A stretch of 64,000 nt of DNA, from the IMG/VR virus record IMGVR_UViG_3300007511_000003, positions 96,001 through 160,000 of that record. One strand, 5' to 3'. Made by a program: the position numbers and the translations under genes. Source of the DNA: a virus. Numbering within the stretch: position 1 is the stretch's first letter; each line of letters opens with the position of its first letter. Below, in pieces: positions 1 to 64,000 of this stretch. Under the pieces are notes generated by a model, which saw only the letters and a list, made by a program, of their open reading frames with translations, was not told the origin of the DNA and did not search any database.

Positions 1-636
1 CCTGTAGGTGTGATCGACTGCTTGGGATATGTCGAAGAGGGCAGGACCTGGGAATTTATTCAACGCCTCAATCATTTGTTGTTTAAGTGCGTTGGCCTCT
101 GGGTTGTTGTCACCCCAAGGCATATAGGTATCAACACTGCGTGCGATGCTGGAGAAATCAAAAGCGGCCCCAATGGTACCACCAAGAGGGATCGTAAGGA
201 GGAAACCATCATCGGCTTTTTTGACACGAATCTGGTTGGTTTTCTCTGCAATGGCTGCATGAGAGGCATCAGAAATTGCTAACCTTGGGTTCGGCTCCTT
301 GGGCTCGTCCCGCTGTACCTGGAGGTTATCCATAAAATGAGTAATGAATTCGTTCTGGGCCCCACTTACTGCCAGCCGAACAAACTCCCCAAACTTATGC
401 AGGACAGGCTTCAAAAAAGCCTTCTTGAAAGACTTGGGCTCAGGCACTGCCGCCTGGAGTTGGCTGCGAACGCCTGCTTCTTCCAAATAATGGAAGGGTT
501 TGACCTTGGACACCAATGGAACCGGGCGTTGCCAGCTGGAACGTGTGTTAACACGCCCGGTCACGCCGTTACGGCGTTGTACCTTCAGGCCCTTTATGAC
601 TTTACGGTTCGGGATCCTTAGTTTCAGTCGTCGCAT
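1..636 (-). CDS. Hypothetical phage protein, 3'-truncated by the window edge
   Basis: Manual translation from ATG at 636 (MRRLKLRIPNRK...) stays open to base 1; it is absent from the ORF track because it has no stop. Confidence 0.7.
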   Translation of the reverse strand, partial: MRRLKLRIPNRKVIKGLKVQRRNGVTGRVNTRSSWQRPVPLVSKVKPFHYLEEAGVRSQLQAAVPEPKSFKKAFLKPVLHKFGEFVRLAVSGAQNEFITHFMDNLQVQRDEPKEPNPRLAISDASHAAIAEKTNQIRVKKADDGFLLTIPLGGTIGAAFDFSSIARSVDTYMPWGDNNPEANALKQQMIEALNKFPGPALFDISQAVDHTYR

Positions 637-657
637 GTCACTTGTCCTCTATTATGC

Positions 658-1092
658 TTATTCAGCCGCCCGTTCCCAGACACGGTAGGCGCCGGATGGA
701 CCAAAATGGTTCAGGAGTGCTTCTGCCAATTGCCGTGCAAATGTTCGGTCTTCTTGTTGTTGGAAAAAATCTTGGTTATACATACGGGTGGCCCGTTCAA
801 ACCCAGCAGGCTGGCCCATGTCTTTTAGGTCGGAAACAATACGACCAATGGTACGATCACGCTCTTCATCGGTAAACGACACCAATTGCATGTACTTGGC
901 GTGTAACTTATCGTATGCCTCTGACAAAGAGTCCATTTGTTGGTTCAGGCGGGCATTGCGGGCATCCACCTGGTCCTCTGTCATGCCAGGGTCATACCCC
1001 TGTTTGAGGTCCTGCCGCAGTTCTGCCAACTCTTTGCCCATCTCATGGACTGGCTGTTGGAGGCCGATGATCCTAAGGGACTTTATGGTCAT
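658..1092 (-). CDS. Hypothetical helical protein
   Basis: 144-aa ORF with a GGAG RBS and a TGTAAATA motif at 1121-1128 upstream. Confidence 0.65.
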   Translation of the reverse strand: MTIKSLRIIGLQQPVHEMGKELAELRQDLKQGYDPGMTEDQVDARNARLNQQMDSLSEAYDKLHAKYMQLVSFTDEERDRTIGRIVSDLKDMGQPAGFERATRMYNQDFFQQQEDRTFARQLAEALLNHFGPSGAYRVWERAAE

Positions 1093-1165
1093 TTCTCATG
1101 CTCCTGTTCTACCGTGAATTTATTTACAGTAGAACCATATGAAATTAGCGTATGGTTCTTGTGGT

Positions 1166-1906
1166 TCAGAATAAACTCTTGGGGTTTTTGAGGGTCTTGA
1201 AGCGGTTCGCCCTCACAACTGGCAACCAAAGGCGCCGTTCAACAAAGGATAGGAACTGCTTCTTTGACACTACCCCATTACCCCTTACCCGAATAACCGG
1301 GTCCTGGTGGACCTCCACGGTGTAGGACAGGGTTGGACGACGATTGAGCTGTACACGTACCCCAGGGCAGACCTGACGCTGGAGGGACCCTCCCCTGGGC
1401 ATTGTGAACCCATGACCAGATAACTGTTTCACCAGGTCCCCGTACGCCGATAGAGTAGGGACCTTCAATTCGGCAGAGCTGGTGATCAGGAACCCAGAGT
1501 TTCGTTGAGCAACCAACCGATGAGGTTTCATCAAGCGAGCCGTTGACAGGAGCCCTGTTTTATCCAGAGCCGCCACCAGTTTACGCCGACCGTTGCCAAG
1601 GTAGTTCTCAATACGTTTGTTGGCCGATGCCCCTGAGGTATCCTGAACAGCCACCACATTGGCGTTCCGTGCCCGTTTCATGAACTCGGAGAGCGCCATC
1701 CGCCATTGGCTTTCGGGTGTTCCCAGGGCCCCCATCATCCCCAAGAACTCCTTGGACGCCATCATCTTGTCCCAGATTTTCCGGGCATCAGGGTTAAACC
1801 GTGGAGGATAAGCAGATTTGGTAGGACGTTTACCATGGTGGCGTGCTGCTACCCCAAGAGACTGGAGGTTAACCGAACCCTCCTCAATGTGTGTAAGTTC
1901 TTTCAT
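1166..1906 (-). CDS. Hypothetical basic protein
   Basis: 246-aa ORF tiling the minus-strand operon. Confidence 0.65.
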   Translation of the reverse strand: MKELTHIEEGSVNLQSLGVAARHHGKRPTKSAYPPRFNPDARKIWDKMMASKEFLGMMGALGTPESQWRMALSEFMKRARNANVVAVQDTSGASANKRIENYLGNGRRKLVAALDKTGLLSTARLMKPHRLVAQRNSGFLITSSAELKVPTLSAYGDLVKQLSGHGFTMPRGGSLQRQVCPGVRVQLNRRPTLSYTVEVHQDPVIRVRGNGVVSKKQFLSFVERRLWLPVVRANRFKTLKNPKSLF

Positions 1907-1913
1907 AGGGCCC

Positions 1914-2438
1914 TCACTTAATACCTGTCATGTCTACGAGGTCCCAGATGGTTTGGACCTGTTGAGTGGTAAAAGAATAATTTGGTATATCTTTGGCAGC
2001 CCATTCCCTTAAGGAGGTTCCTAATTCCAGGGACATGCCACCTCAGTCTGCAACCATGTCCACCAAATCCACATCTTGCATCCTGTCGTCCGCTCCATGG
2101 GCCTCGGGGTGGTGTAAGTTCATCCGCACATGGTGCTCAGAAGCACGATGAGTCCAGGCTTCAATCCCAGGAGGGTACTCATAAGGTGTAGGGGTGTCCT
2201 TGTGCTTATACCACCAGGAAATGAAGATGTAGGGCACCCGCTCTTGAGGGCCATACTTGGTACGATCATGGCCCTTCAGACGCTGCTTGAACAACGTAAG
2301 GTCCTCTGGATCAGCAAAGAACCTGAACAAAGAGGTGCCAGCCCGTTGTACTAACTTAATGTGTCGGGCCGTCCGATGCTCAAACCACCGCTCCATCTCT
2401 GCGGTGTATGTAGGAACCTTTACCGCCAACTCCTTCAC
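1914..2438 (-). pseudogene. HD-like phosphohydrolase (DUF5662-type) with an in-frame TGA at 2043-2045
   Basis: Motifs RHIKLV, HDRTKY, HHVRMNLHHPE and DLVDMVAD*; the frame continues 42 codons (GGMSLELGTSLREWAAK...) to TGA at 1914; Trp is expected at the TGA position. Confidence 0.6.
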
Positions 2439-2740
2439 CGTGAGCCTCTCATGTGTTTGTGTTTACGGACGTGGCACCGATCACACACGGCCATCAAGTT
2501 ACTCATGGAATCGGAACCTCCCCTAGACTTTGGGCGAATATGGTGGGCTTCTAACTTCCCACCTCGCGCCTTACGGGCTGACGCGGTCTCACCACATGAC
2601 CGACAAGTGTGGTTATCTCGTTCACGAACACGGGCTGATAACTGGGCCCACTGGGACCCATACCCAGGACGTTGGATACGGGTCACCCCACCGGATTTAC
2701 GATAAAAGCGTGTCATCCTTGTAACCACCAAGGTAGGCAC
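2435..2740 (-). CDS. Small HNH endonuclease
   Basis: RERDNHTCRSCG...LEAHHI...GGSDSMSNLMAVCDRCH. Confidence 0.9.
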   Translation of the reverse strand: MPTLVVTRMTRFYRKSGGVTRIQRPGYGSQWAQLSARVRERDNHTCRSCGETASARKARGGKLEAHHIRPKSRGGSDSMSNLMAVCDRCHVRKHKHMRGSR

Positions 2741-2762
2741 CCGAGGTATCCATCCATACCGT

Positions 2763-3410
2763 TTACTCCATTGATTCGACCATCTTTTCCTTTATGTGCC
2801 CTCGCTGTGACTCAATGTATCGAGCAATCGTACCGGCACTCTCACGCGCCAAATTGTTCAATTGAGGATGCCTGTGCTCTGGCACATAGGTTTCCAATGA
2901 TCTCTTGAGATTGTGTAAGCTATCAATCACCACCTGCGCGATACCGATAAAGGCGGGATCGATTATTTCCGATGACAGTTGCAGAGCCAGTTGCCTACCA
3001 TCCCTCTCTGCCTGCATGTCTGCAATTAGCTCCCTTGCTTGGGAAACCAGACTGTTTAAGGCATAGGCAGCCCTCTCTGAACCCTCCTGCCTGTACTTGT
3101 CTTCTGCTATGGGTATCAGGTCCATCAGGGACTTCAACATAGTACGCTGAAACCGATTGACCGCGCTCTCTGTCTGCTGGTCTTCCAGTAGGGATGCGAT
3201 TTCTGTTACGTCATCCTTAAACAAAGAACGCAGGTTCTTCAAACGACGTGCTTGTTGACGCTGTTTCTTGGTCAAGCCGCTAGACGGGGGCCTCCCCTCT
3301 TTATGAGAGGAAGAGACCTTGCCCGCCCGCGATTTTTTTAACCGCTGCGACTTAACATGTGATACAGCCACATCCCGACGTTGGGCATATTGCTTACCCC
3401 TGACTGTCAT
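2763..3410 (-). CDS. Hypothetical protein, possibly terminase small subunit
   Basis: Basic N-terminus plus helical body (SERAAYALNSLVSQARELIADM); lies next to a small HNH; the function is weak inference. Confidence 0.45.
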   Translation of the reverse strand: MTVRGKQYAQRRDVAVSHVKSQRLKKSRAGKVSSSHKEGRPPSSGLTKKQRQQARRLKNLRSLFKDDVTEIASLLEDQQTESAVNRFQRTMLKSLMDLIPIAEDKYRQEGSERAAYALNSLVSQARELIADMQAERDGRQLALQLSSEIIDPAFIGIAQVVIDSLHNLKRSLETYVPEHRHPQLNNLARESAGTIARYIESQRGHIKEKMVESME

Positions 3411-3572
3411 TAGGCTCCCTCCAGTTAATATTCAGGATGTGTTGGACCCTTACCAATCAGAGAGATAGTTTATGCCCGTGTCCTGACGGCCACAACTACA
3501 CTGGTACCCGGAAACAGGTAACCCACACGAAATCCCATTGTTACAAACCCAGTCTCAAATCTCATAAATAAT

Positions 3573-3941
3573 TTACATTGGTCCCACATAGATGGTCTTT
3601 GAGTGCGGAGACAGCACGATACCGTTGTATTCCCCGGACTTCCCAAAGGTTGGCGGAACAATATAATATTCTGGACCATTCCCCATATTAACATCCGGGA
3701 AGTCCGTGTCCTCGTCAGGAGTGGGTTTCCACTTGGCGGCCCTCATCGCCTTTTTGAGAGCACCCTCACCAGCAAAACGTAGGAGCTTGTAGGTATCCAT
3801 AGTACCGGTAACCTTGGGCCCGATCTTGAAACCATTGGCCACCAGTTGTTCCACCATCACCTCGTAAGGTTCGCCCCAAGGTTCATCCTCGGCTGTTTCT
3901 TTAAGACGAGCCAGTGCCTGTTGGTGGGTGTTCATGGTCAC
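3573..3941 (-). CDS. Small protein with N-terminal HQQALARL tag
   Basis: MTMNTHQQALARLKETA; overlaps the upstream stop. Confidence 0.7.
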   Translation of the reverse strand: MTMNTHQQALARLKETAEDEPWGEPYEVMVEQLVANGFKIGPKVTGTMDTYKLLRFAGEGALKKAMRAAKWKPTPDEDTDFPDVNMGNGPEYYIVPPTFGKSGEYNGIVLSPHSKTIYVGPM

Positions 3942-4234
3942 TCCATCTTGAAAAGTTTTTGAAAGTTGGCTACTTCCAGTATTCTACGGACGCCAGGACG
4001 TGCGTGACGTAATACTACACGCTTGGGTCCTAGCTTTTCGTTGGCTATTAACAGAATACCAAGGGCAGCACTATCAATGTACCTGGCATGTCTTAGGTCA
4101 ACCACAAGATTCTGGTCGGGTTTAACCTGGTCCATAGCCTTCCGAAACATACCATGACATTCAAATTGGAAGGTACTGGGTGGTACAAACACCACTTCCT
4201 TACTATCCGAGTGTATTTTGCACTCCTGTTCCAC
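3938..4234 (-). CDS. STAS-domain anti-sigma factor antagonist (SpoIIAA/RsbV-like)
   Basis: LVVDLRHARYIDSAALGILL and VRRILEVANFQKLF match the STAS signature, including the phospho-acceptor Ser. Confidence 0.9.
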   Translation of the reverse strand: MEQECKIHSDSKEVVFVPPSTFQFECHGMFRKAMDQVKPDQNLVVDLRHARYIDSAALGILLIANEKLGPKRVVLRHARPGVRRILEVANFQKLFKME

Positions 4235-4938
4235 TATGATACTCCACTTGCGAAGTCTATTGCCATCTGCTTCGCGTCATCCATCGTTTCCGCCTGCCAC
4301 TCCCCACGCCCTCTGTTAAACTGCTCAACATGGTCTGTATAGATGACCTGACTTTCATCACCTTTTGGCCAAATTTCATAGGATACATGGATGTTTACAC
4401 TGTCACCGTCCTCGTGGAGAGTGATCTCTTTGTTCTGGTACATGTCATCTGAGTACCATGCCTCAACGTCCTCGAGGAATTCCTGTGGGTCGGAAGGGTG
4501 AAAAGCACAATCACCTTTCTTGACTTTGGAGCCGACTCCAAACCCATACATGGCGCGGTGACTCCACCCATACCACTTTTGTTTGGCCTCACAGTATCCA
4601 ACAGAGCAGACATTGTGGTCGGGTGCTGACAGTTCGGGTACGATTCCTCGTTTTGCCAAAGAGGCAGCGAACTCGGGATCCCCTATATAATCCCCATCTA
4701 GGTTGTATGCACTCTTCATCTCCAGCGGCTTATTGGAACCCGACTCTCCAGGCGGAATCTCTTCGGTCCTCACTTGGTAAGTAGGGAACGTCTGTATGCT
4801 TAGGACCTTTCGCAAACTCGACAAGGAGAGCCGGGCTAGGGCCTGAAACCTCAGGCCCTTGCTAGGCACCATGGCACAAACTTGGCCGCGGTGTATTACT
4901 GGAATACGTGGAAGCAGGACAACCCGTAGGGATTTCAT
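4234..4938 (-). CDS. Phage hypothetical protein (WYGWSHRA motif)
   Basis: 234-aa ORF with CSVGY...KWYGWSHRAMYGF...AKQMAIDFA. Confidence 0.7.
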   Translation of the reverse strand: MKSLRVVLLPRIPVIHRGQVCAMVPSKGLRFQALARLSLSSLRKVLSIQTFPTYQVRTEEIPPGESGSNKPLEMKSAYNLDGDYIGDPEFAASLAKRGIVPELSAPDHNVCSVGYCEAKQKWYGWSHRAMYGFGVGSKVKKGDCAFHPSDPQEFLEDVEAWYSDDMYQNKEITLHEDGDSVNIHVSYEIWPKGDESQVIYTDHVEQFNRGRGEWQAETMDDAKQMAIDFASGVS

Positions 4939-4941
4939 AAA

Positions 4942-5188
4942 TCAGGCTTGGAACAAGGCATTACCCTTACCCTTCATATCACGCATGGAATCGGAATATT
5001 GGCCTTTACGGCGGAGCAAGGACCAGAAAGCTTTGGCTTTCTTCCGGTCACCGTCAGGGAGCGGCGTAAACAACAGTTGTTCGAAGAACACCAGGTCTTC
5101 AGGGATTTGGAGTTCATTGCGTGTATGTTCGTAGGAAGTCGCCTGCTGTTTCCTGAAGGCGAGCCAACGCCTGTTGGTGGATGTTCAT
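4942..5188 (-). pseudogene. Frameshifted HQQALARL-tag small protein
   Basis: ATG at 5188 gives MNIHQQALARLQETAGDFLRTYTQ*; the +1 frame, which has no start of its own, continues NELQIPEDLVFFEQLL...ALFQA* to 4942. Confidence 0.5.
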
Positions 5189-5190
5189 GG

Positions 5191-5364
5191 TTATTTCCTC
5201 TTGGCACGCCGCACAGCAATCTTTTTCTTGTTCTTCTTGCGGTACTGTTGCTGCTGCTTCTGGATCTTGGCCTTGTTCTTTTGGTAGTACTTCTGGCGGG
5301 CCTTCTTCTTGGCCGGATTTTTCTCAGGCTTCCGCTTGGGCTTCAGGGCAGTGACGGTGGGCAT
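5191..5364 (-). CDS. 57-aa very basic protein (possible DNA-condensing core protein)
   Basis: Manual translation MPTVTALKPKRKPEKNPAKKKARQKYYQKNKAKIQKQQQQYRKKNKKKIAVRRAKRK; AAGGAG RBS. Confidence 0.65.
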   Translation of the reverse strand: MPTVTALKPKRKPEKNPAKKKARQKYYQKNKAKIQKQQQQYRKKNKKKIAVRRAKRK

Positions 5365-5369
5365 CTGCT

Positions 5370-5477
5370 TTACTCCTTAACTTGAGTGGTTTTACGTTCG
5401 TGATTACGTACCGCCATATCATTGGCAGCACTCCAGGCCTGACGCAGCCGGGCCAATGCTTCTTTGTGTGGGTCCAT
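5370..5477 (-). CDS. 35-aa peptide with HKEALARL tag
   Basis: MDPHKEALARLRQAWSA...; GGAGG RBS directly upstream. Confidence 0.5.
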   Translation of the reverse strand: MDPHKEALARLRQAWSAANDMAVRNHERKTTQVKE

Positions 5478-5761
5478 TGAGACCTCCCTTTTTGAAAAGT
5501 TGACGCCAAGATACGTTACAGCTCAAGACGCCGCTGATAAAACCAATGGTTAAAGCCGGCATTCCAATAATGATGAGTGCCGAAACAAGGTCGAGGGGCG
5601 GAATAAAATCAAACATGGCGGGCCTCCAATTGATGGGTCCACCATTCACATTCCCAGCAACAGCCTCATTTTTACCCATGCAAAAAACATCGCACCACCT
5701 ACTATATACAGTAATCCCATAAAGAACAGCTCTTCCTTCCAGTGAGGGCCCCTTGGATCTT

Positions 5762-6730
5762 TCATTTTTCTAGGTTGAACGTCTCAACCAGCTCTTCCCT
5801 AGTCATGATCTTGATGCCAAGGTTAACCGCTTTCCGCTCCTTGGAACTGCCAGTACCTTTAAGTTTCATCACCAGGACTGTCACTTTCCTGGAGATGCCG
5901 CTGGCGATAGTACCGCCCTCACGTTCGATTTGTTCTTGTAAGTCTTTATCCCTGAAGCCGGTAAACACCACAATCTCACCCGACATCTTGTCACCCTCTG
6001 GAGGAGCCACAGGACCTAGTGTTTCAATGGTAATCAGGCGTTTGATGGGTTTTACGAAGGCCTGGAATTTGGGAAATCCTTGGGCAAACTGCTTGGCACG
6101 CTTACTGCTGAACCCAGATACAGACAGGGCCATATGCTCCAAGTCCCGAGGGTTAGGTCTGTTAAGATCCATGATCTGCGGGTATTTCTCAACCAGTGGT
6201 GTTAACTGCCGTACACCAAAGCCAGGACCGAATACCCCAGAAGCCGCCATCAATACGGGCAGAGACACTGGATTCAAAGCTTTCTTAATCCCGGTGACGA
6301 TGGTGGTGGCCGTTTTATCCTGGATGCCAGGAACCGCCATCAAGTCTTTTTTCGTGGCTCGGATAACGGCTTCGATGGAGTCGATTCCATGAGTAGCCAA
6401 CCGTTGGATTGTACCTTGAGCAAAGTTTTCGACTTCAATGGCCTTAAAAAACCAAGCAATTTGTTTTACCAACTGTTCGTCGGTGTCCCCCGTGGCGCGT
6501 ATATCGACACCAGAGGAAGTCCATTCAAAGTTACCGTCTTCCGGTAATCCTGCCTTGCGGCTAGGAGCAACAACCTCCAAAATATGCGGGATAACATCTC
6601 CACTCCTTGTAATCTTGAGGACCGCACCAGGCCCTACCTTGTTGTCGTTGATGAACTTGGCATTGAAACCAGTTACCCGACGGATAGTTACCCCTCCCAA
6701 TCTAACACCAGGACGTACACTTTTAGCCAT
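5762..6730 (-). CDS. ligA: NAD-dependent DNA ligase, C-terminal fragment (rest of OB fold, HhH, BRCT)
   Basis: LGGVTIRRVTGFNAKFI, ITRSGDVIPHI, HhH VPGIQDKTA, BRCT VVFTGFRD...SSKERKA; has its own AAGGGGA RBS. Confidence 0.9.
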   Translation of the reverse strand: MAKSVRPGVRLGGVTIRRVTGFNAKFINDNKVGPGAVLKITRSGDVIPHILEVVAPSRKAGLPEDGNFEWTSSGVDIRATGDTDEQLVKQIAWFFKAIEVENFAQGTIQRLATHGIDSIEAVIRATKKDLMAVPGIQDKTATTIVTGIKKALNPVSLPVLMAASGVFGPGFGVRQLTPLVEKYPQIMDLNRPNPRDLEHMALSVSGFSSKRAKQFAQGFPKFQAFVKPIKRLITIETLGPVAPPEGDKMSGEIVVFTGFRDKDLQEQIEREGGTIASGISRKVTVLVMKLKGTGSSKERKAVNLGIKIMTREELVETFNLEK

Positions 6731-7760
6731 GGTGTATCCCCTTTAAAATCTGAGTGCGTGTCTTCCGATACCAACCTCGTGGCAAAACTATGCGTTTGGG
6801 GGAGCCGTTATCATTTTGCATAACCAAAAGTCGAAAGATAAAACCATCCTTCATTGTCTGTCGGGCTTTAGCACACAAAATGTGCCATAAACGGTCAGGG
6901 GAGCTTTTATGTAATCTATGGTTTGTTAATCCTGCCGTGTGTAAAGACTTTACTTCTATAAGTATGTTACGGTCCGGGAGGAACAAATCGGGGTAGTACC
7001 TACGGTTCTTTCCGTCAAGTTGGTAATATACAACCGGCACTTCGCGGTCACTAAATACTCGGATCCTTGAAGGATCCACCCCTTTTTTGTGGAGTAACCA
7101 ATCCAATGCTAGGTCTTCATATCCTTGTACCTGAACGACCCGGGAACCTAACGTATAAGAATGATAAAATCTTGTGCTGGAACAAGCATTACATGCCAAG
7201 CCTCGTTTAGCCAACACGGAAGAAGGGCGGGCCGTAAATAAGGCACCGCAAGAAAGGCATTTATGTTCTATTGGAACACTAATACCCTTATACACTCCTA
7301 TAGGCTGTAGGGCTTTACCTAATTTCTCCAACCTCTCACCGTATCTCTCTGTGGTATGTAGGCCATGTTTTGACGGGTTGCATGATCGACAACCAACACC
7401 ACGTTTAACAGCCTCTGTGGTATACCAATCCTGGGTATTACAAAACTTACATTGATACAGGTTTTTGGCATTCTTCAACCGACGATAACCTTCCATAACA
7501 TAAAAGGAAGAGTTACGGATTTCTGTCATATGGTTGCACATCGAATGGAAATTCTGCAACCTATCAGAGCAGGCAGGGCAGTTAAGGAACCCGTTTTTCG
7601 TGGTCCTGGGTTTAGTTATAAACCCATTACCGCAGATCTTACAATAATGGCTACAAGGTACGTGAACACCGGAATACCCGGAAAGGTACCCTACCAAAGT
7701 AGAATCCAAGGATTTAATATACTCTTGTTCTCTTACCTCGAGAGATTTAGACATACCCAT
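6723..7760 (-). mobile_element. Free-standing homing-type endonuclease (tandem CxxC Zn ribbons + PD-(D/E)XK nuclease) inserted in ligA
   Basis: Multiple CxxC pairs and RRYYPDLFLPDRNILIEVKS; visibly more AT-rich than its flanks; overlaps both ligase fragments. Confidence 0.8.
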
Positions 7761-8743
7761 TACATCGGTTCCACTATGACAGTAGGTTTCAAAATACCAT
7801 GCTTAGACACGTTCCATTCTACACTCACCACCCTACATTTCACTATCTGATCCTCCATCAACATCTTGAAGGCTACGCTGTACCGAGGGTTGCCAGATGT
7901 GGCGCGTTTGTATATTGAGTCCTGTGTGACCACCAGACCGTCTATGGCAAACTTAGAGCTCTTCCGCCTCGCAATGAGTCTGTCAGAGAGTGTCTGGGCG
8001 TCCAGGACCTTATAGGCCTTGGCAGGAGCGACCGTGAATCCAAGCTGGTGTTTCAGGTAGTTGAGCTGTTCGGAGGGTTTCTTGCGTGGAACGATGAGTT
8101 CGTAGCACACCAAGGTGGCGTCTTTGAGGGCAGGGCTGACATCCGGGCGGTTGACCAACCCACCCATGAAATTCCGTGGGTTTGCGAAGTCCTTGGCGTA
8201 CTTCTTGAACGCCGTCTCGGACATGATGATCTCGGCCCGTACCGCGAAGGTGTCCTGTGTCTTGGGAAGCCCAAGAATTGGCACCATGGACGTTACATCC
8301 TGTCCGACCTTACCGTTACCTCGGGTAAACAGTTGGTACCGGCCCTTGGTACAGATGATAAGCATTGAGATGCCGTCCATCTTGTCCGACACCACGTAGG
8401 GCCCTGGGTTGGCGTCAAACCAACGGTCAAGGTCTGGAGTGTTGGGTTTGATCTTGTCGAGGGAACCCATCCAATAGGGCAGTTTTTGTTTCTTACCCTG
8501 ATCGACAGGAGCGCCTACTTTTTGGAGCAAAGGGCTGTCAGGGAACCTCTGGCGGAACGTATCCTCAATCGCGTCAAACTCGGCGTCTGACAAGAAAGGG
8601 CTTCCCTTGTAGTACGTGTTCTTGGCCCGGCGGTATAACTGACGTAGCAGCCGAGCGGACAACTTTGAGGCATAACCTCCAGGGTCTGCCTTTAGGGCTG
8701 TCAAATCGAACTCATACGCTGCCACTTCCCTCAACCTTTTCAT
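7760..8743 (-). CDS. ligA: NAD-dependent DNA ligase, N-terminal fragment (domain Ia + adenylation domain)
   Basis: YY...LSDAEFD, MGSLDK, SDKMDGIS (KxDG), TRGNG, ANPRN, IDGLVV, VAFK; ends GILKPTVIVEPM*. Confidence 0.92.
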   Translation of the reverse strand: MKRLREVAAYEFDLTALKADPGGYASKLSARLLRQLYRRAKNTYYKGSPFLSDAEFDAIEDTFRQRFPDSPLLQKVGAPVDQGKKQKLPYWMGSLDKIKPNTPDLDRWFDANPGPYVVSDKMDGISMLIICTKGRYQLFTRGNGKVGQDVTSMVPILGLPKTQDTFAVRAEIIMSETAFKKYAKDFANPRNFMGGLVNRPDVSPALKDATLVCYELIVPRKKPSEQLNYLKHQLGFTVAPAKAYKVLDAQTLSDRLIARRKSSKFAIDGLVVTQDSIYKRATSGNPRYSVAFKMLMEDQIVKCRVVSVEWNVSKHGILKPTVIVEPM

Positions 8744-9057
8744 CCGTCCAGTACCTGCTCTGTGGATGACTCATCATAATCTTCGTCCGCGTCACCAGCC
8801 TGACTTACCTCCATCTCCATGTCTTCCAACAAGGAACTTGCTTGGCTGAGCAGAGCATGGAGTTTCTTACTGTCACCAAGGAAACCAGGATCCAGACGCT
8901 TGAGTTCCTTGGACAGAGGAGACCCTGGAGTTTTGGTCATCGTCAAGGCATCTTCGACCATCGTGTATAATTTGTCGATGATTTTCAGGGCAGGGTCTGC
9001 GGTACCTGCCTGTTGGCATTGTCTGAGGCGTGCCACCGCTTGTCGTGTCGTGGTCAT
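8740..9057 (-). CDS. Small protein with RQAVARL tag
   Basis: Likely start MTTTRQAVARLRQCQQA at 9057. Confidence 0.6.
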   Translation of the reverse strand: MTTTRQAVARLRQCQQAGTADPALKIIDKLYTMVEDALTMTKTPGSPLSKELKRLDPGFLGDSKKLHALLSQASSLLEDMEMEVSQAGDADEDYDESSTEQVLDG

Positions 9058-9073
9058 TTCGTCTTCCTTTGGG

Positions 9074-9508
9074 TTACAGGGATTTGTAAACCAAGTCATC
9101 CAATTCACGGATAACCTGGTGGGTAGAAGAGCGTAAACACCGCAGGGTATCTTGTGGTGTACCCTGCTTATAAAGCAAGTTGGCTAGGCCCCGGGCTTTG
9201 CTTCTCTTTTCTAACCAACGTTGGCACAATTCTTGGGCAGTAGTAAGGGCCTTTAAAGCATGAAGAATATATAACCGCCCTGCGAGTTCCTGGACATCGT
9301 AGTAATCCAGGCTAGATACCCCATCAAACAAGGTAAGAACCTGAAGAACATCTTGTGGGTATTGTTGGTCAGACTGGGCTACAAAATCATCAAGATCAAA
9401 GTCTGAGCCAGACCCAGACCGAGTGGGCTCCAAGGCGTCAAAACTTGCGTTAACCGAGGAGCGGCCCATTCTTTTCAGGCGAGTTAAGGCTTGTTTGTGG
9501 GTGCTCAT
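9074..9508 (-). CDS. Small protein with HKQALTRL tag
   Basis: MSTHKQALTRLKR; ATGA overlap. Confidence 0.65.
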   Translation of the reverse strand: MSTHKQALTRLKRMGRSSVNASFDALEPTRSGSGSDFDLDDFVAQSDQQYPQDVLQVLTLFDGVSSLDYYDVQELAGRLYILHALKALTTAQELCQRWLEKRSKARGLANLLYKQGTPQDTLRCLRSSTHQVIRELDDLVYKSL

Positions 9509-9879
9509 TCCATTTCCCCTTCAGCCTCAGGCTCTTCTCCGTGGGTTTGTTGGAGACGCAGGAACAGGTCGATCCCGAAAGTATCGAGGTCCGACGTCAA
9601 CTTAGTGACCTGCCGAGCTGCAACAGATGCCCGTTTCTTGAATGCGATGAGTGCCTGTATCACCTCATCACTATACTCAAGTTCGCGGGCCACATCCAGG
9701 ATCGTCCACAATACCTGGTCGGAGATCACCCCTTGTAGAGGTTCCAGTTGGTCTACGATTTTCTTTTCTTGGGGTCCCAGACCACCCAGCTTCTTCCGGT
9801 CGAAGCCTGCCAAAACAGGCTCCCTACCGGTAAAGCGAAGGCGTCCGAGAGCCTGTTGGTGTGCAAGCTCACGTTTCAT
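9505..9879 (-). CDS. Small protein with HQQALGRL tag
   Basis: MKRELAHQQALGRLR. Confidence 0.65.
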   Translation of the reverse strand: MKRELAHQQALGRLRFTGREPVLAGFDRKKLGGLGPQEKKIVDQLEPLQGVISDQVLWTILDVARELEYSDEVIQALIAFKKRASVAARQVTKLTSDLDTFGIDLFLRLQQTHGEEPEAEGEME

Positions 9880-10799
9880 CAGACGACTCCATGGGTACGC
9901 ATCAGTTGTTCGAGGTTGCTGTAGTAGCTGGGATCCTGTTGGTATAGGTCGGCGTAGTACTGCTTGAGGTCGGTCTCCGTCAAGTCCTCTGGGTCTTCGA
10001 CCGTGATGGGCTTGATTTCGTCCGCAACCTCTTGTTTCTTGGCCCAGGCTTTCAACTTCTCCTCGGGGATGTAGGTAGGTCGTGCCTTGGCCGTCACCTG
10101 CATTTTGGGTTCGCTGTCACCCAAGGAAGCCACCTCCACGATCAGGTCAGGGTGCGTGGCCACAGCCTCTTCGTCCCGCACCGCAATCAGCACGTCGCCG
10201 GAGTCCGTGCAGGAGGTTAGGACGTAACCGAACTTGACAATGCCCTCGGCTGGATCGACAAACCCAACGTAGGACCTCTCAGGGCTGGCAATACGTGCGA
10301 TCTCCTGAATCTGTGGAACACCTACCCGACGGGTGCGGGCATGGGCCAGCAACTCAGACAGGTCTTCGTCTTGGTCACGGCACAGGAACTTCTGACCACC
10401 GCTTGTCTTGACGTTCCACAAGCTTTGGTCTTTGGCATCCATCAGGATATTGGATGCCATCACCCGCATGTCCTTGACACGCTCATCGGTGTAGGGTTCA
10501 ACCACACGGTTGGGAACAACGAAACCCGAAAGGATTGGCCGGTTACCTCGGATGTTTACCAACTGGCGGAAAGAGTCAGGTACGATCACGGCCTTACCGT
10601 CAAAGGCGTTGTTGATAGCCGCCTGGATGGCTTTCCGGTCAGAGGTAGGGGACGACAGGCCAACGATAACTTGGCCCACTTGACCCTCCGCCAACACATT
10701 GAATTCATGGACGGTTGCAAGCAGACGGCGGCTGTTACGCTTCTGCAATTTCTTGGCAACCCGCGCGGGGTCAAAGTAACGACTACGATTGGCGTTCAT
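9879..10799 (-). CDS. Hypothetical protein, probable head-associated structural protein
   Basis: 306-aa ORF with RBS and upstream TGTAAATA; C/G-ending codon bias like the capsid genes. Confidence 0.6.
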   Translation of the reverse strand: MNANRSRYFDPARVAKKLQKRNSRRLLATVHEFNVLAEGQVGQVIVGLSSPTSDRKAIQAAINNAFDGKAVIVPDSFRQLVNIRGNRPILSGFVVPNRVVEPYTDERVKDMRVMASNILMDAKDQSLWNVKTSGGQKFLCRDQDEDLSELLAHARTRRVGVPQIQEIARIASPERSYVGFVDPAEGIVKFGYVLTSCTDSGDVLIAVRDEEAVATHPDLIVEVASLGDSEPKMQVTAKARPTYIPEEKLKAWAKKQEVADEIKPITVEDPEDLTETDLKQYYADLYQQDPSYYSNLEQLMRTHGVV

Positions 10800-10846
10800 T
10801 TACGCTCTCCTACTGGGGTGTTATGCCTTGTATTTACAAGACGGGT

Positions 10847-11326
10847 TCATTGGTCAGGCAGAGCCTGGACTTCCTTGATGACACCGGCCACCATCTTTTC
10901 CTGAGCCATCATGACACTCGCCCACATTTTTTCCAGTTTGCGGAACTTGGCGTTCATCACGTGACCCTTTTTGATTAACGGATTGATCACGGCTTTAAAG
11001 GGCTTGAGACGCCACTGCTCTGCCAACCACTGCTGTACTTTCTTGGCATCAAGGGATCTAGACACAGATACCACGATAAACGCCTTCCCGGGCTTGGCTC
11101 CGGAGTACGGAGCGGCACCACTACCATCCAGCTTTAACTCGAGGGCTTCTTCCATTTCATCGGTATCAATCACCAGGTAATGCCCGTCAACGTCATACGT
11201 TTCACCGTCAACGATCTCCATCAACAGGTCGATACGTCGTAACATACCACGAAACTTGCGGACCAGCTCTTTGAAATGCTGGTTTTCTTCTGGGCCGAGG
11301 TCGGCCAACACACGTAGTTTCCTCAT
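10847..11326 (-). CDS. Hypothetical protein with MRKLRVLA tag
   Basis: Likely start at 11326 (ATGA overlap with the upstream stop). Confidence 0.6.
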   Translation of the reverse strand: MRKLRVLADLGPEENQHFKELVRKFRGMLRRIDLLMEIVDGETYDVDGHYLVIDTDEMEEALELKLDGSGAAPYSGAKPGKAFIVVSVSRSLDAKKVQQWLAEQWRLKPFKAVINPLIKKGHVMNAKFRKLEKMWASVMMAQEKMVAGVIKEVQALPDQ

Positions 11327-12471
11327 CGCCCTACTGCCCTCCCGGCTTGACTGACCAGACTCATCTGGACACCGCATACTCCAACCCGGCTGGCGTTGGC
11401 GCCTGCGTTCTCAGACCCATCCCCTCCGATAATGCCCTTCTTACGAGCCTGCCGTTTAAAACGCTCTGCATTCTCTTGGAGGTAGGACTCAGCGTTTGAT
11501 AGTTGACTTTCAAGGTACCCTGTAACATCGGTGGACAGACTGATGGCTTGCCCTCCAAAGTCAAAGCTTTTCTCGCCTTCAGCCAGGTACTGACTACGGA
11601 GGGCCACTGCCTTGGCGGCTGTGATCCAGAAATGAGCAATAGGTCCTTTGGCCCGTGTCATGGAAAAGGTAGTGACCTGATCCAGAGTGTTAAAATAATC
11701 AGCCCCGCTCTTAAGGAACGACATCATGTCAACCATCGTATACTGGGCTTCTTCCAGGCCAGTATCCGTGTGGAGCCTGTTAATCCAATCACCGAGTTCC
11801 TTCTGAGCCTGCAAAATAGATGGAGTGGTCACAAATAGACGGCCAAGTTCCTGTTGGGGAACTCGATCGACTCTGTAGTTCCATATAACTGAGTATGGAA
11901 CGAGGGAAGGGACCAACTTATTGGTCACTAGGTCAACGGCATCAACAAAGCGGTACTTGCCATTATCCCCGGCAGAGGAACGGATTACCTGCTTGGAGTA
12001 AAGGGAGACGTTATCTTCGTTGAACACCGTGACAGAAGCGGTTGGAATACGACCACCAATAGGAAGGATACAAATCAGCTCAGCAGATCCCATGCCATAT
12101 ATCTCCACGGCATCCATAGGACCAAAGGGATCAGTAACAGGTGGATAAACCAGGAAAGACTCAAAATAATGTAGGTCTTCTTCACCGTCAAAGTCAAAAA
12201 TCCACTTAACTTGGTATTCGGTACCATAGTCGTCGGCTTCGAGGTTATCAGGTAAAGAGAAGTAAGCGGTCGCAGTGGTACGTCGGGTCATGACCTCCAC
12301 GTGTGGGGCAAACCCGCGGGCATACTCAACACCGTCTGGGTCTTGGAGGATCCAAGTCACTACGACGTGTTCTACCTCTTCCAACGGTTCTGGAATCTGG
12401 ACGACAGCCCGCGCGGTTACTTGATGTCCTACCACCGCTTTGAGAATAGCCTCGATGGTATCGTGACTCAC
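11323..12471 (-). CDS. Putative head-tail adaptor/neck protein
   Basis: C-terminal helical adaptor-like region (SFDFGGQAISLSTD); position in the structural block. Confidence 0.5.
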   Translation of the reverse strand: MSHDTIEAILKAVVGHQVTARAVVQIPEPLEEVEHVVVTWILQDPDGVEYARGFAPHVEVMTRRTTATAYFSLPDNLEADDYGTEYQVKWIFDFDGEEDLHYFESFLVYPPVTDPFGPMDAVEIYGMGSAELICILPIGGRIPTASVTVFNEDNVSLYSKQVIRSSAGDNGKYRFVDAVDLVTNKLVPSLVPYSVIWNYRVDRVPQQELGRLFVTTPSILQAQKELGDWINRLHTDTGLEEAQYTMVDMMSFLKSGADYFNTLDQVTTFSMTRAKGPIAHFWITAAKAVALRSQYLAEGEKSFDFGGQAISLSTDVTGYLESQLSNAESYLQENAERFKRQARKKGIIGGDGSENAGANASRVGVCGVQMSLVSQAGRAVGR

Positions 12472-14036
12472 AATTCGGCTCCTTCAAAAGCACGTTGCAT
12501 ACTGCTAACCGAACTCATCATACGCAACAAGGGTTGTGGTGTGCGAACACCAATCGACCGGAAATGCTGAATCATGATCGATGGGTCAATGTAGTTTTGT
12601 ATGGCCGTGTCTGGAGTGAGCTTATCCCCACTGTAATGGCCCAACGCCTTTGCTACCTTCATCAGCAACAAACGAAATTCTTGTAGGGCCTCCTTTTGGG
12701 AAGGCGGGACCCCTTGTCTATGGTACCTGCTACCCTTCAATACCTGTTCCGCCAAAAGAGTACCGCGGAGGGTGCGTAACTTGTGGATGGTAACAGGACT
12801 TCCGATCCCTTTGAAATAAGCGTTCACCACGGTAGCAGAGACATGGGCTCCTGATGGTCCGCGAAACACCAAGTCATCTGGTTCCAGACCTTCTGTCAGG
12901 ATCTTGAGCAAAGCCATTACCTTGCGGCTCCATTTGGTGTCCGGAATAATAGCATGCTTATGAGAAATACCGTCCTTGCCCTTATAATGCAGTACCGCAG
13001 TGTTTCCCTTAAGCTGGATATGTTTGGCCCTCAGCGTGGACAAACCATAGGTACTCTGTCCTTTGGTCGAAGAACCAGGGGTCCCTATACGACCCTGTGT
13101 AAGGTAAGCAATTTCCACCAGCAAAGCCGGAATCTGCTTCTTGGAGCCATCCGACATCAGGTCACGGCGCCATTTCTTGAGAAGGGCTTCGATACCTTTG
13201 ACCAGCTTAGCCACCTTGGCAAACTTTTCCTTGGTACGGGCCTTGTGGTACTTTTCGGTATAGTAATACTTGAACTTGGTCCCTTTTGGAGGCTGACCTT
13301 TAAACACCCAAGTGTCATCAGATTTGGGGTCATACTTAGGGTTCATTTCGATCGTACCAGCAGGAACCCCATTAATCTTTTGTCGTGCCTTGGTATACAG
13401 GCCACCGTCTTCCCCAACAAATCCGGTAAACCCCTCTGGTATCTTGACCGCCACCCCTTCTTGGGACGCAGCGGTCCTTACATCAGAGGCATCCAAGATT
13501 GGTTTACCGCTACTCCGAATGTGGTTAAGTAACCACTCTTTTGGTGTGCTCGGTGGGTCCTCATGGACAAAAAGCTTATTGATATGGGGGTCTTTCAATA
13601 CACCTATGTTCTTATGAAACCGCTTGTAGGCGGCAGGGCTAGGCTTGGCAGACAGGACGGAAAAGTCTTTCAGGAGAGCAAAATATTCCTCTGGAATTGA
13701 GTCCTCAGTGGCTCCGTATATATTAGGAAATTTGACCTTCAGGATGGAACCCAAAGCGAGTAGGGCCTTGCTTTCATCCGAGGCGGTGCCACCCTGCTCT
13801 AGCTTATCTACAACCTTGCGTAGAGGCGGGACTTTGATACCGAATTGGGTGAGGAAGTCCTCAGCTTGGGCAAAGAGCTGGTTCAAACGTACCCTTTGCT
13901 GGACCTGTAAGGGCCTTCCAGACTTGACAGAATAGATGATATATGCAAGGGTGCGAAAGAAGGAAAGGACGGCTTCAGGGGTTAAATCCACCTGTAACGC
14001 GATCTCTACATTGGCAAGAACCCGCAACTCTTTCAT
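12468..14036 (-). CDS. DNA topoisomerase IB with N-terminal extension
   Basis: GRIG (Arg), YGLSTLRAKHI, YKGKDG (Lys), HKLRTLRGT (Arg), KVAKALGH, AIQNYIDP (catalytic Tyr). Confidence 0.88.
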   Translation of the reverse strand: MKELRVLANVEIALQVDLTPEAVLSFFRTLAYIIYSVKSGRPLQVQQRVRLNQLFAQAEDFLTQFGIKVPPLRKVVDKLEQGGTASDESKALLALGSILKVKFPNIYGATEDSIPEEYFALLKDFSVLSAKPSPAAYKRFHKNIGVLKDPHINKLFVHEDPPSTPKEWLLNHIRSSGKPILDASDVRTAASQEGVAVKIPEGFTGFVGEDGGLYTKARQKINGVPAGTIEMNPKYDPKSDDTWVFKGQPPKGTKFKYYYTEKYHKARTKEKFAKVAKLVKGIEALLKKWRRDLMSDGSKKQIPALLVEIAYLTQGRIGTPGSSTKGQSTYGLSTLRAKHIQLKGNTAVLHYKGKDGISHKHAIIPDTKWSRKVMALLKILTEGLEPDDLVFRGPSGAHVSATVVNAYFKGIGSPVTIHKLRTLRGTLLAEQVLKGSRYHRQGVPPSQKEALQEFRLLLMKVAKALGHYSGDKLTPDTAIQNYIDPSIMIQHFRSIGVRTPQPLLRMMSSVSSMQRAFEGAEL

Positions 14037-14803
14037 GGCATGTGCTCCAACATTTGTACCTTGGATGAAACGAGGAGGTTCTCTTCAGCCAACAAGGAAG
14101 GGAGGAGGGAGAGACCTTCACGGAGGGAAGTAAATTGCTTGGCACCGGAATGGGTGCTCAGTGGTGTAAATGATGGGGACAGTGAAAGGGAAAATTGAAA
14201 ACCAGATTTTGTTTGTGTGCCAGATACGATGACATGGAAGGAGTCGTAGGTAAAACCTTCTGGGTCCGTTACTCCTGCCAACTCAAGTACCGAAGTGAAA
14301 AGAGGGGAATCATTTTCAGCAGACACGTGACTATGTATACGGTGATGGTCAAACCTGCCTGAAAGAAGGCGCCGACTCCGTTTATGGATGCCTTTTGCCA
14401 CTGCTCTTACTTTCGTAGGCATTACCTTCAACGTAGCTTTTTCTGTGCAGGCCCTTATAGTAAGGAGTTCAGCACGGACCAAAGCTTGGAGTTCCTCGAT
14501 CTCCCCGAAGACCTTGCCTAGCTTGTTTTCGTTATGGAACTGGTATGTTAACTGTGCCTTTAGGGCACCCAAGGTATCCAATTTGGTTCCATAGACTTGC
14601 AAGGCTTCAAGATGCCGGTCCAACGTCAACAGGGAGGGCCCTACCTCATCCTCTTGTAGTTGGTCGAAAGCAGCAGAGAGTTTGTTTACCCGGGAACGCA
14701 CACCACGTAAGTAACGAGAAACGTCGGGCAGACTGCGAAACTTGGGTTCCCCATTTCGACTTAGGATGCGTATTTCCTTCAGCAATTTCTGTTGGACACT
14801 CAA
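14033..14803 (-). CDS. Hypothetical protein
   Basis: 256-aa ORF tiling the operon. Confidence 0.6.
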   Translation of the reverse strand: MSVQQKLLKEIRILSRNGEPKFRSLPDVSRYLRGVRSRVNKLSAAFDQLQEDEVGPSLLTLDRHLEALQVYGTKLDTLGALKAQLTYQFHNENKLGKVFGEIEELQALVRAELLTIRACTEKATLKVMPTKVRAVAKGIHKRSRRLLSGRFDHHRIHSHVSAENDSPLFTSVLELAGVTDPEGFTYDSFHVIVSGTQTKSGFQFSLSLSPSFTPLSTHSGAKQFTSLREGLSLLPSLLAEENLLVSSKVQMLEHMP

Positions 14804-14806
14804 CGG

Positions 14807-15976
14807 TCAAATCCTCTCAATAGGGTTACCAGCTTTCATCGCTTTGTTACCTCCGTGTGGTAACATGGTGCCCAACTCAAATTCTTTTAATGGAAAGGCG
14901 TTACACTCGTGCCCGTAAACATGACCGCGGGCATCCATCAATGGGTCAGAATCTGTGGTACGCCAATATCGGCTATATACGTGGTCAAACAACATGGACA
15001 GCTTGGGTACCTCAGCCACCAGGGAGGGTAAAACAATAGTGCCCGTTGCAAGTCCTTCCAACAGGATGATGTCCTGCAGGTCCTGAATCTTGGAGAAGTC
15101 CGCCAGTAACATTTCACTGGACAGACGGAATTGCAGTTCAATGTGAGTAATCTTGGCACCACGGACAGGAAACTCCAGCTTCAGGAGGCTTTTCACACCT
15201 GTGGCAAAGGCCAGGATAGACTCTGGGGAACATCCACCCTCACCGCCCAACAATACGTTGTTGACAGACAGGGGTAAAAACACCTGTTGCTGGTTATCAA
15301 AGATGCGGATAGATTCGACCGCTACCGCGTTCTTGGGTACCATTATATTAAACAGTACAAACGCGCCTTCTCGTTCCGCCATCAGCTTATTGGGTGCCGA
15401 GGTATGGTCAATGGAAACGCCCTCTGCATCTTTAAAATTAGAGGGCGTGAGCACTGTGCGAGAACCTCGAAAAACGTTGTACCCGCCAATATAAGAGGTA
15501 CCAAAGCAAACGGGACACGAGGTCCCAGAAAAGCCAAATGGGTTGGTGGATGGTGTGGACATGGACTCATCTATTTCCCCGAGATCCACGATTTCTTCGT
15601 CGGCTGTCAATGAATCAGGTGTACGCTTGTTCTCTCCGGTACGCATACGAATGTTGGTTGTGTTGGTCAATGTCGACCGGTCAGCATGAGCACTGTCGGC
15701 AGGCGTCATCGTAACAGGGGATCCGCTCAACAAGGTGTCCATCACTTCTGGTTTCATGGATCCATCAGAAGCCAAGGTATCGTTATAAGTGCAGGTACAA
15801 CGATAACCATTGGTGAGAGGTAGGTACAAGGTTACAGGGTGCGGGTTCACCAAAAACGCATTGTTGAACTCATGCTGGGCTACTTCAGAGGTACGCTCCA
15901 ACACACGATCTGCCACCTCTTTCACCCTGTGATTCTTGGGCTTTCTCTGGCGCCCTCTTTGACGAACAACTGGCAT
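14807..15976 (-). CDS. Putative neck/head-closure protein with Zn motif
   Basis: RCTC...CPVCFGTSYIGGY; probable start MPVVRQ at 15976. Confidence 0.5.
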   Translation of the reverse strand: MPVVRQRGRQRKPKNHRVKEVADRVLERTSEVAQHEFNNAFLVNPHPVTLYLPLTNGYRCTCTYNDTLASDGSMKPEVMDTLLSGSPVTMTPADSAHADRSTLTNTTNIRMRTGENKRTPDSLTADEEIVDLGEIDESMSTPSTNPFGFSGTSCPVCFGTSYIGGYNVFRGSRTVLTPSNFKDAEGVSIDHTSAPNKLMAEREGAFVLFNIMVPKNAVAVESIRIFDNQQQVFLPLSVNNVLLGGEGGCSPESILAFATGVKSLLKLEFPVRGAKITHIELQFRLSSEMLLADFSKIQDLQDIILLEGLATGTIVLPSLVAEVPKLSMLFDHVYSRYWRTTDSDPLMDARGHVYGHECNAFPLKEFELGTMLPHGGNKAMKAGNPIERI

Positions 15977-16067
15977 GAAAATCCCTCGTATAATCCAGAA
16001 AAAGTGCTGGTATCGGCCCAAACGCCCTTAGTTCCCTGTAAATTAAGAGAGTACAAGGCGTACCTAA

Positions 16068-16718
16068 ATGAAATTATTGACAGACGGGACAGATATAGTG
16101 GAAAAAGGAAGGATAAGGGTCATAGGGCATGACCCAGGATCACGTAATTATGCCTACTCAGTGGTGGATGCTCGTGTGTGGGGGCACCTATTCCAGTACA
16201 AGGTACGCAAGTGTGGCATCATAGAAAAGGCAATACCTGCCCTTAAAGATGACCTCAAGGAGGGTACCGTTCAATTTATTAAAGAGGTAGATGGTATAAT
16301 AGGAGACTTTAAACCTGTCAACTATTTCATCGCAGAGCGGTTCGTGAGTAGGGGGCTGCGTGGAGATATTGGGGAACGTGCCAATATCATGCTAGGCATC
16401 GCGCTAGCACTCACCACCAGAAAAAAGGTAGGTGTGGTGGAGACCCCCATGATTACCGCCTCCACCTGGAAGAACAGGACGAAAAAGATTTTGGACCTAA
16501 AAGAGTTATACAAGCAATGTCGGGTGCCACCACATGAGGTAGACGCTACGTTAATTGCCTTGTTTATAGCGTGCCAGCATTTTAAAATTAAACCCTATTC
16601 CTTCTTCAAGTCGGTAAAACATGTCCGAAAGTTTGTAGACAGGGTGGAGTCGGCTACAACCAGCAAACACCGCAACATACGACCAAAAAAATCTTTTGAC
16701 CAATGTTTTGTCCATTAA
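16068..16718 (+). CDS. ruvC: RuvC-type Holliday junction resolvase
   Basis: VIGHDPGSRNYAYS, FIAERF, TASTWK and HEVDATLIA supply the RNase H-fold acidic residues. Confidence 0.82.
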   Translation: MKLLTDGTDIVEKGRIRVIGHDPGSRNYAYSVVDARVWGHLFQYKVRKCGIIEKAIPALKDDLKEGTVQFIKEVDGIIGDFKPVNYFIAERFVSRGLRGDIGERANIMLGIALALTTRKKVGVVETPMITASTWKNRTKKILDLKELYKQCRVPPHEVDATLIALFIACQHFKIKPYSFFKSVKHVRKFVDRVESATTSKHRNIRPKKSFDQCFVH

Positions 16719-17167
16719 TAGGGAACCGGTTGGCAGAGTGCCAACCATCATGTATGTGGCAATCCAACTCTGGGTGCCTGCACTCGGAGGACGAGATACC
16801 AGATAAAATTCTGGCCAAGGCTAAGGGAATACCAGTACAAGAGGTAAAAAGGAGGAGGGAGGAGGGTGTGCGCAAAATCCACATCCTGATCATGTTACAC
16901 CATTACCTAGAATACACGGCTAACAGGGCGGGACCCGCCCTGAACCCCTTGCAAGAGAGTTTACATATAAGGTATCCGTACAACCTACCAGACATTAAGG
17001 GGAAGCTAGGGTACGTCCTACCCGCAACCAACAAAAATTTATTTAGGTCCTTTTTAAATGATACGAAGGCCCGACGAAGGTTTCCATTAAAAACCGTATT
17101 ACACCTATCTGCCAAGGAGTTACACCGACTCCGACGCCACCACAAGGAGAACGAAACTGATGGATAA
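16703..17167 (+). CDS. Hypothetical protein with Cys-rich N-terminus
   Basis: 154-aa ORF overlapping ruvC. Confidence 0.55.
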   Translation: MFCPLIGNRLAECQPSCMWQSNSGCLHSEDEIPDKILAKAKGIPVQEVKRRREEGVRKIHILIMLHHYLEYTANRAGPALNPLQESLHIRYPYNLPDIKGKLGYVLPATNKNLFRSFLNDTKARRRFPLKTVLHLSAKELHRLRRHHKENETDG

Positions 17168-17807
17168 CGACCAAGCAATGCGCCCGAGTGAAGTTACCAG
17201 ACTGGATTTCCACGAGTTGGAAAAGGCCAGCATTGGTCCTGTATGGGTATTCAACAACACCAAGGGTACCAAACGTAGTGACATCATGTTCAGTAGTGCC
17301 CGACCCAATGGCACGGGTACCGACACAGTGAAAATACCTGTTACGTTCCTACCAATCGATCTCACCACCCAGGTCCCTCGTGAACAACTTATGACAGGCG
17401 CCGAGTTTCGGCGAGCGGTATCCGGGGGGCTTCTCAAAGTGGTGTCAGATACGGACGCCCGCGGTTACATGCGGTCGCTAGATCGGGAAAGCATCTCAGA
17501 AGAAAAACGGCGGCTGCGTGATCTGGATGCCACCAGTGCTATCCAGAGCCAGTCTACCAGCATGGGACATTCTGCGGCGGAAGCCGTGGTGAGAAACAGT
17601 TTGGACGTGGATGGAGTATCACCGGCTGTAGTAAGCTTGATGGCAAGCGTGGGGGAAGACTCCCACCAATCCCAACTTAACAACACCTTGAGGTCCATGG
17701 CAGAGAGTCTGACCGATACGGATTGGGATCACATCATGAGTGAAGCCCGTCGAAACAAGTTGAAGAAGACCCTCCAGTATGCGAAGAAGGAAAAAGAGCA
17801 GAGGTAA
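17160..17807 (+). CDS. Hypothetical protein
   Basis: 215-aa ORF with AAGGAG RBS, followed by a terminator. Confidence 0.7.
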   Translation: MDNDQAMRPSEVTRLDFHELEKASIGPVWVFNNTKGTKRSDIMFSSARPNGTGTDTVKIPVTFLPIDLTTQVPREQLMTGAEFRRAVSGGLLKVVSDTDARGYMRSLDRESISEEKRRLRDLDATSAIQSQSTSMGHSAAEAVVRNSLDVDGVSPAVVSLMASVGEDSHQSQLNNTLRSMAESLTDTDWDHIMSEARRNKLKKTLQYAKKEKEQR

Positions 17808-17835
17808 CACGCCCGTCACCTTTGCTGGTCCTGTG

Positions 17836-17875
17836 AGGGTCCAGGTCGGGTTTTAAGCCTGCCTGGACCCTTTTT
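17836..17875 (+). terminator. Intrinsic terminator between convergent genes
   Basis: GGGTCCAGG...CCTGGACCC followed by TTTTT. Confidence 0.8.
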
Positions 17876-17916
17876 ATCATGTGTGAGCTAAAAGTAGTGG
17901 AGAGGACCAGAGGAGG

Positions 17917-19026
17917 TCAGGAAAGGCGAACGCGGAGTTCTTGGAGGAAGGCAAGGCCCGTACGTTGTGGAACGTCCAGGGAACGAAGACAGTACCGGAT
18001 GTAGCGGTGTAGGCGCCCGCAACCCAACAAACGTTCAAAGTATTGTTCGTTGGTTACACCTTTACGTACCATCTTCTTTTCTTGTAGCCAGTCTGTGAAC
18101 CGGGCATCATGAGTACCCGTAAGGAGTTCCAGGAACCTACGCTTTTTCCCACCGTACCCAGCCAGCAAGGATCTGGCGGTTAAAGCATCTTCGATTGTGA
18201 AAGCTCGATCACGGAAACTCTGTTGGGAACCTGTCAACGTCGATACCAAAAAGTCATCCGATTCCACCACGCGGAGGCTATCCCGTAACATATCCAATGA
18301 CACCTTGAGGCTGGAGAAAGTACCATCATCATTCCGGATGAGGTTATTCCTGCTCTTGGATGTATGCTTGAGGATCAGGTTCACACCATGGTTGTGGATA
18401 CTGCGTTTGGCAATGTTCGTGCTGTGAAGCCGACTGTCCACACAGGGGTACATCAACAACAGACTTTGGATACCCCTAAGCAACAAGTCCATCACAAGGT
18501 CTTCAAGGTCAATGCCATAGGACCGGGCCAGAAACCGCATTTTCTTGGTAACAAATTTTCGGGTATATATGTCCACCTCTTTTACCACCCGCTCTGTAGC
18601 GGCGTTAATGCCTCGTAGGGGCAAGGCCTTGTAGCGGTCTGTATAGGGGGGTAATGCCCGTCGAAGGTCCTTCGACCGTTTGAGATATCGGGCAAGCTCA
18701 GTGTCACGGCTTTTGACTTCAAATTCCTGGGAGGTCCTGGTGGCTTGCTGACGTGTCCAGTAGGCATTATGGACGTAGCTGTAGTATAACCAGGTTTTAA
18801 TATTTTTTAAGATGTACCCTTGTACCCCCAACTCTGCCCTAAATTCCCTGACGCTGATACCTTCACCAAGGAGGTCCTCCAACCGTCGGGTAAGCTCTCG
18901 GCTCTTAATACCCCTGAACAGGTAGAGCAGAACGGCGGTAACTGCCCTACGTTGCCAGCTTAGGGGTATCCTTAAATAACTTGGGAAGTGGTGTATTAAC
19001 ATCAACTCGATGGTGTTTCGGCCCAT
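17917..19026 (-). CDS. Putative phage sigma factor-like protein
   Basis: Region-2-like segment ARSYGIDLEDLVMDLLLRGIQSLLLMYP...TNIAKRSIHNHGVNLI. Confidence 0.5.
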   Translation of the reverse strand: MGRNTIELMLIHHFPSYLRIPLSWQRRAVTAVLLYLFRGIKSRELTRRLEDLLGEGISVREFRAELGVQGYILKNIKTWLYYSYVHNAYWTRQQATRTSQEFEVKSRDTELARYLKRSKDLRRALPPYTDRYKALPLRGINAATERVVKEVDIYTRKFVTKKMRFLARSYGIDLEDLVMDLLLRGIQSLLLMYPCVDSRLHSTNIAKRSIHNHGVNLILKHTSKSRNNLIRNDDGTFSSLKVSLDMLRDSLRVVESDDFLVSTLTGSQQSFRDRAFTIEDALTARSLLAGYGGKKRRFLELLTGTHDARFTDWLQEKKMVRKGVTNEQYFERLLGCGRLHRYIRYCLRSLDVPQRTGLAFLQELRVRLS

Positions 19027-19037
19027 TTGTCATCCCC

Positions 19038-19817
19038 TCACTTTTCGTCAAATTCGATGCTAACGGTAGCCCCTGTTTCATGGTCCCGGACCTTCATCGT
19101 GTCCCGTCTGCTGCGGGAACCGCGTTTCTTTTTTGGCTTTTTCCCTTGAGCCAAAGATTCCAAGTCTGAGGTACAAGCATCAATGGTGGGTGCTTCGTAA
19201 CTATCCAGGTCTGACTTCTTTCGGATGACGGGCATACGCTTTTTGGTCAAAAGGTGGGAACGTAGATCTTTGGGCGTTTGGATTTTCCCTTCTTCCGTCA
19301 AACGTTCCGATAGGGCTGTAAACCGACTCTTGGACAGGACTGAGGCAATCGGAAGGGTTAAGAAAACCAACTTTTTGCGGTAACGTTTGGAACGGAGTGA
19401 GCTGGCAACATGGAGGTACTTGAGGTCCTTGGTGGCCCCAATGACACGCCCCTGAAACCAACAGTCGAGGTAGGATATACGGGGAGCCGACAAGTTCATA
19501 AAAATGGGCTGGCCAAATTTGTAACCCGTCTTTTGGACGGTGGCAGCGTACTTGAACAAGTAGGCCAATATGCGGAGTTGGCTGGGTTTGAGGTCCTTGG
19601 CGATTATCGCGATTTGCTCGATCGCGTCTTCCTGGACCGTCACCAGCTTGTAGGTATCTGGGGTAAAATCGTCACAGGCAGAAGCAAAGGACTGAACCCC
19701 GAGGTCCTTACACTTTTTATCATAAACAGCGGGCCCTCTCTTATGATGGAGGCATTCCCCGCACTTCATACCCAAACTTAGCTTCCCTGACTTGGAAGGC
19801 GTCCCTTTCTTCAACAT
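19038..19817 (-). CDS. Hypothetical basic protein with N-terminal CxxC
   Basis: 259-aa ORF; CGECLH...C...C. Confidence 0.6.
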   Translation of the reverse strand: MLKKGTPSKSGKLSLGMKCGECLHHKRGPAVYDKKCKDLGVQSFASACDDFTPDTYKLVTVQEDAIEQIAIIAKDLKPSQLRILAYLFKYAATVQKTGYKFGQPIFMNLSAPRISYLDCWFQGRVIGATKDLKYLHVASSLRSKRYRKKLVFLTLPIASVLSKSRFTALSERLTEEGKIQTPKDLRSHLLTKKRMPVIRKKSDLDSYEAPTIDACTSDLESLAQGKKPKKKRGSRSRRDTMKVRDHETGATVSIEFDEK

Positions 19818-19872
19818 AAGGATTCCCCGGTTGGTAGGTGAGCGTTATACGCTCACGGTTGGTAGTTGGTAT

Positions 19873-20367
19873 CTAGTGCCCTATGTGCCTCATATATACC
19901 ACTTTAATTCCCTCTTTCACCACTTGGTCCTGCGTTAACCCTAGACCCTTCGCTGATAGTTTTAACATACGATGGGTTGCAGCGTCAAGCGTTGTCATGT
20001 ATTTCACGGGTCGGTGGTCGGAACCCTTTGATATTTCGTTCGCTTTGGAGATGACAGAAGCCAGATAAACCGCTTGGTCTACCTGGCCGGAACCCTTCCA
20101 TTTGGAACAGAGTTGGGTGATATACTGGGTACCATACTTGACATACTGGGGAATGCGTATCTGGTGGGTGTTATAATGACAAATCCCGCACAGGGTTACA
20201 GTAGGACCGGTTTCCCCTCCGCAATGCCGAGGTACCACATGGTGTTCTTCCAAGCCATCTTTGTCTTGGCAAATCCAACAGTGGTCCAACTTCAATGTAC
20301 GCTTAATTTCCAAACGTTGTGCCCTTGTTAATACTTTAACTTGATGGAGCCGTGCGGGTTTGCCCAT
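19873..20367 (-). CDS. HNH endonuclease with C-terminal ribbon-helix-helix-like segment
   Basis: CWIC...LEEHHVVPRHCGG...VTLCGICH; start moved to ATG at 20367 because a sigma70 promoter occupies 20386-20414. Confidence 0.8.
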   Translation of the reverse strand: MGKPARLHQVKVLTRAQRLEIKRTLKLDHCWICQDKDGLEEHHVVPRHCGGETGPTVTLCGICHYNTHQIRIPQYVKYGTQYITQLCSKWKGSGQVDQAVYLASVISKANEISKGSDHRPVKYMTTLDAATHRMLKLSAKGLGLTQDQVVKEGIKVVYMRHIGH

Positions 20368-20385
20368 ACCCAACACTACGACACC

Positions 20386-20414
20386 ATTGTAACATATACC
20401 AACAGAAGAGTCAA
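20386..20414 (-). promoter_or_regulatory. Sigma70-type promoter
   Basis: TTGACT-N17-TACAAT. Confidence 0.7.
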
Positions 20415-20634
20415 GTAAAATTTCATGACTCGAAAAACCCAAGGATTTCAATGTCTTGCCATAGAAGAGCCCAGATGGAGGCAGGCAACGTTGGGCATGG
20501 ACGTTAGGCGGCACTCGGAGACCGGGGAGATCACACTATACACCTGGGCCCTTCTATGGCAAGGCAGGCCCACCTACTTGGGACCCTGCCCTCATGGTTT
20601 ATTTACAAGAAATTATTATAAACTGAGCCAAAAA

Positions 20635-20722
20635 TGGAGCCAGGAACAGGATTCGAACCTGCGTTGGGTTTTCGCCGTCGGCTTACAAAGCCGCTCCTCT
20701 CGGCCGCTGGAGGGACCCTGGC
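20635..20722 (-). tRNA. tRNA-Thr(UGU)-like with atypical long variable region
   Basis: Acceptor GCCAGGG/TCCTGGC + T-CCA, D stem CCTC/GAGG, anticodon loop TTTGTAA, 15-nt variable region, T arm GCAGG-TTCGAAT-CCTGT. Confidence 0.7.
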
Positions 20723-20745
20723 AAATCAAGATTAGACTAGAGATA

Positions 20746-20819
20746 TGGACCTGCGTTTGGGTAGAACCAACAACCTAAGGCTTAACAGGCCCTCACTTTA
20801 CCAACCAAACTACTGTGGA
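20746..20819 (-). pseudogene. Degenerate tRNA-Asn(GUU)
   Basis: Anticodon arm AGGGC-CTGTTAA-GCCTT and 3' CCA are present, but the acceptor and T stems are mispaired. Confidence 0.55.
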
Positions 20820-20825
20820 TTAAGA

Positions 20826-20933
20826 TGGCACGTAGTAGGAATCGAACCTACGATTCTCGCTTAAACGGTTGATCAGTCCGCTATCGGCGAGCACAGACTC
20901 TGCCTGCGCGTTTACCACTCCGCCATACGTGCC
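20826..20933 (-). ncRNA. tRNA-like RNA with 5-nt anticodon loop and ~40-nt extra arm
   Basis: Acceptor GGCACGTA/TACGTGCC, D arm GCG-GAGTGGTAAA-CGC, perfect T arm GTAGG-TTCGATT-CCTAC, extra arm CTCGC...GCGAG. Confidence 0.7.
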
Positions 20934-20941
20934 ACAAAGAA

Positions 20942-21198
20942 AATATGGTGTGCTATTACGCCAAAGAGGAGTTCACCCTTACCATCTCTGGGGTGGCTTA
21001 CTACTTCACCAAGTGGCGCCCGTCGCCTATCCCTCATAGCAGGTGGTCCTGCAGAGCTCTTTATTTGGATGCCGCCACCCAAACGTTAGCCTAGAGGTTT
21101 CCCTGGTTCATGCCCTTGCAATCCAGGTACGTACTACAACTAACGGCCTTTGCCTCACTCTTTAAAGGATGGCTGCTTCTAAGCCAACCTCCCATACC
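20942..21198 (-). ncRNA. Structured RNA containing a split copy of the 23S rRNA GTPase-associated centre (H43-H44)
   Basis: GGAGGTTGGCTTAGAAGCAGCCATCCTTTAAAGAGTG (21192-21156) and GCGTAATAGCACAC (20961-20948), closed by GGTATGG/CCATATT. Confidence 0.8.
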
Positions 21199-21209
21199 TT
21201 ATAGTATAT

Positions 21210-21581
21210 TCAATACCACGTTCGATGTTGTTCAAATACCCATTCACGACCATCGTCAGCTTCACCGATACTCCACTTAATGTCCTCCGGAATCTCTATG
21301 ACCTTCAGGTCAGGGGCCAAATCCTGGTGTTGGTTGAATGCTTCCAAGAGAGCAGGGTCATCACGCGGTATATCAAACACTGGGCAAAATCGTTCACCAT
21401 CCTTGGTGTAGTTAAAGGATGCATGTGGTTCGTCTTCATGGGCCTGGTCTTTATAAGATTGGACATACACTCCGTCCAGTTCCCACTGGAGATCAACACC
21501 AGTAGCCTGTGCCCAGGCCATCACAATTTTGTGTGGAAGGGAAAACCCACCGATTTCTTTGTTAATGAGTATATGCCTCAC
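21210..21581 (-). CDS. Phage hypothetical protein
   Basis: ILINKEIGGFSL...PRDDPALL...LKVIEIPEDIKW...GREWV, a pattern recalled from other phages. Confidence 0.75.
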   Translation of the reverse strand: MRHILINKEIGGFSLPHKIVMAWAQATGVDLQWELDGVYVQSYKDQAHEDEPHASFNYTKDGERFCPVFDIPRDDPALLEAFNQHQDLAPDLKVIEIPEDIKWSIGEADDGREWVFEQHRTWY

Positions 21582-21608
21582 GAGTAACTACCTTAAGTAC
21601 TGGTTGAT

Positions 21609-21685
21609 TGGCTGGCCCTCCTGGATTCGAACCAGGGATACACAGAATCAAAATCTGTTGCCTTACCAAACTTGGCTAAGGGCCA
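21609..21685 (-). tRNA. tRNA-Gln(UUG)
   Basis: Canonical cloverleaf, loop TTTTGAT, acceptor TGGCCCT/AGGGCCA, encoded G-CCA. Confidence 0.95.
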
Positions 21686-21690
21686 ATCGA

Positions 21691-21857
21691 ATACCACAGG
21701 CTGGGCGTTACTCCAGCTACACGGTTTCTCACCAGGAATATAACCGGGATCACCTGGTAATTCGCACGAGCTACACTGGCATCAGGCCCTTATCCCTTGC
21801 CATTTGGGCAATATCCCTCCTGTCACCAGGAGGCCCCCGTTTACCGCGGGGCGGTAC
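21691..21857 (-). ncRNA. Candidate multi-hairpin structured RNA
   Basis: Terminal pairing GTACCGC/GTGGTAT encloses five hairpins (e.g. CCTCCTG-GTGA-CAGGAGG); no plausible ORF. Confidence 0.45.
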
Positions 21858-21864
21858 AACGCAA

Positions 21865-22113
21865 TTATGCCACTCCTCTATATATTATTATTATATAGAG
21901 ATGTGTCCTGTTTCCCCGCCCGATCAGGTGACGGGCCTGACGCTCGGTGCCGACACGCCAGTCTTGTTCTTGAGCGAGTTTGGCAAAGGCAAGGGCCAAT
22001 AGGTTGCGATCATAATAGGCGGCCTCCAATGCTTGCCCCTCCGCTCGCAACTTAACCACTTCTGCCTTTCGCAGTTCCTCAGCATGAGCGCCTGATAATT
22101 GGACATTACACAT
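21865..22113 (-). CDS. Hypothetical protein, probably 3'-truncated
   Basis: AYYDRNLLALAF core; the C-terminus runs into an AT palindrome (HLYIIIIY). Confidence 0.4.
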   Translation of the reverse strand: MCNVQLSGAHAEELRKAEVVKLRAEGQALEAAYYDRNLLALAFAKLAQEQDWRVGTERQARHLIGRGNRTHLYIIIIYRGVA

Positions 22114-22122
22114 GGTCAGTTC

Positions 22123-22311
22123 CTAATCAACAATAGTAAAATCAAAGGCCCCATAATCCAAGATCACGCTTTTACCTGGAGGAACATGTGTCAGAACAAA
22201 CTGTTCAAAGGTAGGGTCGTTTCCTTTTAAACGGAGAAACCGTTCATCCTTTGGCATTCCTTCCCACTGCTCCTTAACCATCTTTTCCAGTTCGTCATAG
22301 GTTAACTTCAT
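22123..22311 (-). CDS. Small hypothetical protein
   Basis: 62-aa ORF with ATGA overlap. Confidence 0.55.
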   Translation of the reverse strand: MKLTYDELEKMVKEQWEGMPKDERFLRLKGNDPTFEQFVLTHVPPGKSVILDYGAFDFTIVD

Positions 22312-22487
22312 GATAGTGACCCTAAGTTACCACCCCAAGTATTTTTGATCACATGGCCACGCCACATGTGAAGACCCTCCTCCGTGGCGTGGCACCTTTT
22401 GCAAATACAGGCCCCTGCATAAAACCTATATATCTCGTTGTCTTCCTTGGGCTGGTGGCAACAAACACAATTCAGAGTTTCTTCCAT
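22308..22487 (-). CDS. 59-aa Zn-finger-like protein
   Basis: Manual translation MEETLNCVCCHQPK...ICKRCH...; below the ORF-track cutoff. Confidence 0.5.
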   Translation of the reverse strand: MEETLNCVCCHQPKEDNEIYRFYAGACICKRCHATEEGLHMWRGHVIKNTWGGNLGSLS

Positions 22488-22506
22488 GGAACCATGCCTT
22501 TAAGTT

Positions 22507-22582
22507 TGGTGGAGACGGACGGAATCGAACCGCCGACATCCTGCTTGCAAAGCAGGCGCTCTCCCAACTGAGCTACGCCCCC
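22507..22582 (-). tRNA. tRNA-Ala(UGC)
   Basis: Canonical 76 nt, G3:U70, loop TTTGCAA, A-CCA. Confidence 0.97.
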
Positions 22583-22593
22583 ACGAGATAAAA

Positions 22594-23133
22594 TTACTTC
22601 TTTTGGAAAACCAACATCAAAGCCCCAAGGATCGATGCAAGACCAGCAAAAAGTTGACCGGGCAAAGGGTTAGTGTTGTTCGGAGTCTGCGCCAGCTGGA
22701 CCGCCGCCACCCGAAGCTGGTTCAGAAACATTGGGTTGGTCAAATCCATGGCCCCGCTTTGCTGAGGAATCTGGGCAGGAGCAGAGGGACCACCCCCAAC
22801 CACAGGAAACACCTGCTTCTCCTCAGGGTTCACAGCAACCTTCTGATCAACCAGGAACCCCTGTCCCGCTGTCAGGTGCTGCTTGAGCTGGTCAATGGTC
22901 CACAACATTCCTGCGTGGTCGGGTGGGGCCGGAGGGGGGCGGCGGAGGTTACGTGGTTTGAACCCTTGTTCCAAGGCAGACATGTACAGGACCTCAACAC
23001 CATTCTGGCGGGTGTACAGGCTGACGTTGAACACTGTGTTATCCGCTACTCCATAGATACGTACCTGTTGGCCTGGGGTAAATTTACGAAGCTGCTCCAA
23101 ATCAGCTGGTTTGTGGACTTCGATTACACTCAT
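22594..23133 (-). CDS. Hypothetical protein with C-terminal hydrophobic helix
   Basis: 179-aa ORF with AAGGAG RBS. Confidence 0.7.
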   Translation of the reverse strand: MSVIEVHKPADLEQLRKFTPGQQVRIYGVADNTVFNVSLYTRQNGVEVLYMSALEQGFKPRNLRRPPPAPPDHAGMLWTIDQLKQHLTAGQGFLVDQKVAVNPEEKQVFPVVGGGPSAPAQIPQQSGAMDLTNPMFLNQLRVAAVQLAQTPNNTNPLPGQLFAGLASILGALMLVFQKK

Positions 23134-23212
23134 CTCGGCTCCTTTGTTCTACTGTTCCCACTGAACATGATCTAACCTCTGATAACCCAAAACCACCTCG
23201 GCTCTCAATAAT

Positions 23213-23300
23213 TGGTAGGGCTGGAGGGAGTTGAACCCACGGTAGGTCGCCCTACGTCGGTTTTCAAGACCGGTACCTTTAACCACTCGGCCACCCTTCC
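23213..23300 (-). pseudogene. Chimeric tRNA-Ser(UGA) with non-matching 3' acceptor strand
   Basis: Ser-type 5' half, loop CTTGAAA and variable arm GTAGG-GCGA-CCTAC, but 5' GGAAGGG cannot pair with 3' CAGCCCT. Confidence 0.7.
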
Positions 23301-23306
23301 ACAAAC

Positions 23307-23573
23307 CTACAAGGATTCCTCTAGGCAGGAGAACTCTGTGTGCCCGCAGTTTGGACATACGTCATCCTCCAGCTCTTCTGTTGTAAACTCTTGATTACAC
23401 TGCAGGCACTCACAAAGCTTACCGTAAGTGGTAGTTTCCCCTTCTGGTTCCGCGGTCCAATGGAGTTCATCGTTCCCACAGTTAGGGCAAGCATCACTGT
23501 ATAATTTATCAGGTGGACCTTCCCAACAACAATCCGGACACTCACAAACTCGATCACTCATCCCACACTCCAA
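23307..23573 (-). CDS. Double Zn-ribbon protein
   Basis: Two CECxxC...CPNCG units. Confidence 0.7.
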   Translation of the reverse strand: MECGMSDRVCECPDCCWEGPPDKLYSDACPNCGNDELHWTAEPEGETTTYGKLCECLQCNQEFTTEELEDDVCPNCGHTEFSCLEESL

Positions 23574-23856
23574 TTATTCCTTGGTAGGCATCTGGTGGTG
23601 GTCCATGGCCAGGTCGTGGTCTCCAACGTAACGATGCCTTAATTTGGCCCGACTTTTCAGAACACCAGTAAGCTTCAACGGTACCACTTACGTTCAAAGG
23701 TGAGCCTATGCCCACCCTGTATACTGGTGTTGTGGTTGTTAACGAGAACTTTGCGAGGACTTCGTTGTTATGGAGGACCTCCACCTGACAGGTTTTGGAC
23801 TCCAGATAACGTTCCCAACGAACCTTGATAGGACCTAAGATTATCATTTCGCTCAT
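23554..23856 (-). CDS. Hypothetical protein
   Basis: 100-aa ORF with GAGGAG RBS. Confidence 0.6.
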   Translation of the reverse strand: MSEMIILGPIKVRWERYLESKTCQVEVLHNNEVLAKFSLTTTTPVYRVGIGSPLNVSGTVEAYWCSEKSGQIKASLRWRPRPGHGPPPDAYQGIIGVWDE

Positions 23857-23952
23857 TGCGGCTCCTCAGAGGGCCACCCAAGCACTTTAGGTCCTTGAGA
23901 GTCCAAAGATATGTCCAAAGATAAAAACCCGACAGAAGTCCTCTGAGGGCGT

Positions 23953-24336
23953 TTATGAGGTAAAGGGTATTGACGGGGCTTTAGGTCCCAGTTTGAAGAA
24001 CTGCTGGTTCCCGTCTTTGTAATCCTCTGTCAACCATCCCTTATCCAACCACTTGCGGATGGTCTTCCACTGAGCACCTTTTGACCTATACACCACCCGT
24101 TCACCCTCCCGTACTTCATTTGTGACCTTACCTTTATCATCGGTTGAGGTGTAAGGTACCTTCTTGACCACACGTTCGATGACCACAGAGACACGGCCGC
24201 GAGCGGCAGCCCGCAACACTCGCAACTGACGACGATCAGCGATACCAGGAGGGAGTGGTTGTTTCTTATTTAACCTTCCGTCAATGCCGGAGGGTTGACG
24301 GGAAGTCTTCTCTTGTTTCGGTTTCTTGGCACTCAT
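23953..24336 (-). CDS. Basic hypothetical protein
   Basis: Likely start MSAKKPKQ. Confidence 0.55.
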   Translation of the reverse strand: MSAKKPKQEKTSRQPSGIDGRLNKKQPLPPGIADRRQLRVLRAAARGRVSVVIERVVKKVPYTSTDDKGKVTNEVREGERVVYRSKGAQWKTIRKWLDKGWLTEDYKDGNQQFFKLGPKAPSIPFTS

Positions 24337-24383
24337 TTCAACGTCCCTTTGGGTACCCAGCCAACTAAGCCGGTTCGTTAAAG

Positions 24384-25355
24384 TTAAAAACCTAAGCCCC
24401 AACCGCGTATCTTCATGGAGCGATCAGTGCCCACCATATGGTTATATTGTGATTCTGGAATCAACCAAATATAGGAGAACCCTGTGCCCTCATGAGTGGC
24501 AGTGGTTTCTGAGGGCACGAATGAAAATCCAAGCCGTTCCGTCAATAAGTGCTGGATACGCTTCAGATAGTTTAATGGAGTAAGCCCACGCTTCTTTAGG
24601 TAACGTTGGTTAATCCCAACGACTGGTTGGCCCTTCAGGATCACGTAGGTTTCCATCACTCGAATATCAAAGCCTGCCTGTGCCAAGTCTTCTCGGTTAA
24701 TGAAGCCTTCAAACACAGGGGCTACCGGCAATTTCAGTACCTGAAATTTTTTCCTGCTCGTTTTTACGTTAGGCAAAAGGTCCTTAAAATGTTGTACCTC
24801 CGCCAACACACCTTTAGCTTGTTCCATGGTACGAGTGGCTTTTCGGTCGGACTCTGCTTGGTTGGGATCGTTCGTATCTACCACCACCGTCTCACGGGCC
24901 TTGGCTTGTTCCATGGCGGCATTAAGTCCATCATTCCATTCCATGGATCTAGAAAGCCCCTCCTTTAATTTAACAGGAGCAGAGCCTACTCGTTCATCCT
25001 CAAGAGCTACCGCGACCCTCAGTAAATCGTGCAACCGGGATCCGACCTGGGCTTTGACACTACGGAGGTCATCTACTTCCAAGTCACCCTCTTCCAAAGC
25101 CTCCAGCGCACTCTCCACAGCGTTGTGACAGTAATCAATGCCTTCCCGGATCTCCTTCAAAAACTGCGGCAGGCGTTTACTAGCACGGGAAGCTAAGGCT
25201 TCCCTGGCGGTTTTTAAAAATGTGACCAGCACTCCTAAGATATCTACACCTTCGGTCTCTGCCGTTTTACGGTTAAGACGACGGAGTTCCTTCTGGGCTT
25301 CCTGTAGGTGCAGGACCAGTGCCTCTTTCCGACTCTTGCTGATCCTCGTTGCCAT
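24384..25355 (-). CDS. Hypothetical protein with coiled-coil N-terminus
   Basis: 323-aa ORF with AGGAGG RBS. Confidence 0.7.
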   Translation of the reverse strand: MATRISKSRKEALVLHLQEAQKELRRLNRKTAETEGVDILGVLVTFLKTAREALASRASKRLPQFLKEIREGIDYCHNAVESALEALEEGDLEVDDLRSVKAQVGSRLHDLLRVAVALEDERVGSAPVKLKEGLSRSMEWNDGLNAAMEQAKARETVVVDTNDPNQAESDRKATRTMEQAKGVLAEVQHFKDLLPNVKTSRKKFQVLKLPVAPVFEGFINREDLAQAGFDIRVMETYVILKGQPVVGINQRYLKKRGLTPLNYLKRIQHLLTERLGFSFVPSETTATHEGTGFSYIWLIPESQYNHMVGTDRSMKIRGWGLGF

Positions 25356-25599
25356 GATTTTCCTCCTGATTGATTGTCGGGGTAGTACCCCTTGTTGGTT
25401 GGTGTTCTTGTGTTAATATCTCTTTACAGTCTGCCAAACAGTGGGAACAAATGCATACACGTTCTTCCTGTTTGGCGCCTTCTATGACCTGCATAGGGCC
25501 TAAAGCCACTTCCTTTGGAGGTCGTAACTCCATGCAAAAATGGCAACGAAAGGCACTCCATTTTAGTAACGACTTTTCTCCAGGAAGGATCTCTGTCAT
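25273..25599 (-). CDS. Stand-alone ClpX-type C4 zinc-finger protein
   Basis: FRCHFC...VIEG...ICSHCLADCKEIL resembles the ClpX N-terminal zinc-binding domain. Confidence 0.55.
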   Translation of the reverse strand: MTEILPGEKSLLKWSAFRCHFCMELRPPKEVALGPMQVIEGAKQEERVCICSHCLADCKEILTQEHQPTRGTTPTINQEENHGNEDQQESERGTGPAPTGSPEGTPSS

Positions 25600-27065
25600 T
25601 ACACCGTCACCTTGGCAAACTCGCGAAGGTCCTCCACCATTTTTGGGCGTGGGTCTTTAAGGTGGTATCGCAGATCATCCCTCTGTTTATTCAAATTATT
25701 AATGCGGGCCTCAAGGTCCTCGATATTCCAGCGGTGTAACTGCAGGATCTTAAACCCCAATATCTGGTCAGCCTCTTCCAAGGTAATACCCTCGAGGTGC
25801 TTAACCAAGTAATTGGCAGGCTCCTCATCATCCAAGGACTTCAATACCGTGTCTTTATTCAGGGACGCCAGCAGACGTAGTTCCAAGTCCCGTATCTTTT
25901 TATCCAGCACTCGTATTAGGTACCGCAAGCTACGACGTTCCTGTTTGAGCCTCCAAGCCACCCAGTTTTTCAGTAACTTGGGGATCGAGGTCCTACGGAA
26001 CCGGGCCCTCATCTTCCCAGTACTGGCATCGAATGACCTACTGACAATGTTGACGCGGAAGTCTAGTTTGGAATCAAAGTAGGACACCACCTCTTGGGAT
26101 AACGTAACAAAGCGTGAAGCCGCGGTCTTCTTCAAGAATACCGTATACCTTGGACCCGTCTCTAGGGAAGTCTCATCGTCTACAGAGGCAACGTAGGACA
26201 GCTCTCGTACTTTGGCAACCACTTTTCCGATATTCAGATTGGGTGCGAATCCGGTAAACGTGAGGGAAAGCTGGTGTTGGTTTACGTGATGGGGCGAGCT
26301 GAACCACACCCCACCTGTGCCCTGTTCGTAGAAAGCCCTTAGGTCTGCCAGACCTTCTTTGTCCAGGATGGCTTCCCCACCATATTTATACCGGAATTTC
26401 AGATGTTTAACACACTCGGCAACACCCACTGGTTCATCGTCCAATAAACGTTGGACCAATGTGATGAGACCCTTGAGCTCATAACTTGGTATGTGGGCGG
26501 TACCGCCCATTGCGATCCCGAAAGTACCATTCACCAAGATATTGGGGACTAGGGAGGGCAGCACTACAGGCTCCACCGCCTTTCCATCATACGTGGGCAT
26601 CTCCTCAAGGGTAGGTACGTAGTCAGGGTGGAAGAGACCCTTGTCTGCATATTTGGTGAGGCGACCCTCTGTGTACCGCATAGCAGCGGGCCCGTCTGTT
26701 AGCGAACCCCAGTTACCTTTACCATCGATGAGGGGCGTACTGAGGTTTGCCATGGTGACAGCGGCCCCATAGATAGCACTGTCACCATGTGGGTGGAACT
26801 TACCCATTGTATCACCAACAATCCTGGCGGCTTTCAAAACCCCGGCGTTATGGGTAAGCCCTAACTTGTGCATCGCCCAAAGGATGCGACGTTGGACTGG
26901 CTTGAGTCCATCTCGGAAGTCGGCAATTGCCCGGTCCTCCAAGGTGTACTTTCCATAGTCCATCATCGCCCCTCGGGCGTACTCCAATAAACCTACCTCT
27001 GGAACATGGGCAACACTCGCAGGGGCTTGGAGCGCGGGGTTAACTTTTCGTGTTCGTCGGCTCAT
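25599..27065 (-). CDS. gyrA: Type IIA topoisomerase subunit A (GyrA/ParC-like) lacking the C-terminal beta-pinwheel
   Basis: DGLKPVQRRIL, KAARIVG, FHPHGD, AAMRYTE (catalytic Tyr); only 488 aa. Confidence 0.93.
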   Translation of the reverse strand: MSRRTRKVNPALQAPASVAHVPEVGLLEYARGAMMDYGKYTLEDRAIADFRDGLKPVQRRILWAMHKLGLTHNAGVLKAARIVGDTMGKFHPHGDSAIYGAAVTMANLSTPLIDGKGNWGSLTDGPAAMRYTEGRLTKYADKGLFHPDYVPTLEEMPTYDGKAVEPVVLPSLVPNILVNGTFGIAMGGTAHIPSYELKGLITLVQRLLDDEPVGVAECVKHLKFRYKYGGEAILDKEGLADLRAFYEQGTGGVWFSSPHHVNQHQLSLTFTGFAPNLNIGKVVAKVRELSYVASVDDETSLETGPRYTVFLKKTAASRFVTLSQEVVSYFDSKLDFRVNIVSRSFDASTGKMRARFRRTSIPKLLKNWVAWRLKQERRSLRYLIRVLDKKIRDLELRLLASLNKDTVLKSLDDEEPANYLVKHLEGITLEEADQILGFKILQLHRWNIEDLEARINNLNKQRDDLRYHLKDPRPKMVEDLREFAKVTV

Positions 27066-27114
27066 ATGTTATTTCCTTGGACCTTTCTACGTTGGACCAT
27101 TGTTTACCCCTATA

Positions 27115-27143
27115 AGTATAGCATCGGGCGAGCCCAATGTCAA
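27115..27143 (-). promoter_or_regulatory. Sigma70-type promoter for the topoisomerase A gene
   Basis: TTGACA-N17-TATACT. Confidence 0.75.
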
Positions 27144-27160
27144 GCGAGTGTTTTTGACCA

Positions 27161-27586
27161 CTATTGACAGATTGGCACCACGTTTGTCATGTTGTTTCCA
27201 CTACCTTCTGGGAGCGCAGAGGTTCCAGCAGGGATGATGCCGGTCATTGCCTGGATGTACTTGTCCTGGATATCCTTCTTGGGGAAGTAGGGCATGGTTT
27301 CCACCTGACTGAAGTGGAACCGCATGTCAGAGGTCGGCAACTTCATCTGGTTGGTGGGTTCCTGCATGTAGTATGAGATGGGTACGAATCCAATCTGGGC
27401 GACCTTGACGGGCTTTCCCGTGGCGGGATCCGTTTGATTCTGGATCGCCAGTTGCAACAGGACGGCATTGTCCAAGTAGATCATTTGCTGCTCTTGGTCA
27501 ATACGACACTGGCCCAGATACTCGCGGTTTGGTGACCGCATGACAACCATGATGGTACTTCTGTCCATTGTTCTGCTCCTTAACAA
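27161..27586 (-). CDS. Hypothetical protein
   Basis: ORF with AAGGAG RBS before MDRST. Confidence 0.65.
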   Translation of the reverse strand: MLRSRTMDRSTIMVVMRSPNREYLGQCRIDQEQQMIYLDNAVLLQLAIQNQTDPATGKPVKVAQIGFVPISYYMQEPTNQMKLPTSDMRFHFSQVETMPYFPKKDIQDKYIQAMTGIIPAGTSALPEGSGNNMTNVVPICQ

Positions 27587-28281
27587 ACATCAAAGTGGTT
27601 GAGGCGTTCCAGTAGGGGATCGGATAACCCAGCATCCGCAAAACCCTTGGCACGCAATAAGCAACTACGGCACTTGGTACATGGGGATTTACCCCCTTCA
27701 TAGCAAGTGGTGGTGAAGGCCAATAATTCCATACCACGCGGCAACGACTGAGCAAACTCTACCACCCCTTGCTTACCCCACTGCATTAGAGGAGTAAGTA
27801 CCTGGAAGTGGTAGTCCATTCCTTTCGTCAGAGCCTCGGCCATGGCATCCGCAAAGTCACGGCGAGCGTCTGGGTACCCGCCCAACCCCTGTTCAGATAT
27901 GCCAAACACCAGGTTAGGGCAATCCAAAGCATAGGCCCTGTTCGCGAGCAAAATGGAAAACAGGATGTTACGCCCTGGAACGAACGTAAGGTCCTTGCCA
28001 CCATCTGGGATCTCCGACGCGTCTTCGTATCGTTTGACTTCGTTCGCGCTGTTTACCAGTGGACTGGTGGACCGCAAGAGCTCATTCGGGACACTGATAA
28101 TATCCTGACGTATGCCAAGTTGGCGGCATATGGTCTGGGAAGCAAGCCGTTCCGCTTCCCATGTTTTGTGTCCATAGTTGAAGGTGATAGCGCGAACCTC
28201 GTCAAACTCTTGCTGGGCCCAAATCAGGGCAAGAGTCGAGTCGAGGCCTCCGGATAAACTGACAAGGGCTTTCGTTGTCAT
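27580..28281 (-). CDS. queC: 7-cyano-7-deazaguanine (preQ0) synthase
   Basis: SGGLDS PP-loop, TFVPGRN, GYPDAR, TTCYEG...CTKCRSCLLR. Confidence 0.95.
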   Translation of the reverse strand: MTTKALVSLSGGLDSTLALIWAQQEFDEVRAITFNYGHKTWEAERLASQTICRQLGIRQDIISVPNELLRSTSPLVNSANEVKRYEDASEIPDGGKDLTFVPGRNILFSILLANRAYALDCPNLVFGISEQGLGGYPDARRDFADAMAEALTKGMDYHFQVLTPLMQWGKQGVVEFAQSLPRGMELLAFTTTCYEGGKSPCTKCRSCLLRAKGFADAGLSDPLLERLNHFDVC

Positions 28282-28335
28282 GGTAGGTTCCTTTCAATAA
28301 AATTATGGCTACCCTTTATTTACATTATACAAATC

Positions 28336-28370
28336 AAAAGGGCCAACGTCGTGTTTAACGTTGGCCCTTT
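28336..28370 (-). terminator. Intrinsic terminator
   Basis: AAAAGGGCCAACGT...ACGTTGGCCCTTT. Confidence 0.75.
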
Positions 28371-28406
28371 GTTGGAAATCCTATTGGGTTGTCAGGTTCC
28401 GAGGTG

Positions 28407-28664
28407 TTAACTGTCGTCACTTTCTGATCGGTCCATCATCTCTGTCAACAGGTCTTCAAAGTCATCACCCCCTGTAACCTGTTCTCCTCCGTCATTATCC
28501 CAGACCAGAAACGACACGCCAGCGTCATGGTCCTCGGGAAGTGGGTATAGGTTGACCCTGAAACTCCCGCCTGTTCCCTCAACTACCAATACATCCCTGT
28601 GGCCTGTGGGAGTTTCCTGGTTTCTGATTGCGTAAATAGCCATCTTGTCCTCCTTGGCTTCCAC
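28407..28664 (-). CDS. Small acidic hypothetical protein
   Basis: ORF with AAGGAGG RBS before MAIYAIR. Confidence 0.65.
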   Translation of the reverse strand: MEAKEDKMAIYAIRNQETPTGHRDVLVVEGTGGSFRVNLYPLPEDHDAGVSFLVWDNDGGEQVTGGDDFEDLLTEMMDRSESDDS

Positions 28665-28697
28665 CCTTGCTGGTCCTCATAGGGCCTCCTGCAGGTC

Positions 28698-28919
28698 CTA
28701 CATGTTTTCGGGTATATTTGGGTTACCCGGATCCCCTGTCCGATTGCGGGCGGGCTTCTCTTCGGTAGCACCTTGTAAACGTTGGTCCAACCACTCGATC
28801 TTTGCATCCAAGGAATTCGGGGACATTGCGTCATGAAAAAGTTTGGATAATGTTCCTCCGAAAACCCGAAGGGGTGTGGGTTGGAGTCCTTCATATACGA
28901 TCCTCATTTTGACCTCCAC
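28698..28919 (-). CDS. Small protein sharing the GATEEKPAR repeat with the upstream gene
   Basis: 31 bp at 28744-28774 are identical to part of the 54-bp repeat. Confidence 0.5.
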   Translation of the reverse strand: MEVKMRIVYEGLQPTPLRVFGGTLSKLFHDAMSPNSLDAKIEWLDQRLQGATEEKPARNRTGDPGNPNIPENM

Positions 28920-28979
28920 ATTTTACCTTGGAGGGGTTGGGATCAAACTTATTTCCCAACCCCTCGAGGGGCCACCATG

Positions 28980-29570
28980 TTACTTGGAGGCTTTGAAAGC
29001 GAGGCCGTGAGAGGCCAAAGCATCCTTGACAGCCCTAACCGACCGGCGACCCAAGCCTGAGATATCGCTCATCTCGGCATGGGTTTTGGCCTTGAGCTGG
29101 GAAACGGTCTTGATTCCAGACTTGGCCAGTGTCTCAACCACACGATCAGTCACACCCAGGTCTGCCACGTTCCGCGGGGCCTTGTCACCGGAAGCCTTGG
29201 TTTGGGTTCCCCGACGGGACTTGCGGGCGGGCTTCTCTTCGGTAGCACCTTCGGTGGCCTTGGCTTTCCGGCTCCGACGGCTGGACTTTTTGGTCGCCTC
29301 TTCCTTGGGTTGGCTGTCATCAGCGGTCTCCGCCTTGGCTTTCCGACGGGACTTGCGGGCGGGCTTCTCTTCGGTAGCACCTTCGGTGGCCTTGGCAGTG
29401 GGCTTGCGGACGCGAGTCTTTTTGCCTTCGGTCTGACGCTTTTTGAGCTCCTGCTCCCACTGCTCCGCGAAATCGAAAGCCTTGGCAGCAACGTTCTCAG
29501 TTTCACCAGACTCGATCAAAGCGGCCATGGCGAGGATGGAAACCTGGGTTTTGTTAGACTGACTGTTCAT
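28980..29570 (-). CDS. Protein with C-terminal RNA polymerase alpha-CTD-like domain
   Basis: ADLGVTDRVVETLAKSGIKTVSQLKAKTHAEMSDISGLGRRSVRAVKDALASHGLAF. Confidence 0.8.
   Translation of the reverse strand: MNSQSNKTQVSILAMAALIESGETENVAAKAFDFAEQWEQELKKRQTEGKKTRVRKPTAKATEGATEEKPARKSRRKAKAETADDSQPKEEATKKSSRRSRKAKATEGATEEKPARKSRRGTQTKASGDKAPRNVADLGVTDRVVETLAKSGIKTVSQLKAKTHAEMSDISGLGRRSVRAVKDALASHGLAFKASK
29211..29396. repeat. 54-bp perfect direct repeat (29211-29264, 29343-29396)
   Basis: Encodes AKATEGATEEKPARKSRR twice. Confidence 0.9.
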
Positions 29571-29669
29571 CGTTTTGTTCTCCTATGAAATGGTTGCGGG
29601 CAAAAACACGCCCTCTTTTTGGTCCTGCTCCTTGCTACCTGCTTCTCGTCATTCCTAACCTTCGCCTAC

Positions 29670-29698
29670 ATTGCAGCCTACCGGCCTCCTGGAGGCAA
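29670..29698 (-). promoter_or_regulatory. Sigma70-type promoter with conserved GTAGGYGA..TTAGG leader
   Basis: TTGCCT-N17-TGCAAT then GTAGGCGAAGGTTAGG. Confidence 0.55.
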
Positions 29699-29752
29699 AT
29701 AAAAAAATGCGCGTGGTGGTGGATTTTTCGTATCTGGCTGGAAGGAGTACCT

Positions 29753-30154
29753 TTATCTTACCTTTAGCTTATGACGAATCCCCTTGTCATTTAACTTATC
29801 GATGATCCTCTGACGAGCGTGCTTACCCAGTCCTGTGATGGCTACGAAGTCCTCTTGGGAAAGCTTTGCCACCAGTGACCTGTCCAAACCAGCTTTCCGC
29901 AAGGCGTTGTCGATGCGAGTCCCAAGAGCATCACGCTTTTTCTTCGACTCTACTTTCTTGGGTTCAGCTTTGGGTTCTGTGGTCGATCGCCGGGAGGCGT
30001 TGGTCGGTTGGGTAGTGGTACTTCTCTCCACCCCTAGAAAAGCGTCTGCATATTTAAAAGCCTCTTGAGCCGCCTCTGTGTGGTGTTGGTGGCGACCCAC
30101 CTGTATGATGGCATTCAATGCTGCCAACGCTATATCTGATCTACGTTTATCCAT
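29753..30154 (-). CDS. Second alpha-CTD-like protein (paralogous architecture)
   Basis: LGTRIDNALRKAGL...LSQEDFVAITGLGKHARQRIIDKL; same type of N-terminal helix pair as 28980-29570. Confidence 0.72.
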   Translation of the reverse strand: MDKRRSDIALAALNAIIQVGRHQHHTEAAQEAFKYADAFLGVERSTTTQPTNASRRSTTEPKAEPKKVESKKKRDALGTRIDNALRKAGLDRSLVAKLSQEDFVAITGLGKHARQRIIDKLNDKGIRHKLKVR

Positions 30155-30231
30155 TAGGTTCTCCTTGACAAAACAAGCAGGGGTATGAATCTTGCTTTTT
30201 ATTTACAGCCCTAGCCCGATTCCAGAACAAG

Positions 30232-30260
30232 AAAAAGCCCTGTGAGGGCACACAGGGCTT
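30232..30260 (-). terminator. Intrinsic terminator after the topoisomerase B gene
   Basis: AAGCCCTGTG...CACAGGGCTT with a T run on the minus strand. Confidence 0.75.
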
Positions 30261-30279
30261 CGATTATTGGGAAGCGAGT

Positions 30280-32160
30280 TCAGATACCCAACAGTTCTCG
30301 GCGGTACGCTGGGTTGTCGGCCATCAAGAGGCGGAACTCAGCCATCTGTTTTTTGGAAGGAGCCCCAATCCTAACCATGCGTCGGGTTGATGGATCGAAA
30401 GCTAGAGGACGCAGGTCCTCTGGATCTATCTCTCCCCACCCTTTCAGGTAGGTTACTTGCTTCGGATCCATCTTTGGGCATTGCTTCCGAATCTCGTCTA
30501 CGGTATCCCCGAAATATTTTTTGCTCCTGTGGGTTCCTGCATACCTTGGACCCTGTATGGCGTAAATGAGCCCCCTGTCAAACATCCCTGGTAGGTACTG
30601 TGCAATGAGAGCAAGGATGAGGGTGTTAATATGTCCACCATCGTAGTCGGAGTCTGACAAGAGTATTAAGCGTCCAATACGAAGGTTACCAAGAGGGTCG
30701 GTGTGTCGAGGGTTGAAGCCTAGGACTTTGAGGATGTTCATCACCTCGTCGGATGTGAAGGCCCGGCCCTCCTTGGCCTTCATCACGTTCAAGATCTTAC
30801 CCTTTAGCGGGAGCACGCCTTGGAATTTACGGTGTCTGGCTTGTCGAGCGGATCCCCCGGCTGAGTCCCCTTCCACCAGATAACATTCCCGTTTATGTGC
30901 AGGGCACCCACGGGCAGCGTCAGTATACTTGGACGGGAGAACCGACCCACCTACCTTGGCATTCAGTTTCCTTAACGCCTGTTTATTAAGGGTGAACTCC
31001 TCACGAGCGGCCCGAATGTCTGCCGCTCGCTTACACCAAGCCCGCGCCAGTTTCTTGTTCTTGGTAAAGAACGCTGATAAAACCCCGGCCAGCACATCTT
31101 CAACAGGTTTCTTGGCTCTTGGATCCACCAGCTTCTCTTTTGTCTGCGAAGAGAATTGAGGTTCATCAAGTTTGGCATTCACCAACCCAATGATGCCATC
31201 CCGAAGATCCGGCCCCATGAAAGAATTGCGGCCCTTATATGGCATGAGGGCCTTTGTCAACGCCGCCCAGAGGGCTGTGACCTGGACACCCCCATCAGCG
31301 TTGAGGCTACTGTTGGTGTATGCTTCTACCTTCTCTCCATCATTATTGGTAAAAGAAAGCGCTACGTCAACGTTGGTGTCACGAACGACAAAATGTGGTC
31401 CCTGACTTTGGACCTTCAGTTTTTCGGCCCGAGCGAACAGATAATCTTCAAGGCCCCTCTTAAACCACCAGCTCTTCTTTGTGCCATTGAACGCCAGTTG
31501 GATGCGGAGTCCTTCATTGAGGTAGGCAGTAATCTCGGCCCACTCTTCAATCGGGGTTTTTGACAGCTTAGCCCGCTTATCAAAAATGGTAGGATCGTGC
31601 TCAAAACAGATAACCGTACCAGACTTTGGGCGTGGTACTCTGAAGGGTAGCCTGGGTGGTCCTCCACACGTTCCTACGGCATCCTGTTCCTCTCCTTGGG
31701 CAAAGGTAGTGGTCCACCATTTATGGTTCCTGAAGGTCCATACCTGCATGTACTGAGTAAGGGCGTTCACGACTGTCAAACCAACACCGTGAGTGCCCCT
31801 AGCATTTTTGTAGGCCTTGGCGTCAAACTTCCCTCCGGCATGAAGCTTGGTCAGGATCGTGGTCAGGGTGGAGGTTCCTGTCGAGCGATTTTTCTGGACT
31901 GGGATGCCTGCCCCGTTGTCAATCACCCAGACTCTCTTTTTGTCCACCAATATCATAATGCGATCGTTACGGCCGGCGGCTGCTTCATCCACCGAATTAT
32001 CCGCCACCTCTTTCAACAGCTGGAACAGGCCCTGGCTATTGGTAGGACCCAAATACATGCCGGGACGTTTCCGTATACCCTCGATGGTGCCCAAAGCTTG
32101 GATGTGGCTTTCATCATAGGCCTTGGTACCTCGGTTTCTTGTCGTTCGAGCCACTGTCAT
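30280..32160 (-). CDS. gyrB: Type IIA topoisomerase subunit B (GyrB/ParE-like)
   Basis: IRKRPGMYLG, EVADNSVDE, LHAGGKF, GTHGVG, EGDSAGG, PLKGKILN, DSDYDG, YLKGWGE. Confidence 0.96.
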   Translation of the reverse strand: MTVARTTRNRGTKAYDESHIQALGTIEGIRKRPGMYLGPTNSQGLFQLLKEVADNSVDEAAAGRNDRIMILVDKKRVWVIDNGAGIPVQKNRSTGTSTLTTILTKLHAGGKFDAKAYKNARGTHGVGLTVVNALTQYMQVWTFRNHKWWTTTFAQGEEQDAVGTCGGPPRLPFRVPRPKSGTVICFEHDPTIFDKRAKLSKTPIEEWAEITAYLNEGLRIQLAFNGTKKSWWFKRGLEDYLFARAEKLKVQSQGPHFVVRDTNVDVALSFTNNDGEKVEAYTNSSLNADGGVQVTALWAALTKALMPYKGRNSFMGPDLRDGIIGLVNAKLDEPQFSSQTKEKLVDPRAKKPVEDVLAGVLSAFFTKNKKLARAWCKRAADIRAAREEFTLNKQALRKLNAKVGGSVLPSKYTDAARGCPAHKRECYLVEGDSAGGSARQARHRKFQGVLPLKGKILNVMKAKEGRAFTSDEVMNILKVLGFNPRHTDPLGNLRIGRLILLSDSDYDGGHINTLILALIAQYLPGMFDRGLIYAIQGPRYAGTHRSKKYFGDTVDEIRKQCPKMDPKQVTYLKGWGEIDPEDLRPLAFDPSTRRMVRIGAPSKKQMAEFRLLMADNPAYRRELLGI

Positions 32161-32254
32161 CTCCTGGCTTGGGTTAATAATCCTTAGTCTATTTACAACT
32201 CAACAAAAAGGCGGCCTATCCCGAAGGATGCCGCCTCCAACACCCTTCATGGGT

Positions 32255-32283
32255 ATTGTAACATAATTTCTTGCGCCTGTCAA
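32255..32283 (-). promoter_or_regulatory. Sigma70-type promoter upstream of the topoisomerase B gene
   Basis: TTGACA-N17-TACAAT. Confidence 0.78.
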
Positions 32284-32310
32284 GACCACACATAGGTAGA
32301 GCCTCACCAT

Positions 32311-32610
32311 TTAATAAAACCCTCGGTGTGTGAACAGGACGGGGTTAAGGAACACCGAGGTACACTTATCACAAACACGAGCCGCTATCTCCCCCATCTT
32401 AAAGGTGTGGTACTTGCGACCCAAACATATAGGACAACGAAAATTGCTGGAGGCGTGCTTTTCATTGTAGGTGGACAACCTTTTCAACTCTCCCAAAGGT
32501 ATGCGGTTTAATTTTTCCGCCTCCACATCATAGATTCGATCGGCTTCCTGCCTTATTTCCCGTATGCCCAAGAGTCGTTCATTTTCGTCAGGGCCCGCCA
32601 TGGGTGTCAC
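32311..32610 (-). CDS. Zn-ribbon hypothetical protein
   Basis: CPIC...CDKC. Confidence 0.6.
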   Translation of the reverse strand: MTPMAGPDENERLLGIREIRQEADRIYDVEAEKLNRIPLGELKRLSTYNEKHASSNFRCPICLGRKYHTFKMGEIAARVCDKCTSVFLNPVLFTHRGFY

Positions 32611-33299
32611 TCCTTATCCAAAAGGAGCTTCACTATTTCAGATGTGGCCTTCACCGAAAAGAAAAAATTGACCTTTATGTTATGGTTCCGAGAACGTTTG
32701 TCTTCCATTTTTACTGTACTGGTTTGCTGTAGATCAACCGATACCTTTATACTGTCAGGTATCAGTGGTTGACCACCTAAGTGAAAGGGTGACAAGGACA
32801 CGCAAACCTGTAATTGTATCACCGCGTCATGGATTTTTTGATTAAGGGTGGTACGGAATATCTTGGATCCCTCCAGGCTGTCCAATGTCTTCCCAGCAAG
32901 GGCTTCTTCCAACATGGAACCCAGGTCCTCGATAACAGCGAATCGAATGGGTATTTTCCCTTTGCTGTATAGCTTGGTAACTCGGGCAACAGCCACCTCC
33001 GAATCTCCCTCAATAGGACGGCTCTTGCTGTCGAGTGCTATCTTCGGTCCTCCATCAGTAGTCCATTGAGGTACACAGAAAGGGCCTTTCGCTTTTGGAT
33101 GGGTACGAAAACTGGTAATAAGGAGTTGACGTTCCTGGAACCTTCCTGTGATCCAATCTGACATAAAAGTAAAGGCTGCTTGAACATTCATTGGTATACC
33201 CTTCTTAGTGATAAGGGGACCCCTTAACCTATGTACAAACCTGGGGGTCCCCTTTATCTTTCCGCGTACGGTGATGAAAGACGCGCTTACAAACATCAA
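32607..33299 (-). CDS. Hypothetical protein
   Basis: 230-aa ORF overlapping both neighbours. Confidence 0.6.
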   Translation of the reverse strand: MMFVSASFITVRGKIKGTPRFVHRLRGPLITKKGIPMNVQAAFTFMSDWITGRFQERQLLITSFRTHPKAKGPFCVPQWTTDGGPKIALDSKSRPIEGDSEVAVARVTKLYSKGKIPIRFAVIEDLGSMLEEALAGKTLDSLEGSKIFRTTLNQKIHDAVIQLQVCVSLSPFHLGGQPLIPDSIKVSVDLQQTSTVKMEDKRSRNHNIKVNFFFSVKATSEIVKLLLDKE

Positions 33300-33760
33300 G
33301 AGCCAGTGGGTTGCGGTTCCTCCTGGCTGGGGGTTTCCCCATCAACAAGGGAAATGTCCACCACCTTTTGGAGGCCCATCTGGAACACGCGTTCTGAAAC
33401 ACGAGGCCCCAGCTTTTTCAACTTCTGGCAAATTTTCCCCAACCGCGAGGGGTCGGCATCCAGGAGGGCCTCGACGAAGCCATCGCTGGCTTTGTCAAAA
33501 TCGGTACCCACATAACCCTCCGTTGTGGCCGCAGGACATTGGTGGTTCCCTTGTGAAAAATGGCATTCATCGTAGGTCTTTTCTTCATGATCGAAAAGGT
33601 ATTTGCACTGGGTACACTCCTTGCGGTACAATAACAAGGCATCCTTTTTGACCTGTTGCTGGGCGTTCTCTTGTGTGATGGCATCGGCCTCGGGTTCCGG
33701 CCGATCATCGACGTTTTCAGCTACCTCCTGAGGAGGGGTTTTTATTTCGGCATTAGGCAT
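33296..33760 (-). CDS. Hypothetical Cys-containing protein
   Basis: CTQC...CH...C. Confidence 0.6.
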   Translation of the reverse strand: MPNAEIKTPPQEVAENVDDRPEPEADAITQENAQQQVKKDALLLYRKECTQCKYLFDHEEKTYDECHFSQGNHQCPAATTEGYVGTDFDKASDGFVEALLDADPSRLGKICQKLKKLGPRVSERVFQMGLQKVVDISLVDGETPSQEEPQPTGS

Positions 33761-33843
33761 AACGTTTTTCCACCAAGGTGAGGGAAGACGGGAGGGGTAA
33801 AACCGCTACCCCTCCCGACAAATCAGTAAGACCCTGTTAAGGT

Positions 33844-34635
33844 CTACCAGTCACCGTGGCCGTCTTCACCCTCATCATCTTCACCTTCGTAGTCACCGTC
33901 TTCACCCTCATCTCCGTCGTAATCGGCCTCGGGTTCCGGTTCCTTCTTCTTGCGGCGGCTGGAAGTCGAAGCCTTGGAAGAACGACTCCGCTTGGGCTTC
34001 TCCTCCTCAGCAGGCTCTTCGTCACCCTCGTAGTCACCGTCTTCACCCTCATCTCCGTCGTAATCGGCCTCGGGTTCCGGCTCCTTCTTCTTACGACTCC
34101 GCTTGGGCTTCTCTTCCCCAGCGTCCTCTTCTTTGGACTTCCTGCTCCGACGGCTGGAGGAAGACTTCCGCCCCTCCCCGTCCTCTTCCATCACCACCGT
34201 GGTACCCTCGGCAGGAACCTGGATTTCGGAACCGTCTTCCAAGGTACAAAGGAATCCAGCTTCGGTGGCGGTAACTTCACTGGCCAAGAAGCTCTCGACC
34301 TGCACCGGCAGATCATTCCGCTTGATGACACCGGCATCGGCCTTGCCGTCAGCACCCGACATGGAGGCAATCACGCTGTTGTGGACCATCTGGTTGAGTA
34401 CCTTGCTCGACCCTGGCTTACTGTGACGGATGGTAGCAGCGTTCTCATCGGCGGAGGTAATGGTACCTGGTTGCCGACGATTGGCGCCAAGGGCCGTCAA
34501 ACCGATAGGGCTAACCGTGTTGACCTGCCACATCCCCTGGGCCCGTTGCCGACGGCTCGGGCGACGATTGCGGGAAGAGGTTTTGGAGGCAGTGGTTTTT
34601 TTGCTGCTGCTGGAACTGCTGGAACGTCGTGCCAT
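33844..34635 (-). CDS. Low-complexity basic/acidic protein
   Basis: Ser/Arg/Lys-rich N-terminus and duplicated KKKEPEPEADYDGDEGEDGDYEG tail; AAGGAG RBS. Confidence 0.75.
   Translation of the reverse strand: MARRSSSSSSSKKTTASKTSSRNRRPSRRQRAQGMWQVNTVSPIGLTALGANRRQPGTITSADENAATIRHSKPGSSKVLNQMVHNSVIASMSGADGKADAGVIKRNDLPVQVESFLASEVTATEAGFLCTLEDGSEIQVPAEGTTVVMEEDGEGRKSSSSRRSRKSKEEDAGEEKPKRSRKKKEPEPEADYDGDEGEDGDYEGDEEPAEEEKPKRSRSSKASTSSRRKKKEPEPEADYDGDEGEDGDYEGEDDEGEDGHGDW
33887..34092. repeat. ~65-bp direct repeat (33887-33951, 34028-34092)
   Basis: One mismatch between copies; 141-bp period. Confidence 0.85.
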
Positions 34636-34808
34636 GGTTGGCTTCTCCTTTGAAAGTGGAATGAGCTTTCGGCTCTGTAAAACATCAACTGTAGTACTAC
34701 ATCGTGTGACTGTTCTTTGCTTTCCCTAAACTTACTGTTTAATGTTTATCTGTGTCGGCCCTCCTTATGTTCTCCTCGTTTACACCTGCTGCCCTAACGC
34801 TCGCCTAC

Positions 34809-34837
34809 ATTGTATCGAATCCTTGGGCGCCTGTCAA
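34809..34837 (-). promoter_or_regulatory. Sigma70-type promoter with conserved leader
   Basis: TTGACA-N17-TACAAT then GTAGGCGAGCGTTAGG. Confidence 0.8.
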
Positions 34838-35007
34838 GGAAAAAATCCTGCATCACATCCCTACGATTCTCAGCAAGTTAGGCACAACGCCTCGGCCCAA
34901 CAAACCATGCCTTGCAAAAATCCTTGCTTACACCTTCTATTTACAACGTTGGGCTCAAATCTGGTCAGAAAGCCCTGGATTAAAAAATTTCATTGGATAA
35001 CACGACG

Positions 35008-35916
35008 TTAGGCACCCACAAAGAACCTAGGTACCAATTCACAACGAGATGGCAGAGAAGACCTCTCAAGGGAGTGGCCCTGTAACCGGTGCAAACGGCG
35101 CCCTCTTTGGCTCCAATACAGGAAGGGTGCAGCCAAGACCGGTGCTAGGTGCCTGTTAGAAGTCAGACACAAGTCCAAAATATGGGCTTCATTTTCACAA
35201 AACGTAACTATCGCCGCACCCTGCACTGTTGTTTGGGCTTTATCCAGCAACACCAGTATGCCTTGTTCTCTGATATGAATGTCCTTCAAAAGGACCTTTA
35301 AATAAGGCTGGGAAGTGTTACCCCGCTTGGTGTCCTCCAAGCGCCGTAAAGCATATACCTCTGTCAGGTCAAAATCTTGGATAAGTTGGGCACGGCTACG
35401 AGGACTCTCGGCTATGCGTAATCTACCAGAGTCTAACAGCTTTTGGGTCCTTGTATAAACAGAGGACCCAACATCCAACTCATGTATGTAGTGGCGGGCG
35501 GTCCCGGAGAACTGGAAGGTAGGTATGTTCATCCCTGATAATACCCTCTGTTCTTCCCTTGTCCAAAAAGGTGCTATGAATTTGCTTAAAAGTTCGAACC
35601 CATGCGGAGGCATTAGGCCGCGCATGTTAGACACCAAAGGGATGGATACATCTTGCACTACACCTATGGCTACGGTAAAAGGTTCCTGATCCAATAAATG
35701 ACTTAAACATTGGAGGCGCTCTAGTGACAGCATCAAATTGTGTAGCGTATCCACGGTCGGGGCATACCTGTGGTGGTTGGTACGTTCAATCCATGTATCC
35801 AGACCCCCCACTATAAGTGACCAATCCGCACGTATGGCTTCAGCACCAATAATAACGTTCATCAGTTTTCCAAATGTAATGTGAAGGACTCTGGTTTTTA
35901 TGGGTACGTAGGTCAA
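35008..35916 (-). CDS. Hypothetical protein, possible degenerate GNAT fold at the C-terminus
   Basis: GAAIVTFCENEAHILDLCL resembles RimI strands; weak. Confidence 0.5.
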   Translation of the reverse strand: MTYVPIKTRVLHITFGKLMNVIIGAEAIRADWSLIVGGLDTWIERTNHHRYAPTVDTLHNLMLSLERLQCLSHLLDQEPFTVAIGVVQDVSIPLVSNMRGLMPPHGFELLSKFIAPFWTREEQRVLSGMNIPTFQFSGTARHYIHELDVGSSVYTRTQKLLDSGRLRIAESPRSRAQLIQDFDLTEVYALRRLEDTKRGNTSQPYLKVLLKDIHIREQGILVLLDKAQTTVQGAAIVTFCENEAHILDLCLTSNRHLAPVLAAPFLYWSQRGRRLHRLQGHSLERSSLPSRCELVPRFFVGA

Positions 35917-36568
35917 CGCTATTGACCTCTAATACCAGACCAGACGTAGGATAGGGAAATTGTGGACTGTCAAGGCGCCCAAACACCTTTTGTAAACGGG
36001 CCTCCACTGTTGCGAGTGATAAGGTTCCTATGTCTCGACACAAGAAAGCAGGAGAGGCATGAGGTGTCAGGAAGGGTACACCCGCAAGTAAGTCTAACTC
36101 ACCTAGCCTGTTTATAAGTTCCTTTTCCGGTGTCCTGAGGCTATGAGCCGCGAACGCCAAATAGCGTGTCCTCCTCACCCAGATTTGCTCATCCTGTTGC
36201 GTCACGGTTGCATGTAGGGCACCTAAAGTAGCGAGTCCTAACGTTCCCTTGAACAAGTGTCTGTCTACGGTCAAGGTCCCAAATACGGATATCCTAGGTT
36301 CCTTAAACCCACCAAACACCTTACCCTTGGCAATCAACCGTTGTGGCAACAAAGGACCCAGACGTTCGGTAAAGCACGCTTCTTGTCCAAGGGAGTTCAT
36401 GTACACCACCCTATCAAGTTTGTATTTGTCGTAACGTACTTCCAGTGGGAGCCCTTGCAGGACAGGGCGCACTAACAGGTAACACTTACCCGTGCTCTTG
36501 GACTGTAAAGTGGAAAGAAAATTGTGGAGCCCTTCTCTTTTTTGTTGGTTTAAAGAAAACATGGACAC
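35840..36568 (-). CDS. Inactive NAD-ligase adenylation-domain-like protein
   Basis: RPVLQGLPLEVRY (in place of EPKxDG), ISVFGTL, YLAFAAH and YPTSGLVLEVN (in place of IDGVVIK), in ligase order. Confidence 0.55.
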   Translation of the reverse strand: MSMFSLNQQKREGLHNFLSTLQSKSTGKCYLLVRPVLQGLPLEVRYDKYKLDRVVYMNSLGQEACFTERLGPLLPQRLIAKGKVFGGFKEPRISVFGTLTVDRHLFKGTLGLATLGALHATVTQQDEQIWVRRTRYLAFAAHSLRTPEKELINRLGELDLLAGVPFLTPHASPAFLCRDIGTLSLATVEARLQKVFGRLDSPQFPYPTSGLVLEVNSVDLRTHKNQSPSHYIWKTDERYYWC

Positions 36569-36569
36569 C

Positions 36570-37500
36570 TCGATAAAAATTTTTGGGTACCTAATGATAT
36601 GCGACCTACCGTCTATTTACAAGAAAATTTCCATTTTAGGGTTGGTCAAATCTTGATCTTATTTGGACAATTTTTCAATGAATTTGGTATGGCGTAAAAT
36701 GAGGTTGAAAACCAAAACGTATAGGGTATAAGAGAAACTTAGGGCACCACATAAAGGGAGGTGGGGCCTATGAAGGAAGGGCGGGTAGAAAGTTAAGATC
36801 CAAAATCGGTTCAAACTTGGAAAAGCGGGATTTCAGAATACCTCTTAATCCAGTATAAATACCGAAAGGATAAAGCGAATAGGTTGAAGGATTTTGGTCA
36901 AAAATCGTGATCCACAAGAAAATCTTTACCAAACCAAATCCTGCCTATCCAATTAATCCAAGGTAACGTCTGAGGTTAATGATAGGTAAAAAGCATATGG
37001 GTACCACCACTTGGGAGAACTATATAGAAGTAGCGAGTCGGGCCAGCGGGTATTGGTTTCTAACATTGGGACTGGATCTCACAAGGGACATGGATCTAAA
37101 GATATCCAAAAACCCTAGGGTATACCCTGTTACAGAAGGCGTCGCGGCGCGGAGCGCGTGCGCCTTCTGGTGGACTAAGGACCGTCCCCACTCATCCTAG
37201 ACATGTAAAATTGGATACCACCTCTTCCTCCATTTGGTAGGTTCAATGTCTAGGATGAGTGGGGACGGTCAAGGATAGAAAGAGATGTAGGCTGTCGCTA
37301 CGCTCCAGGCGCCTACATCTCCCTCCAGTAGGGCGTAGCCCTGGTGTTTAGGTAAGGAAAGAAATTTAAGACCTCCTCCAGAATCGGAGTAATCACCACT
37401 GGGTCTGACTAATTTAAAATTGAAGATGGTTGATTTGCGGTGTACCGCCCTACTCTAATTTCTTGTAAATAAATTGGGAATGAGGATGGTCACAATCAAC
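36570..37500. other. Long divergent intergenic region, candidate replication origin
   Basis: ~930 bp with no convincing ORF; AT-rich left half and a hairpin cluster at 37133-37344. Confidence 0.55.
37180..37270. repeat. 25-bp perfect inverted repeat with 41-nt spacer
   Basis: GACCGTCCCCACTCATCCTAGACAT (37180-37204) and its reverse complement (37246-37270). Confidence 0.95.
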
Positions 37501-37501
37501 C

Positions 37502-39022
37502 GTGAATGAGGATGGTATGAGATTGAAGGATCATGTATTTGAGCCGGCCCTGGCATCCTACCTAGAGGAGTTGGTTCCGATTCAATGGGATCAACGATTT
37601 TTTACCAATAGGGAGAGAAGCCAGATTAAGAGGTTCCTGTGTCACCTAGCCTACGAAGGCTTGTTTGGGTTAGGGAGATCTACGTTTAAGGTTTGGGTAC
37701 CTATTCCCTGGACCACCTTACATGTAGAAGCCAGAACCGTTACCCGTTCTTTTGGTACCGACAAAGGTTACGAGCTCCTGGAAAAGCTGGGTCTCATTGA
37801 AACCACCAATTATGATAGGCACCGTCGGTTGTGCCGCGAGTACCGACTCGCGTGGAAACACCTTAAGGCTCTTATCATTAGGATGGTTTCTTTATTTCAT
37901 CTGGACCACCATCCTTGGGGCCAGGACAGGCGGCAAGATCATATTTTATTGAAAGCGGTCCTCGGTAGGGTAGAAGGAAAGCGGTTACCTAGGAACAAGA
38001 TATCGGTACCACTTACCACCCACAGTCTACGCGTTATGAAAAACCGATACGTGGATTTTCCTGGACTGGTGACCCACATGTATCAGAGTTATAGAGATCG
38101 GGCAAAGAATGTTGGCGGCTCTTGGAACCGGTTTAAAGCCAACCTTCGGGTATGTTATTTTTTGTTGAGGCACCTCAAGCTGGATACAATAGGATGGTAT
38201 TACCGTCCGCGGTATAAGAGTGGTACGACCGGACGTATCCACGAAATAGGTGGTGGACTGCAAAACGCTCCTGTAGAAATGAAAGTTCGATCTCTCACCA
38301 CAGGGCAGGTCAATTACGACCTAGCGGCATCTCAACCAACAATATTGATTTCTGAATTTGAACAACACGGTATCGACACCCAATGGTTGGAGAACTATGT
38401 TGAGAATCCAAAGGCCAAGGAAAACGCCGCCCAGCGGTGTGGTATTTCTGTAGCTTGCTGGAAGACTATTTTTTGTGCCCTCCTGACAGGCGCCCGTCTT
38501 GTCAAACATCCTCAAAGCTCTATCATGCAAGAACTAGAGCACCATCTTGGAACATGGGATGCCGCCTGCGAGGCATTTGATCGGTTCCACTCTTACACAC
38601 AACCACTCCAAAAAGGTATCAAGGACTGGATCCAGGTTTTACTGGATACCCCTGCTGGTGTTCGCGGTGGTAAAAAATGGTGGCGTAACAAAATCGGTTT
38701 GAGGTTCGTACACCACCGAAATTGTGGCCAGCGTCTGATGGCGTTTATGGTACAGGGACAGGAGTCGGCTTTCATCCAAACATTGGTCATTGAACTGGCC
38801 AAGGTGGGAATTCCTGTTGTGGCCAATGAACACGATGGGTTTATTGCTGTCGGGGACCTGCCCTTGGGGGCCTGTCAACAAGCAGCAGAGAAGGTGGGTC
38901 AGGGAAGGTGGCGTTTTAAGATAGACGCTGTAGGGCCCTCAGAGGGCCAGGGGAGGTCTTTGGAACCATACCTGAGGGAAGTAGAAGCGGGGTACAAGAA
39001 ACAGCAAGGAAGGACCGTATAG
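37502..39022 (+). CDS. PolA-superfamily polymerase/primase-like protein (TV-Pol-like)
   Basis: TGRIH...GLQN, motif A NYDLAASQP, motif B-like KTIFCALLTG, QGQES, motif C EHDGFI; no exonuclease domains. Confidence 0.7.
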   Translation: MNEDGMRLKDHVFEPALASYLEELVPIQWDQRFFTNRERSQIKRFLCHLAYEGLFGLGRSTFKVWVPIPWTTLHVEARTVTRSFGTDKGYELLEKLGLIETTNYDRHRRLCREYRLAWKHLKALIIRMVSLFHLDHHPWGQDRRQDHILLKAVLGRVEGKRLPRNKISVPLTTHSLRVMKNRYVDFPGLVTHMYQSYRDRAKNVGGSWNRFKANLRVCYFLLRHLKLDTIGWYYRPRYKSGTTGRIHEIGGGLQNAPVEMKVRSLTTGQVNYDLAASQPTILISEFEQHGIDTQWLENYVENPKAKENAAQRCGISVACWKTIFCALLTGARLVKHPQSSIMQELEHHLGTWDAACEAFDRFHSYTQPLQKGIKDWIQVLLDTPAGVRGGKKWWRNKIGLRFVHHRNCGQRLMAFMVQGQESAFIQTLVIELAKVGIPVVANEHDGFIAVGDLPLGACQQAAEKVGQGRWRFKIDAVGPSEGQGRSLEPYLREVEAGYKKQQGRTV

Positions 39023-39124
39023 GCAGATGGGGGCGGATCCCGGAGCCGATTCGGAACCCACCCCCATGGTGGAGAAGCAACGCCCGATGAGGCTATAATT
39101 ACCCTTCACGAACGTCACTATAAA

Positions 39125-39523
39125 TTAGTCAGAGCCTTGAGTTGGTTGGACAGTCAAATATTTGGCGGCATACTCAGGTGTGGAAAAAAGCCTGGTGACT
39201 CCCACTATGTCCCCAAAGTTATTCCTTACAGTGCTACCCCAACTGGTGTCAGGTGCGAACACGTCAGGGCGGCTTCTTATATGGGTGATGACCAGGCGAC
39301 TGACCAGGTATACAGTGCCCTCTTGAGGATCTGGAAGCCCCTCAATAAACTCCGGTTCGCTAAGGGGGTTCACAGGTACCGGAAGTCCCTCCACCAGTCG
39401 GAGGCTTTTCTTTTTGAACTTGATGCGGGCTATCTTTCCAGATGGTGGTATCTCGGTTATACCCGCTTTACCGATTAAACTGATCGGGTGTTTGGTCAAG
39501 TTGATCATTTTGGTGATTTCCAT
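39125..39523 (-). CDS. Phage hypothetical protein
   Basis: INLTKHPI...IPPSG..AR...GLPDPQEGTVYLVS. Confidence 0.75.
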   Translation of the reverse strand: MEITKMINLTKHPISLIGKAGITEIPPSGKIARIKFKKKSLRLVEGLPVPVNPLSEPEFIEGLPDPQEGTVYLVSRLVITHIRSRPDVFAPDTSWGSTVRNNFGDIVGVTRLFSTPEYAAKYLTVQPTQGSD

Positions 39524-39560
39524 TTTTGTCCTTGCCGTGGTTGACTAATAAGCATGTAAC

Positions 39561-40040
39561 TCAACGACGGTCGGTTTTCCTTATTGGCCGCCACATGTCT
39601 TGAGGGTTATAGACTCCTGGTGGTATAGGGAACCAACGGTCCTTATATCGTTGGATGGTTTTCAAGGGGATCCCTTTTGTGTTGTGTCTCTGGCATCCCT
39701 CAGGGTCCCAAGCCCAGTCTGTAGTGGGTTCCATGATATGGACGGATGCTCGATGCTCATAAGCGATCTGGAAATAAGGTAGGAGCTCTTGGAGTCGAGT
39801 CAGGGTATTTGATACCACTCCCCCACCACGTTCCTCTAGTGCTCTTTTAATACCCTCCCTACACCACCTGTGTGCTGACCGTAGTTTCTTTGCGTCATGG
39901 GCATACCGGCCCGAGTTGGCGTCTACCATTAACATGTCCACTTCATAGTGGGACACGCCATATTCTCGGGCTACGTGCTGGGCCAGGGTGGTTTTCCCTG
40001 ACCCAGGCAGTCCCCTGACAATCCAGAGGTTGTTTGACAT
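39561..40040 (-). CDS. P-loop kinase (AAA_33/polynucleotide kinase-like)
   Basis: IVRGLPGSGKTTLA, AHRWC, VVSNT, RHNTKGIP. Confidence 0.85.
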   Translation of the reverse strand: MSNNLWIVRGLPGSGKTTLAQHVAREYGVSHYEVDMLMVDANSGRYAHDAKKLRSAHRWCREGIKRALEERGGGVVSNTLTRLQELLPYFQIAYEHRASVHIMEPTTDWAWDPEGCQRHNTKGIPLKTIQRYKDRWFPIPPGVYNPQDMWRPIRKTDRR

Positions 40041-41224
40041 TACTTACTCCAATCGTTGTTTACTTCGCGTTTCGTGTAACACTCCTCACAGAACGCTCTC
40101 TCAACCTCAGAGTTCTCATCCTTGTTGTCCGGAACACCCCATCCCTTCCGCCCCAGTTCTGCTGTGCAATCGGAACATTTCCGCTTCTCAGGCTCTCCCC
40201 AACATTCGTCACATAGGTCGTCCCCTCCGTCGATTTCCTCTTGAGACAGGCGCCCACCACAGTTGTCACAGAATCCCATCGACACTGTTTTGGTATCCTG
40301 GACCTCCACTGTTCCTTCCTCGAAGCCTTCCTGGTCTTTGTACAATATCTTCCGCCTTGCCTCGTACACTTCTGGGGAGACAAACGTGGCACCCTTGCGG
40401 TGTTTGACGAGTCCGCTGTAGCTGAATTTCAGGAACCGGAATAAGGCCAGCACATCCTCAGCCACTGCCTCCTTCCCTTCCGCTTTTAGTAATCCCTTGG
40501 CCTGTAATGCTTTAAGATGTACCAAGGTATCCCCTGTAGCGGCCCCCTCTATAAACGCCTCTCCGTTTATCCCCCAATTAAACAGAGTTGCCATAATATC
40601 AACTTTAAATTCCTCTCTACCCTTAACTGAAGTGTCATCAACTCGGATGATAGCCACACCTGGAATGTGGAACTTGGTTTTGTGGGTGGGTTCTCCATAA
40701 AGTTTTCGTTCCGTCATGGCCCTATAGAGGTCCCCTTGTGTCATCATGTAGCCATGCCAGTCAGAGAATGGGCGTAGGATCGGTTTCAGAGAGGGTTTTT
40801 TGTGTTGTTTAACCACATTTCTTGGTACTAGAAGGGGAAGGACGTATTCGGTTTTGGGCGGGCAGAAAGCTGGCTTGGTATCAGGAACCAAAAGTCTATC
40901 TTCCTCAGGAAGCGGTTCCTGTTTTTCAGGAATCTGTGGCGGTTGGACCTCAACGGGTAGAGGTTTTTTGGGCTCCTCTTTTTCTGTAGTGGGTACCACG
41001 CTCAATGGTGGTACTTGGGTGCGGAGTTGAGGGATAGCATCCAAATCGGGGAGTCGGTCCGCCATGTAGAGTTCCAACGAACGATACCCAAGCACATACC
41101 ATCCCTTGTGTTTGATGAAGTCCTGTAGGTTGGCGTTGAACCGAGACGCTTGTTCCACGTGCTCTTTGCTCCTGGCTTGAGCTTCGGCGAATGTTATTTC
41201 TTTTTGCGCGGGATTTATCATCAC
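40040..41224 (-). CDS. Hypothetical protein with C-terminal Zn ribbons
   Basis: CDNC...CDEC...CSDC...CEEC. Confidence 0.65.
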   Translation of the reverse strand: MMINPAQKEITFAEAQARSKEHVEQASRFNANLQDFIKHKGWYVLGYRSLELYMADRLPDLDAIPQLRTQVPPLSVVPTTEKEEPKKPLPVEVQPPQIPEKQEPLPEEDRLLVPDTKPAFCPPKTEYVLPLLVPRNVVKQHKKPSLKPILRPFSDWHGYMMTQGDLYRAMTERKLYGEPTHKTKFHIPGVAIIRVDDTSVKGREEFKVDIMATLFNWGINGEAFIEGAATGDTLVHLKALQAKGLLKAEGKEAVAEDVLALFRFLKFSYSGLVKHRKGATFVSPEVYEARRKILYKDQEGFEEGTVEVQDTKTVSMGFCDNCGGRLSQEEIDGGDDLCDECWGEPEKRKCSDCTAELGRKGWGVPDNKDENSEVERAFCEECYTKREVNNDWSK

Positions 41225-41445
41225 TATTGACCTCCTGCTGTTTTCTAGGGTCTTTTAATACAACTGTGGGTTCGTCTGGGGAGAGAATCGGAAGGAGGTC
41301 CTGTGGTGGGTGTTGCTGGGCGATCTTATCGCGGGGACCCTTCTCATGGATAATATCCTCAGGGAACGTTCAACATTTATTTACAAGCTCTCGGGCGGCG
41401 GCCCAGGAAACCTGGGAACACCACCCTCAAGAGCCCTTTGTTTGG

Positions 41446-42279
41446 TTATGCGGGCATTGCCACCTGACCGTTGTTGATTAACATGGCCATCTGGCTGTCC
41501 GTAAGCTTCAGTTCAACAGCTTCCCGGTCTTCGGGGTTCATCATGGCCATCATGGCTTGGGTGAGGAATTTGGTTCCACCCTCAACCGCTTTCTTCGCCC
41601 GACGTTTGGCCACTGCCTTGATCTGGGCCAGCCTCTCTTTGGTAGCTGCCGGGTTTTTCTTGGTCTCGACTTTTTCGGCCATGGCTACCGCTTCCTGGGC
41701 TCCCGCTTTCTTGGCCGCTCTGCGGGCCTTGCGGGTGGCTTTCTTTTTGGTCTCGACTTCCACTTTATTGTCGGCGGTCCTGGCGAGCCTGAACATACCC
41801 TGCTCTTCCATCAACCGGACGGTACCTTCGATGTGCTTGCAAACGCCGGGGATATGCTCGGGATTGCGGGGCTTGCCTGTGCCTTTGGGCTTCTCATACT
41901 TAAATGCTGGGCCCGTCATCTGCTCGGTCTCTTTCAGGGTGGGTGCCCAAGTAAATTTGAAATCCTGGCAAGAACACCGAACCTGCGGAGTCGAGCGGGT
42001 CGTGATCGGGCGGATGAAAACTGGGCGGTTTTTGCGGCCTCTCTTATAGACCGCGGCTTCGACCGAATAACGCCGGCTCTTGGTCTCGGTCATCAGTACC
42101 TTGTCAAAAACCATCTGGACTTCGTAGTTTTCACCGGTTCCTTCGACTCGGGCAACGATGCGGGCCCTGGTGCTGTCCTTGGGATTAATCTGAACTTTTT
42201 GAATCGTGACCTTGTTGGTCGGGATGTGGTTGACTTTGCGAAGTTTTTCGCCGCTTGCGATCAATGCTTGGATATTCAT
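41446..42279 (-). CDS. SWIM zinc-finger protein
   Basis: VRCSCQDF...GVCKHI. Confidence 0.8.
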   Translation of the reverse strand: MNIQALIASGEKLRKVNHIPTNKVTIQKVQINPKDSTRARIVARVEGTGENYEVQMVFDKVLMTETKSRRYSVEAAVYKRGRKNRPVFIRPITTRSTPQVRCSCQDFKFTWAPTLKETEQMTGPAFKYEKPKGTGKPRNPEHIPGVCKHIEGTVRLMEEQGMFRLARTADNKVEVETKKKATRKARRAAKKAGAQEAVAMAEKVETKKNPAATKERLAQIKAVAKRRAKKAVEGGTKFLTQAMMAMMNPEDREAVELKLTDSQMAMLINNGQVAMPA

Positions 42280-42357
42280 CTGTTTACCGCTCCTACGTTT
42301 GGGTTGTGGCCTATGGCATCCTGCCTGCCCCTGCTCTCTTCCCTAATCTTCACCTAC

Positions 42358-42386
42358 ATTGTATATGAACCCTCCGGTGCCGTCAA
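42358..42386 (-). promoter_or_regulatory. Sigma70-type promoter with conserved leader
   Basis: TTGACG-N17-TACAAT then GTAGGTGAAGATTAGG. Confidence 0.75.
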
Positions 42387-42647
42387 GATAAAAATGCACG
42401 TGGAGGCGCATTTTTCGTATCCGTTTGGTTTGGCACCTGTTTTTGACGCGCATTCCACGCTATACAGCTCTCCCAATTTTTTCATCCCTGGAAAATTTTC
42501 GGTCCTGGGCCTTAAATCGAGGTCAAATTTTTGCACAATCTAATTTTATCCCAAGTCAGCTTGGCTCCTTCGGCGGTGCCCAAGTCTGTAAGTATGCAAA
42601 GGGTCCTAGTACACATTTGAAACACACATGCGTGTAAGGAGAAACAC

Positions 42648-44033
42648 ATGAAGAAACGTCGGAAAAAGGTCACGGCGGGTGAAAGCCTCCATGGCCAGAA
42701 TCTTGTTTCTTCGGTCGTGGTTGCCTCCGAGGCCGCGGTGCCAACAGGACTGAAAGTTACGGCGCACAAGTGCCGTGGGTGTGACACTACTTTCGCAACC
42801 AACGCAGACATCAAACCATTTTGCGTACATTGCGGGAGTGATAGTGTGATTACTGTCAATGACATGGGTGGCCGTAAGGTCGAGTCCATGGCAGACGAGA
42901 GTAAACTGTCAAGTGTCCAATGCCCAGGGTGCCAAAACCGTAACATTCTGTCCGACACCACTGCCAAAGCCTTGGAAGGTTATATGGCTTGCGTGGTGTG
43001 CTCTCACGACATCCTTTTTGAAACCGTTGCTGAGGATGATGAGCCACCCGCCGCCGAAGATCCCATGGTCGATGACACAGACCAACCAACTGAAGATCCC
43101 GCTCTCGAAGGTGACACCGCTGATGGTGAATCCGACATTGGTGGGGATGATGTAGGTGGTGAGCCCGAAGAAGAAGACGAGGTTTTGATGAACTTGTCTG
43201 AGCTCGCTTTGGCTTCCGCCCCTGATAGAAAGGTCGTTTTCGTCCGTGCAGGTAAGAGTTCCATCTGCGCCTACGTCGGAGACGTGTCCATTGCTCGACT
43301 GAAACAAGCCGATGCTGGTGACAACGAGGATCTATTCCAAGAGCAAGCTTTCCTCAAGTCAATCCGTCAATCCATGGCGACAGCTGGTTTGGACAAAACG
43401 CTTGACGATTTTGGTTTTACCAAAACTCAGGTGGCTTTGTCCGGCTCTCACCTCCGTAAGTTCAAGATCTCTGAAGCGGTTACTGCCGAACGGGAGATCA
43501 TCCGCAAGGAAATGGCAGATTCCCAGGCGGTGTTGCAACAGTGCCTCCAGATTGCTGCTGCTGGCTTGAATAAAGGCTTTTTCAAAGATCGTGTTCATGT
43601 CCTGAAAGCCAAGTTGTATGAGTCACTGGTTGAAGCCGGCATGAAGAGTCCCAACGTGGTGATTGATCAAGTCTTTTCTGCCCATTCGGATGAGTACAAC
43701 ACCACGCTGTTGGCGTTAGCTACCGAGTTGTTGGGTAAATCCGAGGACGTTCGTAACGAACTTGCGGACACCATCCAAGGTACCAACTACCAATTGGCGG
43801 AGGATGAACCAACCGAAGACGACGAACTGGAGTTGGAAGAAGAGTTCACCGAGGATGACCTGGAGGATGCCCCTCTGGAGTCACGATTGGAGGCCTCTTT
43901 GCGCCCATCTCGCCCAAGGCGTTTGAATGGTAAAGCAGCCGTTCATTCCCATACGGGTGAACCACCCCGGTCCGTTGCGGATATCCGTCATCACGTTACC
44001 AGTCAGGCGGGCCAGAACCTGTTTAGCCGGTAA
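42648..44033 (+). CDS. Putative prohead scaffold/core protein with N-terminal Zn ribbons
   Basis: Four CxxC motifs, acidic tracts and helical body; first gene of the capsid operon. Confidence 0.6.
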   Translation: MKKRRKKVTAGESLHGQNLVSSVVVASEAAVPTGLKVTAHKCRGCDTTFATNADIKPFCVHCGSDSVITVNDMGGRKVESMADESKLSSVQCPGCQNRNILSDTTAKALEGYMACVVCSHDILFETVAEDDEPPAAEDPMVDDTDQPTEDPALEGDTADGESDIGGDDVGGEPEEEDEVLMNLSELALASAPDRKVVFVRAGKSSICAYVGDVSIARLKQADAGDNEDLFQEQAFLKSIRQSMATAGLDKTLDDFGFTKTQVALSGSHLRKFKISEAVTAEREIIRKEMADSQAVLQQCLQIAAAGLNKGFFKDRVHVLKAKLYESLVEAGMKSPNVVIDQVFSAHSDEYNTTLLALATELLGKSEDVRNELADTIQGTNYQLAEDEPTEDDELELEEEFTEDDLEDAPLESRLEASLRPSRPRRLNGKAAVHSHTGEPPRSVADIRHHVTSQAGQNLFSR

Positions 44034-44070
44034 TAGGGCCACTCAAAACTGTTTATAAGGAGTTTCAACC

Positions 44071-44733
44071 ATGTTGCAACTGGACAAAAGTCGTTTTCGT
44101 GACAGTGTTGAGCGGCCCGTGGCAGATGGATATTCCATCACTGCCGAAGGGCAAGCTCTCATTGGCGAACTGATGGATGGCGTTTTCGGCGTCCGTCCAT
44201 CAACCGGGGCGGCTGACGAAGTTTTCGCCGGCGTCTCTATCGCTCAAACCATCAATGTCGAGCTGATGCCTGAAGTGGCCGATGTCGTGCTCGATGCCAA
44301 CAAAAAAGCCATGCTCCCGCATGAACCGGTTGCCGGTTCAATCCGTGTGCTGGATGCTGCTGGCACCACTATCGCTCCTGCCAATTATACCATCACAGGG
44401 AAAGAAATCGAAGTTCCTGGCGGGGCAGAGGGTGACGCAGTTCAGGTGCGGTCCAAGTATGTTCCCAACGTTCAGGAAGCCAAATTGCTGCAAGGCGATG
44501 AAGCTCCCGGTGGAACAGCCGCAGCTTTCATGTCCTCAGTGGGTACCATTACCGAGGGCGATGTTTACACCACCGAGTATGATACGGCTGCGGATTGGAG
44601 TGGAACCAATCCCGAGGTCAAACTCGGTCCCGGAGGACTGTTCACCACGGCCGGAAGCGGTACTGCTGTGAACGGTTTCGTCATTCAGGTTCCCACGGCG
44701 GCAGACCCCACGCTGGGCCTGGTACTTCGGTAA
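44071..44733 (+). CDS. Putative capsid decoration/cement protein
   Basis: Beta/Gly-rich 220 aa directly before the capsid gene. Confidence 0.6.
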   Translation: MLQLDKSRFRDSVERPVADGYSITAEGQALIGELMDGVFGVRPSTGAADEVFAGVSIAQTINVELMPEVADVVLDANKKAMLPHEPVAGSIRVLDAAGTTIAPANYTITGKEIEVPGGAEGDAVQVRSKYVPNVQEAKLLQGDEAPGGTAAAFMSSVGTITEGDVYTTEYDTAADWSGTNPEVKLGPGGLFTTAGSGTAVNGFVIQVPTAADPTLGLVLR

Positions 44734-44767
44734 TCGGGTTCCACACCAAGGAGAATGGAGATAAACT

Positions 44768-45883
44768 ATGCGTAAGCGTAAAAACAATCCTTACAGTGGG
44801 GTCCAGTTTCAACATGCTGGTGCCTCACAGCAGGTTCTGGCAACAGACTTGCGTCTTCCCGGTACCACTGAGCGTTTTGTTGGACAAGACGGTCATGTGA
44901 ATGCTGGTTCCAACCAAGAGCTGGCTCGGAAAGTTGCAGAGCTGGCCAAGTATATCGAGACCAGCGGTCGCGATGTGGTGACCGAATCTGAAGCCCAACA
45001 GCGGCAAGAGCTGGCGGCCGCCCATCGTGAGATGGTATTGGCAGCTTTTGAAGACCGCGCGGAATTGGCGTCTCTCGGTGAAGTATTGGCCGAAGAGATT
45101 TACATGACCAGCAACCGCGAAGGCTTTATGCGGCGCTTCATGCTTCGCCAAGACCTGGGGCAAGGCCAAATTCCACAGATTGACGTGGATCAAAAGAACG
45201 TCGTGGCCATCGTTTCGACCTCGCCGGTCAAAATCGAAACCCAGTTGGTACGTGACTCCGTCCTGTACCCACCAGAGTTTTACATTTCCAGCCGGCCCTT
45301 CATCGAGCAGCGTGACATCGCCCGCTCCAACACCGACATCCTCGAGAAGAAGTATCTCGAAGCCCTTGAGGGTGTCATGGTAGAAGAGGACCGGGTGTGG
45401 TTGCGTCTAGCCAATGCCACCGTCAACGTCGTCAACACCATGAGCACTGTTGTCGGTACTATGACTCCAGCGGCTTTGGGTGCCATGTCCAACCAGGTTA
45501 CTCGGTGGGGTATCCCTGCCTTGTACTGGCTTATCGCCAATGACATCTGGCAGGATGTGGTGGCCGACGAAGGTTTTCAAACCATCATCGACCAGGTGAG
45601 CAAGTTTGAATTGCTCAAGACCGGGAAACTCGGTACCATCTTGGGCATGGAGGTCATCTCCGACGCCTTCCGTCATCCGCAACACAAGGTTTTGTCTCGC
45701 GGTGAGATGTACATTATCGGGGATGCAACCAACCATGGTCAGTACACTGATCGTGGTGGTGTGGATTCCAAGCCCATCGACGAAACCCATGAGAAGGTTC
45801 CTGGGCGCGGTTGGGTCATGACCGAACTGATGAGCATGGCTATCGCCAACGCTCGCTCCGTCGCCAAAGGCGAGCGTGAGTAA
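44768..45883 (+). CDS. Major capsid protein (HK97 fold, inferred)
   Basis: 371 aa, strong codon bias, EEDRVW and GKLGTILGMEVISD segments, operon position. Confidence 0.8.
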   Translation: MRKRKNNPYSGVQFQHAGASQQVLATDLRLPGTTERFVGQDGHVNAGSNQELARKVAELAKYIETSGRDVVTESEAQQRQELAAAHREMVLAAFEDRAELASLGEVLAEEIYMTSNREGFMRRFMLRQDLGQGQIPQIDVDQKNVVAIVSTSPVKIETQLVRDSVLYPPEFYISSRPFIEQRDIARSNTDILEKKYLEALEGVMVEEDRVWLRLANATVNVVNTMSTVVGTMTPAALGAMSNQVTRWGIPALYWLIANDIWQDVVADEGFQTIIDQVSKFELLKTGKLGTILGMEVISDAFRHPQHKVLSRGEMYIIGDATNHGQYTDRGGVDSKPIDETHEKVPGRGWVMTELMSMAIANARSVAKGERE

Positions 45884-45910
45884 CCCTTGAGAATGTGAAC
45901 GGAGATAACC

Positions 45911-46369
45911 ATGCGATTCAAAGCGTATAGTCGTGAACTCGACCATGTGATTGCTGCCCTTGGATTCATCCGGAAGGGACAATCCAAACTGGCTCGCAAG
46001 CATCTGCTTGCAGCCGCCAAATCCAAGAAAACTGGCGCCCTGCTGGCTTCTTTGGGTCAGGCCAACCAACAGGCTTTGGCCCGTGCCACTGCCCACACCA
46101 AACGCCGTGTCCAAGCCGAGGACGATCTGGGTCTGGATGACCTGGACCTCGAAATGGAGGAAGATCTTGAACTCGATCCGGAAATGGACGACATGGATAT
46201 GGCCGGCGATGATGAAGGAATGGAGGAAGAGGACGTTGGTGAGGATGAGGAAATGGACCTCGAAGAGGATTCCACTGCCTTGACCGCCAGCGCCAAACGC
46301 CGTTTGTCTCGTGCCCAGGCCAATGCCAAGGCTTTGCATCAGAAGCGGCGCCAACAGCGTCAAAAGTAA
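45911..46369 (+). CDS. Acidic/basic hypothetical head protein
   Basis: Central D/E/M tract bounded by VQA|EDD and LTA|SAK. Confidence 0.65.
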   Translation: MRFKAYSRELDHVIAALGFIRKGQSKLARKHLLAAAKSKKTGALLASLGQANQQALARATAHTKRRVQAEDDLGLDDLDLEMEEDLELDPEMDDMDMAGDDEGMEEEDVGEDEEMDLEEDSTALTASAKRRLSRAQANAKALHQKRRQQRQK

Positions 46370-46422
46370 AACCTTAGGTGGGTGGGGTCCCTTGCGGCTC
46401 CACCCGCTTGTAGGTCCTTATA

Positions 46423-47049
46423 ATGACCGAAGAGACAACCACCAAGATACAACCACTATCCTACTATGTGTTTGCTGGTCTCCAGCAAATGATAGCTCAG
46501 GACTTTGCTGTGAAACCACCCATCTTTTCCACAGCAGAGAACGTACAAGAGTTGTTGAGAACAGGTGTTAAACCCGAGTATCCCTTTTGTTACCTGCGTT
46601 TGGTAACAATGGGTGTATCAACCAAAAGTGATGATGGTAAGTCTCGGAACCCACATGAGATGGCACGTCTGGGTATGATGAATAGGTTTAATACTGACCG
46701 ATCAGAAGCCCAAATCACAGCAGCCATTCCTACTACCTATGCCATCGAACTCCATTTTATTACCGATAATTTCAACCAGGTGATGACATTTAACACCAGG
46801 TGGACGTTTGCTCATATTAGAAACCGTTTAGACTTCAAGCTTGGGTACATGGACTTTGACTACGATATTGGTATCGAGTTGGATCCGTCTTTAACCGTAC
46901 CCACCCAGGAAGGGGACCTTTCATCCCCAGGGCCTTTTGAATTCGTTGGCAACCTCTCAGTGCGTGGATATCTCATTAACGATGACCCACGAGACATCCG
47001 GGACGTGCCATTGGTTAAACACCTCAATTTACGGTTGCAAACGACATGA
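46423..47049 (+). CDS. Putative tail completion/terminator protein
   Basis: PEYPFCYLRL; lies between capsid and sheath genes. Confidence 0.5.
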   Translation: MTEETTTKIQPLSYYVFAGLQQMIAQDFAVKPPIFSTAENVQELLRTGVKPEYPFCYLRLVTMGVSTKSDDGKSRNPHEMARLGMMNRFNTDRSEAQITAAIPTTYAIELHFITDNFNQVMTFNTRWTFAHIRNRLDFKLGYMDFDYDIGIELDPSLTVPTQEGDLSSPGPFEFVGNLSVRGYLINDDPRDIRDVPLVKHLNLRLQTT

Positions 47050-47393
47050 GTACTATTGTTTTAAGGCTTGATGCCTACCTATCAAAGGGTTCTGGTGCCC
47101 GACGATATCTTACCAAGGGTAGGCTGGCTGTAGAGGTGGCAGGCGAAGCCGACTGCCGGTGCATAACCATTGACAAAGACAGTGGGTACATTCTGGATCC
47201 CTCTGTCAACAGCAATAAGGTTACTGCACTCGTTGCGTCCGCTCCTCTTGAAGTTGAGGTCACCAGAGCCCCAGACCAGACCTTCAACTTCACCCTTGTA
47301 GGACTCTTTGTATTTCCAGACACCCTCCAGACCGTTCGATTGGTCAATACTGACACAAAGAACAAAGTGGAGGTAGAGTTAATCCACGGATAA
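47046..47393 (+). CDS. Hypothetical structural protein
   Basis: 115-aa ORF with ATGA overlap. Confidence 0.6.
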   Translation: MSTIVLRLDAYLSKGSGARRYLTKGRLAVEVAGEADCRCITIDKDSGYILDPSVNSNKVTALVASAPLEVEVTRAPDQTFNFTLVGLFVFPDTLQTVRLVNTDTKNKVEVELIHG

Positions 47394-47411
47394 CGTTGAA
47401 GGAGACGTTTC

Positions 47412-47624
47412 ATGACCGACGAAAGTCCTGTTCCTGCTCAGGAGCAAAAGGTTGTTATCGTGAGTCGGCGTGATCATCCGGTGCGGGTAAAGTTAAAGCC
47501 TGCACCTGGCGACCCGGAGAAAGGGAATTACATTATGATCCCTCCTCGTGGTCGCTCCCGGAAGATCGCCCAATCCCGGCTCGATGTGGTTCCACCTACT
47601 GTAGTTGCCGTTCCGGCAACTTAA
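47412..47624 (+). CDS. Small hypothetical protein
   Basis: 70 aa with AAGGAG RBS. Confidence 0.6.
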   Translation: MTDESPVPAQEQKVVIVSRRDHPVRVKLKPAPGDPEKGNYIMIPPRGRSRKIAQSRLDVVPPTVVAVPAT

Positions 47625-47638
47625 AGGAGATTTAAGGC

Positions 47639-49210
47639 ATGGGTGTAGCCACTGGTGTTCCAAAGGTCAATATTCGGGAGATCGACCTTACCACAAAAGT
47701 ACCGTCATTCCCTGGCGTGTACGGTGGTATTATTATTCCCGGCGCCAAGAAAGGTCCTGTGAGTGACCCGTACTTGTGCGCTTCTGAGACTCAGTTCTTG
47801 CAGGTGTTTACACCTGACGAGCGGATTGAAGTCGGTTACGACTTGGCTTACTACTCAGCTATTGCGTTCCTGGCAAAGTCCAACAAACTCTGGGTCATCC
47901 GCGCTGCCATTAATTCGCTGTACGGCGGTGTTGCAATTTTGGAGTCTGGTGGTGGTTCCGCCATCCCTGTGACTGCCGGTATTGAAGACCCTGAAGCCTA
48001 TGCTTTTGGTGGTAATGAGTGTCTGCTCATTACAGGCGCTAGCCAAGGCGACTGGGCAAATGACCTGTATGTTGAGGTCCTTGACAATGACGAGAAGGAA
48101 CCCGGCTCTTTTCGTATCAACGTCATCAAAAATGGTGTCGAAGTCGAGCGGTTTGTCTGTAGCCGGACTGCTGGTACAAAAGATGGTTATGGTCGCAACA
48201 TCTACGTTGAGGACGTGACCCGTGCCAGCCGGTATATCTCTGTCGTTGACAACATTGCCATCGATCCAGAGGTTTTGCCAGAGTTCACCACAACCCCTGT
48301 TCAAATGGCGTCTGGTGACGATGGCGACCCTGTTACCGACAACGAGATGATCTTGAACCTCGACAAGTTCAGTAACAAGAACAATGCTCCAATGACGCTG
48401 CTCATGGATGGTGGCCGGGCAACTGAAGGCTACCAATTGGCACTTATCCAGCTGTGCGAAGCCCGCAAGGATTGTATCACCATCTTGTCGGTTCCGTTCG
48501 AAGCTGAGGATAGCGCGGATTACGTCAACGAGATCATCGACTATCGTGACAACCAACTCAATGCCAGTTCCAGCTATGCGGCGATGTACAGCCCGCATGT
48601 GCTGATCGAGGACAAGTTCAACGATCGTCAGATCTACGTCAGCCCGGATGGTTACGTCGGTGGTATCATTTCGGAAACCGCTGCCAACTATGAAATCTGG
48701 TATCCGCCTGCTGGTGCCCGTCGTGGTACTTTGTTGGTGCTGGATGTTCGGCGTCGGTTCCTTGAAGGTGAGATGGACCTCTTGTTTGACAAGGGTATCA
48801 ACCCAATTCGTTTCCGTCCTGGTCAGGGTATTGCGGTTTGGGGTGACAAGACTTTGTTGGGTCGTCCGTCCAACCTCGATCAGTTGTCAACTCGGTTGCT
48901 GTTGATCGTTCTGGAGCCTGCCATCGCAGAAGCGTTGGAAGACTTCGAGTTTGAACTCAATGATGTGGCGTCTCGTGCCCTTGTTGAATCCATGATCAAC
49001 AGTTACATGGAAGGCATCAAGGCGCGGCGTGGTGTCTACGGCTTCATGACCGTGTGTAACGAGGACAACAACACGCCAGAGGACATTGGCAACGACCGCA
49101 TGAACGTTGACTTGTTCGTGAAGCCCATCCGTGGTATCCGGTACATCGAGTTCACCACCATTATCACTCGGACGAGCATGGACTTCAAGCTCGCCCAACA
49201 GTCGATTTAA
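47639..49210 (+). CDS. Tail sheath protein
   Basis: PKVNIREIDLT, KGPV, WYPPAGARRG, GINPI, VWGDKTL, FELND, CNEDNNTP. Confidence 0.96.
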   Translation: MGVATGVPKVNIREIDLTTKVPSFPGVYGGIIIPGAKKGPVSDPYLCASETQFLQVFTPDERIEVGYDLAYYSAIAFLAKSNKLWVIRAAINSLYGGVAILESGGGSAIPVTAGIEDPEAYAFGGNECLLITGASQGDWANDLYVEVLDNDEKEPGSFRINVIKNGVEVERFVCSRTAGTKDGYGRNIYVEDVTRASRYISVVDNIAIDPEVLPEFTTTPVQMASGDDGDPVTDNEMILNLDKFSNKNNAPMTLLMDGGRATEGYQLALIQLCEARKDCITILSVPFEAEDSADYVNEIIDYRDNQLNASSSYAAMYSPHVLIEDKFNDRQIYVSPDGYVGGIISETAANYEIWYPPAGARRGTLLVLDVRRRFLEGEMDLLFDKGINPIRFRPGQGIAVWGDKTLLGRPSNLDQLSTRLLLIVLEPAIAEALEDFEFELNDVASRALVESMINSYMEGIKARRGVYGFMTVCNEDNNTPEDIGNDRMNVDLFVKPIRGIRYIEFTTIITRTSMDFKLAQQSI

Positions 49211-49225
49211 AGGAGGTAGCACGAT

Positions 49226-49828
49226 ATGCCGCGACCAACTATTGAGAACATTCGGGGCTTGCCTGATTTTGCTCCGATGTACAAATGGAATGTGGAGATT
49301 TCGACACCGCCAAAGTCGGTTCCCACTCCACCAACCTTGAACTTCCAATGCCTGTCCTCTGAAATCCCCAAGATGGATGATGGCCAAGACATTGAGATCA
49401 AAATCCGTGGTCACAACATCCAACAGCCAGGTATCTATGACTATACCCACAGCCTGACCCTGAAGTTTGTTGAGACCATCGACAACGTGATGAACATCTG
49501 GTTCCAGAAATGGCGGGAAGCCGTCTGGCAGACAGGAACCGGTATCCAGGAGATGCGTAAGGATACAGAAGCGGTTCTTAACCTGTTCCGCCTCAATCGG
49601 CAAGATGAACCGATCTGGCGTTATGAGGTAATCGGTTGCTTCCTCAAAGGGTACGACCCTTCCGGTGGTGAACTGGATGGTGAAAACTCGGAGATCCTGC
49701 GGCCCGAACTGATCTTGACCTACCACTATTTTAAGGACTATCCAATGTCCGGTGGTGGTGGTCGTGTCTCAGGTACTTCTGCCTCCACGGCAAGCGCACA
49801 ATCCGGATCACAGGCGGCTGGAGCGTAA
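49226..49828 (+). CDS. Tail tube protein
   Basis: Follows the sheath gene; T4 gp19-like pattern (LTLKFVET...WREAV). Confidence 0.85.
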   Translation: MPRPTIENIRGLPDFAPMYKWNVEISTPPKSVPTPPTLNFQCLSSEIPKMDDGQDIEIKIRGHNIQQPGIYDYTHSLTLKFVETIDNVMNIWFQKWREAVWQTGTGIQEMRKDTEAVLNLFRLNRQDEPIWRYEVIGCFLKGYDPSGGELDGENSEILRPELILTYHYFKDYPMSGGGGRVSGTSASTASAQSGSQAAGA

Positions 49829-49860
49829 AAGCTCCTCGCATCACAGTAGTACCCCGAGAA

Positions 49861-49898
49861 GGGCCAGCGAGGCACCAACCTGGCTGGCCCTTTTTTTT
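49861..49898 (+). terminator. Intrinsic terminator
   Basis: GGGCCAGC...GCTGGCCC followed by T8. Confidence 0.9.
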
Positions 49899-49914
49899 GT
49901 TTAAGGAGTATGGT

Positions 49915-50505
49915 ATGGCATTGTTTTTAAAGCATATCGAACAAGTCCGGTCTATTGACTGGGGAAAGGCCTACTTATGGGATATCCTACTCCCTGACGC
50001 TCCTCCACCCTTTCATAAGTGGTTCCCCGCCACTGACGTGGAGGAACCCCTGTTCAATGTCGAGTCATTTAACTTCGACAGTTCCATGGGTGTGCATAAA
50101 ATTCCATTAAGGAACGGTGGTGCCCCTGTGATGAAGATCACGTTTCTGGACAATGACCGCCACGCCCTCTCCGACTTTTTTGAGGAATGGGTAGATGATC
50201 AAGTCCTCCCAAAGGACCGGACAACTGTAAATTGGGTAGAGAGTGCTGTCAAATCCATCATGATCGCTAAGTATGATCATACCCACAGTAACATCAAGAC
50301 CGTTAATTACTGGGTGTACCCAGAAGGGGAACTTGGGTTCCACGGTTCCGGTGAATCCTCCTCGGAGCCTTTGGTGCTTGATTTCGTTATTGTGGGTAAG
50401 GGTAAGCAAAAAGGTAGTGTGGGTGGAGTAGCCCCACAAATGTCCACGAGCCTTTCCAGTCTCATTCCAAATATCCCGAATGTCAGTGGACTTTTTTTAA
50501 CGTAG
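49915..50505 (+). CDS. Tail tube-like/tube initiator protein
   Basis: Resembles the tube protein (ITFLDND...FEEWVD); ATG at 49915 after AAGGAG. Confidence 0.7.
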   Translation: MALFLKHIEQVRSIDWGKAYLWDILLPDAPPPFHKWFPATDVEEPLFNVESFNFDSSMGVHKIPLRNGGAPVMKITFLDNDRHALSDFFEEWVDDQVLPKDRTTVNWVESAVKSIMIAKYDHTHSNIKTVNYWVYPEGELGFHGSGESSSEPLVLDFVIVGKGKQKGSVGGVAPQMSTSLSSLIPNIPNVSGLFLT

Positions 50506-50538
50506 AGCCGATAACAAAATAGGAGAAGGAGAGCCGAT

Positions 50539-51528
50539 ATGACAACACCGGAACAAAAGGCAGGTACTTTTGTACCACCTATGGGACCTGGAGTCCCTGG
50601 GGTATCCCCTGCCGCCGCGAGCACAGGGAACGATCCTAACGTGGCTATACCTAGCAGTCCCAAGGTAAAGCCAACTACTGTAACCGAAACTCCGTCAGAT
50701 CCTCACAAGGATCGGTTTCCGACGAGTGCTCTCAACAAACCGGAGGACCTTCCGTCCCAAGGTAAAGCCTATGATAAAGGATACACTATTACCTACCGGC
50801 CGTATTCCTTTGGAGAGATAAAAAAGTTCGGTCAATCCACTGGTATGTCTACCCATGACAAACTCCAGTTTTTGGCTAAAGGAGTAGAGACCTCTTTTGA
50901 CGGCGCACTGAAGATGACCTTACAGGACTTCCTGTATGTGTGTTTCTTGCGAAAGTTATCCACGATGGGTGCCCAGCAATTTTTGTTGGACCTGGTGTGC
51001 CCACACTGTAAGCAAAAGCAGACCAAAACCTTACAGTTTGACGATATCGCGTTTGACGAGATCCAGGCCCCTGCCCTGCCCGCTATCGTTACCGTGGGTG
51101 GTCAAGAGCTTCACATCTCTCCGATTACGCTGGAGGGGTATCTAAAGGCTCTCAAGGATGGATACGCTGAACGTGAATTCCAACGTGGTACTGATGGTCA
51201 GGTGTTGACAGACCAGGAAGGGGAGCCATTACGCGAACCCGATGATGAGGTTGCGTTGATGGCACTCCAAGTAACGAACAAACCTTTTGACGAGGCGTAT
51301 ACCCTCATTGAGAGCGCGGTTGGGGAAGAGTCCTGGGTACTGCAGAGCCTGGACAATTATTTCTTTCATGGTGTGAAACCCCACGAAACAGCCTGCTCGA
51401 AGAAAACATGCGGAGGTAAGATGAGTGTTCGTATTGATGCAAAAGAAACACTCATCTATCCTTTTCGTGAAGGGGAGGACGCTATTCGAGATCGCGTTCA
51501 GTTTGGGGTACCGAATGCAGGGCCTTGA
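50539..51528 (+). CDS. Tail/baseplate hub assembly chaperone (T4 gp26-like)
   Basis: LPSQG..Y, ITYRPY, CPHC...CSKKTCG; lies before the tape measure gene. Confidence 0.75.
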   Translation: MTTPEQKAGTFVPPMGPGVPGVSPAAASTGNDPNVAIPSSPKVKPTTVTETPSDPHKDRFPTSALNKPEDLPSQGKAYDKGYTITYRPYSFGEIKKFGQSTGMSTHDKLQFLAKGVETSFDGALKMTLQDFLYVCFLRKLSTMGAQQFLLDLVCPHCKQKQTKTLQFDDIAFDEIQAPALPAIVTVGGQELHISPITLEGYLKALKDGYAEREFQRGTDGQVLTDQEGEPLREPDDEVALMALQVTNKPFDEAYTLIESAVGEESWVLQSLDNYFFHGVKPHETACSKKTCGGKMSVRIDAKETLIYPFREGEDAIRDRVQFGVPNAGP

Positions 51529-51628
51529 CATAACTGGATTGGATAACTTGGACTACGGTGAGGTCCTGTTCTATGCTCAGCGTTTGGCCAAGCAAATGAA
51601 GGAAGAGAGGAAGCATCTCGGTGGCTGA
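51464..51628 (+). CDS. +1-frame chaperone extension (gp51/gpGT-like)
   Basis: LFEIAFSLGY...LDNLDYGEVLFYAQRLAKQMKEE fills the gap to the tape measure gene; CCT TTT CGT at 51460-51468. Confidence 0.6.
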   Translation, partial: FVKGRTLFEIAFSLGYRMQGLDITGLDNLDYGEVLFYAQRLAKQMKEERKHLGG

Positions 51629-54600
51629 TTTTCCTACCCTTGGTGGTGTGAGCGACAGCATCAGTAATGCCCTTGGAGGAGTCTTTGGGGAATCCTTCGG
51701 GGGTATCTTTGTTCCGGAGGCAGAAAAACTCCACCGACAACTCACCTCTGTAGTAGCCCGTCTAAAGACTACTGAAAAGTTTATCCAGGTTGATGCCGAA
51801 GCCAAGCTGACCTTAGAGCAAGAGTTGGCTACCGCTCGAGAGGACGACAACCAAGAACAAATCGACCTGTTAACTCGTCAGATGGAGGCGATGGAGCGCC
51901 TCCAAGAACTGATGGAGGACCAGGATGCTCAGTCCTACCAAGAGAAAGTCTTGGACCGCGAAGCCCTAAACGCGGAACAAGCAGCCGCCCTTATCACTCA
52001 CATGCGGCAGGTTTCAGAGAACATGGACGTTCTCCAAGATCGTATGGAAGGAAGCGGGGCCGACATCGTTGGGGCTTACCGTGATACCATCATGGACCAA
52101 CGTGTTGACAACGCCCACCGCATGACTATGCTTCAGGAACTTGTGTCGAATGTCAAAGAAACCGGCAAGTCTCCGGAAGTAGTAGCACAACTTGAACGAC
52201 TCTCACGCCAAAGCAACCTTACCGAAGCACAACTTGCTACTGTTGGGTCCACACTTGACGGGTACCAGAAACACCTCCAGGAGCTAGGGGGTATCCGGGA
52301 TCTGCAAGAACAGACACAAGCTTTGCTGGATAACCAAGATGTTGACGCAGGTGTACGACAACAACAGCTAGAACAATTTATTTCTCACTTATCAACTTTT
52401 GACGATTTTGGGTCTGAGGTCGCTTCTCTGCGGGATGCCACCAAAGATGGTGCCGATCTAAACAGAGAACAGTTGGAAGAAGTTCGGCGTGTGATGGACC
52501 GGGTATCCGATAAAACTACAGAGGCAAAAACCCTCCACAGTTTACGGGAACTCAATACCAACTTTGACCGCGCCATCATGACCAACGAGCAACTGTCAGA
52601 AGGTCTGACAGAGAATAAGCTCCAAGAAAAATTTAAGGCGAACCCCAGTTTGGTTGCTGAAGGCCGGGAGATGGCAAATACCGGCATGAGCTTGCTCTTG
52701 TCCCAGATCAGCCCCGCCCTCGGAATGGTTGATCAGGCCTTCGGAGGAGCCCTGTCCTCGATGTTAGAGGCCCTGCTTGCCTCTGCTGTAGGTAAGATCG
52801 GATCCGTCGTGGCAGCCCCTTTCAGGGGCATGGCTAACATGGTTACAAGTACGGTTAGCGGTATCTTGAGTCCTGTAAGGGATACTGCCACTGGGGCCTT
52901 CAGTTCCTTGACGGCTGGTGTCACTAATCGTGTAGGCATGGCCATGACGGCTATGAAAGATAAGCTCGCCCGTGGTGTTGGTTCTATGGTGGGTCACGTA
53001 CAAAATGGCTTAGGTAGCCTAGCCAACAGTCCGATGGTGACCTCGGCTTTCGATAGTATTAAAAACCTGGGCAACAAAGGTATGCTCAAGTTTGGGGAGA
53101 TGGTAGGACATGTCCAAGGGTTTGCCTCCAAAGGTATGACGGCTTTGGGTGGCCTTACTTCTCGCGTCACTTCCTCAATAGGGTCTCTCGTATCTTCGGG
53201 TACCGCCTCCCTATCAGGAATGGCTGGTCAAGCACGTACAACCTTCGGTTCCTTAACCTCCTCTGTTACGTCCACACTTGGAGGACTTGCAGCCAAAGGT
53301 AAAGCGAGTTTGGCAGGTCTTGCATCTTCTGGACGTGGTTCTCTTGGTCGCCTTGCTTCAAAAGGTGTTGCGTCTCTCTCAGGTCTAGCCTCAAAAGGCT
53401 TGGACCTTCTAGGTTCCTTAAAAGACAAAATGGGTGAACCAGCACTTCCAGGGGGAGGTGGTCCTCTTCGTAAGATCGGCAAAATGTTTGGGCCCGTTGG
53501 TAAGCTTTTAAGTAAAGCGGCCCCGCTTTTAAGTAAAGCGGCACCCATTGCTATGGCAGGCATGGCACTTGTTGACGGTGTTTCTGCCATCAGCAGATCT
53601 GCTGATATCTTTGGAAAAGCAGAAGGCGAAAAAACCTCCCTTGGTGAAGATATCTCCGCCGGTCTTGGTGGTGCCCTATCAGGTTTTACTATGGGGTTTA
53701 TCGGGGAAGATACGCTCGCCAAGGGTATTCATGGGGTTGGCTCTGCTGTTAGCGATGCCGTATCTGGTATTGGGAATGTCCTTACCTTTGGCCTTTTCAG
53801 TGACGATGATGGGGGTAAGGAGGATAAAAAGAAGAAAGAAAAAGAGGTACCGAAGGTAGAGCCTAAGTACGTGGAACCACCATCCCTTCTCAATCGTATG
53901 TCTTTCGGATTATTTGGGGATGACGGTACTACCGAGGAAGAAGCGAAGGCCGCCAAGAGAAAGGCTATTATTCCGGCTCAGGTAGATGGTGTGGCACCAG
54001 AGGAACAAAAAGCTCTGGTGGACACCCACATGCAGTCCTACATTTCAGATGCTGAAGTACCTGCTGGGGTAGCCGGAGACCAGTTTAAAACAAACCAGCT
54101 GGTATACGCCGAGCGATCTAATTGGGTATCTGAAGCCGAATCCGCCGACCTGCAACCTAACTTGATGGCTAAACGAAACTTTCGAGCTCAGATGACCAGC
54201 AAGGTACATGGTCAATGGGCACCTGAACAACAAACACAAGAATCGGAGGTAGCACAAGCGGAAGCCAAGGCAGTAGCAACGGTTCCAGCCGGAGCGGAAG
54301 AAGCCCCATCTATCTTGGACAAGGTGCTTGATGTCGCATCCATGGTATCCCCAATAGGTATCATAGGGAAAGGAATATCCGGCTTATTTGGAAAGGAAGA
54401 CCCTGCTGTTGTTGATCAAGCAGTACTAGGAGCCGAAGCACAAGAACAATCCTTGTTGTCTAAGGTAGGCAGTGCCGTGGCCTCCCTTACTCCATTCGGA
54501 TTAATCTCCAAAGGGCTAGGCGCCATCTTTGGGGATGACTCAGCCCCTGATCCGGTGGCCGCTGAAGCTGTAGCCCAGAGATCAGCCTCTGAGGCGTCGG

Positions 54601-57302
54601 CCTCTGCTAGTTCCTTGTTAGATAAAACTTGGGACGTAGTAAAATCTGTTTCTCCGATAGGATTTATTTCTAGTGCCCTTGGTGGTCTCTTTGGTGATGA
54701 TACTACCCCTGTTGATTCTGCTGTAGCGGGTGCCCAGGCAAAAGAGGCTTCTCTGTTATCTAAGGTAGGGGACGCGGTATCCTCGATTAATCCCTTTGGT
54801 TTGATTTCCAAAGGGCTAGGCGCCATCTTTGGTGATGACTCAGCCCCAACGCCAGATGAAACCAAGGCCGCCGTTCAAAGTGCCGCTGATAGGGCAATGT
54901 CGGCAGGGCAATCCTTGCTGACCGCCACTAAAAATATTGTAGACTCAGTACCTATCTTGAGTACTATTTCGTCAGGAATCTCCAGTTTATTTGGAGGAGA
55001 CGCCTCCGTGGCGTCTCCTGTTGGAGTAGCCCCTGGTGCTACGGTGCCCCCTCAGACTATTGAACAACACATGGACCAATGGGTGGCTTCTGCCGCGGTC
55101 CCTAACTCTGTTGTACAAGCCTCTGAGAATACTCATTACTCTTTTGTTGAAGCCCAGCGGGTACAATGGGTACAAGAGGTAACGTCTGCTATTAGTGCCC
55201 CTTCTGGCGAAGACCTGCAGATGTTTAGGCTCAAGTTCCTGAAACGTTTGCGGGACCTCAAAACAGATTGGATGAAAGGACGTGAATCAGAGGCTCGCTC
55301 TTTGGCGGCGGAAGTTTCTGCTCCTGTGGAGAGTGGTTTCCTCGCAGGGCTAGGAAACCTTTGGGATTCTGTAGCATCAACTGCTCAGAACGTGATACAA
55401 GTCGTGGCCCCGAAAGTACAGGCCGCAATCCCTGCTATTACGGCGGCCACTCAAAAAGGACTGGAGTCGGTGGCTCCTGGTGTGTCTCAAAAGATACAGT
55501 CTTTCACAGGAATCGACCAATCTACGATTAAAGGTACCGGGGGTACCCCTCCAGTGCCATCCGGTGCTATCACTTCCCCATCGTATGCCATGCCTCCAAC
55601 TACCATGGGAGGACCGGGCGCAGCCTCTGGTGGGCAGTCGATACCTACTGGTTCCGCAGGGTCCGTGCGGGCTCCGCAGGAAGCGACTCGGGCAGTACAA
55701 GAGCAAAAGATAGGAGATGCTACTCCTAAAGGTCCTACGGCCCAAGGAAGTACAAGACCTGTCGTGGCCTCGGCTCCGAGAATAACGGCTCCAACACCAC
55801 CTAGTACAACGACAAGGGTTGGGCCTGCCCCTGCTAAAGGTGGTGGAGGTTCGCCCGCACCGCCTAAGCCCCCAAAACCAGCGACACCCACAATCAAACT
55901 TCCATCGGGGCCTGTTCCGCCTTCCCCTGCTACTATGGCGGCAGCAGTAGGTCCTGCAAAACCAAAAGAAGGAGGTCTTTGGGGTGCCTTGAAGTCTGGT
56001 GCCTCTGCGGTGGCATCTGGGATCGGTTCGCTGTTCTTCGGAACAGCGGAAGCGGCGTCGGCTCCCACGACCAAGGGGTCTGCCCCTGCCCCTGGAAGTG
56101 CTGGTTCACCCACCAGCCAAGCACTTCCCGTGGTTGAGCCCGCCGCTATAACTACACCCGCACCTACTGCGTCTTCTACAGTCGTTCCTTCTGGTACTCC
56201 TATCCAACCTCCCGCGAGATCCACAAAACCGAAAGGTCAAGTTACAGGTGGGATGGCCGGTGTAAAGGCCATGATTAAACAGCACGAGGGCCTACGTCTT
56301 AACGTGTACAACGATAGTGTTGGTCTACCAACAATTGGGTACGGCCACCTCTTGCGCCCACACGAGAAACATCTAAGGTCCATCTCAATGCCCCAAGCGG
56401 ATGCCATGTTCGAGACGGACTTTACCCATCATAAAAAAGCCGCAGAACGGATTCCTGCTTTCCCCCAGATGAGTGAAGCTGGTCAGGGCGGACTTATTGA
56501 CCTAACATTCAACATGGGGCCTGCTTGGTACAAGAAGTGGCCTAACATGATGAGCCAACTCAAGAACGAAGATTACGAGGGCGCAGCCAATAATCTACTG
56601 GACTCAAAGTACGCTCGACAGGTACATGGACGTGCCAACACTGTGGCATCCTTGATACGGGCAGGGGGTGACGGATCCCCATCGGCAGATTCAGGTCCTC
56701 CTCCCGAGACATCAGCTGCTATTGGTGAATCGGTATCTGCAGCTGTGCCCACAGGGGGTCCTCCAGCGGGATCTGGTGGCGGAGGGGCGCCAACATCGCC
56801 TCAGGTCCCTGAAGTGCCTGGAGCGGCCTCTCCAAGGGCAGGAGGTGGTGCTATCCCGACAGGCGGAGCCATCATAAACGGTTCGACAGTTCCTGCAGGG
56901 CTTGGCCTTCCTTCTGTCCGCAGTGGTACCCAAGGTGAATCTCCTGGCTCTCGGGCAGGGTTCCCTTCCGTTCGTCGTGGTCGTAGGGGAGGTAAAGCGG
57001 CTCCCGCCCGTGGAAGAATTCGTGAACGCCAACGACCTTCCGTAGTATCGGGTGTGACCCAACCAGCACCGAATCCGTCTGCTGTGTTGGCAGAAGCAAC
57101 ATCCGCCAATAATTTACTTATGAGTGAACCCCGGGCCAAAAAAGAGGCCCGTGTTGCTTCGGGTGGTCCACCTCGTGGTGGAGGTGGTGCGGCTCCTGCT
57201 CCAACTGATGCTCGCGGTGGCAAAGGTGGGGGTGGTTCACCAGAAAAGAAAACATCCATCGACGACCCCTTGTTGATGCTGGCTTCTATGGAGTTATTTT
57301 AA
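51621..57302 (+). CDS. Tape measure protein with C-terminal T4-type (GH24) lysozyme domain
   Basis: 1893 aa; coiled coil, 11-aa G/A/S repeats and ~50-aa PFGLISKGLGAIFG repeats; HEGLRLNVYNDSVGLPTIGYGH...FNMG at ~56271-56667. Confidence 0.9.
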   Translation: MADFPTLGGVSDSISNALGGVFGESFGGIFVPEAEKLHRQLTSVVARLKTTEKFIQVDAEAKLTLEQELATAREDDNQEQIDLLTRQMEAMERLQELMEDQDAQSYQEKVLDREALNAEQAAALITHMRQVSENMDVLQDRMEGSGADIVGAYRDTIMDQRVDNAHRMTMLQELVSNVKETGKSPEVVAQLERLSRQSNLTEAQLATVGSTLDGYQKHLQELGGIRDLQEQTQALLDNQDVDAGVRQQQLEQFISHLSTFDDFGSEVASLRDATKDGADLNREQLEEVRRVMDRVSDKTTEAKTLHSLRELNTNFDRAIMTNEQLSEGLTENKLQEKFKANPSLVAEGREMANTGMSLLLSQISPALGMVDQAFGGALSSMLEALLASAVGKIGSVVAAPFRGMANMVTSTVSGILSPVRDTATGAFSSLTAGVTNRVGMAMTAMKDKLARGVGSMVGHVQNGLGSLANSPMVTSAFDSIKNLGNKGMLKFGEMVGHVQGFASKGMTALGGLTSRVTSSIGSLVSSGTASLSGMAGQARTTFGSLTSSVTSTLGGLAAKGKASLAGLASSGRGSLGRLASKGVASLSGLASKGLDLLGSLKDKMGEPALPGGGGPLRKIGKMFGPVGKLLSKAAPLLSKAAPIAMAGMALVDGVSAISRSADIFGKAEGEKTSLGEDISAGLGGALSGFTMGFIGEDTLAKGIHGVGSAVSDAVSGIGNVLTFGLFSDDDGGKEDKKKKEKEVPKVEPKYVEPPSLLNRMSFGLFGDDGTTEEEAKAAKRKAIIPAQVDGVAPEEQKALVDTHMQSYISDAEVPAGVAGDQFKTNQLVYAERSNWVSEAESADLQPNLMAKRNFRAQMTSKVHGQWAPEQQTQESEVAQAEAKAVATVPAGAEEAPSILDKVLDVASMVSPIGIIGKGISGLFGKEDPAVVDQAVLGAEAQEQSLLSKVGSAVASLTPFGLISKGLGAIFGDDSAPDPVAAEAVAQRSASEASASASSLLDKTWDVVKSVSPIGFISSALGGLFGDDTTPVDSAVAGAQAKEASLLSKVGDAVSSINPFGLISKGLGAIFGDDSAPTPDETKAAVQSAADRAMSAGQSLLTATKNIVDSVPILSTISSGISSLFGGDASVASPVGVAPGATVPPQTIEQHMDQWVASAAVPNSVVQASENTHYSFVEAQRVQWVQEVTSAISAPSGEDLQMFRLKFLKRLRDLKTDWMKGRESEARSLAAEVSAPVESGFLAGLGNLWDSVASTAQNVIQVVAPKVQAAIPAITAATQKGLESVAPGVSQKIQSFTGIDQSTIKGTGGTPPVPSGAITSPSYAMPPTTMGGPGAASGGQSIPTGSAGSVRAPQEATRAVQEQKIGDATPKGPTAQGSTRPVVASAPRITAPTPPSTTTRVGPAPAKGGGGSPAPPKPPKPATPTIKLPSGPVPPSPATMAAAVGPAKPKEGGLWGALKSGASAVASGIGSLFFGTAEAASAPTTKGSAPAPGSAGSPTSQALPVVEPAAITTPAPTASSTVVPSGTPIQPPARSTKPKGQVTGGMAGVKAMIKQHEGLRLNVYNDSVGLPTIGYGHLLRPHEKHLRSISMPQADAMFETDFTHHKKAAERIPAFPQMSEAGQGGLIDLTFNMGPAWYKKWPNMMSQLKNEDYEGAANNLLDSKYARQVHGRANTVASLIRAGGDGSPSADSGPPPETSAAIGESVSAAVPTGGPPAGSGGGGAPTSPQVPEVPGAASPRAGGGAIPTGGAIINGSTVPAGLGLPSVRSGTQGESPGSRAGFPSVRRGRRGGKAAPARGRIRERQRPSVVSGVTQPAPNPSAVLAEATSANNLLMSEPRAKKEARVASGGPPRGGGGAAPAPTDARGGKGGGGSPEKKTSIDDPLLMLASMELF
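54507..54847. repeat. 41-bp near-identical repeat, 300 bp apart, in the tape measure gene
   Basis: TCCAAAGGGCTAGGCGCCATCTTTGG(G/T)GATGACTCAGCCCC. Confidence 0.85.
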
Positions 57303-57967
57303 TGCCCTCAGTTATAGCCATTGATGCAGTTCGGCAGGATCCGAATTCTCAAATCCGATTGACCTCTGAAGACGGTGCCGTCCCTTCGATCATTGGGTTT
57401 ATTACCGATGATATGCAGGTATCAGGTGCCGCTGAGTACAACGCTCCTTTTGAAACAGCGATGGCTAAGCAGAGCATACGATTAAACGCGCTCACCACCT
57501 TGGCCAACGACTGGTTCGGTGCTAAGATTCCACAGATGCAACTCAAGTCACGGGCTCATACTGTGAACATGTGGGTGTCCTCGCAACGTCCTAGCTTCCT
57601 GGTGTCTTTCTTATACCCGGCTCTTCGTGAAGGGGAAGACATTGTGGACAACGTAAAGTATCTGGTGGGTGCTACCTACCCGGATGCCGAAGATGGTGCC
57701 ATGACCACCTTGTTGGAAGCACCTAACGGCTACGCTGTAGGCGCTGGCGGGGCTCAAGACTTGACAACTGGTACCTCCCTGGCAGGTACTTGGATGTTGG
57801 AATATGGCCGGTGGTTCCGGGCAACCAACCTGGTCTTACGCTCTGCTTCTGCTACCATGTCCAAAGAGATTACTCCTTATTCCGGGCCTCTCTACGCCAA
57901 GATTGACGTGACGCTTGAACCCTACAGGTTGATTTCAGCAGAAGAATTCCATGACTACTTCCTGTAG
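57302..57967 (+). CDS. Putative baseplate/tube-initiator protein
   Basis: Follows the tape measure gene; PLYAKIDVTL. Confidence 0.6.
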   Translation: MPSVIAIDAVRQDPNSQIRLTSEDGAVPSIIGFITDDMQVSGAAEYNAPFETAMAKQSIRLNALTTLANDWFGAKIPQMQLKSRAHTVNMWVSSQRPSFLVSFLYPALREGEDIVDNVKYLVGATYPDAEDGAMTTLLEAPNGYAVGAGGAQDLTTGTSLAGTWMLEYGRWFRATNLVLRSASATMSKEITPYSGPLYAKIDVTLEPYRLISAEEFHDYFL

Positions 57968-57975
57968 GAGCCTAC

Positions 57976-58365
57976 ATGTTTTTCTTTGATCCTGATGTTG
58001 AGTCTGCCGATCGTTATGACCTATCCAAGTTTATGGCCTGGCGCGAGGACACCTACGATTTCCTTGACAGCCTATTCCTAGAACAGTTACGGTTGATCCC
58101 CCATAGGGGAGAGTTCATCATTCAAAACGAGGAACGTAGGCCCGACCTGATTGCTTGGAAGGTGTACAGGGACGTTCGGTACTGGTGGCTTATTCTACAC
58201 TATAATGATATCCCTGACCATGAAGAGCTCTTGTCTGGCATGGTTCTCAAACTCCCCTCTATCTCGGATGTAGAAGACCTGTATTTCAGGCTCCGCGCTC
58301 TTGAACGGTCTGCCGAAAGGTCAGGGGCTGTTAACCTTCCAACACTTGTGGTGACAGCAGGATGA
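57976..58365 (+). CDS. Baseplate wedge protein, gp53/LysM-like
   Basis: RPDLIAWKVY...YWWLILHYN...GMVLKLP. Confidence 0.85.
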   Translation: MFFFDPDVESADRYDLSKFMAWREDTYDFLDSLFLEQLRLIPHRGEFIIQNEERRPDLIAWKVYRDVRYWWLILHYNDIPDHEELLSGMVLKLPSISDVEDLYFRLRALERSAERSGAVNLPTLVVTAG

Positions 58366-59489
58366 TAGGCGTTGATGGCCAATACTTACTTTCATTCTCT
58401 CTTGGGGGCTTAACGGATTTCCTCGAGGAAGAGGACATCATTGACTTTGTCCTCATCGAGGATGCAGGTAACATCCTACCTACCTTTGAACTTAAGGTCC
58501 TGATTCGTGATCAATCGGTGATCTCCAAGTTTAACGAAGGTAACGTCATGAGTCTTTCATTTGGTGCCACCAAGGACGCCATGATTGACACCAGGCTAGT
58601 TATCTTTCGGTCGAATGTAACTCGTGCTGGTAAAGGTTCCTACACGTTGGTCATTCGCGGTATGTATGATGCCATCCCTTACATCTCGGATCCCAAGCTC
58701 AAGACGCACGATGCCAAGTCAGCAGTGGAAACCATCCAGGCTGTAGTGGGTTCTCACTTCACGCCAGACATTGATCCTGGTACTTCCTCCGATAGCCAGC
58801 AATGGTGGCAGTTTAATACCTCGGATAAAAAATTTGTTTCCGACTGTTGGATGCGTACCGATTTTCCCAACTCCTTCCCCCTTATTGGTATCTCCAGTGA
58901 TGGTAAGTTTCGTATGCGGGATGCCAAGCAAGCGGCAGGTCAATCTCCCGCTTACACATTCTCCTACGACCCAAAAGGACCTAAAGAAATAGGCATCGAA
59001 GGCGACTATTTTGCGGACTCCAATACGGGGTTTATGAATCTCTGGAAGGGATATGGAGAAGACCGCTTGATCTACGACATTGAAGCCGGTACCTCTAGTA
59101 CCGTGTCAGAAGAAGCGGAGCCTGTACTAGCCCTATCTAGTAGCCTAAACCGAAAGTCTGGTATGGGTAAACGAGTAGGGCAGATCGCGTTCAACAGTGA
59201 AAACGTGCACAACAATTACTTCGCAGCACAGAACCGTAACCAAATGAACCTAGCGGTATTCAGCTCTGCTAAGGTAACGTTCTCTTTTAGCAGTGCATTA
59301 CTCCCGGTACGGGTACTAGACCTTATTATGTTCAAGGATGACAAACCAAACAAAGCAGAAGCCGCCGATCATTACACAGGTCTTTGGTTTGTTACCAAGG
59401 TAAGTCGATCGGCTGGAGCCAAGCAGTTTACCACCCTATTGGAGGTGTGTCGTGAGGGCTTCAGCGATACCCAAGGGAGCTTCAAATAA
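58362..59489 (+). CDS. Baseplate hub protein (gp27/gpD-like)
   Basis: 375 aa before the spike gene; YTGLWFVTKV. Confidence 0.7.
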   Translation: MIGVDGQYLLSFSLGGLTDFLEEEDIIDFVLIEDAGNILPTFELKVLIRDQSVISKFNEGNVMSLSFGATKDAMIDTRLVIFRSNVTRAGKGSYTLVIRGMYDAIPYISDPKLKTHDAKSAVETIQAVVGSHFTPDIDPGTSSDSQQWWQFNTSDKKFVSDCWMRTDFPNSFPLIGISSDGKFRMRDAKQAAGQSPAYTFSYDPKGPKEIGIEGDYFADSNTGFMNLWKGYGEDRLIYDIEAGTSSTVSEEAEPVLALSSSLNRKSGMGKRVGQIAFNSENVHNNYFAAQNRNQMNLAVFSSAKVTFSFSSALLPVRVLDLIMFKDDKPNKAEAADHYTGLWFVTKVSRSAGAKQFTTLLEVCREGFSDTQGSFK

Positions 59490-60241
59490 TGTCCATGTTC
59501 AAGATTGGAGAGCACATCAAAAAGCCGAACCTGTTATCGGTTCCCCACATGGGCACAGTGGTAGACAACATGGATCCGAAGAAGCTGGGTCGGGTGAAGT
59601 GTACGATTCCGACTATCATGGATGGCGCTCCAGATAAATTACCTTGGATCTATCCGATGGCGCCTATCGGGCTTGGTGGAAGCCTTGAGAGCTGCACCTT
59701 TTCTGTACCTGAGATGGACTCACGGTTGACCATAGTGTTTCCTTTCGATGACGTTCATGCTCCATTTTATATTGGATACTGGCGGTCTGAGAAGACACAA
59801 CCACATGAAACGTTTGATGAGAGCGAGGAAGGTGCCAAGTACCCAGAGATTTATGGGCACATCAACAGCAAAGGGGATTGGTTCCTGATTGCCAAGGACC
59901 AAGAATGGATGAAAGCCTACCACCATACTGGTACCTTTATTAAAGTAGACAAGTATGGTGACGTGTACATCGAGCAGGTTCGTGACATGTACATGGAAAA
60001 CGCTCGTGACATATTTATTGAGAATGGGCGAGACATCCAGATTGGGAATGGTCGGGATATTGTTCTGTCCAATGGGAATGACATCGACATTGTTAATGGT
60101 AACAACATCACCATTAACAACGGAACGGACATCAACATTGACACTGGTGGAAACGTCACGATTAACGTTGGAGGTAATGTCGATTTGACGGCTGGCGGTA
60201 ACGTGCGGGTGACCGCCGCCATGATTTTTCAAAATTCGTAG
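59489..60241 (+). CDS. Baseplate spike (gp5/gpV/VgrG OB fold + beta-helix)
   Basis: GTVVDNMDPKKLGRVKC, LPW, VPE; 8-aa NGxDIxI repeats. Confidence 0.9.
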   Translation: MSMFKIGEHIKKPNLLSVPHMGTVVDNMDPKKLGRVKCTIPTIMDGAPDKLPWIYPMAPIGLGGSLESCTFSVPEMDSRLTIVFPFDDVHAPFYIGYWRSEKTQPHETFDESEEGAKYPEIYGHINSKGDWFLIAKDQEWMKAYHHTGTFIKVDKYGDVYIEQVRDMYMENARDIFIENGRDIQIGNGRDIVLSNGNDIDIVNGNNITINNGTDINIDTGGNVTINVGGNVDLTAGGNVRVTAAMIFQNS

Positions 60242-60250
60242 GAGCCGGTA

Positions 60251-60556
60251 GTGCCAAATGATAGTCGTATTAGTGACATTGGGGTAGGGATTTGCTGTTG
60301 CCATTGTCCTGCCTGCTGTATTGGAATGTCAGGACATCTTATTACAGGGGCTTCCACCGTTATCTACGAGGGGATGCCGACCTCTCGGTTGACAGATATC
60401 GTGCTGGGCTTCTGTGGTCACACAGGTACAATGGTAACGAGTAGTACCACGGTTATAGTGGAGGGCTTGGGTACTGTTCGTATAGGGGACAATTTTGAGG
60501 GGTGCTTTACAGGTGTACTTGTGACAGGGGCCTCTACAATCATTTCGGGAGGGTAG
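60251..60556 (+). CDS. PAAR-like spike tip protein
   Basis: SRISD, TGASTVIYEGMPTSRLTD, CGHTG, VRIGD. Confidence 0.85.
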   Translation: MPNDSRISDIGVGICCCHCPACCIGMSGHLITGASTVIYEGMPTSRLTDIVLGFCGHTGTMVTSSTTVIVEGLGTVRIGDNFEGCFTGVLVTGASTIISGG

Positions 60557-60557
60557 T

Positions 60558-61958
60558 ATGTTACGCGGAGCCGATAACTGGGTTAACGCCCATGATTACT
60601 TAAAGAACCAGATTTTGATTTATAATTACCTGGATGAGGAGCAACGTCATAAGGTCATGATGAAGTTTTGGATCCTGGATGGTGTTATTTTAATAGAGGA
60701 TGGAGGCGAAGGTATAGACACGGATGTAATGTCTCCTATGAACCATGTGAAGAGCCTCCTGAATGAGTTAAAGTTCCTTGATCGGTACATTCGCACCAAG
60801 GATGGTCTCTTGCTTTTTGGTGAGGAACCGTTTGATCTGATGGTGTCCAAGCGTGAAGCAAACATGGCGAAATGGGTTACAGACCCTTACCTGCCTTCTT
60901 GTCAGATTGTGGTAGGGGACGACGGGCTCCCACGGGTTGTTGAAGGTTCTTGTCGGAATAAATACGACTACGAGATGCCCTTTAATAGCCGACCAACTTT
61001 ATTAACCTCTGAGCAGTTCGAAGAGTTATACCAATTGTTCAAGGTAAAGCAAGAGGCTGGTGAATTGTCTACTGCTTTTGATATCATGGTCAGCCTAACC
61101 GATTACAATTTGGACCAGGAGGCATTCTCCACAGAGACCGCCATTAATGGTTATGGGGTTAAAGAAGGAACCTTTGAAGAGTCGGCAGTCGCTGGTCAAA
61201 AGAAAGCCATGGGGATCGACTATAACGTGGTTCGCGAGATGCAAAGGATTCATGAGGAACTATGGCCCTACATACAAAATTTGAATCCGCCATCACCTAC
61301 GCCCCCACCCGCTGAGCTTATTGACACCGACGCCGAGCCAGACCCTGAAACTGGTGAACTACCAATGAAGCCTAACCCGCTCTCTTGGCCCTCCAGTGTC
61401 GTGGCTATCGCAGGGTTTCCACAGAATAGGGTACAAATCGAAGCTCTGGGAGGTGAAGGCCCTTCGCACAAAGGTATCATACCTGTTGGGGGTGGTTACC
61501 TTTTCCGCTTCCTAAACGTTGACGGTACTGTGAATACCACTATTCCCGACCCATCAGCGGAACCCCCAATTGATTATCTGGATGCTGGTATCCAATACGG
61601 GGATGTTGAGTGGGACGTCTCCAATTTTTCTTGGGTGCACTATTATATCGAAACAGACGATGATGAAGGTACAGAGGAATCCCACCTACATAAGTTAAGC
61701 AGTGGAGACTTTACAGGGTTCCCTCATGGGGCAGATACTCCTGGGGCAGGCACCCAAGAAAGGTTCCTCTCACTCGCCGAGCGTTGGGCTAATTTGAATG
61801 ATATACGAGAGAACCGTATACAACAGACAGGCACGCGTGTAACGGTGGAAAGTCAGTGGAAGATACTGTCTGACCATATACGCTATTTGGAGACCATTAA
61901 GGACCAGAAACAACAGTATGGTGACACCTTGAAGGAGATTTGTCCGGAGTTTACCTAA
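60558..61958 (+). CDS. Acidic hypothetical protein in the baseplate cluster
   Basis: 466-aa ORF between the PAAR-like and gp25 genes. Confidence 0.65.
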   Translation: MLRGADNWVNAHDYLKNQILIYNYLDEEQRHKVMMKFWILDGVILIEDGGEGIDTDVMSPMNHVKSLLNELKFLDRYIRTKDGLLLFGEEPFDLMVSKREANMAKWVTDPYLPSCQIVVGDDGLPRVVEGSCRNKYDYEMPFNSRPTLLTSEQFEELYQLFKVKQEAGELSTAFDIMVSLTDYNLDQEAFSTETAINGYGVKEGTFEESAVAGQKKAMGIDYNVVREMQRIHEELWPYIQNLNPPSPTPPPAELIDTDAEPDPETGELPMKPNPLSWPSSVVAIAGFPQNRVQIEALGGEGPSHKGIIPVGGGYLFRFLNVDGTVNTTIPDPSAEPPIDYLDAGIQYGDVEWDVSNFSWVHYYIETDDDEGTEESHLHKLSSGDFTGFPHGADTPGAGTQERFLSLAERWANLNDIRENRIQQTGTRVTVESQWKILSDHIRYLETIKDQKQQYGDTLKEICPEFT

Positions 61959-62353
61959 TGACCATATATTCTGACATGAACCAATATAAGTTTGGGCCGC
62001 AGATTAAGCCCATGCTTCATGACGTGGAGCCGGTTTACCAGTCTATTAATAATATTCTGGCGACTGATCCTGGCGAACGTCTCATGAATCCTGAGTTTGG
62101 ATCGCGTTTGCGCGACTTGTTAATGCAACCGATTGATGCCATTACTACGAGTGAAATCTATGCCGCTGTGGTTCAGGCAATCAAGCGTTGGGAGCCGAGG
62201 GTAATTTTAATTCATGCGAAGTCGAAGGTGGTGGCGTTCCCTGATGAAAATCGGTACGAGGTCCAACTCTATTTCAAAATCCGAGGCATTGAAGGCCAGG
62301 TGTTCGATTACATTGGGTCCGCAGTGAAGCTTGGGAAAACGGCGGTGTTTTAA
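61958..62353 (+). CDS. Baseplate wedge/sheath initiator (gp25)
   Basis: QSINNILATDPGERLMNPEFGS...IKRWEPRV; TAATG start at 61958. Confidence 0.93.
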   Translation: MTIYSDMNQYKFGPQIKPMLHDVEPVYQSINNILATDPGERLMNPEFGSRLRDLLMQPIDAITTSEIYAAVVQAIKRWEPRVILIHAKSKVVAFPDENRYEVQLYFKIRGIEGQVFDYIGSAVKLGKTAVF

Positions 62354-64000
62354 ATGGCTATCAAGATAATCGATCCCAAACAGGCGTCCTATGCGAAGGT
62401 CTTCGAAGACCTCCAGAAGAATGTTGAGGCGCGTGTTGACTTCAATAGCTGGAAAGATTTCTACGAAAGCGGTAGTGGTGTTACCGTCACCCAGTTGTTG
62501 GCAGGTCTCGGTTCCTTTTTGTCCTACAACTCTCTGGCTTCACGCCGTGAGAGCGGTCTTTACACAGCCAAACTCCGCAGCTCTCTTTACAGCCTTTGCG
62601 ATACTCTAGGTTATCCCCCAAACCGAAAACTCTCCGCTCAACTCCGCCTACAGATGACTATCAACCAACCTCAGTTCTGGGACCGTACGATCCCTCTCGG
62701 GGTTCTAGGTGGTGTTTCTTTGTCCTTGATCGATAGTCATCATTTTACAGGTGGTGACCACCTCATTAACGTGGTATGTGGAGAGTGGGAAACCTTTACT
62801 TATACATCTGACACCAACAGGGCGTTCGCTGAGATCCAGTTTCCTGACCTGGATATTGACGCGATTGATAACCGGTTTATCGAGCTCTACATCAACGGCG
62901 AAAAGATCGAGCTTACCCTGTACCCGGAAGAGATGACGGAACAGAACGTCCTACTCAAAACAATGGCGGATAGGCTGTCCTTGGTCTTTGGGTTCCAAAA
63001 TCTGGGTCGCCAGCTTCTTAAGGGAGATAACATAGAGCTCAAGTATATCAGGGTCCACGGGGTCCCAACAACGGGCTATAACTTACCGAATGCCCAGCTG
63101 GATATCGAGGGTGTGGTTGCTCATGACATGCAGTTGATTGAGAACCTCGCTGCCCCTGACCCAATGATTAAGCTGACGCGGGTAGCCAGTGGTTACTTTG
63201 CCTCCAAACGTCGGATGGTTTCACGTGAGGATCACGAGTTCCTTATCATGAGCTATGAGGGCATCATATCTGCCAAGGTTAATCCCGGTTGGTGTCAGAT
63301 CGAGGATGGTGAAGGGAACATCACCAACTATTACGAGAAATATTTCTCACCCAAGGAATGCCGTGAAGCAGGAGGTAATTGGAAACGCCCTTTTGAGTGT
63401 TGTACCATCGAGATCGCTTATCTATACATTGATGAGCACATTATGCTGGATACCGAAGAGGACCACATCTTAACCTATTTGGATGAGTTCCGGATGCAAG
63501 GCGAAGAGATCATTTTTCGGGACCCAGAAGTTGTATTGGTAGACGCACAGGTCGTGATTGTGATGCAAGAGGGTACGGATACTGCAGGGTTTGATGATTA
63601 CATGCGGGATGCCCTTGAGAAGCAGATGTTTATCCTAGGGGGTAAGTTTTCGACGGCGGAGATTGTAGCGGCAGGTAATATGTTGGATGGTGTTATCAGA
63701 ACTTATTTGACCAAACCTATCGCGGACCGTCAACTCCCCTTCTGGAAGTACTTCAAGCTGCGTACGGTAGCTGTGACCTACACGACTGACCAAGCAGAAG
63801 TGCTTGAGTTTGGTTCCTCTCCTGATAGTGGTTACCAGCAGGATTGTGTTTACGGGGCTCTTTGCTTACACATTGCCAAAGGTGGTGAGGGTAACACTGG
63901 TGAGTTTGAGATCTGGGTTGACGGCCAGTTGTGGCGTACAGAGACGACCGACGTTCCTTACAACTCTACTGGTGAATGGGACTTCCTGTCACTCGAGGAA
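62354..64000 (+). CDS. Baseplate wedge protein (T4 gp6-like), truncated by the window edge
   Basis: Manual translation of the start: MAIKIIDPKQASY...WKDFYESGSG...ESGLYTAKLRSSL...LGYPPNRK; absence from the ORF track is consistent with no stop before the edge. Confidence 0.85.
   Translation, partial: MAIKIIDPKQASYAKVFEDLQKNVEARVDFNSWKDFYESGSGVTVTQLLAGLGSFLSYNSLASRRESGLYTAKLRSSLYSLCDTLGYPPNRKLSAQLRLQMTINQPQFWDRTIPLGVLGGVSLSLIDSHHFTGGDHLINVVCGEWETFTYTSDTNRAFAEIQFPDLDIDAIDNRFIELYINGEKIELTLYPEEMTEQNVLLKTMADRLSLVFGFQNLGRQLLKGDNIELKYIRVHGVPTTGYNLPNAQLDIEGVVAHDMQLIENLAAPDPMIKLTRVASGYFASKRRMVSREDHEFLIMSYEGIISAKVNPGWCQIEDGEGNITNYYEKYFSPKECREAGGNWKRPFECCTIEIAYLYIDEHIMLDTEEDHILTYLDEFRMQGEEIIFRDPEVVLVDAQVVIVMQEGTDTAGFDDYMRDALEKQMFILGGKFSTAEIVAAGNMLDGVIRTYLTKPIADRQLPFWKYFKLRTVAVTYTTDQAEVLEFGSSPDSGYQQDCVYGALCLHIAKGGEGNTGEFEIWVDGQLWRTETTDVPYNSTGEWDFLSLEE

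Follow-up and report, generated by a model that had tools for sequence, protein, structure and literature searches.

The NAD+-dependent DNA ligase gene described here is divided within its OB-fold between two open reading frames, with the gene for a predicted endonuclease lying between them, and the ligase has been broken cleanly, with zero residues lost. The window is the whole stretch of DNA that was analysed, 64,000 nt in length (positions 96,001 to 160,000 of IMG/VR record IMGVR_UViG_3300007511_000003). We consider it probable that a homing-type endonuclease gene has split the ligase gene and that the two chains reassemble into an active enzyme; the codon concerned is a recurrent target, and the endonuclease is presumed to have homing activity. 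In the proposed sequence of events, a free-standing DUF7487 endonuclease gene would have inserted into the ligase gene of a jumbo myovirus at the codon that corresponds to Ile327 in the allele without an insert, dividing the first part of the OB-fold from the second. The insert would then provide the stop codon for the upstream ligase part, and the Shine-Dalgarno sequence, ATG and short leader for the downstream part. One polypeptide would consist of domain Ia, the adenylation domain and the first OB strands, the other of the remaining OB strands, the helix-hairpin-helix (HhH) domain and the BRCT domain, and the two would reassemble non-covalently, completing the OB barrel in trans. In related phages exactly this codon is occupied by an unrelated family of HNH-like ORFs, while the gene of the closest relative is intact; the case is therefore a further instance of a type of gene splitting already known, and not a new mechanism.

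Table 1. Features of the interrupted ligase locus (window coordinates).
Feature	Position (nt)	Strand	Length	Remarks
Ligase N-half	8743..7760	minus	327 aa	C-terminal end ...KPTVIVEPM-TAA
Endonuclease ORF	7760..6723	minus	345 aa	
Ligase C-half	6730..5762	minus	322 aa	
TAATG junction	7762..7758	minus		read directly from sequence
C-half restart signals	6743..6707	minus		read directly from sequence

The layout and coordinates of the N-half, the endonuclease ORF and the C-half, as well as the TAATG, AAGGGGA and MAKSVRPG elements, were found in the sequence just as the initial annotation had given them (Table 1). At the upstream junction, the final A of the N-half stop codon TAA is the first base of the endonuclease ATG, a 1-base overlap. 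Inspection of the sequence upstream of the endonuclease start revealed no good Shine-Dalgarno sequence, and the endonuclease is probably made by translational coupling to the N-half. At the downstream junction, the C-half overlaps the final 8 nt of the endonuclease ORF, and its ATG (6730..6728) follows a Shine-Dalgarno sequence, AAGGGGA (6743..6737), at a spacing of 6 nt, while the endonuclease stop codon TAA (6725..6723) falls inside codons 2–3 of the C-half. The C-half begins with an eight-residue leader, MAKSVRPG, which precedes VRLGGVTI and has no counterpart in uninterrupted alleles; the leader codons end at 6707. The two ligase halves are in one common frame and the endonuclease is in a different one. 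A contig obtained independently from a different sample (L096; 981 nt, 2 mismatches) contains most of the endonuclease and the C-half junction, and the arrangement is therefore not an assembly artefact. A dN/dS estimate from this contig was discarded, as the 2 nt that differ from the window are too few. A promoter and terminator scan of nt 5300–9300 gave no more matches than shuffled controls.

In the N-half, domain Ia is followed by the nucleotidyltransferase (adenylation) domain, whose KxDG lysine is K121, and then by the opening ~30 residues of the OB-fold. It matches PF01653 (E = 7e-17; 62 bits vs a cut-off of 27) and the adenylation domains of solved LigA structures (E = 3e-24), and PDB LigA chains align with it up to residue ~346. 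Its profile alignment starts from LigA residue ~6–11 and includes the YY...D..(Y/F)D segment of domain Ia, the domain responsible for the use of NAD+. After the leader, the C-half supplies the rest of the OB strands, RSGDVIP among them, and then the HhH and BRCT domains; it matches PF03120 (positions 26–76 of 79), PF14520 and PF00533, and PDB LigA chains align to it from residue 346. Three full-length ligase profiles place the halves directly next to one another: phrog_3869 (N-half, positions 7–335; C-half, 336–654; of 656), TIGR00575 (1–332 and 333–652; of 652) and NF005932 (junction at 339/340). Neither half by itself reaches the equivalog cut-offs of the full-length models, as would be expected of half a protein. 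The profile and PDB alignments agree with the earlier reading that the split lies within the OB-fold, which is divided between the two ORFs, and they locate the break near residue 346 of Escherichia coli LigA, ~30 residues into the fold. Residue 327 of the N-half and residue 9 of the C-half correspond to the same codon in ~70 of the 80 loci compared from IMG/VR and in 53 of the 77 from metagenomes, and are no more than a few codons apart in the remainder. The initial annotation had also claimed that both halves keep their motifs, and an alignment of the window with 27 relatives bears this out: K121, D123, G124, R141, E171, D268, G269 and K293 are invariant columns of the N-half, as are D53 and D57 in domain Ia, and R42, S43, G44, V46, I47 and P48 are invariant in the C-half. 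Every motif that is invariant in the 27 relatives is retained across the two halves.

The tetracysteine zinc finger that lies between the OB and HhH domains of LigA is absent. The C-half contains zero cysteines, and LigA residues ~393–442 are unaligned in the profile. The finger is missing in the whole phage clade and not only in split alleles.

The inserted ORF specifies a protein with three CxxC...CxxC zinc-ribbon repeats (residues ~36–195) followed by a PD-(D/E)xK nuclease domain (~196–345) with catalytic residues E215, D258, E269 and K271. It matches DUF7487 (PF24308; 52.8 bits vs a cut-off of 27), as well as phrog_559/681, and belongs to a family with 3,491 representatives. An alignment of 46 sequences shows no variation at D258, E269 and K271 and very little at E215 and P257. 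Judged by these residues the nuclease motif is intact, all of the family-invariant positions being present. A search of PDB sequences returned no match to the endonuclease, and a Foldseek comparison of its AF2 model (pLDDT 90.1) gave no more than weak matches. Comparison of the model by VIA-align gave Vsr (1cw0; Z = 8.2, rmsd 3.1, 108 aligned), TnsA (Z = 7.7) and I-Bth0305I (3r3p; Z = 5.7), along with many other PD-(D/E)xK nucleases with Z-scores of 4–6 over residues 196–345. The predicted fold is thus restriction-endonuclease-like, of the Vsr/TnsA-like type. The EDxHD homing endonucleases, which include I-Bth0305I, have an EDxHD motif with a catalytic histidine, and NUMOD/HTH modules (PMC3239194), whereas the endonuclease described here has zinc ribbons and a canonical E...PD...ExK motif. 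Membership of this (Vsr-like) family was rejected, as the nuclease domain has no conserved histidine and its invariant residues are D258, E269, K271 and K298. The GC content of the insert is 43.6% vs 52.8% and 49.4% in the flanking halves. The genome carries paralogs at two further sites, of which one lies between the split-intein halves of the DNA polymerase, and the nearest family members are free-standing ORFs in other phages. The lower GC content, the paralogs, the large family and the absence of the insert from the syntenic allele described below suggest that it is foreign to the ligase gene. The gap between the topoisomerase II genes (27–30 kb) holds ordinary genes only and no further endonuclease.

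The closest relative (L100), which is syntenic, carries the uninterrupted, empty-site allele. The two sequences run colinear for ~9 kb, with flanking genes that are 55–78% identical, and the L100 ligase is a single ORF of 639 aa that shares 65% and 67% identity with the two halves. M327 of the N-half and V9 of the C-half both align to residue 327 (Ile327) of this protein, and the DNA of the empty site reads ...GTG AAC CCA ATA AGA CTG GGT GGT.... In uninterrupted relatives the ligase frame continues across the position of the break, as had been stated for intact ligases. At three other loci (L005, L090 and L091) the ligase is broken at the same codon as in the window. The inserts at these loci belong to one homologous family (27% identity, E = 2e-32), and no similarity was found between them and the window insert. 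The insert of L005 displays a conserved H-L-D-H...N...N pattern; Pfam and NCBIfam searches gave no match to its catalytic region, a database search returned the protein itself as the sole match, and a fold model built from 3 sequences was set aside (pLDDT 47). With no profile match to the catalytic region and a failed fold model, the assignment of L005-type inserts as HNH is made on the motif.

In the ligase tree, seven split and six intact alleles interleave within one clade (support 99), which forces at least three changes of state, and a single origin of the break is rejected (p-AU 5e-30). An early C-half tree had grouped all six split alleles then included, as under a single ancient origin, and denser sampling overturned this grouping. 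The presence of an unrelated insert at the same codon, together with the interleaving of split and intact alleles, shows this codon to be a recurrent endonuclease target. A broader reading, for which we see about as much in favour as against, is that the turn after the second OB strand is a natural split site which at least two unrelated families of free-standing endonucleases have invaded independently, each invasion supplying its own signals for stop and restart and giving a viable two-chain ligase with an OB barrel completed in trans, with a cycling of the site between empty and occupied states without an intron or intein. Several candidate breaks were discarded. The junction in L097 is a scaffold gap (Xs), and in L007 and L008 the stop codon comes ~25 residues later; the C-terminal part of L007 is fragmented into small ORFs, and the coverage of the L008 contig is low.

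A two-chain ligase in which the OB barrel is completed in trans is the most likely interpretation of the sequences, because the catalytic motifs are intact, dedicated translation signals are present, and there is a subclade in which all members are split and both halves remain open. This subclade (L090, P0087 and P0089) has a support of 95 and end branches of 0.5–0.7; in simulations of unconstrained drift at such divergence, the frame stayed open in 0/300 and 2/300 runs. A complex prediction for N-half residues 95–327 and C-half residues 1–95 returned a median score of 0.72 and one unrelated control scored 0.60, values that weigh on neither side of the question of binding. The branch length of the window ligase is 0.17 vs 0.35 for its intact sister. 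Since the sister allele is intact, the insertion in the window could be recent, and the lack of decay in the window is in itself weak evidence; the argument from selection rests on other lineages, which carry a different insert. A recent event could have killed the ligase, in which case the two ORFs would be the young, undecayed halves of a pseudogene, with the virus using the host LigA or a ligase encoded in the unsequenced third of its genome. The uninterrupted state of the closest relative is compatible with such an event, the genome record is only 65% complete, and the LigA of the host might suffice for the phage. This explanation is nevertheless unlikely: the C-half has a well-placed Shine-Dalgarno sequence, ATG and leader, the break loses nothing, and all invariant catalytic residues are retained. 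The halves in the all-split subclade have also stayed open over a distance at which neutral drift nearly always brings in stop codons, the arrangement is present in a second sample, and a search of the 168.9 kb record revealed no further ligase.

Other routes to a functional product can be weighed against the two-chain reading. A single half might be functional and the other dispensable: the C-half could be an HhH-BRCT protein that binds DNA or acts like a clamp, or the N-half could be an adenylyltransferase that works by itself. The allele in L101 is of interest in this respect, as its C-half stands alone and has its own start, and the 4 kb upstream contain no N-half; in phage T5 the HhH-BRCT part is a separate gene. 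Both halves are, however, present, intact and adjacent in each of the three split loci with a full sequence, namely the window, L005 and L090, and an incomplete OB-fold in each half would probably not be stable alone, making this proposal very improbable. Even less credible is the restoration of a single chain by an ORF-containing group I or group II intron, by protein trans-splicing or by ribosomal bypassing. The DNA polymerase of the same genome does have split inteins, and the N- and C-halves of the ligase share a frame, but a permissive Rfam scan of nt 5500–9000 (E ≤ 10) found no intron family and the ORFs overlap at both junctions, with zero non-coding DNA between them. In a gene fractured by a split intein, an N-intein closes the upstream ORF and a C-intein, which ends in HN and is followed by C, S or T, opens the downstream ORF. 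A Pfam search found no Hint or intein domain at the locus, and the N-half tail of 1 residue and the C-half leader of 8 residues are far too short for split-intein halves. These results uphold the earlier statement that the locus has no space for a group I intron core and no intein motifs. We know of no precedent for ribosomal bypassing of 1 kb.

In phage Aeh1, mobE, a free-standing gene for an HNH endonuclease, reportedly interrupts nrdA, and the pieces are said to reassemble into an active enzyme, a finding attributed to Friedrich et al. 2007 in PNAS. PMC3326045 cites the study of nrdA and mobE in this Aeromonas phage, and PMC2677866 discusses it. The parallel that the initial annotation drew with nrdA is well founded, as the event is of the same kind: an endonuclease lies between colinear and complete halves, without an intron or intein, and there is a relative with an empty site. 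In both systems a free-standing endonuclease gene has entered an essential gene of DNA metabolism, and the insertion makes a new stop and a new start, giving two polypeptides whose reassembly has been shown in Aeh1 and is proposed here. The present case differs in its target (an NAD+ ligase rather than ribonucleotide reductase), in its endonuclease (a zinc-ribbon PD-(D/E)xK enzyme rather than HNH), and in the break being within a small β-barrel domain.

Ligases in two pieces have been described from other phages. Among the 'fractured genes' of Dassa et al. 2009 is a phage ligase, at a Felix O1-like locus, that is divided by a split intein plus an endonuclease. An SbcD-like gene interrupted by a Vsr-like endonuclease ORF, with no intein, is a further precedent. 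As in the window, these are phage genes of DNA metabolism that occur in two parts, with a free-standing gene for an endonuclease of Vsr-like fold between them; the fractured ligase locus uses an intein, whereas the ligase here has no split intein. In phage T5, LigA and LigB (T5.116 and T5.117) are annotated as subunits of an NAD-dependent ligase (PMC3632103) and, as here, are specified by two adjacent genes. The break in T5 follows a complete OB-fold, at the OB/HhH boundary, unlike the one described here, which passes through the OB-fold: residues 282–321 of T5 LigA align to residues 15–54 of the window C-half, and T5 LigB corresponds to C-half residues ~77–319. The T5 genes are also 202 nt apart with no endonuclease, while here the endonuclease is still in place. 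A two-subunit ligase of the T5 type was rejected for the window, as T5 LigA holds OB strands that are found here in the C-half. The initial annotation knew of no description of a two-chain NAD+ ligase of this kind; two-gene NAD+ ligases (T5) and an intein-fractured ligase (Dassa et al. 2009) limit that claim, which stands for the position of the break. Only this position, inside the OB-fold, appears to be undescribed for ligases.

Certain insertion sites of introns and inteins are recurrent, and are targeted by different families of homing endonucleases. The ligase codon resembles such sites in being conserved at the codon level, in having unrelated endonuclease genes in different lineages, and in the interleaving of empty alleles; it differs in that no splicing element is present and each invasion leaves the host protein in two pieces. 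One site with unrelated occupants and interleaved empty alleles fits a cycle of invasion and loss. If the two chains reconstitute activity, the site would be a natural fragment-complementation point for LigA, and an endonuclease would be able to invade an essential gene time and again without a splicing element, at a place where a chain break is tolerated. The locus extends the fracturing of genes by homing endonucleases, without inteins or introns, to the NAD+ DNA ligase, and places the break within a small β-barrel domain rather than between domains. Recognition of such breaks keeps annotation pipelines from labelling the halves as pseudogenes or as separate functions. The empty allele of L100, the two unrelated occupants of the same codon, the C-half of L101 and a split-intein polymerase in the genome together form a natural experiment. 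The DNA polymerase of the same genome is the classic split-intein version of the arrangement, and the polymerase halves of L003 show split-intein ends (...EFC/IHPE... and ...VLVHN/C).

The ligase N-half, the endonuclease insert and the ligase C-half are three ORFs abutting on the minus strand, and their junctions are exactly as the initial annotation described them. The N-half stop overlaps the endonuclease start in TAATG, the C-half restarts inside the 3' end of the endonuclease (8-nt overlap) with AAGGGGA 6 nt upstream of its ATG as ribosome-binding site, and uninterrupted genes contain nothing equivalent to its new leader, MAKSVRPG. The same junction is present in a second sample. On three independent full-length ligase profiles the halves are placed adjacently (phrog_3869, 7-335 and 336-654; TIGR00575, 1-332 and 333-652; NF005932, 6-339 and 340-662), so no residues are missing and any duplication is at most one codon. 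In profile comparisons with solved LigA chains, the profile built from N-halves aligned up to residue ~346 and that from C-halves began at 346 (E. coli numbering). With the LigA OB fold spanning ~317-404, the break falls ~30 residues into this fold; the SK.G..KP strands would then be carried by the N-half and the RSGDVIP strands by the C-half, with the break probably in a turn between OB strands. The LigA zinc finger is missing throughout the phage clade, and the C-half of the window has no cysteines.

Coordinates of the split ligase and of other features (window positions unless another locus is named)
Feature	Position	Strand	Remarks
Ligase N-half	8743..7760	minus	327 aa; NAD-ligase adenylation domain
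Endonuclease insert	7760..6723	minus	345 aa
Ligase C-half	6730..5762	minus	322 aa; remaining OB fold, then HhH and BRCT
Palindrome GGATCCTTGAAGGATCC	7061-7077		perfect, 17 nt, within endonuclease ORF
Candidate anti-defence gene	4234-4938	minus	234 aa; Pfam Tad6 (Type I Thoeris inhibitor), E=1.7e-48
QueC homolog	27580-28281	minus	E=9e-50
ORF with RNA polymerase alpha C-terminal domain	28980-29570	minus
Insert paralog (L002, same genome)	1477-2775 (G000:C1:~37045-38343)	minus	432 aa
Split DNA polymerase A (L003, same genome)	G000:C1:86659-90054
HNH-like insert (L091)	1-500	plus
Lone C-half (L101, Ga0209083_1003211)	3992-4936	plus
'DNA ligase' ORF (L089, Sinorhizobium phage Phosso)	2448-2864		138 aa
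Ligase (L089)	2894-4921		675 aa

An intron or intein, either of which could restore a single ligase chain, was searched for. Rfam, searched at a permissive setting (E up to 10) with nt 5500-9000, returned no intron families, non-coding DNA between the three ORFs is zero, and Pfam found no Hint/intein domain. The break adds one residue to the N side and eight to the C side, much less than an intein half would require; the earlier claim that neither element is present stands. The DNA polymerase A of the same genome, ~6 kb ahead of the window start, contrasts with this. It is also in two parts (N part ending ...EFC/IHPESWVV...LLQT, C part MVTRTVRV...VLVHN/CLDENMK), and its break is an apparent split intein; on the opposite strand a 381-aa paralog of the insert's endonuclease family separates the two halves. 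This layout is the 'fractured gene' described by Dassa et al. 2009 (PMC2677866).

A metagenome scan retrieved an empty site in L100 (JACKQG010000162.1, 66 kb), which is colinear with the window over ~9 kb, with flanking genes 55-78% identical. Its ligase is one 639-aa ORF (65% identity to the N-half, 67% to the C-half), and a single residue of it, 327 (Ile, ATA), is the equivalent of M327 in the N-half as well as of V9 in the C-half. DNA homology extends up to ...GAA CCG AT/G TAA and begins again from G/TT AGA TTG GGA GGG.

The insert matches Pfam DUF7487 above the cut-off and belongs to a family of 3,491 representatives (E<=1e-3). Across 46 aligned sequences D258, E269 and K271 never vary, E215 and P257 hardly do, and three CxxC...CxxC repeats have conserved cysteines as well; the insert is thus a predicted E...PD...ExK nuclease preceded by three zinc ribbons. 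Foldseek by itself gave weak matches, and in the confident AlphaFold model (pLDDT 90.1) the C-terminal domain had its best alignments with Vsr (1cw0; Z 8.2, rmsd 3.1 A over 108 residues) and, at Z 7.7, TnsA; the scores of I-Bth0305I and I-Ssp6803I were Z 5.7 and Z 4.0. Membership of the EDxHD family (criteria in PMC3239194) was ruled out, as the insert has neither a conserved histidine nor NUMOD/HTH modules. Its GC content is 7-9 points lower than that of the ligase halves. Outside this genome, its closest homologs are free-standing ORFs surrounded by nucleotide-metabolism genes of phages, often encoded on the other strand, and none of the nearest lies inside a ligase. Two paralogs occur elsewhere in the genome, that of the polymerase locus and an intergenic one, closest to the insert (35% identity, E=2e-44), which is free-standing and antisense between QueD-like and phosphoribosyltransferase-like genes. 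Family, residues, fold, composition, relatives and paralogs fit a putative homing-type endonuclease. The palindrome within its ORF has a terminator-like score on both strands.

Six related ligases are broken at the same codon as that of the window.

Related ligases broken at the codon used in the window
Locus or protein	N-half end	Between the halves	C-half start
L005	...KPVVIVEE (stop)	356-aa ORF	MSKG-VKLGG
L090	...KPVVIIKEYHNAI (stop)	385-aa ORF	MSG-VKLGG
L091	beyond contig	partial ORF, apparently frameshifted	MASIKGTVSNGLNPG-VLLDG
P0087		384-nt gap, no ORF called	MASTQATEKLG-IRLGG
P0089			MASTKTLENSG-VRLAG
L101	none within 4 kb upstream	none	MTEG-VKLGG

The inserts of L005, L090 and L091 are mutually homologous (27-38% identity, E=2e-32), with an H-L-D-H...N...N pattern and HTH repeats in common, and have no detectable similarity to the window insert. 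That of L091 shares 85 nt with the start of its C-half and shifts frame between ...NPNKLL (stop) and ...GQVSFHLDH, a shift due either to decay of the endonuclease or to a sequencing error. In P0087 (ENA ERZ1426829; N part 437 aa, C-half 319 aa) the break may have outlived its endonuclease. The C-half of L101 lies behind collagen-like and structural-looking genes; since no N-half is nearby, the ligase halves may be unlinked in that phage. The arrangement in L089, with the short ORF directly upstream of the ligase, may be another type of fragmentation. A PolX-like polymerase is directly upstream of the ligase in L005 and the contigs L007 and L008, and the best 80 uninterrupted ligase relatives in IMG/VR (L009-L088) are mostly labelled giant-virus MAGs (GVMAG).

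A single origin of the break, suggested by the first tree, was overturned once L100 and more relatives were included. In the denser tree (78 rows) seven split and six intact alleles interleave in one clade (support 99): the window pairs with intact L100 (support 100) and L005 with intact L103 (98), while L090, P0087 and P0089 form an entirely split group (95). The tree requires no fewer than three gains or losses, and constraining the split alleles together cost 224 log-likelihood units (p-AU 5e-30). The codon has therefore undergone repeated invasion, or clearance, in which at least two unrelated ORF families took part.

The two pieces probably make a functional two-chain ligase. All columns invariant across 27 relatives are kept in both halves, including K121-x-DG, R141, E171, DG268-269 and K293 in the N-half and R42-SG-x-VIP48 in the C-half, and the C-half has a strong ribosome site of its own. 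In the all-split subclade the halves are still open after end branches of 0.5-0.7 substitutions per site; simulated unconstrained drift to 45% identity left 0/300 N and 2/300 C frames open, an argument that covers lineages carrying the other insert. L101 retains the C-half as a separate gene, and the ligase branch of the window (0.17) does not exceed that of intact L100 (0.35). The window's own insertion may be recent.

Gene fracturing by a free-standing endonuclease, without intron or intein, is an established kind of event, known from nrdA/mobE of phage Aeh1, gp43 of Aeromonas phage 25 and an SbcD-like gene with a Vsr-like ORF (PMC2677866); nrdD of Felix O1-like phages is likewise fractured (PMC4837284). 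For a phage ligase, fracture by a split intein together with an endonuclease is on record as well (PMC2677866). The T5 NAD+ ligase consists of two genes, ligA and ligB (PMC3632103), but there the break comes after the whole OB fold and no endonuclease accompanies it, whereas here it lies inside the fold with one. Full-text searches of literature outside subscription journals returned neither a ligase whose break lies within the OB fold nor any account of this site. Two features are of moderate interest: the break falls within a domain, and unrelated endonuclease-like genes recur at a single codon, for which an empty sister allele exists for testing.

The parent IMG/VR record (168.9 kb, estimated completeness 65%) carries genes for a tail sheath, a head-tail connector, T4-type topoisomerase II subunits and a lysozyme-bearing giant protein, which mark its source as a tailed myovirus. 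No second ligase was found in the record, from which one third of the genome is absent. The Tad6 ORF is ~0.8 kb downstream of the ligase C-half and seemingly missing from the syntenic L100 locus. Between both topoisomerase II subunit genes are the QueC homolog and the ORF with the RNA polymerase alpha domain; this, together with the QueD-like gene of L002, hints at 7-deazaguanine DNA modification.

Follow-up and report, generated by a model that had tools for sequence, protein, structure and literature searches.

The minus strand of the window analysed here, a 64,000-nt (64-kb) stretch covering positions 96,001 to 160,000 of the IMG/VR record IMGVR_UViG_3300007511_000003, carries at positions 20940-21200 two short blocks that correspond to nucleotides 1055-1090 and 1091-1104 of bacterial 23S rRNA, within the GTPase-associated centre (GAC) of the ribosome. 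The viral record is 168.9 kb long, is estimated to be ~65% complete and encodes T4-like topoisomerase II genes. Read 5' to 3' on the minus strand, the element consists of AAGGUAUGG, then G-AGGUUGGCUUAGAAGCAGCCAUCCU-UUAAA-GAGU, an insert of 195 nt, GCGUAAUAGC-ACA and finally CCAUAUUUU. The 5' block GTTGGCTTAGAAGCAGCCATCCTTTAAAGAGT (32 nt, 21157-21188) and the 3' block GCGTAATAGCACAC (14 nt, 20948-20961) are each present as a single copy in the 64-kb window, for which shuffling gives a chance expectation of 0.00 matches for the former (100 shuffles, 3 mismatches allowed) and 0.02 for the latter. When the two blocks are joined they are colinear with E. coli 23S 1055-1104 with zero indels and are identical to it at 45 of 50 positions; identity to an Acinetobacter 23S reference, which was taken from a contaminated phage record, is 46/50. 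A first-pass annotation of this sequence had recognised 23S nucleotides of about 1055-1104 split by roughly 195 nt, as well as a private closing helix standing in for H42, and both claims hold: the insert is exactly 195 nt long (21156-20962), and the helix GGUAUGG/CCAUAUU is present and can be extended to 9 bp. The features of the locus are the following.

20940-21200, minus strand: whole GAC-mimic RNA gene, ~261 nt including the 9-bp closing helix, with the architecture of the family
21192-21200, minus strand: 5' strand of closing helix P1, AAGGUAUGG, which replaces rRNA H42 and pairs with 20940-20948; its final two G are positions 1054-1055
21166-21190, minus strand: H43-like hairpin (23S 1057-1081) with loop UUAGAAGCA; A1067 is window position 21180
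21161-21165, minus strand: junction UUAAA (1082-1086) with the covarying tertiary pair U1082-A1086
21157-21160, minus strand: GAGU (G1087-U1090), forming the 5' side of lower H44, conserved in the family
20962-21156, minus strand: 195-nt insert between U1090 and G1091; an insert is present in every evaluable member
21153-21156, minus strand: GAGG, the 5' strand of the insert base helix Pi, pairing with CCUC at 20966-20969
21003-21152, minus strand: variable multi-hairpin domain of the insert (consensus-constrained fold)
20970-21002, minus strand: conserved insert arm, with AGU/ACU, Pb GCC/GGU, internal loop ACC/UAAG and Pc CCA-GAGA-UGG
20966-20969, minus strand: CCUC, the 3' strand of Pi
20962-20965, minus strand: UUUG linker from the insert to G1091
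20949-20961, minus strand: H44 hairpin GC-GUAAUA-GC plus ACA (G1091-A1103); A1095 is 20957 and A1101 is 20951
20940-20948, minus strand: 3' strand of P1, CCAUAUUUU
20827-20932, minus strand: tRNA-like RNA, 8 nt downstream of the element (Rfam tRNA, 43.7 bits)

Folded as a single sequence, the window element has a z-score of -1.19 and a minimum-free-energy structure that differs from the comparative consensus, and a promoter/terminator scan returned nothing exceeding the shuffled background. In a fold constrained by the consensus, the variable domain of the insert forms the stems CGUUAGU/GCUAACG, CCUGG/CCAGG, UUUGGGUG/CAUCCAAA and GCAGG/CCUGC, and every stem listed for the insert in the first-pass annotation appears in this fold. 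That annotation had also allowed that a known Rfam family might already cover the RNA; none in Rfam 15 does so on the window, even at E<=10, and the window together with eight relatives matched no RNA family, intron or ribozyme at gathering or permissive thresholds. The sole Rfam matches to the mimic are sub-threshold hits to LSU rRNA at the position of the GAC, positions 1081-1156 of the bacterial LSU model aligning the 5' block of the relatives below threshold. A 23S gene or gene fragment was rejected as an identity for the window element: its flanks are not rRNA, its blocks are split, its insert has no rRNA similarity and the LSU matches stay below threshold.

A family of phage RNAs sharing the GAC fold

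A search for both blocks separated by a variable gap, as the first-pass annotation had suggested, recovered at least 174 distinct relatives with one shared architecture. Six of the loci come from cultured phages and a small number from MAG contigs, and the remainder are on IMG/VR contigs, which were scanned with the pattern of the 3' block (at least 117 stretches) and with that of the 5' block (at least 116 stretches). Among the IMG/VR matches listed, the 5' block lies upstream in 111 of the 122 loci recovered through the 3' block, and all 76 evaluable new loci recovered through the 5' block alone continue with an insert of at least 47 nt and then the 3' block, an uninterrupted variant being found in 0/76. 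In cultured phages, blastn found the same split layout in the Pseudomonas phages Astolliot, Milchi, UNO-G1W1 and pf16, in Aeromonas phage 4_4572 and in Xanthomonas phage XacN1, and reading of the sequences places it also in the giant phages Cronobacter GAP32 and Serratia BF, whose hosts are enterobacteria. The 5' block also matches Pectobacterium CBB, Xanthomonas XbC2 and several Erwinia phages.

The 3' pattern occurs at 88 places in 185,579 bacterial and archaeal species (one genome each), but only 31 of these prove to be genuine members, most of them located on MAG contigs of phage size, so the family is essentially restricted to phages. Complete records among the 50 carriers examined range from 47 to 433 kb, and the carriers must span several lineages, since a T4-type capsid gene is present in only 9 of the 28 complete ones; they are phages of many bacterial phyla, Proteobacteria, Firmicutes and Bacteroidota among them. 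The family is a large and apparently undescribed group of phage RNAs, no description of it having been found in the full-text literature, a body that leaves out most subscription journals. All membership features of the family are present in the window: the 5' block (23S 1055-1090 with the UUAGAAGCA loop and the UUAAAG/CUAAGG turn, window 21157-21191), the 3' block (GCGUARNAGCACAC with A at 1101, window 20948-20961), the insert with its linker, P1 and the tRNA setting.

Covariation was assessed in 174 distinct sequences from among the matches listed, with shuffled partners as the control. In this set the eight pairs of P1 all covary, each being formed in 73-100% of members against 38-91% after shuffling and showing as many as 6 pair types; covariation extends to the two pairs at the foot of H43, 1057-1081 (3 pair types) and 1058-1080 (6 pair types); and the noncanonical U1060/U1078 and R1056/A1103 of rRNA are retained. 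The pair 1082-1086, long known as a tertiary pair of the GAC, is UA in 87 members, CG in 63 and AU in 9 of the same listed set, and is formed in 93% against 62% after shuffling. As an independent check, an alignment of ten relatives was folded with RNAalifold, which gave P1, H43 and upper H44 and, within the insert, the base helix and the conserved arm, with compensatory changes in 21 of 35 pairs.

Nucleotide frequencies were read, for each set, solely from the block that had played no part in its recovery. Among the matches listed, G1087 (94%), A1088 (94%), G1089 (92%) and U1090 (94%) are conserved on one side of the insert and G1093 (100%), U1094 (100%), A1095 (94%), A1098 (100%) and A1101 (98%) on the other; A1067 is A in 86% and G in 11% of members. 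Near-invariant positions in these matches are U1060, G1062-C1064, U1065, U1066, A1069, G1071, C1072, A1073, A1077, A1084, A1085, G1087, A1088, G1093, U1094 and A1098, and position 1097 varies freely, here and in rRNA alike. The CTCAC to CACAC change that the first-pass annotation had singled out in the 3' block is real and is what gives the family its A1101; with this change from U1101, U1090-A1101 becomes a Watson-Crick pair, and the two are paired in 96% of the matches listed. The same annotation had argued for selection on structure rather than a stray piece of rRNA, and the covariation of P1, H43, 1082-1086 and the insert base helix, together with the conserved A1067 and A1095 loops, agrees with it: the comparative evidence supports an RNA whose GAC fold is maintained by selection.

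If the element were instead without function, whether as a captured rRNA fragment, the remnant of an attachment site or an assembly chimera, its strong identity to rRNA would be in keeping, and one phage record, that of Paenibacillus phage Pd_22F (L007, MZ092003.1 82476-85512), does contain a true contiguous 23S; that copy, which lies in an unannotated stretch and stems either from the host or from an assembly artefact, falls outside the family. However, the split layout recurs on well over 100 independent contigs and in complete genomes of cultured phages, compensatory covariation is extensive, and the family signatures are independent of host rRNA. On these alignments we give a non-functional origin a negligible probability and regard it as effectively refuted. 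The signatures, G1089, U1090, A1101, the insert and the UUUG linker, do not vary with the host, and the corresponding sequence in the 23S of E. coli and Acinetobacter is GAAAG...CUCAC. A constant insertion site, A1101 and linker whatever the host suggests that the element arose once and then spread from phage to phage, and speaks against repeated capture of host rRNA.

Compared with its ribosomal counterpart, the GAC of bacterial 23S rRNA (H42-H44, E. coli 1051-1108, the 58-nt uL11/thiostrepton domain), the mimic is colinear over 1055-1104 and has in common with it the H43 and H44 hairpins, U1060/U1078, R1056/A1103, the covarying 1082-1086 pair and A1067, A1095 and A1098. It differs in being a stand-alone phage gene in which H42 is swapped for an unrelated covarying helix, in always carrying an insert of 45-369 nt at 1090/1091 and a UUUG linker (among the matches listed), in having A1101 instead of U1101, and, in some members, in a second insertion after A1077.

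The insert

The insert always falls between U1090 and G1091 and is 45-369 nt long, with a median of 134, among the matches listed. It opens straight into the covarying 3-4-bp helix Pi, whose pairs 1 to 4 are formed in 97, 94, 89 and 70% of the 174 listed sequences against 58, 53, 43 and 39% after shuffling, and it ends in a U-rich linker; of 56 listed members recovered through the 5' block alone, 42 have UUUG here and 7 have UUUA. The variable domain between these elements aligns poorly from one relative to another. The 3' arm, by contrast with the variable domain, is conserved in a group of at least 40 distinct members to which the window element belongs, with the order Pb (3 bp), ACC/UAAG, Pc (3 bp) and tetraloop and with a purine-rich junction adjoining; Pb and Pc covary in the alignment of the relatives, and the Pc loop, GAGA in the window, is mostly GNRA in the relatives and UAAC or UAAA in some. 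A second group of inserts, found in XacN1, GAP32, BF and others, has ends of the GAGUGGAAG...CCCUUAGAG type. Judged from these alignments, the inserts are not random spacers but hold modules that are conserved within subfamilies.

The loci with this second architecture are L006 (XacN1) 1500-1750, L294 (GAP32) and L295 (BF) at ~1195-1460, and L021, L105, L044, L037 and L079; in them GAG(U/A)GGAAG-like sequence comes after a 3-bp helix at the start of the insert, and at its end (A/G)CC(C/G)UNAGAG precedes the helix and UUUG. A loop motif, (G)AAGGGCAU(C), occurs in the window at ~21108-21122 on the minus strand and in the inserts of L087, L182, L042, L260 and L291; its hairpin belongs to the variable domain of those members most closely related to the window element, and L087 and L182 have a second copy just past the insert base helix. 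In about eight members (L090, L112, L051, L109, L076, L052, L032 and L086) a second insertion of 16 to ~70 nt, a hairpin, is found in the 3' strand of H43 right after A1077. Such insertions, added to the main insert, indicate that the GAC module tolerates expansion at two sites.

Several identities for the insert were tried and rejected. As an echo of 23S domain VI (SRL, H96, H97) the window insert scores 23 against 23S, where shuffles score 21.4 +/- 2.4, and the 174 inserts from the matches listed have a mean score against 23S of 19.40 compared with 19.46 when shuffled, with matches that do not cluster along the rRNA; no similarity to 23S or 16S rRNA was found in the insert. A hammerhead-like junction and an 11-nt tetraloop receptor were considered by eye in the conserved arm, where the required core nucleotides are absent.

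The boundaries of the insert had led the first-pass annotation to point to group I splice rules, and like a group I intron in an rRNA or phage gene the insert is structured, breaks an rRNA-like helix, starts after a U and has G as its last base. This hint did not survive. Unlike such introns, the insert has no P3-P9 core, can be as short as 45 nt, which is too small for such a core, and is conserved only within subfamilies, with its own covarying base helix and the UUUG linker; neither the window (E<=10) nor eight relatives (E<=1) gave a match to the group I model (RF00028). Because every evaluable member has an insert at this site, of 45-369 nt, and the window and eight relatives match no intron or ribozyme model, a group I intron is excluded. 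The insert might still be removed in some other way, by splicing or by other processing, to leave a GAC mimic of ~65 nt, contiguous or in two pieces, and it is true that without the insert GAGU and GCGUAAUAGC rejoin exactly as in many bacterial 23S rRNAs. We nevertheless consider removal highly improbable, given that inserts go down to 45 nt and 0/76 loci recovered through the 5' block alone are free of an insert (both among the matches listed), that group I, group II and ribozyme models have no match at permissive E-values in the window and eight relatives, and that insert modules are conserved within subfamilies.

Linkage to tRNA genes

The first-pass annotation had located the element inside a tRNA array, and same-strand tRNA genes or tRNA-like RNAs do lie on both of its flanks in the window. 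Among the matches listed, a tRNA gene is found within 2 kb of 96 of 149 unique viral elements, and of the tRNA genes within this distance of the 149 elements 455/455 are on the strand of the element. In 58 of the 149 listed elements the start or end of a tRNA is no more than 25 nt from the conserved core, often 6-25 nt, a gap that leaves space for a P1 strand only. The window element has the end of a small ORF 9 nt upstream of it, and the tRNA-like RNA at 20827-20932 downstream of it has intact acceptor, D and T arms, with a 49-nt insertion replacing the anticodon and variable region and no call by ARAGORN; RNase P processing of this RNA could define the 3' end of the mimic. Since the tRNAs are so close and on the same strand, release of the mimic from a tRNA precursor by tRNA-processing enzymes seems the most likely route of its biogenesis.

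Other tRNA-related sequences in the window are irregular as well. Two further degenerate tRNA-like sequences are at 20755-20812 (minus strand, 24.7 bits) and 23216-23297 (minus strand, 33.7 bits; both Rfam tRNA), and ARAGORN calls neither; in the second the acceptor stem is mispaired and the variable arm is long. A long variable arm, unusual among tRNAs for Thr, is also present in the 88-nt tRNA-Thr(UGU) at 20635-20722 on the minus strand.

In its setting the mimic resembles phage tRNAs and the GOLLD and ROOL RNAs, which are likewise co-oriented in the tRNA arrays of large phages and probably co-processed. It is unrelated to GOLLD and ROOL in sequence and structure, Rfam giving no match to either in the window and eight relatives, and it differs from them in having a recognisable cellular model, the GAC. 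The tight and strictly co-oriented linkage raises the possibility that the RNA acts on tRNAs themselves, serving the maturation, protection or delivery of phage tRNAs or acting as a scaffold for their processing and stability, and in the RelA complex A1067 does contact the A/R tRNA by stacking on its elbow (PMC5829649). Yet 53 of 149 listed elements, those of GAP32, BF and XacN1 for example, have no tRNA within 2 kb, and a generic scaffold would not need near-perfect GAC loops and a tertiary pair, and so we think a tRNA-directed role quite improbable.

Protein-coding neighbours are far less constant. No conserved neighbouring protein family was found across 142 loci among the matches listed, the largest cluster being a CCA-adding-enzyme-like protein that is present at 9 of these 142 and confined to a single clade. 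A CCA-adding-enzyme-like ORF of ~488 aa lies 110 nt downstream of the element in L099, L100, L018 and relatives. A uL11 gene is absent from the window's record and from all 50 carrier records (0/50), as is a RelA/SpoT homologue from the 50 carriers (0/50), which implies that any protein partner would be derived from the host. ORFs resembling bL12 were detected in 7/50 carriers at E<=0.001 and in 3/50 above the Pfam cut-off; the latter are in carriers G044, G039 and G028, G044 being of the provirus class and its ORF possibly a host gene.

The absence of uL11 and the unconserved neighbours led us to reject a ribosomal-protein leader as the identity of the window element. Leaders of the L10, L1/L11 and L20 operons belong to cellular r-protein genes, which they regulate in cis from the 5' UTR, and they reproduce only a local protein site, usually with weak identity. 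The mimic would be like them an RNA copy, off the ribosome, of a site at which a protein binds rRNA, but it adjoins no r-protein gene, sits among tRNAs and copies a whole domain including the factor-contacting loops, and the Rfam leader families have no match to it in the window and eight relatives.

A possible decoy of the GAC

A ribosome-mimic decoy that would sequester uL11, blunt the stringent response or absorb toxins had been put forward in the first-pass annotation. The reading that we favour, with moderate confidence that is evenly balanced against doubt, is that the mimic is a free-standing decoy of the GAC that would bind host uL11. It would be a stable noncoding RNA of large phages, transcribed and processed with the phage tRNAs, whose conserved ends would fold as the three-dimensional GAC module, with H43, H44, the 1082-1086 turn and a private helix in place of H42, while a lineage-variable domain would grow out of the 5' strand of H44. 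Once bound to host uL11 off the ribosome, this module would expose its A1067 and A1095 loops and so draw GAC-docking molecules away from ribosomes, and the possible outcomes include a loss of RelA activation and the capture of factors or toxins. In crystal structures of L11 bound to RNA, the C-terminal domain of uL11 recognises the tertiary fold of the GAC, and on the ribosome the ligands that touch A1067 and A1095 are the N-terminal domain of uL11, EF-G, EF-Tu, thiopeptides, the tRNA elbow in the RelA complex and the toxin Tre23. For an isolated "thiostrepton domain" oligoribonucleotide, Munishkin and Wool (1997) reportedly observed binding to EF-G. A1067 and A1095 are dispensable for folding and yet are conserved, which suggests that the ligand of interest contacts these exposed adenines.

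Several considerations count against a decoy. Folded alone the sequence is unremarkable, and A1067 gives way to G in 11% of the listed members. The universal insert lies within H44, beside bases that make the tertiary contacts of the GAC; ribosomes are already assembled, so that the removal of free uL11 would have to take effect within one lytic cycle; and against catalytic ligands a decoy would be a poor defence unless its binding were tight. If the RNA, made in abundance and co-processed with tRNAs, joined host uL11 in an off-ribosome "mini stalk base", then it could trap host stress or immune effectors directed at the GAC (for instance Tre23-like rRNA ADP-ribosyltransferases) or RelA and the translational GTPases, with the insert tuning or adding specificity, a variant that we find tentative and rather unlikely. 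On this variant, if true, it would be the first decoy of an rRNA domain and would carry the counter-defence logic of spare tRNAs over to the ribosome.

A related reading takes the RNA to be an anti-defence pseudo-substrate which, alone or with uL11, would absorb toxins that attack the GAC and so spare the ribosomes, making it the rRNA counterpart of the "spare" tRNAs by which phages counter tRNA-cutting defences. We know of no anti-phage defence system that targets the GAC. The bacterial ADP-ribosyltransferase toxin Tre23 offers a precedent, since it modifies H44 nucleotides 1095-1098 and blocks EF-G (PMC8661411), but Tre23 is a T6SS effector. That the H44 loop is almost invariant in the phage family, that the carriers infect many bacterial phyla and that the RNA occurs in tRNA arrays, which recent papers treat as anti-defence loci, would all fit with such a role. 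On the other hand, enzymes turn over, and a stoichiometric pseudo-substrate would protect poorly against them. On balance an anti-defence role seems to us unlikely.

If confirmed, the decoy would represent a new class of viral noncoding RNA, a free-standing and strongly conserved mimic of an active centre of the ribosome. It would suggest that the uL11/GAC site is contested in the conflict between phage and host, through the stringent response, the control of translation factors or toxins directed at rRNA. Carriers exist in culture (pf16, Astolliot, UNO-G1W1, 4_4572, XacN1, GAP32 and BF), and RNA structural biology could draw on at least 170 natural variants of the GAC fold, in which expansion is tolerated at two sites. 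An entry in an RNA-family database would also stop the calling of small ORFs across the mimic, as has happened in UNO-G1W1 and Milchi. In their GenBank records, small "hypothetical protein" ORFs are annotated on the strand opposite to the RNA gene (L002 1572-1679 and L005 1530-1661, respectively), and these are probably false gene calls.
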